Origin: an uncultured virus (IMG/VR IMGVR_UViG_3300027798_000023) | Lineage: Duplodnaviria > Heunggongvirae > Uroviricota > Caudoviricetes | Direction: 5' to 3' (one strand) | IMG/VR virus record: IMGVR_UViG_3300027798_000023 | DNA: 36,925 nucleotides | Shown: positions 1-36,925 of the stretch, one piece after another | Numbering within the stretch: position 1 is the first letter of the stretch | How the letters are laid out: every line of letters starts with the position of its first letter | Translations under genes and position numbers: made by a program | Notes under the pieces: model-generated | Database searches by the model: none | Told to the model about the DNA's origin: nothing | What the model saw: only the letters and a program-made list of their open reading frames with translations

Positions 1-10
1 ACAAAAAATA

Positions 11-304
11 ATGAAAACCAATACACCTGAAACAGAACAACAAGATCAATACAACGACATCTTTGATGAAGATATGATTACAATGGATGGCTACGACGAC
101 TGCATCGTCGGGGTAGTCGAACAGTTTGGTCGCCCGCCCATCGCTTGCTACGACAAAGATAAAGTTCTAGCAAAACTGGACAAGGACGGGATGACCTACG
201 ACGAAGCACTTGAGTTCTGGGAGTTTAACCAGATCGGAGCTTGGCTTGGAGAAAGCACGCCATGCTTCTTAACCTTTATCAATTTAAACAACGACCATGA
301 ATAA
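11..304 (+). CDS. Conserved phage hypothetical protein
   Basis: 97 aa ORF; DGYDDCIVG...MTYDEALEFWEFN..GAW.G..TP.F pattern resembles a common family of aquatic phage small proteins. Confidence 0.7.
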   Translation: MKTNTPETEQQDQYNDIFDEDMITMDGYDDCIVGVVEQFGRPPIACYDKDKVLAKLDKDGMTYDEALEFWEFNQIGAWLGESTPCFLTFINLNNDHE

Positions 305-605
305 ATTTTACCCCATTTGGATATGTTTACCTTGCGGAAATCGACACGGACACAAGCGATGTGGCGTAGCAACGTGGCATGAAAACACCTGCGACATCTG
401 TGCAGAAGTAACTATGGTCACCGAGCCGAGGGACTTTGGTCACCTTAAAGATACTTGGCTGCAGGCATACGCTCAGCGAACAGCAATCAACGCTTACATA
501 AACGATGTGCCAGCGAATGCAGAAACACCCACAGATAGTCCCAATTTAAATACGATAACACATGAACAAGAAAGAACGAATCGAAAAATGGACAGCCAAG
601 ATTGA
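297..605 (+). CDS. Small Zn-finger protein (CxxC...CxxC)
   Basis: CLPC...CDIC; the YPIW...EPRDFGHLK module recurs in 35194..35586. Confidence 0.7.
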   Translation: MNKFYPIWICLPCGNRHGHKRCGVATWHENTCDICAEVTMVTEPRDFGHLKDTWLQAYAQRTAINAYINDVPANAETPTDSPNLNTITHEQERTNRKMDSQD

Positions 606-909
606 TAAGATCGTAGGCGCGTATAAGAAACTAAGCGCAGCTTGCGATGAATCGCACAAGGCTGGTTGCTTGGATGTAGACGGAAAACTATTCACGGCAA
701 TATGGGTATCATTTGATACGCTTATGGATCACATCGACCAACAAGAATGGTTGGAGTGGTATATCTACGACAACGATTGCGGGGCAGAAAAGATGAGGGC
801 AGGCTTTGGTGACGTGGTGAATCCGATTAAGAACAGCCGTGACCTAGCCAAGTTGATTGTAGAGGACGAGGATCAGGATGACCAACAAACCATATCACAT
901 GACCGATAA
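562..909 (+). CDS. Hypothetical phage protein
   Basis: 115 aa ORF with WLEWYIYDNDCG motif, in a co-oriented gene run. Confidence 0.65.
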   Translation: MNKKERIEKWTAKIDKIVGAYKKLSAACDESHKAGCLDVDGKLFTAIWVSFDTLMDHIDQQEWLEWYIYDNDCGAEKMRAGFGDVVNPIKNSRDLAKLIVEDEDQDDQQTISHDR

Positions 910-912
910 ATT

Positions 913-1440
913 ATGAACGAAAGACACATGAAAATCATGGTTCCATACGAGGAGCCTATGGACACCTGCCCAGATTGCAGCGACATCCCTTGTGATTGTG
1001 GGCTGCCTGCTGGGTATCAATCCGATATACGCTTTGCAGCAAACTTTGCACCGCATATTAAAGTTGTGGAAGCAAGTAAAGTTGCAGAGATAATTCAGCA
1101 GCGAGACGATTTGTTACGATACAACGAAGCATTTCGACAAGAAGCGTTGATCTGCGCTAATTGCGATGCGATCAGTAAAGAGGAATATGATCGAGCGATA
1201 GAGCAGCGGGACGGATTACGATCAGCAGTCGATTACGCAAGCGATCAACTAATCAGAATCACCGAGCAGTTGGACAGGCTGGTCGAGGCACTTGAACACA
1301 CCATGAAACACATGAGGCATAGTCTCAACTGCCCAGCTAGAATTTCAGAGGAACTCCATGCGTGTAATTGCCAAATGGAATGGGCGTATGATAACGCAAC
1401 CGAAGCACTCCAATCCCTAAACCAACCAACACAATGGTAA
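913..1440 (+). CDS. Mosaic Cys-rich/coiled-coil accessory protein
   Basis: CPDCSDIPCDC module and EQRD coiled-coil repeats; paralogous to 35629..36552. Confidence 0.7.
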   Translation: MNERHMKIMVPYEEPMDTCPDCSDIPCDCGLPAGYQSDIRFAANFAPHIKVVEASKVAEIIQQRDDLLRYNEAFRQEALICANCDAISKEEYDRAIEQRDGLRSAVDYASDQLIRITEQLDRLVEALEHTMKHMRHSLNCPARISEELHACNCQMEWAYDNATEALQSLNQPTQW

Positions 1441-1691
1441 TACCAACAATGGAATCAGAACTAAGGACGACACTAATGCAGTTGTCAGAAACCAGACTAG
1501 AACTCGCGGCAATCACAGAGCAGCGGGACAGCCTTGCTGATCTCGTAAAGCAATTTATATACATCCTAGACATCACCGAAGAAAGCGATGGAGGAAGATT
1601 GTTCCATCCTACCAACATCACAAGTTGTAGGGCAGGCGATCTCCAGAAAATTGGAGAGCTTGTCGAAGCATTAAGAAGAGCGAGTAGATAA
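1434..1691 (+). CDS. Coiled-coil accessory protein (TEQRD module)
   Basis: ELAAITEQRD motif shared with neighbouring genes; start could be 1434 or 1449. Confidence 0.65.
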   Translation: MVIPTMESELRTTLMQLSETRLELAAITEQRDSLADLVKQFIYILDITEESDGGRLFHPTNITSCRAGDLQKIGELVEALRRASR

Positions 1692-1706
1692 CCAACCAAC
1701 CGAACA

Positions 1707-2090
1707 ATGAACGACACACCGACACCGAGGACTGATGCAGCACTTAGATACTGCAAAACACGCAACGAATCTGGTAGGGAGGATATGGCAGGATACAGCG
1801 TTTTAGGAATACAAAAGATTATCGTTGAGTCTAAAAATCTAGAATGCGAACTAACCGCAGCACGGGAGGATGCGCGGTGGCTGGAGTCGATCATGGTGAG
1901 GCTCTACAATCAAGGGTATCACGCTGGGCATGAAGACACCGTGGAAGCCTGCTTCACGCCGATCCATCACACGGACATGGACGCATACCATGCCGACGTA
2001 GTGGCGGAAATTCTTCAGGAGAACGCTGGGGGTATGGCGCGGGAACTAGCCGCGCAGGACTCCGATAACTCAAACGACTTGAACGGCTAG
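1707..2090 (+). CDS. Mosaic accessory protein (TPTPRTD N-terminus); C-terminus encoded by an attC-like hairpin
   Basis: Preceded by ACCAACCAACCGAAC leader; stop codon lies in the 3' arm of the 2018-2119 hairpin. Confidence 0.7.
   Translation: MNDTPTPRTDAALRYCKTRNESGREDMAGYSVLGIQKIIVESKNLECELTAAREDARWLESIMVRLYNQGYHAGHEDTVEACFTPIHHTDMDAYHADVVAEILQENAGGMARELAAQDSDNSNDLNG
1851..1977 (+). repeat. 127-bp exact copy of the contig end (36799-36925)
   Basis: Base-by-base identity, with a mismatch immediately upstream (1850 A vs 36798 G). Confidence 0.95.
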
Positions 2091-2119
2091 TTCCCGTTGC
2101 TATCACTCCCTTGTTAGCC
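2018..2119 (-). mobile_element. attC-like recombination site 1
   Basis: Minus strand reads GGCTAAC-5nt-AGTGATAG (extra G at position 4)...CCATACC-6nt-GTTCTCC; perfect 13-bp inner stem 2040-2052/2084-2096. Confidence 0.7.
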
Positions 2120-2137
2120 TTCTTAATTTTTACGACG

Positions 2138-2458
2138 ATGAAATACAAATACCACTCAGAAACAAAAGACGAAACCGCATGGATCGAATCGCCAAATGGC
2201 GGCGAAGTCGGAGACCTTATGGATATCACCGAAGAACTAAATCTATTGCAACGCAAATGGATCGAAAAGTGCATGGAGGCGGATACGCTTCGGCAACACC
2301 TAAAGACTGCTCAGGATGTCATCGACGGGAAAACATCGCGCAACCGCAAATGGGGAAATCGTGTAGGGGCTCACGATTTCGATCAATGCGAGAAGATGGT
2401 GAGCGTATCAAAATCTATGGCTAACAGCCAAGCTGACCGACCGCAAGATTCGGTCTAG
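2138..2458 (+). CDS. Hypothetical protein inside attC-bounded cassette
   Basis: ATG at 2138 in frame with ORF 2111..2458; lies between GTTAGCC (2113) and GGCTAAC (2419); stop is within hairpin 2. Confidence 0.7.
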   Translation: MKYKYHSETKDETAWIESPNGGEVGDLMDITEELNLLQRKWIEKCMEADTLRQHLKTAQDVIDGKTSRNRKWGNRVGAHDFDQCEKMVSVSKSMANSQADRPQDSV

Positions 2459-2471
2459 CGACCTGTTCGAT
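2419..2471 (-). mobile_element. attC-like recombination site 2 (short, 53 bp)
   Basis: Minus strand reads ATCGAAC-5nt-GCTAGACC (extra A at position 4)...GGTCAGC-6nt-GTTAGCC. Confidence 0.65.
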
Positions 2472-2499
2472 TTAATTTAACAAACCAACCAACCGAACT

Positions 2500-2775
2500 A
2501 TGAACATGGAACATTTACTAGCAGCAACCAACAAAGTGGTTGAACTTAATAACCAACTAACCGCCGTCACAGAGCAGCGGGACAGGCTGGCAGAAGCTTT
2601 GAAGAAAGCAGCACCCATTGTATCAAGATACCCGTCTGGCTGGGATTTCAGCCATGATGAATTAGATGAAGCTGATGACGAAATAACCGAAGCACTCCAA
2701 TCCCTAAACCCAGATCATACTGTTGTTGCCAACGACATGATCGCAGCCGTGAAAGGAGGGAACGATGAGTCCTGA
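2500..2775 (+). CDS. Mosaic coiled-coil accessory protein
   Basis: LTAVTEQRDRLAEAL, EALQSLN and AAVKGG modules, each found in other genes of this window. Confidence 0.7.
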   Translation: MNMEHLLAATNKVVELNNQLTAVTEQRDRLAEALKKAAPIVSRYPSGWDFSHDELDEADDEITEALQSLNPDHTVVANDMIAAVKGGNDES

Positions 2776-3106
2776 ATCACAACGAATCGCGATTGCTGAG
2801 AGTGTTGGCATCCATCTACATGACGGCGACCACGCCCCGTCGAATTATATGTTTGTCACCGATCTGCCAGACTTCCTCAACGACCGCAATGCCATGGTAG
2901 AGGCAATCGCATCCCTACCCGCGCACCACCGCATTGCCTTTGGGCGAAACATCCAAGAAATCCTGAATATAGGTTTAGTAGGTTACATACCAAACTACCC
3001 CAACGACTATAAGAAGATTGTATCCTTCCTAACAGCCCCAGTTCACCTGATTGCCGAAGCATTCCTTAAAACCATCGGTAAGTGGGAAGGAGAAGATAAG
3101 CGTTAA
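2765..3106 (+). CDS. Hypothetical phage protein
   Basis: QRIAIAE...LPDFLNDRNAM...AEAFLKTIGKW pattern; AAGGAGG upstream. Confidence 0.7.
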   Translation: MSPESQRIAIAESVGIHLHDGDHAPSNYMFVTDLPDFLNDRNAMVEAIASLPAHHRIAFGRNIQEILNIGLVGYIPNYPNDYKKIVSFLTAPVHLIAEAFLKTIGKWEGEDKR

Positions 3107-3143
3107 AACATCCATAACGGATGTTCAAGAAAGCTAAACATTT

Positions 3144-3193
3144 ATGTAGGCGAACGCTGACATTTTGCTAATGTAGGCGAACGCTGACATTTT
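3144..3193. repeat. 2 x 23-bp direct repeat of a quasi-palindrome
   Basis: ATGTAGGCGAACGCTGACATTTT at 3144-3166 and 3171-3193. Confidence 0.9.
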
Positions 3194-3207
3194 AACAAAA
3201 ACAAATT

Positions 3208-3429
3208 ATGGACGAACTATTTGAAATACCACAAAGCAAATCACCCAGACTGCAATGGATGCACCGGCATTGGATTAAATTGGAAGAAAAAGACGGCAAA
3301 TACCGAGCCGTGCAAGGCTTGGTTAACTTTGCCTATCGTGACTCGGAAGATCTAGCATTGACTCATGCGGCCGTTATGCTAGGGATCCGTTTGTGGAACG
3401 AAGAAACCATAACCAATAAACCGCAATGA
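3208..3429 (+). CDS. Hypothetical protein
   Basis: 73 aa ORF with A-rich leader; ATGA overlap with next gene. Confidence 0.65.
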   Translation: MDELFEIPQSKSPRLQWMHRHWIKLEEKDGKYRAVQGLVNFAYRDSEDLALTHAAVMLGIRLWNEETITNKPQ

Positions 3430-3563
3430 GCCACAAAGGATCGAGAAGCAGAGTTAACGACCAGCAAGCCTACCGCGACAATCTTGATGAGATACTCGCT
3501 AATAGTCGCAAACGCAAAGAGGCCGAGAAGTCTAAAGCAAAACCCAAAAAGCCTACCAAATGA
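3426..3563 (+). CDS. Small basic protein (45 aa, not in ORF track)
   Basis: MSHKGSRSRVNDQQAYRDNLDEIL...; ATGA-coupled at both ends. Confidence 0.65.
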   Translation: MSHKGSRSRVNDQQAYRDNLDEILANSRKRKEAEKSKAKPKKPTK

Positions 3564-3796
3564 GCGCAGGGATGCATAAGGATCGCATAGGTCGCGACAA
3601 GCAAGACGTGTCCGATCTTGACTCAGAGATGGTATACATGACCCGACTTAGCCGTGAGGTTAGCCGGGCTTGTGATGCCTACTGGGAGCGTATAACCGGC
3701 AAGAAACCGCTAACAATGAAGGATATGGTTACTGGATACGCTAAATCTGGTAAAAGAAGACGAACAAGAATTAACAAGAAACAGACCCCGCTATGA
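3560..3796 (+). CDS. Hypothetical protein
   Basis: 78 aa ORF, ATGA-coupled to both neighbours. Confidence 0.6.
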   Translation: MSAGMHKDRIGRDKQDVSDLDSEMVYMTRLSREVSRACDAYWERITGKKPLTMKDMVTGYAKSGKRRRTRINKKQTPL

Positions 3797-4053
3797 CTAC
3801 ACTTTACGACATACTTGATATCTACCCATCAGAATCATTGTCTTATGATGACAAGATCGACATGGACATGATTGAAAACGAATTAGAGCATTCATTTGAT
3901 TCGATAGTTGAATTGAATTCCAATGATGAAAAAAGCAAATTGCTGTCTACCTGCCTGGAAATAGGATTGGCTCCAGACCTAGATTCAGTAAGAATTTTTC
4001 ATATTACCGACGAGATCGGCAAAACCTGCAAATTTGCAGTTTGGGGCGATTGA
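3793..4053 (+). CDS. Hypothetical acidic protein
   Basis: 86 aa ORF, ATGA-coupled, last gene before the repeat region. Confidence 0.55.
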   Translation: MTTLYDILDIYPSESLSYDDKIDMDMIENELEHSFDSIVELNSNDEKSKLLSTCLEIGLAPDLDSVRIFHITDEIGKTCKFAVWGD

Positions 4054-4170
4054 CACGCAAAATACACGGGAAGGATAAAAACCCGTATTTTTTTTCAAAA
4101 ACCCTACAGGCTATACGGGCCGGCAAAAAAAAAATATCATACGAAAAAGATGTCGTATGTGCTATTTGAT

Positions 4171-4230
4171 TCGCGATAAAATTGTCGTGCTTTAATTGTC
4201 GCGATAAAATTGTCGCGATAAAATTGTCGC
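4171..4230. repeat. 14-bp tandem repeat x4 (TCGCGATAAAATTG, second copy degenerate)
   Basis: Units start at 4171, 4185, 4199 and 4213, plus a partial unit. Confidence 0.9.
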
Positions 4231-4239
4231 ATCACTTTT

Positions 4240-4398
4240 CCGTGGATGTCCCGTGGATGTCCTGTGGATGTCCCGTGGATGTCCTGTGGATGTCCTGTGG
4301 ATGTCCCGTGGATGTCCCGTGGATGTCCTGTGGATGTCCTGTGGATGTCCCGTGGATGTCCCGTGGATGTCCTGTGGATGTCCCGTGGATGTCCCGTG
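4240..4398. repeat. 11-bp tandem repeat x14 + partial (CYGTGGATGTC)
   Basis: Counted directly; only position 2 varies (C/T). Confidence 0.95.
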
Positions 4399-4526
4399 AA
4401 ATTTTACCTGGTAATCATCCCGGAAAACTTCGCAAGCCGTAGATAATTATGAGAATACATCACTTTCCGCTTGCGATATTCCGTCAATCTGCCATTTTCC
4501 CCTCATCGCGATCGCGATTTAATATC

Positions 4527-4781
4527 ATGCAATTAATTAAACCAGAAAATGATGTGCCATTAGCTACCTATTATCGGAATGATTTAGGTATTTTTATGGA
4601 GGTTGAAAACGGAGTTAAAGCCGTCTATTCGGATGAGGAAACTTATCGGTTCGGAGAATTCATCCATTCCGATGATTTTATTCGTGATGAATTCGACGAG
4701 CTTAAATTTCAGATGATTGATTTTACCAATGAAAACCCATTTTATCACCGTGAAATGACTGAGGAAATCTATCTTGCTTAA
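4527..4781 (+). CDS. Hypothetical acidic protein
   Basis: In frame with ORF 4449..4781; MQLIKP start preferred because the upstream stretch looks promoter-like. Confidence 0.55.
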   Translation: MQLIKPENDVPLATYYRNDLGIFMEVENGVKAVYSDEETYRFGEFIHSDDFIRDEFDELKFQMIDFTNENPFYHREMTEEIYLA

Positions 4782-4785
4782 TCTT

Positions 4786-4884
4786 ATGAAACTATTTGAA
4801 ACCTCAACCGTCTTCATTGCATTTTCCCTTCTGGGCGCAATGATTCTCTACATCCTAAATGCTCTTTTAATCTCTACCCTATAA
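4786..4884 (+). CDS. Small membrane peptide (32 aa, not in track)
   Basis: MKLFETSTVFIAFSLLGAMILYILNALLISTL; fills the gap with tight spacing. Confidence 0.5.
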   Translation: MKLFETSTVFIAFSLLGAMILYILNALLISTL

Positions 4885-4896
4885 TTAAACCAAACC

Positions 4897-5049
4897 ATGA
4901 AATCATTAATCAGAAACTTTAAAACTTCAAACCGTGGAGACAAGGAAATGCTTATTTTTACCCTGTTTCTTTCAATCTCATTTCTTGCATTTATCATTTA
5001 CGGATTATCCCTATCTGTAATCCGTTTGCTCACGACTCCAATTCTCTGA
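4897..5049 (+). CDS. Small membrane protein (50 aa, not in track)
   Basis: AAACCAAACC-ATG leader; hydrophobic MLIFTLFLSISFLAFIIYGLSLSVI segment. Confidence 0.55.
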   Translation: MKSLIRNFKTSNRGDKEMLIFTLFLSISFLAFIIYGLSLSVIRLLTTPIL

Positions 5050-5068
5050 AACTAAACCAAATCAAACC

Positions 5069-5281
5069 ATGAAAACCATTCAAACCAAATACGGTGCAAT
5101 GCACCTTTATGAAACCATGCAGGAATTAGAAAACTTCACTTATGAAGATTGTGTCAATTGGCTGGAATTTAATGATTCTAACGGATGCTATTCGATTTAC
5201 GATCAAGAAATGGAATTTGGAGAACATCTGGAATTATCGGAAATGAAACAGCTTATTATCAATCAATCAATAGACGCATAA
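5069..5281 (+). CDS. Hypothetical protein
   Basis: 70 aa ORF with CAAACC-ATG leader; WLxxNDxNGxY motif. Confidence 0.65.
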   Translation: MKTIQTKYGAMHLYETMQELENFTYEDCVNWLEFNDSNGCYSIYDQEMEFGEHLELSEMKQLIINQSIDA

Positions 5282-5285
5282 ACTT

Positions 5286-6002
5286 ATGAAAAACACATTC
5301 AAAAAACGTAAAGGCTTTATCCTGCATCGCGGGACAAAAAACGGGTTTCCATATGTCGCAATCGTAACAATGGAAACCTCAAACCGTAAGACGGGAAACA
5401 TAGCACAAATCTGGTTTCTGTTGGAAAATGAAAATCCCGTTCAAGCGGTGCAATCTGGAATCGATGCCAAGACGATTTGCGACGGTTGCCCGTTTGCCAG
5501 CGGGAACGGTTGCTATGTAAATGTAGGCCAAGCTCCGCTTGCTATCTGGAAAGCGTACAATCGCGGTTTATATGAAGATCTGTTTCCGAAAGATTACAGC
5601 GAAGCATTCAAAGCTCGGAAAATCCGATTTGGAGCTTATGGTAATCCTACCTTGCTTCCCTTGTCGCTTGTGAAAGCGATCGCAACCGCATCTGCAGGAT
5701 GGACGGGATATTTCCATGACTGGCAATCGAACCCGCTCACAAGCGAATATGCAAAATATTTCATGGTTTCAACAGAAACCGAAAATTCACGCATCCAAGC
5801 GGAAAAGGCGGGGTATCGATATTTTCACGTTTCACCTGTGAAACCAGAAAACGCTTTGGAATGCTTATCTGAAACCAAGGGAATGGAATGCTCACAATGC
5901 CGATTATGTGCTGGTTTATCCAAAGCTCGGCAACCGTCCATCTGGATTAATCCACACGGCACAAAGAAAACCAAAGCAAGCAATGTCGCTCTAAACGTTT
6001 AA
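5286..6002 (+). CDS. Cys-rich putative Fe-S / radical-SAM-like phage protein (Gp88-like)
   Basis: NRKTG, CDGCP...CYV, IRFGAYGNP, WTGYFHDW and C-terminal CxxCxxC...HG motifs. Confidence 0.6.
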   Translation: MKNTFKKRKGFILHRGTKNGFPYVAIVTMETSNRKTGNIAQIWFLLENENPVQAVQSGIDAKTICDGCPFASGNGCYVNVGQAPLAIWKAYNRGLYEDLFPKDYSEAFKARKIRFGAYGNPTLLPLSLVKAIATASAGWTGYFHDWQSNPLTSEYAKYFMVSTETENSRIQAEKAGYRYFHVSPVKPENALECLSETKGMECSQCRLCAGLSKARQPSIWINPHGTKKTKASNVALNV

Positions 6003-6006
6003 AATC

Positions 6007-6243
6007 ATGCAAGATCAATTCATTAGACCATCATCGGAATCGTTCAAAGCGATTCGCCGTAGATTAATTCTCACTCAATCGGAATTAGGTGATTTACTCG
6101 GTGTATCACGTGAAACCGTTCACAGATGGGAAAACAGCCAAACCGTCCCGGTTTACGCTTTCCTCGCCATTCAACAGCTCGAAACCGTAAAGAGTAAATC
6201 GCGATTGATTCAATCAATTGAACGGTTTTTACAATCGATTTAA
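6007..6243 (+). CDS. XRE-family HTH regulator
   Basis: LTQSELGDLLGVSRETVHRWE. Confidence 0.9.
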   Translation: MQDQFIRPSSESFKAIRRRLILTQSELGDLLGVSRETVHRWENSQTVPVYAFLAIQQLETVKSKSRLIQSIERFLQSI

Positions 6244-6263
6244 ACTCAAACCAAACCCAAACC

Positions 6264-6297
6264 AAACCGTTCACGGGAAACCGTGAGCGGTTTTTTT
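6264..6297 (+). terminator. Rho-independent terminator
   Basis: CCGTTCACGG-GAAA-CCGTGAGCGG followed by T7. Confidence 0.9.
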
Positions 6298-6599
6298 GTG
6301 CGTTTGTGTCTCATTTCCAGATTGATTGACGCAACCCGGAAAGCACATTTAAATGGTTTCACCCAGATTCTGACCTATTGAATTTTTTGCGTTTAAATGC
6401 CTCTAGAATCCATTTAATTTTTCTGTGGCAATACTCGGCAAGGCATTTTCAAGCCAGCCTAAAAACGGCATTTAAACGCAATTCCAGACGGTTTCAGATG
6501 GGTTTGATGAAATACCCCCGGCAAGGAATCTCTTCGGCCCAGCTTTCCCGGTCGGGGTTGAAGCTCTTGACAATGAAAAGTGTGCATGGTTTTGCAGGT

Positions 6600-6628
6600 T
6601 TGACATCTTGGTCATTAGATGTTAGCCA
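6600..6628 (+). promoter_or_regulatory. Putative promoter for the packaging genes
   Basis: TTGACA-17nt-TAGCCA (weak -10) just upstream of 6651. Confidence 0.35.
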
Positions 6629-6650
6629 ATAAAGCCAAAATAAAAATGAA

Positions 6651-7232
6651 ATGAGCAATGAAACAAGCAAAGCCATCCTCAAATTACCATCGCTGGGGCA
6701 AGTGGCGTGGATTTACAGATTGCCGGAAGCAACGCTAAAAGCATTTAGGCAAAGGGGTTGCGATGTGTTTGATGCCAGGCAAGTCTTCGAGACTTTGGAG
6801 AAGACCAGCCGCAAACCCGACGAGTGGAGAGAATACTTTGAGAACCAAGACGATTCCCATGAATACTGGAAATTGCAAGAAACCAAGGAAAAGGTCGAGG
6901 GTCTAAAGCTGAAGAACGCTAAAGCGGCCGGAGAGATGTTTGACAAGTCGGACGGCGAAAAGGTTCAAGATGCATGGGCAAGCGCATTGCAGATCGCTTT
7001 GTCTGAGCGGAAAGCGACGGTTCCGCAGATATTGGCAGGCAAAGACGAGGCATGGATATCGGAATGGATGGAGGAAGAGGATAGGAAATTACTGTCAGAA
7101 TTGAGCGATTTGGAATCTGGTCTATGGAAACAAGTTTATGAAAAATACAGCGTCATCGCGGAATCTGGAGACATGGCTGAAGACTCACCCGCTAATGAAG
7201 CGAAGAGTGGACGGTCTAAAGCCAAGACCTAA
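6651..7232 (+). CDS. terS: Terminase small subunit (Nu1-like)
   Basis: Directly upstream of terL; N-terminal HTH-like segment then coiled coil (KLKNAKAAGE). Confidence 0.7.
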   Translation: MSNETSKAILKLPSLGQVAWIYRLPEATLKAFRQRGCDVFDARQVFETLEKTSRKPDEWREYFENQDDSHEYWKLQETKEKVEGLKLKNAKAAGEMFDKSDGEKVQDAWASALQIALSERKATVPQILAGKDEAWISEWMEEEDRKLLSELSDLESGLWKQVYEKYSVIAESGDMAEDSPANEAKSGRSKAKT

Positions 7233-9015
7233 ACAGACAATTACCGAGTGGTGCTTCGATAACGTCAACCTGTCTCAAGGTCTGACTCCTCGGCTAGATG
7301 CATCGATCACTCCGCACATGATCGGCCCGCTGAACTGGGCTTCGGATCATCGAATCAAGGAACTTCATTGGCTCTGGTCGCCCGGCGGAGGTAAGACCAC
7401 GGCTATTGAGGGTCTGACTCAATGGCGCATGGCTAATTCTCCATCTAACATTTTAGTCATTGGTCAGAAAGACGATACGGCCGAGCGTTGGATGGAAACG
7501 CGGTTATTGCCATCGATCAAGAAGAACCCAATGCTGAAGCATTTGTTGCCATCGCAAAGCGGGACTGACCGGCACAAGATTAGAAAGACAACGGTAATCT
7601 TCAACCACGGGTTTTATCTGGAGGCAGGTGGTAATGCCGAGTCTAACTTGCAGGAGAAATCCATGCCGTTGGTGATATTTGATGAGGCGTGGAAGACATC
7701 TGAGAAGCCAGGCAGGATACAGCAGGGCAAGCAGCGAACCCATGATAAGTGGAACGCTATGGTTTTGTTTGCTGGTCAAGCTGGGGAGACACATCACAGC
7801 GTTGAAAGCGATGATGCTTTGTGCGACCTGTTCCGCGAGTGGCGCAAAACTGACCAGAGGACATTCTGCTTTGAGTGCCAAGAATGCCACACGGTTCAGC
7901 CATTTAAATGGGATCAGATGAAGTGGGACAAGGTCGAGATACCCGGTTACGGCATTGATTGGACGAAGACTGGCGAGACGGTTAGGATGACTTGTTGCAA
8001 TCCAGACTGTAACACCGAATACCAAGACAACATCAAGAACAGAAGGATATTAGCAGAATCCGCTCTGAATAACCCTGCGACCATTGACGGTTATATGGTG
8101 ATGAATCCTAACGCCGAGAAGGGTTACGTTGGCGCACACGCAAACGCCATGAGCTACTGGAGGATTCCTTGGGTGAAGCTAGTTCAGCAATTTGAAGAAG
8201 CGATGGAGGCTAAGTATCGCGGCGATTTGACTTTGCTACAGGTCTTTGTTATGCAGCGGTTAGCAGAATTTTGGACACCTGTTGCTTACGAGAACAACAC
8301 CGAATTGACTGTGTCAGATTACAAAACATCGGATTTTGATAATGGAGAGTTGATCGACAACGAAGAATGCCGGTCATTGGCGGTTGATGTTCAGCAGAAC
8401 GACCTTTGGTTTACTGTAGGTGCGATGGGAGCTGGTGGCGTGTTGCAGATATTAAATTGCGGGCAGGCTCTGACATTTGATGAGATCGATAAGCTACGGG
8501 CTAAATACAAGATCAACCCAAAATACGTATTGGTTGACTCGAAATACCGGCAGAACTACGTCATTCAGAAATGTGCTGAATATGGATGGACGGCTTACCG
8601 GGGAGTGTTCCGCGATTCTTACGATATGGTGATTCGTGGATCCAAGACTAAGGTTTTGTATGATGGCCCAGTTCCAGTCCAATCTGGATCTGGAGCAAGA
8701 GCAAACGCGATCAACTTATGCGTGAACCCGTTGAAAGACGCTTTAGCTGAGATGAGAGCAGGTCGCATGGGCAAACTGATGATTCCATCTGATATCGACC
8801 CGCAATACAAAAAGCATTTGAACGCAGAGGTCAAACGTAAGGTTGTCGCTGGTCGAGATAAGAAAGAAGTTGAGATGTGGATAAGAATCAACAAAAGACC
8901 CAACCATATGCTCGATAACACGATGGCTCTAGTCGGAATAATGGTAATTCGCCAAATATTGAAGGTATATGAAATTAACGAAGAAGCAATTGAAATAAAA
9001 CAAGACGAAGAATAA
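7138..9015 (+). CDS. terL: Terminase large subunit (lambda GpA family)
   Basis: TPHM adenine-binding-like motif, Walker A GGGKTT, Walker B VIFDE, CQEC Zn ribbon, AVDVQ and NHMLD nuclease motifs. Confidence 0.9.
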   Translation: MKNTASSRNLETWLKTHPLMKRRVDGLKPRPKQTITEWCFDNVNLSQGLTPRLDASITPHMIGPLNWASDHRIKELHWLWSPGGGKTTAIEGLTQWRMANSPSNILVIGQKDDTAERWMETRLLPSIKKNPMLKHLLPSQSGTDRHKIRKTTVIFNHGFYLEAGGNAESNLQEKSMPLVIFDEAWKTSEKPGRIQQGKQRTHDKWNAMVLFAGQAGETHHSVESDDALCDLFREWRKTDQRTFCFECQECHTVQPFKWDQMKWDKVEIPGYGIDWTKTGETVRMTCCNPDCNTEYQDNIKNRRILAESALNNPATIDGYMVMNPNAEKGYVGAHANAMSYWRIPWVKLVQQFEEAMEAKYRGDLTLLQVFVMQRLAEFWTPVAYENNTELTVSDYKTSDFDNGELIDNEECRSLAVDVQQNDLWFTVGAMGAGGVLQILNCGQALTFDEIDKLRAKYKINPKYVLVDSKYRQNYVIQKCAEYGWTAYRGVFRDSYDMVIRGSKTKVLYDGPVPVQSGSGARANAINLCVNPLKDALAEMRAGRMGKLMIPSDIDPQYKKHLNAEVKRKVVAGRDKKEVEMWIRINKRPNHMLDNTMALVGIMVIRQILKVYEINEEAIEIKQDEE

Positions 9016-9056
9016 TACATATTGCCTAATTGTTAGATGTTTGCTATTTAATGCAC

Positions 9057-9332
9057 ATGGCAGATCCGTTGTTACTTGCACAAGGTTGGTGGGATAGGGC
9101 GCAGCGCGACCCTTCTTACGTAACCACTTTACAGAAAAAAGTGGATGAAATTGATGACGGGATCATCAATGGAACGGTTACTGGCGATATCGTGCAAGCT
9201 GGAAAAAACGGGTCTAACTACACCCAGCGCACCAACTATTCTCTTCAAGATCGAACCACCGCAATGCGTTGGGCGATTCAATGTATCAAGTCGGGAATTA
9301 GACCGTCAAGAAACCGTAAAATCATCTTTTGA
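9057..9332 (+). CDS. Head completion/adaptor (gpW position)
   Basis: Small gene between terL and portal, as in lambda; start 9051 or 9057. Confidence 0.55.
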   Translation: MADPLLLAQGWWDRAQRDPSYVTTLQKKVDEIDDGIINGTVTGDIVQAGKNGSNYTQRTNYSLQDRTTAMRWAIQCIKSGIRPSRNRKIIF

Positions 9333-9335
9333 TTT

Positions 9336-10850
9336 ATGTTAGTAGACCAATATGGAAATCCGTTAATTCGGCAAAGTTATAATCGAAGCACCGAAAACAG
9401 GGGCGTTGATCGTCCTTGGATTCCAACTAAGTTGGATAACATCGATAAACTTATCCCTTCTTACGATAGGAACACATTGGTCGCAGTATCCAGAATGCTA
9501 GTTGAAAACTGGGGGCCGGCTAGAAGCATTGCTCGCCAAATCCCGATGTATTCAGTTGGCAAGGCATGGAAACCATCACTTGAGACTTCAGATGACGCAA
9601 TCAAACTTGAAGCGGAATCTGTCATCCGCGAGCAGTTTTGCCGGATGGCTACGATGAAGGGTGATGATCTATCGACAGTTCTATACCACATGGCTCATCT
9701 TTTGATCCGTGATGGAGAATGCTTTTATTTGCTAACAGAATGGCAAAGCGGATTCCCAGCAATCCAAATTATCCCTGCTCATAGGATCGGTCAGCGTGAA
9801 AACGCAATCAATCCGATCGAAGAAGGTGCTTACAGGGGATACACAATCAACGAAGGCGTTATTCGCAATAAATACGGGGTTGTTATTGCTTACCGGTTAC
9901 TTGGGGAAACTGCGGACAAGGATCAAGATATCTCATCCTCATCGCTCAAGCACGTAATGGATTCGGATTACCCCGAAGCAAACCGTGGGTATCCAGCACT
10001 TAGCCATGCATTGAATGATGGACGCGATGCGTTGCAGGCTCACGAATGGGAGCGTTTGAATATGCTGGCGAGGTCGTCACATACGTTGATTGAGCATTCC
10101 GAGTCTGGAATCCCAGATGGTGACAGAACCAATGAATTCTTCAACGAAGCGGGTGGGGATAGCTCAAGCCCATCAAATTTGGGTATTACAACTAACACTT
10201 TGTTTGGCGGCACATACAAAACCGTTAGAGCCGGAACTGGATATAAACTGGAAAGCGTTAAGCACGACACACCTGGCGAAACATGGGAGTCATTTGGTGA
10301 CCGCATGATCCGCAAAATGTGTGCTGGTGTGCCTTGGCCGTTCTCCTTTATCTGGGAAGGTTCTAGCCGTGGTGGTGGAACTGCCGAGCGCAGGGATATC
10401 ATGCAGGCCCGCCAAGCTGTTGAGGATATGCAATCAATCATCGAAAAAGAAGCCAGATTGATTGTCGGATACGCCTACAAAAAGCTAGTCAAACTCGGAC
10501 GAGTTTCAGACACAGCTGATTGGTGGAAATGGTCATTCAGCAAACCACCTAAACTTACGGTCGATGACGGCCGAGTAACCAAAAGCAACCTTGAGTTGTG
10601 GAGAGCAGGCATCTTGAACGATGAAGACCTGCTCAACGACATGGGCAAAGACCATGACGAGCATTTTAGAAGTAGATTTAACCGTGCCGCCGACAAAGAA
10701 TTGATGTTTATCGAGGCGCAACAATCTAAAAACGTAAAATTGGATGAGCGATACAAGGGTATGTTCACTCCAAACGATATGAAAGATGTCGATTCACCAA
10801 TGGACGACGACACAACACAACAAGAAGACAATTTAGACGATGAGAATTGA
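9336..10850 (+). CDS. Portal protein (lambda family)
   Basis: MLVDQYGNP start, DGECF, IQIIPAHRI, GV..NKYG..IAY and RGYP motifs; synteny. Confidence 0.9.
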   Translation: MLVDQYGNPLIRQSYNRSTENRGVDRPWIPTKLDNIDKLIPSYDRNTLVAVSRMLVENWGPARSIARQIPMYSVGKAWKPSLETSDDAIKLEAESVIREQFCRMATMKGDDLSTVLYHMAHLLIRDGECFYLLTEWQSGFPAIQIIPAHRIGQRENAINPIEEGAYRGYTINEGVIRNKYGVVIAYRLLGETADKDQDISSSSLKHVMDSDYPEANRGYPALSHALNDGRDALQAHEWERLNMLARSSHTLIEHSESGIPDGDRTNEFFNEAGGDSSSPSNLGITTNTLFGGTYKTVRAGTGYKLESVKHDTPGETWESFGDRMIRKMCAGVPWPFSFIWEGSSRGGGTAERRDIMQARQAVEDMQSIIEKEARLIVGYAYKKLVKLGRVSDTADWWKWSFSKPPKLTVDDGRVTKSNLELWRAGILNDEDLLNDMGKDHDEHFRSRFNRAADKELMFIEAQQSKNVKLDERYKGMFTPNDMKDVDSPMDDDTTQQEDNLDDEN

Positions 10851-11667
10851 TAAATTAAGCATCCTTTCCGGGATCAGTAACGACATTTGGGCTATGGATG
10901 AGGACAAGGTTAAAACCTTTGCCTTGTCATGCATTGATGCATCAGAGAAAAGCGCAGATTCACTAGCAAAATTTTACCCGATGAAGTCGGAAATGAGCAT
11001 TGCCGCGCTTCCAATTGGAAAAGTAGCGATTATCCCAATCAAAGGATCGCTAATGAACAAAGCACCGGGCATCTACGAGGAACTCGGTTTGGTTACGACA
11101 TATAAAACGATCCAATCACAAACTCAGTTAGCTATCGAAGAAGGCGCAGTAGGAATCATTTACCACGTTGACTCACCCGGCGGAACAGTATCTGGATGCA
11201 TTGAAACCGCAGACATGATTGCTGGGCTTGGTGTTCCAACTGTCGCATATTGCGAATGGACTGCTTGTTCTGCCGCTTACTGGCTTGCATCGCAGACTGA
11301 TTACATCGTAACCGGCAAGTCAGCGAATATCGGCAACATCGGAGCCGTTTTAGCTTGGGCAGATTTGACCAAGTTCTGGGAATCGATGGGTGTTGAATTC
11401 AAAGCACTTGTCAGCGAAGGAGCATCGCTAAAAAGCACTTTCCACACAGAGCCTAATGAAGAACAGATTTCATTCCTCCAAGAATCAATTAACGAAGCAG
11501 GAAAATCATTTTCAGACTCTGTTGTGGTCGCTCGTCGCAAAGCCGGGATTGAAATGGATGACGAAGTATTTAAAGCTGGTTGGTATAGCGGGGAAAAAGC
11601 AATTTCGCTTGGTCTTGCTGATGATATCGGCACGTTGGAAAAAGCATTGGAATACTTTGTCGAATAA
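10840..11667 (+). CDS. Prohead protease, peptidase S49 family
   Basis: DSPGG, CSAAYWLAS, GNIGA and A..LGLAD motifs. Confidence 0.92.
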   Translation: MRIDKLSILSGISNDIWAMDEDKVKTFALSCIDASEKSADSLAKFYPMKSEMSIAALPIGKVAIIPIKGSLMNKAPGIYEELGLVTTYKTIQSQTQLAIEEGAVGIIYHVDSPGGTVSGCIETADMIAGLGVPTVAYCEWTACSAAYWLASQTDYIVTGKSANIGNIGAVLAWADLTKFWESMGVEFKALVSEGASLKSTFHTEPNEEQISFLQESINEAGKSFSDSVVVARRKAGIEMDDEVFKAGWYSGEKAISLGLADDIGTLEKALEYFVE

Positions 11668-11719
11668 TTTACTTGCACAATCTAACGGAATAACCTAACA
11701 ACATATAAATCAAAGAACC

Positions 11720-12124
11720 ATGTTTGAATCAAGATCCGATCTCAAAAACAAATTAGCAGCTGCTGAAGCAGATGTTACTCGCCTTGAAGCAGAACTTGCA
11801 CAATCCCAAGAGCAGGCACAGCTTGTAATTGAGAAAGATCAAGAAATCGCATCTCTTTCCGCTGAACTTCTTGAAATCAAAGCGGATCACGAAGCACTCA
11901 AAGCTGAAGCAGAAGCGGCCGAAGCAAAAACTTCAGACGAAGCCATCCAGGCACTTGTCACCGAAGAAATGGCTAAATGCTCGCACAAGCCAGTTGAGGA
12001 AATTCAAGCAGAAGACAACAAGCCTCAAGATTTCTACGCTCAATATCGCGAACTTCAGAAAACCAACCCACGGGCAGCTGCTCAATTCTGGGAGGAAAAT
12101 GAATCGTCAATCAAATCTCAATAA
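11720..12124 (+). CDS. Putative capsid scaffolding protein
   Basis: A/E-rich coiled coil between protease and capsid genes. Confidence 0.6.
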   Translation: MFESRSDLKNKLAAAEADVTRLEAELAQSQEQAQLVIEKDQEIASLSAELLEIKADHEALKAEAEAAEAKTSDEAIQALVTEEMAKCSHKPVEEIQAEDNKPQDFYAQYRELQKTNPRAAAQFWEENESSIKSQ

Positions 12125-12153
12125 TCACACCAAAAACTTAATTAACTAATTAT

Positions 12154-13044
12154 ATGGCAAACTCCACCACCGGCATCCAAGATGACATCATCGCCCGTAG
12201 CGTCCTTCAAGGATTTACTGCTGCGATTGCACCAATGGCCGCCCTTAACACCCTGTTCTCTGACGCAGCCGCTAACCGTGGCGATCGCGTTTCCGTTCCA
12301 CGTCTCGCATCCTCACTTGATGCTGCCGCAGACAAAGCTGTAGGCTCGGCTTACACCATCCAAGACATCGATTCCGATGCCGTTGAGATCGTTCTCAACA
12401 AGCACAAGTATGTTTCGATGGGTAACGACGATATCGAAGTTGCCAACAGTTCGGCACTTGTTCTTGAGCGTTACGGCGTTCGTAAAGGTAACCTACTCGC
12501 CAAAACCGTAGCACAAGACGTGTTCAGCGAAATCACCTTGGCTAACTTCGGTGCAGCCGCATTCACCGGCGCAGCATCTACCTTCGATGAAGATGATGTA
12601 GCTGACGTAGCAGATGTTTGCGACGACGACAATATGCCCGAAGACCGCTACCTGGTTCTCAGCAACGCTTACATCACCGCTCTTCGCAAATCTGGAGCAA
12701 TCAAAGACACCTCTGGCTACGGATACAACGCCATCCAAACTGGCAATATCCCAATGCTTCACGGATTCAAAATCATCCCATCGAACATCATCCCAGCAAA
12801 CGGTGAAAACCTTGTTGGATTCGCAACCGATGGATCCGGCATCGCTGCTGCATTCCGCTATCTTGCTCCACTTGGTGGCAACAAGTATGACCGTGCTGAA
12901 GCTATCGTTGGCGAAGGTGGTATCACCCTCGGACTCCGCAGCTGGTATTCCGAAGACTTCGGTAACTACCGTTCCGTCATGGAGTGTGTCTATGGTTACG
13001 AGACTGGCATCGCAGCCGGAATCAAACGCCTTGTCTCCGCTTAA
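12154..13044 (+). CDS. Major capsid protein (HK97 fold inferred)
   Basis: 296 aa; GDRVSVP, MPEDRYLV, G.IPMLHGFKI..SN and VYG motifs; biased codon use; downstream hairpin. Confidence 0.85.
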   Translation: MANSTTGIQDDIIARSVLQGFTAAIAPMAALNTLFSDAAANRGDRVSVPRLASSLDAAADKAVGSAYTIQDIDSDAVEIVLNKHKYVSMGNDDIEVANSSALVLERYGVRKGNLLAKTVAQDVFSEITLANFGAAAFTGAASTFDEDDVADVADVCDDDNMPEDRYLVLSNAYITALRKSGAIKDTSGYGYNAIQTGNIPMLHGFKIIPSNIIPANGENLVGFATDGSGIAAAFRYLAPLGGNKYDRAEAIVGEGGITLGLRSWYSEDFGNYRSVMECVYGYETGIAAGIKRLVSA

Positions 13045-13053
13045 TTCTTGAAC

Positions 13054-13083
13054 TTATGGGGCAGGGTAATTCCTGCCCCATAA
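13054..13083 (+). other. Perfect 12-bp stem-loop after the capsid gene (mRNA stabiliser or weak terminator)
   Basis: TTATGGGGCAGG/CCTGCCCCATAA; no U-tract. Confidence 0.7.
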
Positions 13084-13099
13084 TAAACCTAACAATAAA

Positions 13100-13333
13100 A
13101 TGGCAGCATACGCGTTACTCATCGGTATTAAAAACGGCAAGAAATCATTGGTAATTGATGGTTCTCCTGTCGAAGTAAGGAAGTTCTTCAAGCACTCAAG
13201 CGGTGAAGGATTCGATCAACTTGAAGTTATTGAATCTGGGGCCGGTAGAAGTCGCTCGAAAAAGTTCGTCAAAAACACTCCTCAAAGTGAAGAGAAGCAA
13301 CTGCCTAAAAAGGCAGCCAAAGCATCTAAATAA
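13100..13333 (+). CDS. Hypothetical basic protein
   Basis: 77 aa ORF between two hairpins. Confidence 0.7.
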   Translation: MAAYALLIGIKNGKKSLVIDGSPVEVRKFFKHSSGEGFDQLEVIESGAGRSRSKKFVKNTPQSEEKQLPKKAAKASK

Positions 13334-13363
13334 TTTTTTTGTAGTTCGTAGTTCGTATTGTTC

Positions 13364-13402
13364 AACAGCCTGCCCGCGAAAGTAGGCAGGCTGTTTACTT
13401 TT
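13364..13402 (+). terminator. Rho-independent terminator
   Basis: AACAGCCTGCC...GGCAGGCTGTT followed by TACTTTT. Confidence 0.75.
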
Positions 13403-13409
13403 AATCATT

Positions 13410-13736
13410 ATGGCATCTTTAGTTGATTTATTTATTCAAGGAGCAATCCCAGTCTCAAACGCTACAATTGGATCGACTGCCGTAACGCTTTCCAACGGAG
13501 TTGTATTGAACGGTGTATGGTCAACCATCGACACTACCTCAATGTCAGAGTTTGGCGGGGAACAACTTGAGTCCGCCGGGAGCGTGATTGTCCCAGCGTC
13601 TGCATCTATAACGATCAATCTTATCGGCAAAAGATGCACGTATAACAACATCAAGCTACAGGTATCTAGGGTCGAGGTTGGAACGACTGAGTCAACGATT
13701 TCATTCAAGCACGACACCGAGGGTATCAAGTTATGA
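13410..13736 (+). CDS. Putative head-tail joining protein (gpFII position)
   Basis: 108 aa, beta-rich, synteny. Confidence 0.55.
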   Translation: MASLVDLFIQGAIPVSNATIGSTAVTLSNGVVLNGVWSTIDTTSMSEFGGEQLESAGSVIVPASASITINLIGKRCTYNNIKLQVSRVEVGTTESTISFKHDTEGIKL

Positions 13737-14614
13737 AAGCGGTCGTAACCGTTAATATAAAGAAGTCTAACGATAAGACTCGGCTGATTAACGATAGCTT
13801 CCTCAAATCGATGGAAGCTAATTCAAAATTGGTTGCAAGAATGGCCGCGTTTCAGCTCCATAAATCAACGCTACCAGAGACATTCTCAATGCCTTGGAAT
13901 AAGGCTTTCGTGAAAATGAAGAATAAAATTCATGGAGACGTAAATTCAGCTTACGCCACAAAACAAGACGATGGATGGCAAGGCATCGCATTTAAATTGA
14001 TTCGTGATTACGTTAACGGTGACCGGGCTAAAAGGTGGTATACAAACTATAAAACAGGCGGTTTGGCTACGTTTGATGAGCGGACGGGAACATATGCTGA
14101 TTACGAAGAACAATTTGATCGCATGAGAGGAATTCCTCGGAAAGCAAGCCAAGAGGAATACTTAAATTATAGGAAGCAAAACAATTATAATGTTCCTAGA
14201 TCCGGCCCATCGCATAAAACTTTGGGTTTTGTTACTGAGGACAAAAGAAAGAAATTGCTAAACAATCGGCTCAAGACAGCTGGACTAGCCAAAGCTGGGT
14301 GGAAGGCTTGTTATCATTTAGCCGGTGGCAAGGGATTGAACGTCAGTCAGATGGGTTCAGAAGGGCAAAATAAATTCCCAGCTGAAATCAATGTTCCATA
14401 CAATCTGTTTGGAAAAACATCACTTGGCTCAGTAAGTCTTTCGCATAACAATACTGGATACCGTGGCAAACTAATAAACAGTATTAGGTATATGGAATAC
14501 GCATCCAACGAATCATTTTTCATTGTTGCTACGGAAATAGTTGAAAAATACATGAAAATCGTGTTTGAATTACGCAGAAAATCTTTGAGGACTAAATTGA
14601 AAAAGAGCGCATAA
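13733..14614 (+). CDS. Putative tail completion/neck protein
   Basis: Basic protein with GLAKAGW and N..RYMEYA motifs; synteny. Confidence 0.5.
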   Translation: MKAVVTVNIKKSNDKTRLINDSFLKSMEANSKLVARMAAFQLHKSTLPETFSMPWNKAFVKMKNKIHGDVNSAYATKQDDGWQGIAFKLIRDYVNGDRAKRWYTNYKTGGLATFDERTGTYADYEEQFDRMRGIPRKASQEEYLNYRKQNNYNVPRSGPSHKTLGFVTEDKRKKLLNNRLKTAGLAKAGWKACYHLAGGKGLNVSQMGSEGQNKFPAEINVPYNLFGKTSLGSVSLSHNNTGYRGKLINSIRYMEYASNESFFIVATEIVEKYMKIVFELRRKSLRTKLKKSA

Positions 14615-14617
14615 ATT

Positions 14618-15052
14618 ATGATACTACCAGACAGGATTAGCAAAGCAGTTGCAGACGCGATTAGAAGCGCCGGGGTTTCAGCCACCGTCCAAGGGGCTGT
14701 CGAGCCGTCTGTAAATGAGACGACATACGCCAAAATCGTGTCTCATGTGGTTTCTTGCAGCCAAAAAGCATTCATTTTAAAGGGAGTTTACGATGTAAAC
14801 GGTGAAGTCACCCTAGTCCAATCGATTGACGACACGACTCCAGAAGTCAAATTCAGAGCGGAATGTGAACGTCTGAGAGAAATTCTTAGTGACGAATCCC
14901 TAACAGTTGCTAATATAACGGCAAATGATAGTTATTTGCACATCTACAACAAGTCTTGGCAATTAACAGATATGCAACAAGATGCAGGAGAGCGTGGGTT
15001 TAAAGCCACATTCTCATGGAAAGCATTAGTAAGAGATACACTTAACACTTAG
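14618..15052 (+). CDS. Putative tail terminator
   Basis: 144 aa ORF immediately upstream of the tail tube candidate. Confidence 0.5.
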   Translation: MILPDRISKAVADAIRSAGVSATVQGAVEPSVNETTYAKIVSHVVSCSQKAFILKGVYDVNGEVTLVQSIDDTTPEVKFRAECERLREILSDESLTVANITANDSYLHIYNKSWQLTDMQQDAGERGFKATFSWKALVRDTLNT

Positions 15053-15060
15053 GAAAAAAT

Positions 15061-15438
15061 ATGTCAGCAACCACATACGGAGATATCAACTTCAGCTTGT
15101 CTGAAGAAACTGGTCTATATACAGAAACCGTCACTCAAGATATGAGCAACCAAGTGAGGGAAATTCCTTCCGCTGGTGGCGAAATCCTTGCTGGTGCTTT
15201 CTACGGTAACAAAGGAACCTTCTCTATGGAAGGTGCGCTCAAAACCGCCGCTTCTCCTACTTGGGAGCTTGGAGTAGCATTGATCTTGGCTAACGTCGCT
15301 GAATTTACTGTTCCAGGATACACCTCTGGTGCTACCTACGTCGTCACAAGTGCAAACGTGTCACTTGGAGCCGAATCCGAAGAGCGCAGAACAATCGGCG
15401 GGAATATCTATCCATTCCTTGAAGCTGAATCCACGTAA
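15061..15438 (+). CDS. Putative major tail tube protein
   Basis: 125 aa, S/T/G/A-rich and beta-rich; capsid-like codon bias; synteny. Confidence 0.6.
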   Translation: MSATTYGDINFSLSEETGLYTETVTQDMSNQVREIPSAGGEILAGAFYGNKGTFSMEGALKTAASPTWELGVALILANVAEFTVPGYTSGATYVVTSANVSLGAESEERRTIGGNIYPFLEAEST

Positions 15439-15455
15439 TCTAACTTGAATTCCAT

Positions 15456-16181
15456 ATGGCTACGATGATACAAGCCAAAACCAAGGATGTAAGGCTATTC
15501 GCTGCTGTTGTGGCGATGGGCATTCCTTGGAAACAAGAAACCGGCTCCATCTCTGGGGGTGAAAGGGCATGGTTATTTGGGGAAGTCAGCGATTGCGGCA
15601 AATGGAAGATCAAGGATTTGTTGAAATGGTGGAGGGACAGTAAATTCCACCATTCAAATCCAACTCATCCATTTAATATCGTAAAAAGCGTGATGGCCTC
15701 AGACCGAGGCGTTAAATCAGCCATAACTGCCCACAAAGGCATCGTGCAGCGTTCTACAGGACTGAGCATGGTTATTGAGCCGAGCGATGGTGTATCGAGC
15801 TACGCAAGCCCATTACGCGCAAATGACGACGTGTCATTGATTTCGGCTTTAAGTGGGTATGGATTCGAGATTAAAGAATGCCAGAATGTCGGGACTATCA
15901 GATTGTTCAGCGCATCCGAAAAGACTCAATTTGATGGATCCACATATGAGGCCGCAATCTCTTGGTGGCGCGATGCTTCATTTGAGAAGAACAATCCACA
16001 ACATCCGTTTGCTTACGCGAAATCGGCATCAATAACTTATTCTGCGGCAGTTGAAGCTATCAGAAAAGAAAGACCATTGATAAAATGGAGTCCAAAGGGA
16101 GCAACTGGATTTGCATACATCCACCCAGATTGCTCATCAGTAACAGAAAAGAAAGTTAGTGGATGGCTGAACAATCAATAA
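15456..16181 (+). CDS. Hypothetical protein with internal domain duplication
   Basis: WWRDSKFHHSNPTHPF and WWRDASFEKNNPQHPF. Confidence 0.7.
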   Translation: MATMIQAKTKDVRLFAAVVAMGIPWKQETGSISGGERAWLFGEVSDCGKWKIKDLLKWWRDSKFHHSNPTHPFNIVKSVMASDRGVKSAITAHKGIVQRSTGLSMVIEPSDGVSSYASPLRANDDVSLISALSGYGFEIKECQNVGTIRLFSASEKTQFDGSTYEAAISWWRDASFEKNNPQHPFAYAKSASITYSAAVEAIRKERPLIKWSPKGATGFAYIHPDCSSVTEKKVSGWLNNQ

Positions 16182-16185
16182 AAAT

Positions 16186-16572
16186 ATGAAATCAGATAAT
16201 AGAGACGATAAACTAGAGGAATCATTCATTTGCGGATCCAACAAATACAAGCCGTATGTTGTGGGCCGCACCAGAGTGCTACGCAAGCTCGGAAACCCGT
16301 TTTTCGGTGGCGAACCAGAGAACCCGGATGAATGGGACATGGATCGCAAACTTGGAACTGCCTGGGTGATCTTCAAAAGCGAATTCAACGCAATCCATAA
16401 ATTCATGGAGTTGCCAGAACCGCTTATCCAAATCGACAAAATCTGGCTTGAGGAAATGCATGATAGCGAAAAGGAATCCATCTACAAATGGATCATCAAA
16501 GAAGCCGGTTTAACTGAAGCAGCTCAGACCGAGCCTATTCAAGAAACGCGGGGAAAGCAACAAGCCGAATAA
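16186..16572 (+). CDS. Tail assembly chaperone (gpG equivalent)
   Basis: Upstream of tape measure; in-frame G GGA AAG slippery site near the 3' end. Confidence 0.75.
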   Translation: MKSDNRDDKLEESFICGSNKYKPYVVGRTRVLRKLGNPFFGGEPENPDEWDMDRKLGTAWVIFKSEFNAIHKFMELPEPLIQIDKIWLEEMHDSEKESIYKWIIKEAGLTEAAQTEPIQETRGKQQAE

Positions 16573-16829
16573 AGGGTGATAGACCGAACTGGCTATCTGT
16601 ATGGTGTCAGACTCTTTATGCGGCAAACGGAATAACAATGCATGATGCAATATGGGAAATACCAGAACACGTTGGATGGCAAATATTCCATAGTTACGAG
16701 CAATCCCAAGGCAACGCAAGAAAGTTCATGCACAAAATAACAAAAAATAAACAATCTAACCACGTTTTTGAGTCATTTCGTGATATTGTTATTCCAGATG
16801 ACGTAGAATCTGATACACTAAGAATATAG
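16551..16829 (+). CDS. -1 frameshift extension of the chaperone (gpT equivalent)
   Basis: -1 frame open from GGGAAAG (16551-16557) to stop at 16829, includes track ORF 16638..16829. Confidence 0.8.
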   Translation, partial: GKATSRIKGDRPNWLSVWCQTLYAANGITMHDAIWEIPEHVGWQIFHSYEQSQGNARKFMHKITKNKQSNHVFESFRDIVIPDDVESDTLRI

Positions 16830-16831
16830 TT

Positions 16832-18199
16832 ATGGCAGATGCAGAGTTTACATTTAAGGCAACAGGAGCAGAGACAGTAGTCGCGGCTAACAAGCGTATT
16901 GAGCAATCGATGCAGCAACAAGCCAAGGCATCAAGCAAATCTGGGTATGCGGTTCTTGAGGCATCTAGGGCTTTAGAAGACTTTTCTATGGCCGGTATGC
17001 GTGGAGCGTTGAACAACATTCCGCAATTGCTGATGAACCTCGGTGTTGGAGCCGGGTTGACTGGTGTTATCGGTGCTTTGACAATCGTTGTATGGAAAGG
17101 AACTGAGTATTTAGACAAATATATAACCAGCCTTAGAGAAGCTAAGTTAGCTGGATCCGATATAGGTATTTCGCAATTTAACGCTGAATCTATAAAAGAA
17201 GCGTTTGGTGAAGAAGCGGTTAAAAAAGCAAAGCAAATGCTTCTTGTTTTGGACGAAATGGCTAGGGCGCAAGAAAGGCTTAACAATCTCACCCAAATCT
17301 ATACAAGCGAAACATTGGCGGGTAATGAGTTGAATCACGCTCAAGAAATGCTAAATCTGACAAGGAACAGAGCAACCGAAGAGCAAAAAGGAAGGGCCGA
17401 GCTAGAATATAAAATTAAACTGGCTGAGGAAGAGGCTAGCATGGTTCAAAATAAGGCCGATGTCGAAAAAGCAAGCCTTGAGGATATAAAGCGCAAAAAA
17501 GAAGAGCAGCAAAAAATTATACAAAAAGCTGATAGACTTGAGTTAGACGCTATAAACAAAAAAGTCCGCTTGAAATATGTAGAGTATAGTCAAAAATTGA
17601 TGGCTGCTCCACGCAAAAGACTTGAAGAGGAAGGCTATCTTAAACCCGGATTATTCAGAAAAGATAAATTGGACGATTACGATAAAGTTCAATTGACTGT
17701 TGCTGCTGGGAAATTAGCCAATAAATATAGAGATGACTTGCTTAAAGAAAGAGGTTTGACCGGCAAAGATATTGAAGATCAACTTAAAAAAGCATTGATC
17801 GCTGAAGAGGAAATTAAAATACTTGATGAGAAAATCAAGAGGCAAGAAGAGTTAATTAAAATAGCTGAGGACAATGCTGAGTCAGCGAAGAAAGTATTGG
17901 AATATGATGTCGAAAGACTAAAACTTTTAGAGGAAAGGGCTAATCTTGAGCGTCAACAAAAGCAAGAAGACGAAGATAAAAAGAAAGCTGAAGAGGAAAA
18001 TAAGAAACAAATGGCAGAATTGATGAAGGAACGAGGACTTGATGTTAGCTCCTTCCTGTCAAATCAAGCTCGTGTTGGACTTGGTGGCAATGAAGCTAAA
18101 ACAGCAATGGATACATTAAGTGTATCTAAACAACAACTTGCACAATTAAAAGAAATCGCAAGAAACACAAAGCACGGAAAAAGAACCGCATATAACTAA
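16832..18199 (+). CDS. Tape measure protein (short)
   Basis: Follows G/GT; helical, GALNNIPQL motif, hydrophobic segment, long K/E coiled coil, QQLAQLKEIARNT end. Confidence 0.8.
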   Translation: MADAEFTFKATGAETVVAANKRIEQSMQQQAKASSKSGYAVLEASRALEDFSMAGMRGALNNIPQLLMNLGVGAGLTGVIGALTIVVWKGTEYLDKYITSLREAKLAGSDIGISQFNAESIKEAFGEEAVKKAKQMLLVLDEMARAQERLNNLTQIYTSETLAGNELNHAQEMLNLTRNRATEEQKGRAELEYKIKLAEEEASMVQNKADVEKASLEDIKRKKEEQQKIIQKADRLELDAINKKVRLKYVEYSQKLMAAPRKRLEEEGYLKPGLFRKDKLDDYDKVQLTVAAGKLANKYRDDLLKERGLTGKDIEDQLKKALIAEEEIKILDEKIKRQEELIKIAEDNAESAKKVLEYDVERLKLLEERANLERQQKQEDEDKKKAEEENKKQMAELMKERGLDVSSFLSNQARVGLGGNEAKTAMDTLSVSKQQLAQLKEIARNTKHGKRTAYN

Positions 18200-19110
18200 T
18201 GAGCGCAATTAAATATGGATTATCAACAAGTAGTATCAGATGGGAGCCAGCTGATAGCGATTTGCAAATCAATAATACCGGTGGAGTAGTTATAAATGTT
18301 ACTGGGACTATTGATTGTGATGATGGAAGTTTTGCTTTATCAGAAGCAATTACATTGATTCCCGATCAATTACCTATTTCTAATGATGGCCCAATAGGAA
18401 ACAGCACAGATTATAGCGAAGCTAAATTAACAGATTCTGGAGCTAGATATCTTGGTGATGGCACAATTCAGATTACCGCTACTTATGAGATCGCCGAGCA
18501 AACAGGAATCCAGCCTGGGGCGGATCCATTGACAGAAACAGCAGATACAGATAGGGCAATTAGAAGCATTGTAGCCGAAGAAGTCCCGATTTTAGCTCAT
18601 CCAGTAGTTAGAGAATTTCCTGCCGCAGAAAGATCGCGTTTAGCATCATTGTTGGCTGGAGACGTTCAACCAAACCCAAGGTATAATCCAGATGGGTCTG
18701 GAAGTGAGCTGTGGGAGTTTAGGCAATATACAGAAGATGGAAACGATTTTGAAGAGGTAATATTTAGCGATACTGAATACACAACCGAAGATGAAATCAC
18801 TTCATCTCCGTTAAATTATGCAAGATTGATTGCCATTGGTATTACATCTTATCGCAGACCGATGGTTAGGCACACTATTACTCGGCAAAGAAATGAACCT
18901 GTTTCAAATAACGTATTAAGCAAAGTCGGAGAAGCACTTGATATTACGCCAGCACTTGCTCCAGACTTGCAAGGTGGACAATGGTTTTTCAATGGTGTCA
19001 ATGATTCCACGTCTAATGGCATTTTATGGACATCGCAATTTGAATTTGAATATACTGCTAGTGGTGGTGCATTAAAGGACATTTATAAAGGTGGAGAAGC
19101 TGAAGTATAA
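18199..19110 (+). CDS. Putative tail tip/distal tail protein
   Basis: Acidic beta-rich protein directly after TMP; PILAHP motif. Confidence 0.55.
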   Translation: MSAIKYGLSTSSIRWEPADSDLQINNTGGVVINVTGTIDCDDGSFALSEAITLIPDQLPISNDGPIGNSTDYSEAKLTDSGARYLGDGTIQITATYEIAEQTGIQPGADPLTETADTDRAIRSIVAEEVPILAHPVVREFPAAERSRLASLLAGDVQPNPRYNPDGSGSELWEFRQYTEDGNDFEEVIFSDTEYTTEDEITSSPLNYARLIAIGITSYRRPMVRHTITRQRNEPVSNNVLSKVGEALDITPALAPDLQGGQWFFNGVNDSTSNGILWTSQFEFEYTASGGALKDIYKGGEAEV

Positions 19111-19112
19111 TT

Positions 19113-19604
19113 ATGAAACAATTTACGAGTCCTGTTAAACCTCAAGTTGGTCATGCAATTAAGGCTGATCATATGCAAAACCACGCTAGAGCAATTGAAG
19201 AGTTGCAAAGGGCATTGCAGCCTATAAAACCATCCAAAAAAAGAATGTTTTTTAAGCGATTGCCGTTTGAGGTTACTGCAAGTGATTCATTACAAGCTGC
19301 TCCGGGAGTCTTCTGCGATACAGAATTCGATACAACTATTGAATCAACACCACTTGATGGTGATTGGTATTTTCAAGGATTGCTTGTTATTGATGACACA
19401 ACTGGATCAGTCGTGTCGGCTACCGTTGAATGGAGTCAGACTGAAGGTGTAGATACAACAACTGACTTTTACACTACTATTGCGACTGTATATGTTGACA
19501 ATACAACTCCAACTCCGCCATACATTGTGCAATATAATTATGGAACGATTGTTGGGATCGTTCATGGTTCTACTGATCAAGTTTGGAATGTTACGTTTTT
19601 CTAA
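19113..19604 (+). CDS. Putative tail/baseplate protein
   Basis: Synteny; T/D-rich beta C-terminus. Confidence 0.5.
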   Translation: MKQFTSPVKPQVGHAIKADHMQNHARAIEELQRALQPIKPSKKRMFFKRLPFEVTASDSLQAAPGVFCDTEFDTTIESTPLDGDWYFQGLLVIDDTTGSVVSATVEWSQTEGVDTTTDFYTTIATVYVDNTTPTPPYIVQYNYGTIVGIVHGSTDQVWNVTFF

Positions 19605-20308
19605 TGGTCGAAGAGTATTTAGCTATAATTAAGCAAAAAAAGCATGATTTACATGACTTTTTACAAGGCTATTGGAATCATCCTCACAGATTAACAGAAA
19701 TATCTTTGTCTGGATATCTTACTCAAATCGAAGATGGAAGGGATTTTACTGGAGCTGGAACATCGGCATTTGTAGACACATATGATTACACAGGATCATT
19801 ATTCCCAGTCATAACTCGTAAATTTTATGACAACGAACCATTTAAAAGTTTTGCTGGCCCAGAACCATCAAAAGGTGAAATTACTATTTCTCAAGATTGC
19901 CTTTACGGATGGAGGATGATTTCAAATCAAGGACTTGAAAATGATCCAGTTACAGTTGGAACTTTTACACGGGAAAGCTATACCCGTGCAACAATTGGAA
20001 GTCCTTGGGTATTAGGTAGCACGACAAGTTATGATCTTATAGGAAACCTTATTTGTTTACCAAACAACGGTGGAGACGTAGTAAGTGGAGGTAGAGGGGC
20101 TGACGTTGATTCAAGCAAAGCAGATATATTGATTGATATTTCAATCATGGGGCTTTTTACGACTATTGGACGCTTTCCTTGGAATGACCCTTGGGCTTCG
20201 GAAACTGATGCTTTTACTGATTTCCTAAATGATTGGATAGCAAACGGTAATGCTGCATACGGAGCTGGGTTTTCCGGTTCGTGTTCTATGTCGCTGGATT
20301 TTTCGTGA
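19604..20308 (+). CDS. Putative tail-associated protein
   Basis: TAATG-coupled start at 19604 in frame with ORF 19583..20308. Confidence 0.5.
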   Translation: MVEEYLAIIKQKKHDLHDFLQGYWNHPHRLTEISLSGYLTQIEDGRDFTGAGTSAFVDTYDYTGSLFPVITRKFYDNEPFKSFAGPEPSKGEITISQDCLYGWRMISNQGLENDPVTVGTFTRESYTRATIGSPWVLGSTTSYDLIGNLICLPNNGGDVVSGGRGADVDSSKADILIDISIMGLFTTIGRFPWNDPWASETDAFTDFLNDWIANGNAAYGAGFSGSCSMSLDFS

Positions 20309-20368
20309 TTGCCTAAATTCGCATATTTATCCTTGCCTAAATCGCCAGAATAATCTAACAGTCTCCAT

Positions 20369-20863
20369 ATGGGAGTCATTTCAAACGCAAGATTAACTTA
20401 CGGGCTTTCAGCCTCTGGGACTCATACTGGAACTAACCAGACCGGCAGCATTATCGTCGGCAAACCCCAGACAACCAAGAATTTCCTCACGGCCGACATT
20501 GCTTACGCTTTCTCGGTTACGAGCGATGACGCAGCCGATGTCGCCACTTTGACCATTTCAACTGGCGTGGTCGCACAAACCACGGGTGTTCCGATTATCG
20601 CTGACGGGGACGGCAATGATTTCGAGGGTGACGCTCTTACTCCAATCGTGACCGCTTACGCCATGCTTGTTGAGCCTATTGGCACAACTACTGGTACAAT
20701 GGCAGTTTCAAGCTCTGTCACAAGCAACGGCATAGGCAAGACGTTTGCGGCCGGATCGACCACTCCATTGCTTTGCCAAATCCCATCGACTGGGACTATT
20801 TCTTTCACATTCTCACAAGCTGCCGATAGCTACAAAGTAACCGTTTTAGGAAAATCCTCTTAA
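20369..20863 (+). CDS. Putative virion structural protein
   Basis: 164 aa, T/S/G/A-rich. Confidence 0.55.
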   Translation: MGVISNARLTYGLSASGTHTGTNQTGSIIVGKPQTTKNFLTADIAYAFSVTSDDAADVATLTISTGVVAQTTGVPIIADGDGNDFEGDALTPIVTAYAMLVEPIGTTTGTMAVSSSVTSNGIGKTFAAGSTTPLLCQIPSTGTISFTFSQAADSYKVTVLGKSS

Positions 20864-20864
20864 C

Positions 20865-21227
20865 ATGGCAATAAATCTTCAGCCACTAACCTGGCATTGG
20901 GAGCCGGTTCCTAAAGGTGACACCTACCCTGCTGCAATCATCACCGAAACATTGAGTGATGCTGATCTCGTTCGTGTGAAAATAGAGATCAAAGCAAACG
21001 GCAACACCACGTCATCCTTGGTTCTTGATAGCGATGACACGGGAATTGTTATCACCAGTAGTGCTGCTGGGTCATGGGCATTTACTATCGAGGAGATATC
21101 TGCCACAACGACAGACGCACTCGATGAGCAGTATTACGCCTATCAATTGAAAACCACGGACGCGAATGGAGTCGTAAGAACTGAGTTTCAAGGCACATGG
21201 GAAGTGACTCCGCAAATACCTGTTTAA
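20865..21227 (+). CDS. BppU-N-like fibre adaptor protein
   Basis: KGDTY...Y.YQLKTTDANGVVRT..QG pattern, directly before the fibre gene. Confidence 0.6.
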   Translation: MAINLQPLTWHWEPVPKGDTYPAAIITETLSDADLVRVKIEIKANGNTTSSLVLDSDDTGIVITSSAAGSWAFTIEEISATTTDALDEQYYAYQLKTTDANGVVRTEFQGTWEVTPQIPV

Positions 21228-21228
21228 T

Positions 21229-23352
21229 ATGGCAAAGAATTTTACAATCGAACAAGATTCTCCCACTAAGAATTTTACAATCACCCAAGATGGGGTGACG
21301 AAAAATTTTACTATTGCTACCGGAGTCGGGCCGGCTGGGACATCCGCCACAGTTGATCAAACGATCATCGACGGCAGCACCAACGCCGTGTCTGGCAATG
21401 CTGTATTCGATGGACTCGCACTTAAGGCGCCGATTGCCAACCCTACATTCACCGGCATCGTCACAGCTCCAAGGATTACAGGTCGATGCGATGGATTGGA
21501 AGTATTTTGCAAAGCCGGACTTGCGATCAATGCCGGGCAGGTTGTCTATGTAACCGGCGCATCTGGCAGCAATATCATCATTGGGCTTGCACAGGCCAAC
21601 GCAGAGCCGACATCCAGCAAAACAATCGGCATCAGCGAATCAACCCTTGCTCACAACGCTACCGGCTACGCGATCACGGAAGGACTGATGACTGTCAGCA
21701 TCTCGGCACCGTCTGCTATCGAAGGCGATCCGATCTGGCTATCCTCGACAACCGCTGGCGGCATGGTATTCGGACTTGCCAACAAGCCATCCGCACCGAA
21801 TCACATCGTTTATCTCGGAGTCGTCACACGCAAGACCGGGAACACAGTTGTTGAAATCTACGTTAAGATCCAGAACGGCGCCGAACTCGATGAGTTGGCC
21901 GATGTAGCCATCACAAGTCCAGTCGCAGGGCAAGCGTTGATGCGCGGTGCATCTCTCTGGGAAAATCGCAGTCTTGTCAGCGCGGACATTACTGATGCGA
22001 CCGCAAGCGCTACTCCAAGCACAATCGTAAAACGTAACGCGCAAGGCGGAGCAGAATTTGCAGGCACAAGCTCGATAGCAGTTTCAGTAACTTCTACTGC
22101 TGCCACAGCGGTCAATGCTATTTCAACGAATAGTACCGCAGTTTATGGAGAATCAGGACCATCTGAAGGTGGTTTCTTCGCATCTGCTACTGGAACAGGT
22201 TTGGTAGGTTTCACAGACTCTGGCGACTATCACGCAAAGTTTGGAAACACATCCGGAGACAATCGTTCGTTCGTCGCAAGAGTAAGCGGAGCATTTGGAT
22301 GGTGGAGAGGTGCATTTCGTGGGTTTCTGCAAGCTCCTGCCTCTATCACGTCTAGCGATAAGACTTGGACTCTGCCAAACAACACCGGCACGGTCGCGCT
22401 GACGACCGACGAGATGACTCCGACCGCAGCCGGACTGACCAGCAAGTTTGGAACGAACAAGGCGACAATCGTCAACGGTGACAAGGTGACAATACTTGAC
22501 AGCGCGGCATCAGACGCACCGAAGCACGTCCTCTGGTCGCTGATCGTATCGACTTTGACCACGGCATTCAACGCGCTCTACGTCGGGCTGACGGGTAACC
22601 AAACAGTGGCAGGTAACAAGACGCTATCTGGACAACTTGAGCTTACCGGTCAAGCAGCAACCAATACGACAAGCGCAATGAATCGGGGTTTAGTGCGCGG
22701 CGAAAATCTGCAAAACCTATGGCTGCCGATAAGTTGGAACGCGCCGACTGGAACAGCCAACACGAGCGGATCAACGGTCGGACTTTCCGTAACTCTAGTC
22801 TCGTCTTCTACCTCATTATCAGGAAATAACCGAATCTGTACCATTGCCCAAAACTACCTAAACAGGCACGGGAGCGGAGCAAACCAGCGAATGTCTGGGG
22901 CTAAATGGAGCGCGATGTTTGATCTTACTTTTGAAGGACCCAGAAACAACGAAATCCGCCTCCTTTTCGGCGTGGCTGCAGCAACGCTGGATATTAACTC
23001 CGTCGCTGGGCTAGGTCTGGTTGTCCTGCCAAACAGCACTAACGCAAAACTGCAAATCCATAATGGTTCAAGCCTATTAGAATCCGCCAATTTTTCTTTG
23101 ACTAGCTCCTCATTACGCAGGATTTTACTAACGTGGGACGGCTCTACCTTTAGCTGCTATTTAGCTTCTCATACTGATACTGCGGAGGCTCCTAGGTTTG
23201 CGCTCGTCCAGAATCTAATTGGAGCATCTCTCCCTACTACGTCTTCAGGAACATCTTGGAATATGGTGATTCAGGCGACGGATGTAAACACATTAATCGC
23301 AGCATTATATTTACGAGCTGCTCAATTTTGCCCTTATGTAGTAGTCCCATAA
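21229..23352 (+). CDS. Tail fibre / receptor-binding protein
   Basis: 707 aa, G/T/S/A-rich; VDQTIIDGSTNAVSGNAVFD, KAPIANPTFTG, LDELADVAIT and GNQTVAGNKT fibre motifs. Confidence 0.85.
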   Translation: MAKNFTIEQDSPTKNFTITQDGVTKNFTIATGVGPAGTSATVDQTIIDGSTNAVSGNAVFDGLALKAPIANPTFTGIVTAPRITGRCDGLEVFCKAGLAINAGQVVYVTGASGSNIIIGLAQANAEPTSSKTIGISESTLAHNATGYAITEGLMTVSISAPSAIEGDPIWLSSTTAGGMVFGLANKPSAPNHIVYLGVVTRKTGNTVVEIYVKIQNGAELDELADVAITSPVAGQALMRGASLWENRSLVSADITDATASATPSTIVKRNAQGGAEFAGTSSIAVSVTSTAATAVNAISTNSTAVYGESGPSEGGFFASATGTGLVGFTDSGDYHAKFGNTSGDNRSFVARVSGAFGWWRGAFRGFLQAPASITSSDKTWTLPNNTGTVALTTDEMTPTAAGLTSKFGTNKATIVNGDKVTILDSAASDAPKHVLWSLIVSTLTTAFNALYVGLTGNQTVAGNKTLSGQLELTGQAATNTTSAMNRGLVRGENLQNLWLPISWNAPTGTANTSGSTVGLSVTLVSSSTSLSGNNRICTIAQNYLNRHGSGANQRMSGAKWSAMFDLTFEGPRNNEIRLLFGVAAATLDINSVAGLGLVVLPNSTNAKLQIHNGSSLLESANFSLTSSSLRRILLTWDGSTFSCYLASHTDTAEAPRFALVQNLIGASLPTTSSGTSWNMVIQATDVNTLIAALYLRAAQFCPYVVVP

Positions 23353-23363
23353 TTCAAACCACC

Positions 23364-23690
23364 ATGTCACTCATCCAAAAATCCACCGCCGAGAAACTAG
23401 CCAACGAGATTGACTCGATCAATACCGAGGCGATCAGTTTCATCAAATCCATGATGTCCAACGCTTTTGCCAAGGCAAACACCGCAGGCGAGCAGCAAGC
23501 GATTATGGACGTATTCGGAACGAACGCCGTCAACGCGCTCACAGTCTATTCGACCTTCCACGCGGCACTCAGCGCACTAGGTCAAGCCGAGGGATTGGAT
23601 GTGCCGAATCTTGCAGTGTTCACGCCTCAATCAGACGGCAAGGTGATCTTCGTCGCGCCACCTGAACCAGAGCCAGAATCAATCTCATGA
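23364..23690 (+). CDS. Hypothetical protein after the fibre (possible fibre chaperone)
   Basis: AAACCACC-ATG start at 23364 in frame with ORF 23256..23690. Confidence 0.6.
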   Translation: MSLIQKSTAEKLANEIDSINTEAISFIKSMMSNAFAKANTAGEQQAIMDVFGTNAVNALTVYSTFHAALSALGQAEGLDVPNLAVFTPQSDGKVIFVAPPEPEPESIS

Positions 23691-23869
23691 ACGAACACAG
23701 CACAGCTTACAATCTTCTCAATGGACTTGTCGGATCGGCAGCATCCGCACTCGGAGTGGTGACTCAATTCCAGGAACAGCTCGACTGGGCATTGAAAACG
23801 ACTTCAACATCTTTGCTGATCTGTGTTTCGCTTGTGACGCTTTACAATTTACTCAAAAAGAAAAAGTGA
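23687..23869 (+). CDS. Putative holin
   Basis: 60 aa, two hydrophobic segments, KKKK C-terminus, near endolysin. Confidence 0.6.
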   Translation: MNEHSTAYNLLNGLVGSAASALGVVTQFQEQLDWALKTTSTSLLICVSLVTLYNLLKKKK

Positions 23870-24264
23870 CCGATTGCTTTCCAGACGTGGCGCAGTTTAG
23901 CGATGCCGGTATGCGAGGTGATTCTCGCATCTTCCAGCTTACTGCCAATTTCCGTTATCACTCATCTGTCGGAACAATTACTGTTCGCAAAGGTTTTTAC
24001 ACGGATGGCGGGAGTGTGCCTCGTATTTTCTGGTCTTTGCTAGATCCTTGGTCAAAATTCTTCTCCGCAGCATTGGTGCATGACTGGATATACTCCAAAG
24101 ATTCCACCGCAGCATTCCCAGTCGCAGGCCGCAAAGAAGCTGATTTGATATTCAAGGAAGCCATGTTTAACGCCGGTGTTGGCTGGATTACGCGGGAAAC
24201 CGTATATCGGGCAGTCAGACTAGGCGGATGGGCCAGTTACAAGAAGAAGTATTCCAACGAATAG
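23866..24264 (+). CDS. DUF1353-like protein
   Basis: GFYTDGGSVPR, AALVHDWIY, RKEADLIF and AVRLGG motifs. Confidence 0.85.
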   Translation: MTDCFPDVAQFSDAGMRGDSRIFQLTANFRYHSSVGTITVRKGFYTDGGSVPRIFWSLLDPWSKFFSAALVHDWIYSKDSTAAFPVAGRKEADLIFKEAMFNAGVGWITRETVYRAVRLGGWASYKKKYSNE

Positions 24265-24265
24265 T

Positions 24266-24294
24266 TTGACATACGGCTAAATCCTAGCTAAACC
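24266..24294 (+). promoter_or_regulatory. Putative sigma70-type promoter upstream of the endolysin
   Basis: TTGACA-17nt-TAAACC, ending 7 nt before the ATG. Confidence 0.45.
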
Positions 24295-24301
24295 CAATCT
24301 A

Positions 24302-24862
24302 ATGATAGCAATCTGCATAGGGCATAGCCGGAAGATTGGCGGACGATACGATGGCGGGGCTTACTCCGATGCGCTTAAAATTAATGAGCGCGAGTTTAAC
24401 TTAAAGGTCGCAAGTGAATTGTCAGCTAAACTGGCATCCCGAGGTATCCGCAACAAGATTATCGACCAATACGGCGGCAATGGCTACGGCTCGGCAATGG
24501 CAGATGTTGCTAGGCAGGTTAAAGACATTAGGGCATCATTGGCTATCGAGCTGCATTTCAACTCGGCATCTACAGACGCTAACGGGCATGAATGGCTTTA
24601 TTGGCATTCCTCAACGATTGGCGAAAAGGTAGCTGGTAAGTTTGATGCCGAGTTTTCCAAGGAGTTCCCGACCATCAAAAGACGCGGTTTGAAGGCGATT
24701 ACCAAAAAGGATCGTGGCGGTAAATTCTTAGAGCTTACGCATTGCCCTGCGATCATCCTAGAGCCGTTCTTTGGATCCTCTGTGGCAGATTGTGCCAAAA
24801 TCAACCTAGGCGGGCTTACAGAGGCTTATACGCGAGCAATTCAACAATGTGTATCACCATGA
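24302..24862 (+). CDS. Endolysin, N-acetylmuramoyl-L-alanine amidase (Amidase_3)
   Basis: GH...E, ELHFNS, ANGHE and PAIILEPFF Zn-amidase motifs. Confidence 0.9.
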   Translation: MIAICIGHSRKIGGRYDGGAYSDALKINEREFNLKVASELSAKLASRGIRNKIIDQYGGNGYGSAMADVARQVKDIRASLAIELHFNSASTDANGHEWLYWHSSTIGEKVAGKFDAEFSKEFPTIKRRGLKAITKKDRGGKFLELTHCPAIILEPFFGSSVADCAKINLGGLTEAYTRAIQQCVSP

Positions 24863-25143
24863 GACTACCACGTTCAGTAAAAATAGCCGGGCAATCCATC
24901 AAAATCAAAGTTGGCAAATTAGAGGAAGCATACGGACAATACGAGCATGACAACCGGGCTATCTGGATTTCCAATACGATCAAAGACGAGCGGGTCATCA
25001 TCACAACTTTACGGCACGAAATACTTGAGGCATCACTACTTATATCTGGCGTTGGCTGGCTTGAGAAATACGATCAAGAGGCAATCGTCAGATGCGTTGA
25101 CGAGATATTCTGGCCCGCTTGGGAATCATTAAACTTAAACTAA
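24859..25143 (+). CDS. Small zincin-like protein (HExxE variant)
   Basis: ATGA-coupled start; YGQY...IWI...TLRHEILEA. Confidence 0.65.
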   Translation: MRLPRSVKIAGQSIKIKVGKLEEAYGQYEHDNRAIWISNTIKDERVIITTLRHEILEASLLISGVGWLEKYDQEAIVRCVDEIFWPAWESLNLN

Positions 25144-25144
25144 T

Positions 25145-25870
25145 ATGGCTTGGGAGAAATCAATATTTATGGCTGACTCTCACGGCGATCTGGTCTGCCC
25201 AAAAGCAATCAAGGTTTTCAAGTCATTCATGGAGGAATGGAAGCCCAAGATCAAAGTCCATTTGGGCGATGTCTGGGACTTTAGAGCGATCCGCCGAGGA
25301 GCTGGGCCGGAGGAACGCGCGGAGGGCATACGCTACGATTTTAACTGCGGAATGGAGCTTTTGGATTGGTATCGCCCGGACTATTTAACCCTTGGCAATC
25401 ATTGCCATCGTTTATGGCGAGCAGCCGGTGAGACAAGCAACGGAGTTTTGGCTGATCTATGCGCCCAGAAAGCGCAGGAAACTGAAGACGAGCTGCGTAA
25501 AATGCGGATCAAATGGATCCCTTGGAAAGTGACCGAGCGGTTCAAGATCGGAAAACTCACATTGATTCACGGCTTCCATTCATCAATGCACCCGGCTAAA
25601 GCGCACCACGAAAAATACGGTTCGTGCATATTCGGTCACGTCCATGCCCCGAACGATTACGAGGCACGGCATATTGACGGCGGCAGTTCTCACGCTATCG
25701 GGACAATGGCACAGATTGACAAAATGTCTTACGCCGATGCTTACACCGCAAAGCTAGGCTGGAGGCAGGGCTTCGCATACGGACTACACAACACGAAAAC
25801 AGGAGACTTCAAGATATGGCAAATAACAAGAAACGGATCGGATTGGGTCAGCCCGCACGGGATACTCTAA
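25145..25870 (+). CDS. Calcineurin-like metallophosphoesterase
   Basis: DSH, GDVWD, GNH, IHG and GHVH motifs. Confidence 0.9.
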   Translation: MAWEKSIFMADSHGDLVCPKAIKVFKSFMEEWKPKIKVHLGDVWDFRAIRRGAGPEERAEGIRYDFNCGMELLDWYRPDYLTLGNHCHRLWRAAGETSNGVLADLCAQKAQETEDELRKMRIKWIPWKVTERFKIGKLTLIHGFHSSMHPAKAHHEKYGSCIFGHVHAPNDYEARHIDGGSSHAIGTMAQIDKMSYADAYTAKLGWRQGFAYGLHNTKTGDFKIWQITRNGSDWVSPHGIL

Positions 25871-26091
25871 GTGCCTTGGATCGGGCTTTACTCGACCTGG
25901 CACTAGATACCCAAGAAAAGCAGCCAGATGAGTTTACAATCAAAGACCTTGTTGAGTCAACTAACGGCACTTTGCAATATAGCGCGATGAAGGTTAGAGC
26001 GCAAAAAATGGTTAAAGACGGCAAATGGAAGGTTCGCGTCTTAAGAGGGGCGAAGTATTATAGCCAAGCGTTACAAAATGTAACGGTTTGA
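25816..26091 (+). CDS. Putative winged-helix protein
   Basis: FTIKDL...MVKDGKWKVRV...YY pattern. Confidence 0.5.
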   Translation: MANNKKRIGLGQPARDTLSALDRALLDLALDTQEKQPDEFTIKDLVESTNGTLQYSAMKVRAQKMVKDGKWKVRVLRGAKYYSQALQNVTV

Positions 26092-26154
26092 ATCTTTTTT
26101 GCTTTTTCTGCATTTTTTGCTTCCCATTTCGTAAACGAAAGGTTTAATCGCGAT

Positions 26155-26406
26155 ATGACCCATACAGTCTACTACATAAAACCCGAAGCGGCTATCGTTT
26201 GCAAAATCTGCAAACAATCACGCAACGTCAGCGCACCGGAACTAACGATGACGCTTGACGAGGTGAGGAACATCACGGCATCTGATATTCTGGAAGCCAT
26301 CACCGAGCGGCAAAAGATCGACGGCTGGCATCACGATTATTGCCCGCGCTGCACCACTAATAACGCGGCCCGCATTGCCGAGGAAGAACTAGACGAACAA
26401 ATTTAA
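26155..26406 (+). CDS. Zn-finger hypothetical protein
   Basis: CKIC...CPRC. Confidence 0.65.
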   Translation: MTHTVYYIKPEAAIVCKICKQSRNVSAPELTMTLDEVRNITASDILEAITERQKIDGWHHDYCPRCTTNNAARIAEEELDEQI

Positions 26407-26408
26407 AC

Positions 26409-26618
26409 ATGAACTACCAACACATACTAGAACAAGACAAGAACGAGCGGAAACATCTTCGCTTTGTTAAAGCAATCCACGATCAAGATGGTCACACTTA
26501 TCCTGCTTTATCCTTGCCGGAAAATTGGGAGAATGTCCGCCATGTTGTCGGCAATCTTTACTTTGCTTGGGATGAAGATCCTCTGCTTGGTCAGATTTAC
26601 CTTGCCGAGTATGATTGA
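26409..26618 (+). CDS. Hypothetical protein
   Basis: 69 aa ORF in a tightly spaced run. Confidence 0.6.
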   Translation: MNYQHILEQDKNERKHLRFVKAIHDQDGHTYPALSLPENWENVRHVVGNLYFAWDEDPLLGQIYLAEYD

Positions 26619-26655
26619 GCGGAAAAGTGGTAACGAATACAACTAACCTATAAAA

Positions 26656-27861
26656 ATGTGGATACTACCAAAATCAATCATATCAGTTTATGTGCCGGAT
26701 ACGGCGGCATTGATCTCGGACTTAGCCGAGCAATCCCAAATCTGCGAACAATCGCTTTTAGCGAGATCGAAGCCTTCGCTTGCGCGAACTTGGTCGCAAA
26801 AATGGAAGCGGGACTCTTGGACGCAGCTCCTATCTGGACGAATCTTAAAACCTTCCCATGGTCAGAGTTTTGTGACAAAGTGGACATCCTCTCTGGAGGT
26901 TATCCCTGTCAACCATTCTCCGCAGCAGGAAAGCGACTTGGAAAAGAAGACCCAAGACACCTTTGGCCGTGGATCGCAGATGGAATTAGAATTATGCGCC
27001 CCAGAATCTGCTTCTTTGAAAATGTCGAAGGACACATCAGCCTTGGACTCAGAGAAGTCATCAGCGAACTGGAAAGCCTTGGTTATCAAACGACGTGGGG
27101 AATATTCTCAGCGCGTGAAGTCGGCGCACCTCACCAACGTAAGCGAGTGTTCATCTTGGCCCACCGCAAAAGCGAGGGATTGGAAGGATACGATGGGTTG
27201 CTCGCTAGATGCTACGAATCCAGACGGGACTCATCGGAACAGGAGGGACAGGCTGGTTGGAGCAATAGTTGCGGAAATGCATGGCCAAGCCGCCCCGGTC
27301 AACCCCAGCACGGATGGGAGCCGCCTAGAGTCGTGGGCAACTCCAAGCACAATGGATCACATCAATGTAGTGAGGAAACCAGAGGATCGATCATCCGCAG
27401 CGAACAAAGGGGGATGCAAGAATCTGAGGGAGGAAGTTCATCAATGGGCGACACCAAACACGATGGATCACTTGGACTGCCGGAGTGCAGAGGGAGTCAT
27501 CAAGATTGCAACAGGAGCGAGGAAGGGACGATCAATGCCATCGAATCTGAGGGAGCAGGTAGATCCGCAGACTGTGGATATTTACCAGAAAACCAAGGAG
27601 GAGTCATGGGCAACTCCACAGACGAGAGATCATCGGAGCGGAGATACAGAGAGATTCCAGAATCCAGATCGAAGCAAAAACCTAAACGATCAGATGCCAG
27701 TCCCGAACGGCAAACTAAACCCTCGCTGGGTGGAGACGCTGATGGGGCTACCGATCGGATGGGTCATGCCGAGCTGTTCATTACCTCTGACAATCGCACC
27801 GACGAACTGCGACTGCTTGGCAACGGAGTTGTCCCTGCAACAGCAACCAGAGCTTTTATAG
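26656..27861 (+). CDS. Overlapping-frame MTase partner (beta-like) with TRD-like repeats and motif IX
   Basis: 401 codons with no stop; four W[P/A]T[A/P]xxxD repeats; LNPRWVETLMGLPIGW resembles motif IX; true start uncertain. Confidence 0.75.
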   Translation: MWILPKSIISVYVPDTAALISDLAEQSQICEQSLLARSKPSLARTWSQKWKRDSWTQLLSGRILKPSHGQSFVTKWTSSLEVIPVNHSPQQESDLEKKTQDTFGRGSQMELELCAPESASLKMSKDTSALDSEKSSANWKALVIKRRGEYSQRVKSAHLTNVSECSSWPTAKARDWKDTMGCSLDATNPDGTHRNRRDRLVGAIVAEMHGQAAPVNPSTDGSRLESWATPSTMDHINVVRKPEDRSSAANKGGCKNLREEVHQWATPNTMDHLDCRSAEGVIKIATGARKGRSMPSNLREQVDPQTVDIYQKTKEESWATPQTRDHRSGDTERFQNPDRSKNLNDQMPVPNGKLNPRWVETLMGLPIGWVMPSCSLPLTIAPTNCDCLATELSLQQQPELL

Positions 27862-27890
27862 TCCTTATCAATCAACTACTAAACCAATAA
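26658..27890 (+). CDS. C5 cytosine DNA methyltransferase, catalytic (alpha) polypeptide lacking motif IX
   Basis: Motif I SLCAGYGG, IV GGYPCQPFS, VI FFENV, VIII PHQRKRVF, X LGNGVVP. Confidence 0.92.
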   Translation: MDTTKINHISLCAGYGGIDLGLSRAIPNLRTIAFSEIEAFACANLVAKMEAGLLDAAPIWTNLKTFPWSEFCDKVDILSGGYPCQPFSAAGKRLGKEDPRHLWPWIADGIRIMRPRICFFENVEGHISLGLREVISELESLGYQTTWGIFSAREVGAPHQRKRVFILAHRKSEGLEGYDGLLARCYESRRDSSEQEGQAGWSNSCGNAWPSRPGQPQHGWEPPRVVGNSKHNGSHQCSEETRGSIIRSEQRGMQESEGGSSSMGDTKHDGSLGLPECRGSHQDCNRSEEGTINAIESEGAGRSADCGYLPENQGGVMGNSTDERSSERRYREIPESRSKQKPKRSDASPERQTKPSLGGDADGATDRMGHAELFITSDNRTDELRLLGNGVVPATATRAFIVLINQLLNQ

Positions 27891-27894
27891 CATT

Positions 27895-28107
27895 ATGCCA
27901 CTAGACGAAGACCTGCGCCGATATACGGCCCCACCAGACGAATACGGATCTGATCCTAACGAGTATTACTCGGCTCATTTGATACACTACATTTATCAAA
28001 TGATTCCCGATCACGATAGAGCTTATGAAATTCATGAGGTCATTGAAATACTTCAATACGCAATAAGATACATTAACGACGAGGAAATCGGAATTGATAT
28101 GATATGA
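27895..28107 (+). CDS. Hypothetical protein
   Basis: 70 aa ORF, ATGA-coupled to the next gene. Confidence 0.55.
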   Translation: MPLDEDLRRYTAPPDEYGSDPNEYYSAHLIHYIYQMIPDHDRAYEIHEVIEILQYAIRYINDEEIGIDMI

Positions 28108-28307
28108 ACAAAGGACTTGAATCAACTCCAACAGTAAAAGACGCTCACAGTCCTGCCGGGCAACCATTCTATGCTCCACGGTCGTTCGCTGAGATGCCAG
28201 ACTGCCCGTTTTGCCGATACGGAACGCCGATCAAACGTGATGAACGATGGGTTTGTATTGATTGCGGAAACTTTATGACCGAGAATCAAATTATTAAAGC
28301 ACCATGA
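28104..28307 (+). CDS. Small Zn-ribbon protein
   Basis: CPFC...CIDC. Confidence 0.6.
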   Translation: MNKGLESTPTVKDAHSPAGQPFYAPRSFAEMPDCPFCRYGTPIKRDERWVCIDCGNFMTENQIIKAP

Positions 28308-28543
28308 GCGTCCATACCAACACCCAAAAACGAGCAATCGCCAAAGCTAAAAAACGCATATCCGACATGATTTATTGTGGTGGATTTAACTGGCAATTTA
28401 CAATCGACGGGCAATACACTCAGCCATGCCCATTCAAATCAAGCCAAACCAGACGGGCCGAAAAACTTATCGATTTCGCTAGACTTGAACTAGGTTTGCC
28501 ACCAACCGAATACAAGGGTGGTAACTGGAGAAACTATCTCTGA
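28304..28543 (+). CDS. Hypothetical protein
   Basis: 79 aa ORF, ATGA-coupled. Confidence 0.6.
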   Translation: MSVHTNTQKRAIAKAKKRISDMIYCGGFNWQFTIDGQYTQPCPFKSSQTRRAEKLIDFARLELGLPPTEYKGGNWRNYL

Positions 28544-28568
28544 ACAAACAACAAACGAAACTAATAAA

Positions 28569-28970
28569 ATGGAAAAACAATTCACAGGCAAAGTTAGCCA
28601 GATGAAACAAGCAAGTAAGTTCCTGGCTTCCGAGGATTTTCTCGGACTGGGAGATATCGATGTCACGATCACCGGCATCTACGAACACGCAGATGAGGTG
28701 ATGCAAGACGGCAAGAAAAAATCGTTTTACTCAATCGGGTTTAACGATAAACCGAAACGAATGGTTCTAAACGCAACCAATCGCAAAACACTTGCGGCTT
28801 GTTTCGGCGCGGATACCAAAAACTGGATCGGAAAGAACATCCAAATCTACGTCAAGGATGGCATCAGAAACCCAGCTGGTGGAGATGCCGTTTGCGGACT
28901 GCGTATCAAAGCCAAACCCGATCTAGCATTACTCAGAGCCAAACGTGCCGAAATGGGAGGTGAAGCATGA
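28569..28970 (+). CDS. Conserved phage protein coupled to the exonuclease (possible ssDNA-binding/annealing role)
   Basis: FLASEDF, MVLNATN, FG.DTKNWIGK.I.IY and GLRI motifs; function inferred from position only. Confidence 0.55.
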   Translation: MEKQFTGKVSQMKQASKFLASEDFLGLGDIDVTITGIYEHADEVMQDGKKKSFYSIGFNDKPKRMVLNATNRKTLAACFGADTKNWIGKNIQIYVKDGIRNPAGGDAVCGLRIKAKPDLALLRAKRAEMGGEA

Positions 28971-29824
28971 AATCCTACCCAGAAAACGGAATTTATCACG
29001 GGCTGCCATTTTCGCTTTACCGGGGAGACGACGTAAACCCATCCGATACGATTGAAACCGTCAAAGATAAAGCCGTCTCAAAGTCGATGATTTGCAGTTT
29101 CATTGAGGATCCAGGTGCATGGAAATACTATGCCAAACCCAAGGCAACCACCGCAATGAAGGCTGGCAGCCTGCTCGATACGCTCTTAACCGAGCCGCTG
29201 GAATTCAAAAACCGATACATCATGTCTGAACACGATGAGTTTAGGACTAATGCTGCCAAAGAATGGAAAGCACAAGCCGAAGCATCTGGTTTGGTTGTCC
29301 TAAAGCAATCCGAGCTTGAATGCGCTCAGATGCAGCTAATGGCGATCAAATCCAAGCCACAGGCTGCTGCGATACTCGATGGCGCACAGTTCCAAGTCGC
29401 ATTCCGGCACAAGACAAAATACCCGTTTGCTTGTAAAGGTCTGATCGACATCCTGCCAAGCGATGGCGAGACAATCGTTGACCTTAAAACCTGCGCTCCG
29501 TCTGCGTTGGAATCCAAGCGATCATTGCAGCAATACATTTATAAATGGATGTATCACGTGCAGGCTGGGTGCTACACCGATGGCTACGCATTGGCTAGTG
29601 GTGATGAGAGAACCCGGTTCAAGTTTATTTTTGTGACCTCGGCCGCACCGTTCAAAGTCGCAATCGTCGAATTGCCATATTCAGCTATTTCTTTGGGCGC
29701 GGAAACTTATCGTAAAGGCTTAAAACTTTACGCCGAATGCCTTGAAACCGGCATATTCCCGTCCATGTGGGATGGCGAGGTTGAACTCGACATACCTCAA
29801 TACGGTTACAATGAAACCGAGTAA
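28967..29824 (+). CDS. RecE/exonuclease VIII-like PD-(D/E)XK nuclease
   Basis: GIY...Y, SKS, KGLIDIL, IVDLKT, YHVQAGCY and FIFV motifs. Confidence 0.88.
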   Translation: MKSYPENGIYHGLPFSLYRGDDVNPSDTIETVKDKAVSKSMICSFIEDPGAWKYYAKPKATTAMKAGSLLDTLLTEPLEFKNRYIMSEHDEFRTNAAKEWKAQAEASGLVVLKQSELECAQMQLMAIKSKPQAAAILDGAQFQVAFRHKTKYPFACKGLIDILPSDGETIVDLKTCAPSALESKRSLQQYIYKWMYHVQAGCYTDGYALASGDERTRFKFIFVTSAAPFKVAIVELPYSAISLGAETYRKGLKLYAECLETGIFPSMWDGEVELDIPQYGYNETE

Positions 29825-29851
29825 ATTCACAATCCATAATAACAAAAAACA

Positions 29852-30136
29852 ATGATAATTAGAGCAAGCATCAACACAGTAAAAATTGATAAGTCGGCAA
29901 TGATCGACGGCAAGCAAGGGAAATACATCGCTTTCACCCTGCTTGAAAACCGAGACGGCGAAGATCAATACGGCAACAATTTCATGATTGTCCAAGACAT
30001 CGGCAAAGAACGTCGTGAGGCCGGAGAGAAAGGAGCCATCCTCGGTAACGGTAAGTTTGTCGGAGGTGGTAACGCACCTGCTCCGGCTAATCCTGTCCCC
30101 CAGTTGTCAGATGACGACGACAATGTTCCGTTCTGA
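29852..30136 (+). CDS. Putative single-stranded DNA-binding protein
   Basis: Beta-rich core, ILGNGK, P/G linker and acidic DDDDNVPF tail. Confidence 0.7.
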   Translation: MIIRASINTVKIDKSAMIDGKQGKYIAFTLLENRDGEDQYGNNFMIVQDIGKERREAGEKGAILGNGKFVGGGNAPAPANPVPQLSDDDDNVPF

Positions 30137-30137
30137 C

Positions 30138-30308
30138 ATGACAGCTGAACAATACAAATCCACTCGGCAATGGCTGGGGCTTACTCAGCGCGAATTAGCA
30201 GCTCAATGCGGAGTAACGACCAAGACTATTTCCGAACGTGAAAGAGGTCTTGTTAAAATCGGAAAAGAGGCAGAAATGGTTGTTTTGAAGCTGATAAAAC
30301 AAAAATAA
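30138..30308 (+). CDS. XRE-family HTH protein
   Basis: LGLTQRELAAQCGVTTKTISERERG; ATG 30138 follows the SSB stop. Confidence 0.85.
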   Translation: MTAEQYKSTRQWLGLTQRELAAQCGVTTKTISERERGLVKIGKEAEMVVLKLIKQK

Positions 30309-30311
30309 AAC

Positions 30312-30350
30312 AAGGTGCTGGAGGCTTTTTTAGGTTTCCAGCACCTTTTT
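30312..30350 (+). terminator. Rho-independent terminator
   Basis: AAGGTGCTGGA...TCCAGCACCTTTTT. Confidence 0.75.
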
Positions 30351-30396
30351 ACTTCACAATCGTTAAACATAAGGTTTAGTTGAACCACACACACCC

Positions 30397-30519
30397 ATGA
30401 AAACAAAAAGAATAATCAAAACCATCATCATGCTCATCGACAACATCAGCATCGGAATGCTCTGGGCATTTGCAATCGCTGCTCTTGCTTTTGCAATTTG
30501 GAGAGAATTAACCAGATAA
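30397..30519 (+). CDS. Small membrane peptide (40 aa, not in track)
   Basis: MKTKRIIK...ISIGMLWAFAIAALAFAIW; AC-rich leader. Confidence 0.55.
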   Translation: MKTKRIIKTIIMLIDNISIGMLWAFAIAALAFAIWRELTR

Positions 30520-30523
30520 AAAC

Positions 30524-30742
30524 ATGATCATTACCACAACTCTAATTGCCGGGCTTTTATTGTTTACGCTTCAAATCGTTTTTCACGAGATACATCAACA
30601 GATAGAACGCATCAAAACCGAGCTTGAACCGCTTACCAAAGACGGCGGGATGTATCCGAAAGCAAAACCGATTGAGCTTGCAGATTTGACAAGAAAACTA
30701 TCGACAAAATCCGCTCCGCTTTACCACGTCATTCAAAGATGA
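30524..30742 (+). CDS. Small protein with N-terminal TM segment
   Basis: Hydrophobic N-terminus; ATGA-coupled to the helicase. Confidence 0.55.
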   Translation: MIITTTLIAGLLLFTLQIVFHEIHQQIERIKTELEPLTKDGGMYPKAKPIELADLTRKLSTKSAPLYHVIQR

Positions 30743-32082
30743 AACTCAGACCGTATCAGCAGGATTTATTCGACAGGATACGCTCAACCATCAATGGCGG
30801 AATTCGCAACCCAATTGTCGTATCACCTACGGGATCGGGCAAGACCGCGACATTCTCTTACATTGCCCACAGGACATCACAGGCTGGGAATCGCGTTTTG
30901 ATTCTTGTTCATCGCAGCGAACTGGTCACCCAAACATCCGAAACACTACGCAAGTTTGAAGTAGATCACGGGATTATCCAGGCAGGCATCAAGCCGGATC
31001 CTGCCAAGTTAGTGCAGGTCGCTATGGTTCAGACTATTTCACGTCGAATAGTTTCCACATCACCACCGAGCTTGATTATCACGGATGAATGCCATCACTC
31101 AGCCGCGAATCAATACAAGGCGATTCTGACCGCATTTCCAGATGCCGTATCGATAGGGTTTACTGCAACACCCGTGCGCCTCGACGGGAAAGGTCTATCA
31201 GATTATTTCGGTCAAATCATCATCGGTCAAACAGTTGAATGGCTTATGGAGAACGGGTTTCTTGTTCGGCCGAAATACTACGCGCCGCCCGTTCAAGTTG
31301 TCCTCGATGGGATCAAGAAACGTGCCGGTGATTACGCACAGGATCAACTTGCTGCCGCAATGGACAAACCGTTCGTCACAGGTGATGCTGTCGCCCATTA
31401 CAAACGAATTTGCCCGGATTCCCGTGCGGTTGCATTTTGCTGTAACATCTCTCATGCTGAACACGTAGCAACTGAGTTTGAGTCAAACGGGATACCGAGT
31501 GGAGTAATTCACGGGCAATTGAAACCAGATGAGCGCAAAAAGATAGTCGAAGACCTAACCTCTGGGGCAATCAAAGTCATGACCAGCGTTGATGTCGTCT
31601 CCGAGGGGTTTGACCTGCCATCTGCCGAGGTAGCGATTTTGCTGCGGCCGACGACTTCGCTTGGTTTGCACTTACAACAGATCGGTCGGGTTTTGCGGCC
31701 GTCCGAAGGGAAACAAGCTGTTGTTTTGGATCATGTTGGCAATTTAAGCAGGCATGGTTTAGCCGAGGATGACCGAGAATGGAGCCTCGACGGCATCGAC
31801 AAAAAAGCCAAAAAGTCGGAATCGCTTGGTTTTAAACAATGCAAGCAATGCTTTTGCCTGCACAAGCCTGCGCCAGTTTGCCCAGAATGCGATTACGTCT
31901 ACCCTGTGGCGAAACCACGTGAGATGACCTATATCGAAGCGAATCTGGAAGAATTTACTCGCAAGCCAGTCAGCGAAATCCTAAAACACGTCAAAACTCG
32001 TGAAGACCTTAAGTTGATCGCAAAAAGCAAAGGCTATAAATCTGGATGGGTTTACTACACAGCAAAAGACATGAGATTATGA
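30739..32082 (+). CDS. SF2 DExH helicase with C-terminal Zn finger
   Basis: LRPYQ, PTGSGKT, DECHH, TAT, EGFDLP, QQIGRVLR, CKQC...CPEC. Confidence 0.93.
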   Translation: MKLRPYQQDLFDRIRSTINGGIRNPIVVSPTGSGKTATFSYIAHRTSQAGNRVLILVHRSELVTQTSETLRKFEVDHGIIQAGIKPDPAKLVQVAMVQTISRRIVSTSPPSLIITDECHHSAANQYKAILTAFPDAVSIGFTATPVRLDGKGLSDYFGQIIIGQTVEWLMENGFLVRPKYYAPPVQVVLDGIKKRAGDYAQDQLAAAMDKPFVTGDAVAHYKRICPDSRAVAFCCNISHAEHVATEFESNGIPSGVIHGQLKPDERKKIVEDLTSGAIKVMTSVDVVSEGFDLPSAEVAILLRPTTSLGLHLQQIGRVLRPSEGKQAVVLDHVGNLSRHGLAEDDREWSLDGIDKKAKKSESLGFKQCKQCFCLHKPAPVCPECDYVYPVAKPREMTYIEANLEEFTRKPVSEILKHVKTREDLKLIAKSKGYKSGWVYYTAKDMRL

Positions 32083-32423
32083 AAGAATCAGAAATCCAAA
32101 ACCAAATTAGAATCGCTTGCAACACGGGTGACATTAGGCTCTGGAGAAATAATGTTGGAGTGGCAAAAACCAAACACGGCGTTATTAGATTTGGTATACC
32201 AGGCGAAGGCGGAAGTGATCTAATCGGATTCAAAACCATAACAATCACAGCCGATCATATTGGAAAACAAATCGCAGTTTTTGCTGCTGTCGAATGCAAA
32301 GCACCCAAAGGCAAGCCCACTACAGAACAAACAAATTTTATCGAATTTATCCGCAATTCGGGCGGTTTAGCTGGAATAGCAAGATCAACCGAAGATGCAA
32401 AATCAATACTGAACGAATTATGA
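32079..32423 (+). CDS. VRR-NUC nuclease
   Basis: ESEIQ, RNNVG, GSDLIG, ECK...GK.T.EQ..F motifs. Confidence 0.9.
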   Translation: MKESEIQNQIRIACNTGDIRLWRNNVGVAKTKHGVIRFGIPGEGGSDLIGFKTITITADHIGKQIAVFAAVECKAPKGKPTTEQTNFIEFIRNSGGLAGIARSTEDAKSILNEL

Positions 32424-34864
32424 GAATAGACAAAACGAAACTAAGAAACATCAAAGAATCCGCATCAAGAATTACCGCTCAATGTCCTGCCTGCGCTGAA
32501 TGCGGAGACGACAACAACGGAGATCACCTTTTTATCTCCCCAGCAACGCAGAAATTTGGCTGCGTTTTATACCAAGGTATCGATGGAGCCGATCATCGCA
32601 GGCGCATCTTCGATCTGGTCGGGATTGTCGATGACGCACCAAAACAGAAACAAACTTACACCGCACTCCCAGCAGCTCCACCGAATGCACCCAAACCGAG
32701 CTTAAACCATTACAAGCACGGCAATCCTGTGGCACATTGGACTTACCATACGATTGATGGAGCGATCGCTGGTATCGTTTCTCGTTATGATATCACGAAC
32801 GGCAAGAAAGAAACCCTGCCGATGACATGGTGCAAGAACCAGAACGGAGAAACATCTTGGCAATTTAAGGCGATGCCAGATCCAAGACCACTTTACGGGT
32901 TACCGTTCCAATCGGAACAGATCGTTTTGGTCGAGGGTGAGAAAACCGCCGAAGCAGTTCGGATGGCAGGTCACGAAGCTACCACATGGTCGGGCGGATG
33001 TGCTGCGATCCATAAGACCGATTTCACTACCTTAACCGGCAAGCACGTCACTCTCTGGCCCGACAACGATGAGCCTGGACAACGTGCCATGAAATCAATC
33101 GCGGCAATCATCAAACCATACGCAGCATCTATTTCGATTGTTTCGATTCCTCACGGTCTGCCAAGCGGATGGGATGCAGCAGATACCACGGCCGATCACA
33201 TTACTCAGCTTGTCGAGGGCGCGACTCAACCCAATCAAGCCGAAAACAAACAGGATTGCTTTGAGTCATCCCAAACGCCAACGGATCGGATCGGATCGAT
33301 GCCGTTTCGATTCCTCGGCATGGATGATGGGATTATGCGCTATATGCCGGACAACGGGCAGCACATCGTCAGCCTAACGCCTGCGTCACATACCAAACTC
33401 AACCTTATCCAACTCGCTCCGCTCCAAGACTGGGAATCAACATTCCCGTCAAAAAACGGATGTGACTGGGACGCAGCATCTAACAGCCTAATCCAATTCT
33501 CACAATCCCTGCCCAAATTCGACCCACGGGCAATTCGCGGTCGAGGTTGCTGGATCGATGGCGAGGATGTAGTCTACCATGCTGGTAACAAACTTGCAGT
33601 AAACGGCTCCATCCAATCGATTCCGTCTTACCTGTCACCGAGCATGGCGATTTACGAATCCGGCTTGCAGATTGCGATCGATACCGAGGACGCTGCAACC
33701 AATGCCCATGCAGCCAAGATTATCGAGCTTTGTGACTCTCTGACATGGGATCAACCGCTTTACGGCAAACTCCTTGCCGGGTGGATGGCATTATCTCCAA
33801 TCTGCGGAGCTTTGAACTGGCGACCACATATCTGGATCACGGGATCGGCTGGATCCGGCAAGACTTGGATTATGGGCAATGTCGTCAATCCGCTTGCAGG
33901 TAGATCGACCGTTTTCGTGCAGGGTAACACTTCCGAGGCTGGAATACGTGGTCAGCTTGGATGCGATGCTCTTCCTGTCTTATTCGATGAGGCCGAGGCT
34001 GAGAACCAGAGATCGATACCGCGAATGGAAGGCGTGATGGAACTAGCCAGACAGGCAAGCTCCGAATCGGGCGCAGGAATCGTCAAAGGCACTCAAAACG
34101 GTGGCAGCATCACTTACATGGTCAGATCAATGTTCTGCTTCTCATCAATCGGGGTCGCAGCTGTTAAGAAAGCCGATACAAGCCGGATATCCGTATTGTC
34201 GTTGAGAAAGTCGGATTCGCCATCACAATTTGAGAAAGTGAAGGAGATTTGGAGGCAAACCACAGCATCGCCCGTGTATTGCGCCAGGATACGTGCCAGA
34301 TCGATCCGCAACGCAATCACGACCCGACACAACGCAGATGTGTTCTCGGCTGCTGCTGTGGCGTTTACGGGCGACAAACGCTCTGCTGACCAGATCGGGA
34401 CTCTACTGGCTGGGGCATACTCGCTTACATCGACTAAAAAGATCACGGCCGAATCTGCCACAGCTTGGCTATCAAAACAGGATTGGTCTGGATTCAAGGT
34501 TGACTCAATTGACTCCGACGAGAACCAATGCTGGTCGCATTTACTTAGCTCACCGGTCATCATTCAGCGTGAAAAATCCACCGAAACGATCTCAATCGAC
34601 GAGGCTGTTTCTTGCTATTATAATTCCAAAAACCAAGACTATGAGGCAGCTTTACGTCGAATCGGCATCAAAATTACCGAAAACGGGCTGATAATTGCCA
34701 ATAATCACCAAGGTCTGGAGCGGATTTTTCGGGATACGGCATGGTCTGGATCCAAATGGAGGGGGCAATTACTCAGAATCGTTGGATCAGAATCACCTAA
34801 AAACCCGGTCAAATTTGGTCAAAACGTATTGCAAAGGGCTGTTTTTGTTCCGTTTTTGGCTTAA
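32420..34864 (+). CDS. Primase-helicase (Zn finger + TOPRIM + P-loop ATPase)
   Basis: CPAC...H...C, RPLYG, VEGEKTA, WPDNDEPG, GWDAAD, GSAGSGKT, LFDEAE; ATGA-coupled start at 32420. Confidence 0.9.
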   Translation: MRIDKTKLRNIKESASRITAQCPACAECGDDNNGDHLFISPATQKFGCVLYQGIDGADHRRRIFDLVGIVDDAPKQKQTYTALPAAPPNAPKPSLNHYKHGNPVAHWTYHTIDGAIAGIVSRYDITNGKKETLPMTWCKNQNGETSWQFKAMPDPRPLYGLPFQSEQIVLVEGEKTAEAVRMAGHEATTWSGGCAAIHKTDFTTLTGKHVTLWPDNDEPGQRAMKSIAAIIKPYAASISIVSIPHGLPSGWDAADTTADHITQLVEGATQPNQAENKQDCFESSQTPTDRIGSMPFRFLGMDDGIMRYMPDNGQHIVSLTPASHTKLNLIQLAPLQDWESTFPSKNGCDWDAASNSLIQFSQSLPKFDPRAIRGRGCWIDGEDVVYHAGNKLAVNGSIQSIPSYLSPSMAIYESGLQIAIDTEDAATNAHAAKIIELCDSLTWDQPLYGKLLAGWMALSPICGALNWRPHIWITGSAGSGKTWIMGNVVNPLAGRSTVFVQGNTSEAGIRGQLGCDALPVLFDEAEAENQRSIPRMEGVMELARQASSESGAGIVKGTQNGGSITYMVRSMFCFSSIGVAAVKKADTSRISVLSLRKSDSPSQFEKVKEIWRQTTASPVYCARIRARSIRNAITTRHNADVFSAAAVAFTGDKRSADQIGTLLAGAYSLTSTKKITAESATAWLSKQDWSGFKVDSIDSDENQCWSHLLSSPVIIQREKSTETISIDEAVSCYYNSKNQDYEAALRRIGIKITENGLIIANNHQGLERIFRDTAWSGSKWRGQLLRIVGSESPKNPVKFGQNVLQRAVFVPFLA

Positions 34865-35170
34865 TTGTAACCCAAAAATCGTCAAATTACGGTGTTTTTA
34901 CCATGTTTGTAACCTTATTAGCAAGCTCAAACCCTTATAGAATAAGTAAAGTTACAAAAAAGGTTACGGTTACGCTTTTCCATACACACTCATATAGAAT
35001 TATACCTACCTATATCCCTTTACCCCTCCTATTATATATCTATTCTTAAATACGGGTGTAATAGTGTATCCTCCGCCAAAATCACCTAGAGCCATATCAA
35101 AAATCGAGGTTACACCCTCTGTAACCTAACCGTATCCTACCGTAACCAGAGATAATCCTTGCAACCGCAA
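34865..35170. promoter_or_regulatory. Putative replication origin with GTAACC/GGTTAC repeats
   Basis: GTAACC at 34867, 34909, 35121, 35142; GGTTAC at 34962, 34968, 35108; AT-rich centre; directly after primase-helicase. Confidence 0.65.
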
Positions 35171-35193
35171 CAAAACCGAATAGAACGAAACAT

Positions 35194-35586
35194 ATGAAAT
35201 CCAAAGACATCATCACGCTACTACGCAAACGGCTTGAGCAGAACCAAGAACTGCTGGCATCAACCGAAGAAGACCTAGCCACGCTAGACCCAACCGGCTG
35301 GGAACATCGTGTTCAAATCCATCTCAAAGGCTATTACACGGGTCGCGTCGATGAGTTGATCGTATTGATTAACCGGGTTGATCCCTCCAAGACGCGACTG
35401 GAATACCCCATCTGGGTTTGCCACCCATGTGGCAACAGGCACGGGTTCAAAAAATGCGGAGTCGCAACATGGCATGAGAATACCTGCGGAATCTGCGGTC
35501 AGATTACATCCGTAACCGAGCCGAGGGATTTCGGTCATCTAAAAAATAGCTGGATGGAAGCGATCAGAAATGTGTTATCACATTAA
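35194..35586 (+). CDS. Protein with C-terminal Zn-finger module
   Basis: C-terminal ~50 aa closely match the N-terminus of 297..605. Confidence 0.7.
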   Translation: MKSKDIITLLRKRLEQNQELLASTEEDLATLDPTGWEHRVQIHLKGYYTGRVDELIVLINRVDPSKTRLEYPIWVCHPCGNRHGFKKCGVATWHENTCGICGQITSVTEPRDFGHLKNSWMEAIRNVLSH

Positions 35587-35628
35587 AAACTTGCCATTAT
35601 TCGGGATAATTTGAATATACGAACACAC

Positions 35629-36552
35629 ATGAAACAATACCGAACACTAAACGACGGTGAAATCGTAATGGCTGGAGACGAATTCTGGGGCATTGACCGC
35701 AGCTGGACACCGGCTACCGAGATCGGCAAGAAGGTGACCAGTTACACCCATAAGATGTATAGACGGCCGATGACCGAAACATCCAGTCAAACGACCGATA
35801 CCTGCCCAGATTGCAGCGATATCCCTTGCGATTGTGGGTTGCCTGCTGGTTATCAATCCGATATACGCTTTGCTGCCAATTTCGCGCCGCACATTAAGGT
35901 TATGGAAGCGAGTAACGTTGCAGAGATAATTCAGCAGCGAGACGACTTACTGAGATACAACGAGGCATTTAGGCAAGAGACATTGATCTGCTCAGATTGT
36001 GATGCGATCAGTAAAGAGGAATATGACCAAGCAATCCAGCAGCTGGACGCAGCACAGAAGGAAATTGAACGCCTTCAATGTGCAGGCATACACAGCTGCC
36101 ATGATAATTGTGAACGACCTAACTGCGTGTTGCGTAGGGAGATTAAAGCACTTACTGAGCAGCGGGATGGATTACGTGCAGGTATTGATTACGCAAGCGA
36201 TCAACTAACCGCCGTCACCGAGCAGCTAGACGAAATGACTCTGCGATGGGAGCTAACAAACGATTCCCTTTTCGACAAACGCGCTCTGGCGGACAGGCTG
36301 GCGGAGGAGCTAACCACAACACGGCAAGCTCACGATGTTGTCGTTTTAGCGTTTCGTAAAGTTGATGCCGAGCTAACCGCCGTCACCGAGCAGCGGGACA
36401 GGATGGCGGAGGCTTGCAAAGCACTCATGAAAATAGTCGGCGAACCAAACTCCACAATAGATGATTGCTGGGTATCTGAGGATGAGATGGACGCAGCGTG
36501 GAACATGGGTAACGAAGCACTCGCAGCCGTGAAAGGAGGGGTAGATGAGTGA
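35629..36552 (+). CDS. Long mosaic Cys-rich/coiled-coil accessory protein
   Basis: Shares modules with 913..1440 and 2500..2775; three TEQ(R/L)D repeats. Confidence 0.75.
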   Translation: MKQYRTLNDGEIVMAGDEFWGIDRSWTPATEIGKKVTSYTHKMYRRPMTETSSQTTDTCPDCSDIPCDCGLPAGYQSDIRFAANFAPHIKVMEASNVAEIIQQRDDLLRYNEAFRQETLICSDCDAISKEEYDQAIQQLDAAQKEIERLQCAGIHSCHDNCERPNCVLRREIKALTEQRDGLRAGIDYASDQLTAVTEQLDEMTLRWELTNDSLFDKRALADRLAEELTTTRQAHDVVVLAFRKVDAELTAVTEQRDRMAEACKALMKIVGEPNSTIDDCWVSEDEMDAAWNMGNEALAAVKGGVDE

Positions 36553-36706
36553 AATTACAATAACTCCGACAGAAACAATTGATGATAAGTGTCCTGATTG
36601 CGGAAGTGACATTTTTGCTTTATTTTATGTAGAAGAATGGGGGAGAACTTATTGCGAAGAATGTCTAGATATTCAAATTTCAAAATACCAACCAACCGAA
36701 CCATGA
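36545..36706 (+). CDS. Small Zn-finger protein (53 aa, not in track)
   Basis: CPDC...CEEC; AAGGAGG upstream; ATGA-coupled to the next gene. Confidence 0.65.
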   Translation: MSEITITPTETIDDKCPDCGSDIFALFYVEEWGRTYCEECLDIQISKYQPTEP

Positions 36707-36925
36707 ACAACACACCGACACCGAGAACTGATACAGAACACGCTCAATTTCCTATGGGTGGATTCACTTTAGACTTCGCCCGCCAACTAGAACGCGAGCT
36801 AACCGCAGCACGGGAGGATGCGCGGTGGCTGGAGTCGATCATGGTGAGGCTCTACAATCAAGGGTATCACGCTGGGCATGAAGACACCGTGGAAGCCTGC
36901 TTCACGCCGATCCATCACACGGACA
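36703..36925 (+). CDS. Partial mosaic protein, allele of 1707..2090
   Basis: MNNTPTPRTD start, different middle, then identical LTAAREDARWLES...; runs off the contig end. Confidence 0.75.
   Translation, partial: MNNTPTPRTDTEHAQFPMGGFTLDFARQLERELTAAREDARWLESIMVRLYNQGYHAGHEDTVEACFTPIHHTD
36799..36925 (+). repeat. 127-bp terminal copy of 1851-1977
   Basis: Exact identity. Confidence 0.95.

Follow-up and report, generated by a model that had tools for sequence, protein, structure and literature searches.

A gene on the plus strand of the window, as we call the whole 36,925-nt stretch of DNA from an uncultured tailed phage that was analysed here, appears to encode a C5 DNA methyltransferase in two polypeptides, which would be read in different frames from a shared start and which, with a probability that we put at about 0.74, form a heterodimer like that of M.EcoHK31I. 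The initial annotation had proposed an enzyme of this kind, divided over two co-extensive frames of which the second supplies motif IX, and the split of the motifs, the open frames, and the codon signatures all favour this proposal.

The two frames open within the pentanucleotide ATGTG (26656-26660), in which the ATG begins the alternative frame (ALT) and the overlapping GTG, 2 nt further on, begins the main frame (MAIN). MAIN, the proposed alpha, runs from 26658 to 27890 (GTG start, 410 codons) and contains motifs I-VIII, a conserved hinge block, a low-complexity tether, and motif X; ALT, the proposed beta, runs on the same strand from 26656 to 27861 (ATG start, 401 aa), in the +1 frame relative to MAIN, and contains an arm at the N-terminus, then four W-x-T-P modules, and after these motif IX. 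All of ALT but its first 2 nt is contained in the MAIN coordinates. According to the ORF listing of the window, neither frame has an internal stop, in agreement with the earlier claim that ATG 26656 and GTG 26658 open two same-strand frames that are stop-free for 1.2 kb. The motif contents ascribed to these frames also stood, but the starts had to be exchanged between them: the motif-bearing frame is that of GTG 26658 and its companion that of ATG 26656. The stop-free +1 run is 400 codons long in this gene versus a longest run of 41-149 codons in the 14 other long plus-strand ORFs of the window, whose +1 frames contain 4-44 stops each. A clear Shine-Dalgarno sequence was not found upstream of ATGTG in the window sequence; of the two start codons, GTG is the weaker. 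An identical gene is carried by the nearest virus record (G001).

MAIN has motifs I (LCAGYGG, an AdoMet loop of the FxGxG type, aa 11-17, nt 26688-26708), IV (GYPCQPFS, with the PCQ cysteine, aa 81-88, nt 26898-26921), VI (FENVEG, containing ENV, aa 120-125, nt 27015-27032), and VIII (HQRKRVF, of the form QxRxR, aa 159-165, nt 27132-27152) in one chain, as in C5 DNA methyltransferases, and motif X, RTDELRLLGNGVVP (with LLGNGVVP; aa 380-393, nt 27795-27836), near its end; the columns of all five are invariant in the alignment. Motifs IX and X do not, however, both accompany motifs I-VIII in one chain, for X is in MAIN and the sole motif IX-like sequence is in ALT. Pfam PF00145 matches MAIN only (E 8.2e-36), and MAIN is taken to lack motif IX because this match, from aa 7 to 185, covers profile positions 2-169 of 324 and ends there. 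Against PHROGs, MAIN matches phrog_363 over aa 2-400 (E 9.6e-56). The AF2 model of MAIN is confident at aa 1-175 and in a helix at 393-409, most of 188-388 having a pLDDT below 50 and no secondary structure, and its top Foldseek matches are M.HaeIII and M.HhaI (E about 2e-12). Residues 229-369 are of low complexity (S 15.6%, G 14.2%, E 11.3%, R 9.9%). In the middle of the gene stands the conserved block WPSRPGQPQHGWEPPRVV (aa 209-226, nt 27282-27335), which lies within the predicted interface and of which 12 of the 18 columns are invariant and the others conserved or nearly so among 89 sequences. The motifs, the composition, and the Pfam match thus bear out what had been noticed of this frame, namely motifs I-VIII and X, a low-complexity middle, and no motif IX.

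The ALT chain is of a different kind. Its first 165 residues are 16.4% Ser and begin with MWI[LIV]P[KR], which is conserved in the subfamily where MAIN has no known motif; they include a block, CEQSLLARSKPSLARTWSQKWKRDSWTQLLSGRILKPS... (aa 30-81, nt 26743-26898), that is conserved in the ALT frame, has near-invariant ALT residues, overlaps MAIN motifs II-III, and is a predicted contact of alpha. The module array follows (27157-27711), its four modules beginning at W168 (27157), W227 (27334), W264 (27445), and W318 (27607) and sharing the pattern W-[PA]-T; read in MAIN, it gives the Ser/Gly/Glu/Arg-rich tether. It is in the ALT frame that the variable modules are conserved; in MAIN, the same bases are a low-complexity, low-pLDDT stretch plus the one conserved block at aa 209-226. 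Among close relatives, whole modules are gained or lost at the W-x-T-P boundaries. Motif IX, KLNPRWVETLMGLPIGW (aa 353-369, nt 27712-27762), contains LNPRWVETLMGLPIGW (aa 354-369, nt 27715-27762) and is invariant or nearly so in 79 sequences. The composition of ALT, its four modules, and these coordinates match the earlier description of a Ser-rich frame with repeats and a motif IX-like sequence at 27715-27762. No Pfam family was found for ALT, even at E up to 1. Against PHROGs, it matches phrog_1008, "DNA methyltransferase", over aa 72-370 (E 7.5e-18). It has 1947 homologues, with no Pfam domain in any of the 120 matches listed; the beta part alone forms 2916 clusters at 50% identity, and none of the 65 long beta-like cluster representatives has a whole in-frame PF00145 domain. 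The AF2 model of ALT alone is poor (mean pLDDT 55.6), its sole confident part being a helix at 133-156. In two relatives (L052 and L053), ALT runs beyond the MAIN stop and adds W-P-T modules, which indicates that ALT is protein-coding where no overlap exists.

Both frames are open end to end in 39 of 44 unique related genes, where the frame ends are at most 68 nt apart and the third frame is closed within about 110 nt; the five departures from the layout are L040, L046, L048, L052, and L053. Breaks of the second frame in the repeat and motif IX region, which the initial annotation had itself named as a counterargument, are absent: between motif VIII and the end of the gene, ALT is uninterrupted in 44/44. 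These 44 genes had been retrieved with ALT peptides. A second set was retrieved with the catalytic motifs of MAIN only, and, of its 80 loci, 71 were new, unique, and complete; the +1 frame is stop-free across the whole MAIN ORF in 65 of these 71, with six departures, so ascertainment bias from the ALT-peptide retrieval was rejected. Codon usage was controlled by simulation, in which each of the 44 loci was recoded synonymously 1000 times with one of the two proteins fixed. With the MAIN protein fixed, some 198 ALT stops were expected in the N-terminal region and, with the ALT protein fixed, some 419 MAIN stops in the middle, versus 0 observed in either case; codon-usage bias was therefore rejected as the cause of the open frames, and the double open frame is not due to chance. 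The layout was found in more than 100 viral contigs, in the complete genomes of cultured Paenibacillus phages, and in the complete genome of the cultured phage C75C1 (480 and 459 codons), locus counts being no counts of independent events, as related sequences share ancestry. A tblastn search with ALT against cultured-phage records gave two, C75C1 and RcCWillis, and the subfamily of the window gene is nearly absent from cultured phages; ALT of the Paenibacillus type is in 75 such records.

Each frame keeps a start of its own next to that of the other in all 44 loci, directly before the first conserved residue, in five different arrangements. An ATG/GTG pair 2 nt apart is found in 34 of the 44 unique relatives and ATGACATGG (ATG/ATG, 5 nt apart) in seven, and the remaining arrangements are found at one locus each: starts 8 nt apart, a MAIN ATG 7 nt upstream, and GTGTG. 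In 31/44 loci, an upstream ORF ends at -10 to +3 nt of the ALT ATG. From their conservation, we infer that both frames are translated. Of the decoding routes that had been envisaged for them, co-initiation is favoured by these adjacent starts, kept through five arrangements, and a frameshift with a return is disfavoured by the open frames, by the MAIN-phase signature of WPSRPGQPQHGWEPPRVV, and by the lack of an X_XXY_YYZ heptamer after motif IX in 37 loci.

The codon phase of the variation among relatives reveals which frame is constrained in which segment. The WPSRPGQPQHGWEPPRVV block has a MAIN-phase signature, 0.121/0.083/0.354 and 0.106/0.057/0.421 (39/44 loci), and the motif IX block an ALT-phase signature, 0.115/0.04/0.436 and 0.122/0.047/0.537 (40/44 loci), its variation falling at ALT third positions. 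Both in the WPSRPG block and in the region of motif X, the variation is at MAIN third positions; starting 24 codons past the beginning of motif IX, its peak is at the second ALT phase, equivalent to the third of MAIN. At MAIN codons of about 20-75, third-position diversity is 0.09-0.16 (36 loci) and not above that of first positions; in 14 loci, the values for codons 20-75 are 0.114 at third and 0.118 at first positions, and a neighbouring gene of the same 14 genomes has a third-position diversity of 0.584. This shows that selection switches between the frames along the gene, including a MAIN block in mid-gene and an ALT block over the catalytic domain; judged by the codon phases, purifying selection acts separately on ALT aa 30-81. 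Recent gene exchange among phages could partly add to the low third-position diversity, but the phase ratios within the gene argue against this.

Prediction of the complex, one of the checks suggested at the outset, supports the pairing of the chains: MAIN and ALT together scored 0.84 (0.84, 0.82, and 0.84 in the separate runs) versus 0.01 for the best of three controls. The score mark is reached by 116 of 157 solved complexes versus 2 of 215 mismatched pairs, a calibration that is rough here, own alignments having been used. At least 54% of the contacts are common to the runs, the partner pLDDT being at least 60; the chains of the complex model themselves reach a pLDDT of 61-65. The predicted interface joins beta 352-383 to alpha 370-394 and beta 1-8 to alpha 42-62, the latter with the lowest expected errors of the model, and ALT motif IX is predicted to pack on alpha 370-394. 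The model may have carried the IX-X packing over from solved single-chain C5 methyltransferases, and this packing is a sign of likeness rather than of binding. We infer that the chains bind each other and that the modules read the DNA target.

The two-chain enzyme would then work as follows. On one mRNA, ribosomes would initiate either at ATG 26656, making beta (401 aa), or at GTG 26658, making alpha (410 aa). Alpha would comprise the AdoMet-binding and catalytic domain (motifs I-VIII), the WPSRPGQPQHGWEPPRVV block, a disordered tether, which would be the other reading of the beta modules, and the motif X helix; beta would comprise the N-terminal arm, the four W-x-T-P modules, which probably recognize the target, and motif IX. 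The chains would join as one C5 DNA methyltransferase with motif IX of beta against motif X of alpha, as in the heterodimer of M.EcoHK31I.

Another possibility is a single canonical chain, for which translation would start in MAIN, shift by +1 into ALT after motif VIII, and shift back by -1 before motif X. The resulting order (I-VIII, modules, IX, X) would be canonical, the first W-P-T module (27157) adjoins motif VIII (27132-27152), and the end of ALT motif IX at 27762 is about 11 codons from the MAIN motif X block at 27795, a normal spacing as in M.HhaI. This explanation is nevertheless quite improbable: it does not explain why ALT is open and conserved through the 165 codons that precede the shift or why MAIN is open through the roughly 200 codons from one shift to the other, with 0 stops against the 198 and 419 expected; the invariant MAIN block WPSRPGQPQHGWEPPRVV, with its MAIN-frame signature, falls within the part for which ALT would be decoded; and ALT retains its ATG and the conserved MWI[LIV]P[KR] N-terminus. 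Moreover, a heptamer of the X_XXY_YYZ type occurs within 40 codons after motif IX in 0/37 loci, a pattern that does not cover +1 sites, which have no general consensus. Programmed frameshifting usually shows a conserved slippery site and a zero frame that closes soon after the shift; here, both frames are open throughout. We know of no precedent for two efficient programmed shifts in one gene. A start of beta at an internal ALT codon (e.g., M108, M123, or M180), with the 5' part of ALT open for other reasons, is unlikely too. It would suit the ALT ORF of Paenibacillus phage Bloom, which begins 202 nt past the annotated MAIN start, and several database homologues that begin just before the first module (e.g., P0021, 224 aa), and it has a parallel in M.EcoHK31I, where, in the passages of PMC2836561 on this subunit, beta does not need its first 42-67 residues and can start at internal Met codons. 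It is opposed by the conservation of the ALT ATG and of MWI[LIV]P[KR] where MAIN has no known motif, by the separate purifying selection on ALT aa 30-81, by the 0 upstream ALT stops in 44 loci against 198 expected, and by the model of the complex, which puts beta 1-8 on alpha 42-62.

It might also be that alpha alone is the methyltransferase and that ALT acts in another capacity: it might regulate, switch specificity, or be an overprinted protein with no relation to the enzyme. MAIN has all motifs except IX, its conserved block, located after VIII and before X, could act as a minimal recognition loop, and short relatives such as L054 (286 aa) resemble compact enzymes. However, the most conserved motif IX-like sequence of the gene is in ALT and at the canonical place, ALT-type proteins belong to a PHROGs family named "DNA methyltransferase", and M.EcoHK31I alpha without beta gave no methylation after the internal beta starts had been removed, in the experiments described in part of PMC2836561; we consider this explanation very improbable. 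That assembly indels or codon bias produced a spurious second open frame is scarcely credible: the source is an uncultured virus record and extra frame changes are present in a few relatives (L040; L091, L095, L099, L127, and L134), but more than 100 viral contigs, independent of one another, share the layout, as do the complete genomes of C75C1 and the cultured Paenibacillus phages, and codon usage was controlled by the synonymous recoding.

A bolder version of the two-chain reading, which we put forward tentatively and hold to be more doubtful than the heterodimer itself, is that the overlap is functional over its whole length: co-initiation would be deliberate and set the ratio and the place of synthesis of the chains, the beta arm would clamp the motif II-III surface of alpha, for which the same bases code, and the exchangeable W-x-T-P cassettes would set specificity and, in their second reading, provide the tether of alpha. 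If so, the swap of a single cassette would retarget the enzyme with neither chain broken, the gene would be among the longest fully dual-coding genes of DNA viruses, and the layout would be the usual, overlooked one of a large family of phage methyltransferases. If both chains are made, half of the enzyme is missed or misnamed by gene callers and annotators, the prediction of methylation specificity in phages should include the second frame, and the gene would offer a compact natural model for two interacting proteins written in the same DNA. The modular array of beta may supply new target specificities.

The products of both frames are already known as phage protein families, MAIN being phrog_363 and ALT phrog_1008. 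PHROGs names both "DNA methyltransferase" but keeps them as separate families, and its output is silent on the two being readings of one DNA. A literature search found no published description of the two-frame layout in phages; the part of a Paenibacillus phage genomics paper that lists two cytosine methyltransferase gene products does not comment on their nesting. Overlapping genes on the same strand are familiar from small viruses, such as phiX174 A/B and D/E and tymovirus replicase/p69, and the likeness to them, as outlined in the relevant part of PMC8227390, is that two proteins are written in one stretch of DNA in different frames. According to the same part of PMC8227390, the overprinted protein there is unrelated in function to its partner, whereas the two readings in the window appear to be halves of one enzyme. 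Moreover, compared with the overlaps of small viruses, that of the window takes in an entire gene, and the virus is a tailed phage with double-stranded DNA.

The closest parallels are the natural two-chain C5 methyltransferases, of which the portion of PMC3404938 on such enzymes names two, M.AquI and M.EcoHK31I. The same portion gives M.AquI of Agmenellum quadruplicatum (CYCGRG; Karreman and de Waard 1990) as a two-subunit C5 methyltransferase (PMC3404938), and the window gene, whose two-chain state is suggested by its sequence, would resemble it as a natural two-polypeptide enzyme divided in the variable region. In M.AquI as thus described, IX and X are together in the small subunit and the two genes do not cover the same stretch, whereas X is on alpha in the window, so the division is not of the M.AquI type. 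Motifs IX and X are together in the second frame of a relative (L048) and of mycobacteriophage Maminiaina (gp84/gp83), and therefore both layouts occur in the wider group.

Lee, Kam and Shaw reportedly described M.EcoHK31I (E. coli HK31, YGGCCR) in 1995 as an alpha/beta C5 methyltransferase. In the passages of PMC2836561 and PMC3404938 that concern it, alpha contains motifs I-VIII, X, and the target-recognition domain, the whole of beta, with motif IX, is encoded within the alpha gene in a different frame, and activity depends on both chains. Compared by this described layout, the window gene is alike in that MAIN contains I-VIII and X and that motif IX is in a same-strand ALT in another frame. 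It differs in that the beta of M.EcoHK31I, as outlined there, is short and nested inside the alpha gene, whereas the putative beta of the window has 401 aa versus 410 aa for alpha and starts 2 nt earlier; in that the target-recognition domain of M.EcoHK31I is assigned to alpha, whereas the window beta carries the modular W-x-T-P array; and in that the first 165 residues of the window beta, which share their bases with the catalytic domain, show conservation of their own. Encoded in an alternative frame, the beta of M.EcoHK31I has passed for a curiosity; the window gene would push the same principle as far as it can go, the overlap being complete and the start shared, and selection would maintain it across a very large phage gene group.

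The window is a fragment of a tailed-phage genome, with genes for terminase, portal, protease, major head protein, endolysin, exonuclease, helicase and primase. Its methyltransferase gene, an identical copy of which is present in the nearest virus record (G001), consists of two stop-free frames on the plus strand: ALT, the proposed beta chain, starts at an ATG (26656-27861, 401 codons), and MAIN, the proposed alpha chain, starts at a GTG (26658-27890, 410 codons), ALT being +1 to MAIN. The first 170 residues of MAIN hold the C5 DNA methyltransferase motifs I, IV, VI and VIII (PF00145 at aa 7-185, E 8.2e-36, profile positions 2-169 of 324), motif X is at aa 380-393, and the best solved relatives are M.HhaI and M.HaeIII. 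ALT has no Pfam family in a Pfam search; it contains four W-[PA]-T modules; at aa 353-369, the place expected of a motif IX, it has KLNPRWVETLMGLPIGW. The positions that the initial annotation assigned to both frames and to the motifs were correct on re-checking, except that what it called frame A is the GTG frame and not the ATG frame.

Two such open frames are more than chance. The +1 open run in this gene is 400 codons, versus longest runs of 41-149 codons in 14 other long ORFs of the window, the +1 frames of which contain 4-44 stops. Fewest stops among these, 4 in 297 codons, are found in the major head gene (12154-13044), where a 145-codon ATG ORF lies in the +1 frame at 12614-13051; the primase gene (32294-34864) has a 149-codon stop-free +1 run and a 132-aa GTG ORF at 34293-34691. 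A viral-contig search with ALT gave 52 loci which, with the window and Phage C75C1, comprise 49 complete genes, 44 of them unique. In 39 of these 44, the two frames extend from the shared start and end no more than 68 nt apart; the third frame stays open for no more than about 110 nt in the ALT-retrieved loci, and the five incomplete loci reach the contig end with both frames open. Because this set had been obtained via ALT peptides, the retrieval was repeated with the MAIN catalytic motifs only, which yielded 71 new, unique, complete loci. The +1 frame was stop-free across the entire MAIN ORF in 65 of the 71, the exceptions being L058, L060, L061, L077, L116 and L133; in L091, L095, L099, L127 and L134, MAIN closes early and the +1 frame continues. 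In 1000 synonymous recodings per gene over the 44 loci, using the codon usage of flanking ORFs, 198 ALT stops were expected in the N-terminal region with the MAIN protein fixed, and 419 MAIN stops in the middle with the ALT protein fixed; none was observed in either case.

A frame map built from codon-phase diversity among related loci shows where each frame is constrained. Across the block of motif IX, it is the ALT third positions that vary (0.115/0.04/0.436 and 0.122/0.047/0.537 for codon positions 1/2/3; 40 of 44 loci); from 24 codons beyond, with the onset of motif X, variation shifts to ALT phase 2 (MAIN phase 3). The mid-gene MAIN block WPSRPGQPQHGWEPPRVV, in which 12 of 18 columns are invariant across 89 sequences and the others at least nearly conserved, has a MAIN signature (0.121/0.083/0.354 and 0.106/0.057/0.421; 39 of 44 loci). 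MAIN is the better conserved of the two frames over the catalytic domain, yet its third positions vary unusually little there (36 loci; 0.27 overall, 0.09-0.16 for codons 20-75). Across 14 genomes, a common neighbouring gene of 335 codons has phase diversities of 0.438/0.403/0.584, and the MAIN N-terminal region 0.129/0.065/0.195, with 0.118/0.041/0.114 in codons 20-75. Recent gene exchange between phages could be a source of such low diversity and could reduce all three phases together, but it would not bring third positions level with first positions. Since the MAIN third positions are quiet, and in codons 20-75 about equal to the first, ALT aa ~30-81 is, by this sequence criterion, under its own purifying selection.

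Each frame has its own start codon immediately before its first conserved residue in all 44 unique genes, and the ALT N-terminus is MWI[LIV]P[KR] throughout. The arrangement is ATGTG in 34 genes, ATGACATGG, with ATG for both starts, in seven, and GTGTG in one; in one gene the starts are separated by 8 nt, and in another (C75C1) the MAIN ATG is 7 nt upstream. Inspection of the upstream ORFs (L004-L055 and the window) revealed one of at least 40 codons ending -10 to +3 nt from the ALT ATG, in TAATG or ATGA overlaps, at 31 of 44 loci, which suggests translational coupling feeding the double start. The window's own upstream ORF (26409-26618) ends 37 nt before the double start, and no clear Shine-Dalgarno sequence precedes ATGTG in the window.

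Structure prediction for MAIN alone gave a confident fold at aa 1-175, plus a helix at 393-409, and this fold aligns with those of M.HaeIII and M.HhaI across some 172-176 columns; aa 188-388 are mostly below pLDDT 50, with no secondary structure. ALT alone folds poorly (mean pLDDT 55.6). Together, they scored 0.84 at best (runs of 0.84, 0.82 and 0.84) and the best of three controls 0.01. Of 157 solved complexes 116 reach the mark, as do 2 of 215 mismatched pairs; these rates are only approximate here, where own alignments were used. At least 54% of contacts agree between runs, with a partner pLDDT of at least 60. The predicted interface packs beta 352-383 (motif IX) against alpha 370-394 (motif X), which the model may be recalling from solved single-chain enzymes. 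It also sets beta 1-8, 30-81 and 139-157 against alpha 37-74 and 147-162, a contact for which we know of no solved structure. The prediction supports binding of the two chains.

With an E cut-off of 0.001, the beta part (ALT 160-401) matches 2916 cluster representatives. Among the best 150 of these, 65 are at least 335 aa long, and in a scan of those 65 none had a whole in-frame PF00145 domain, and two (P0251 and P0306) had an N-terminal piece of it only. Two other beta-like proteins, P0252 and P0287, have internal HNH_3 endonuclease domains accompanied by NUMOD4 or AP2, an arrangement that would fit in-frame insertion of a homing endonuclease. Another collection holds 1947 ALT homologues, with a Pfam domain in none of the best 120, and at least 7097 MAIN homologues, with PF00145 in all 120 among the matches listed.

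Close relatives gain or lose whole modules, with breakpoints at W-x-T-P. In L052 (2501-3649) and L053 (2501-3697), ALT extends 217-232 nt beyond the MAIN stop and carries further W-P-T-x-x-A-S-D modules there, which places some of the array beyond the two-frame overlap. L046 reads through into the next gene. In L040 (2501-3844), three frames are used: MAIN is open only up to codon 215, +1 continues the MAIN-type WPSRPGQPQ block, and +2 encodes the modules together with motifs IX and X; the extra frame change may be natural, making L040 a three-frame variant, or may result from an assembly indel. Cultured Paenibacillus larvae phages have a comparable nested +1 ORF: it occurs in Paenibacillus phage Bloom (L002, 1408-2538) and in 54 Paenibacillus phage records, which label both ORFs cytosine methyltransferase or call the second one hypothetical. 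These phages would offer a convenient experimental system for the two-frame layout.

Taken as a whole, the sequence comparisons indicate that the gene is real, strongly conserved and fully dual-coding. The simplest account would be that two polypeptides are initiated side by side and assemble into one enzyme. A single ribosome might instead pass from MAIN to ALT after motif VIII and return before motif X, making a canonical single chain. This is very improbable: such decoding does not explain why the 5' part of ALT is open and conserved, why MAIN is open in the middle and keeps a conserved block there, or why there are two start codons, and a slippery heptamer after motif IX was found in none of 37 loci.

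A full-text literature search, with subscription journals mostly outside its coverage, found no description of this layout for phages. Two papers name M.EcoHK31I and M.AquI as natural two-chain C5 methyltransferases (PMC2836561; PMC3404938); in the former enzyme, alpha supplies motifs I-VIII, the TRD and motif X, and beta supplies motif IX from another frame of the alpha gene (PMC2836561). Mycobacteriophage Maminiaina has a split like that of M.AquI. L048 (2501-3874) is an M.AquI-like variant in which ALT encodes motif X (RTDELRLLGNGVVP) downstream of motif IX and MAIN stops before motif X in a Cys-rich tail, CEPCPCCDDVICWKCGGHYADCPC, yet ALT is still open from the shared start. The gene in the window most likely encodes a predicted enzyme that would be a heterodimer like M.EcoHK31I, the two frames overlapping completely from a common start.
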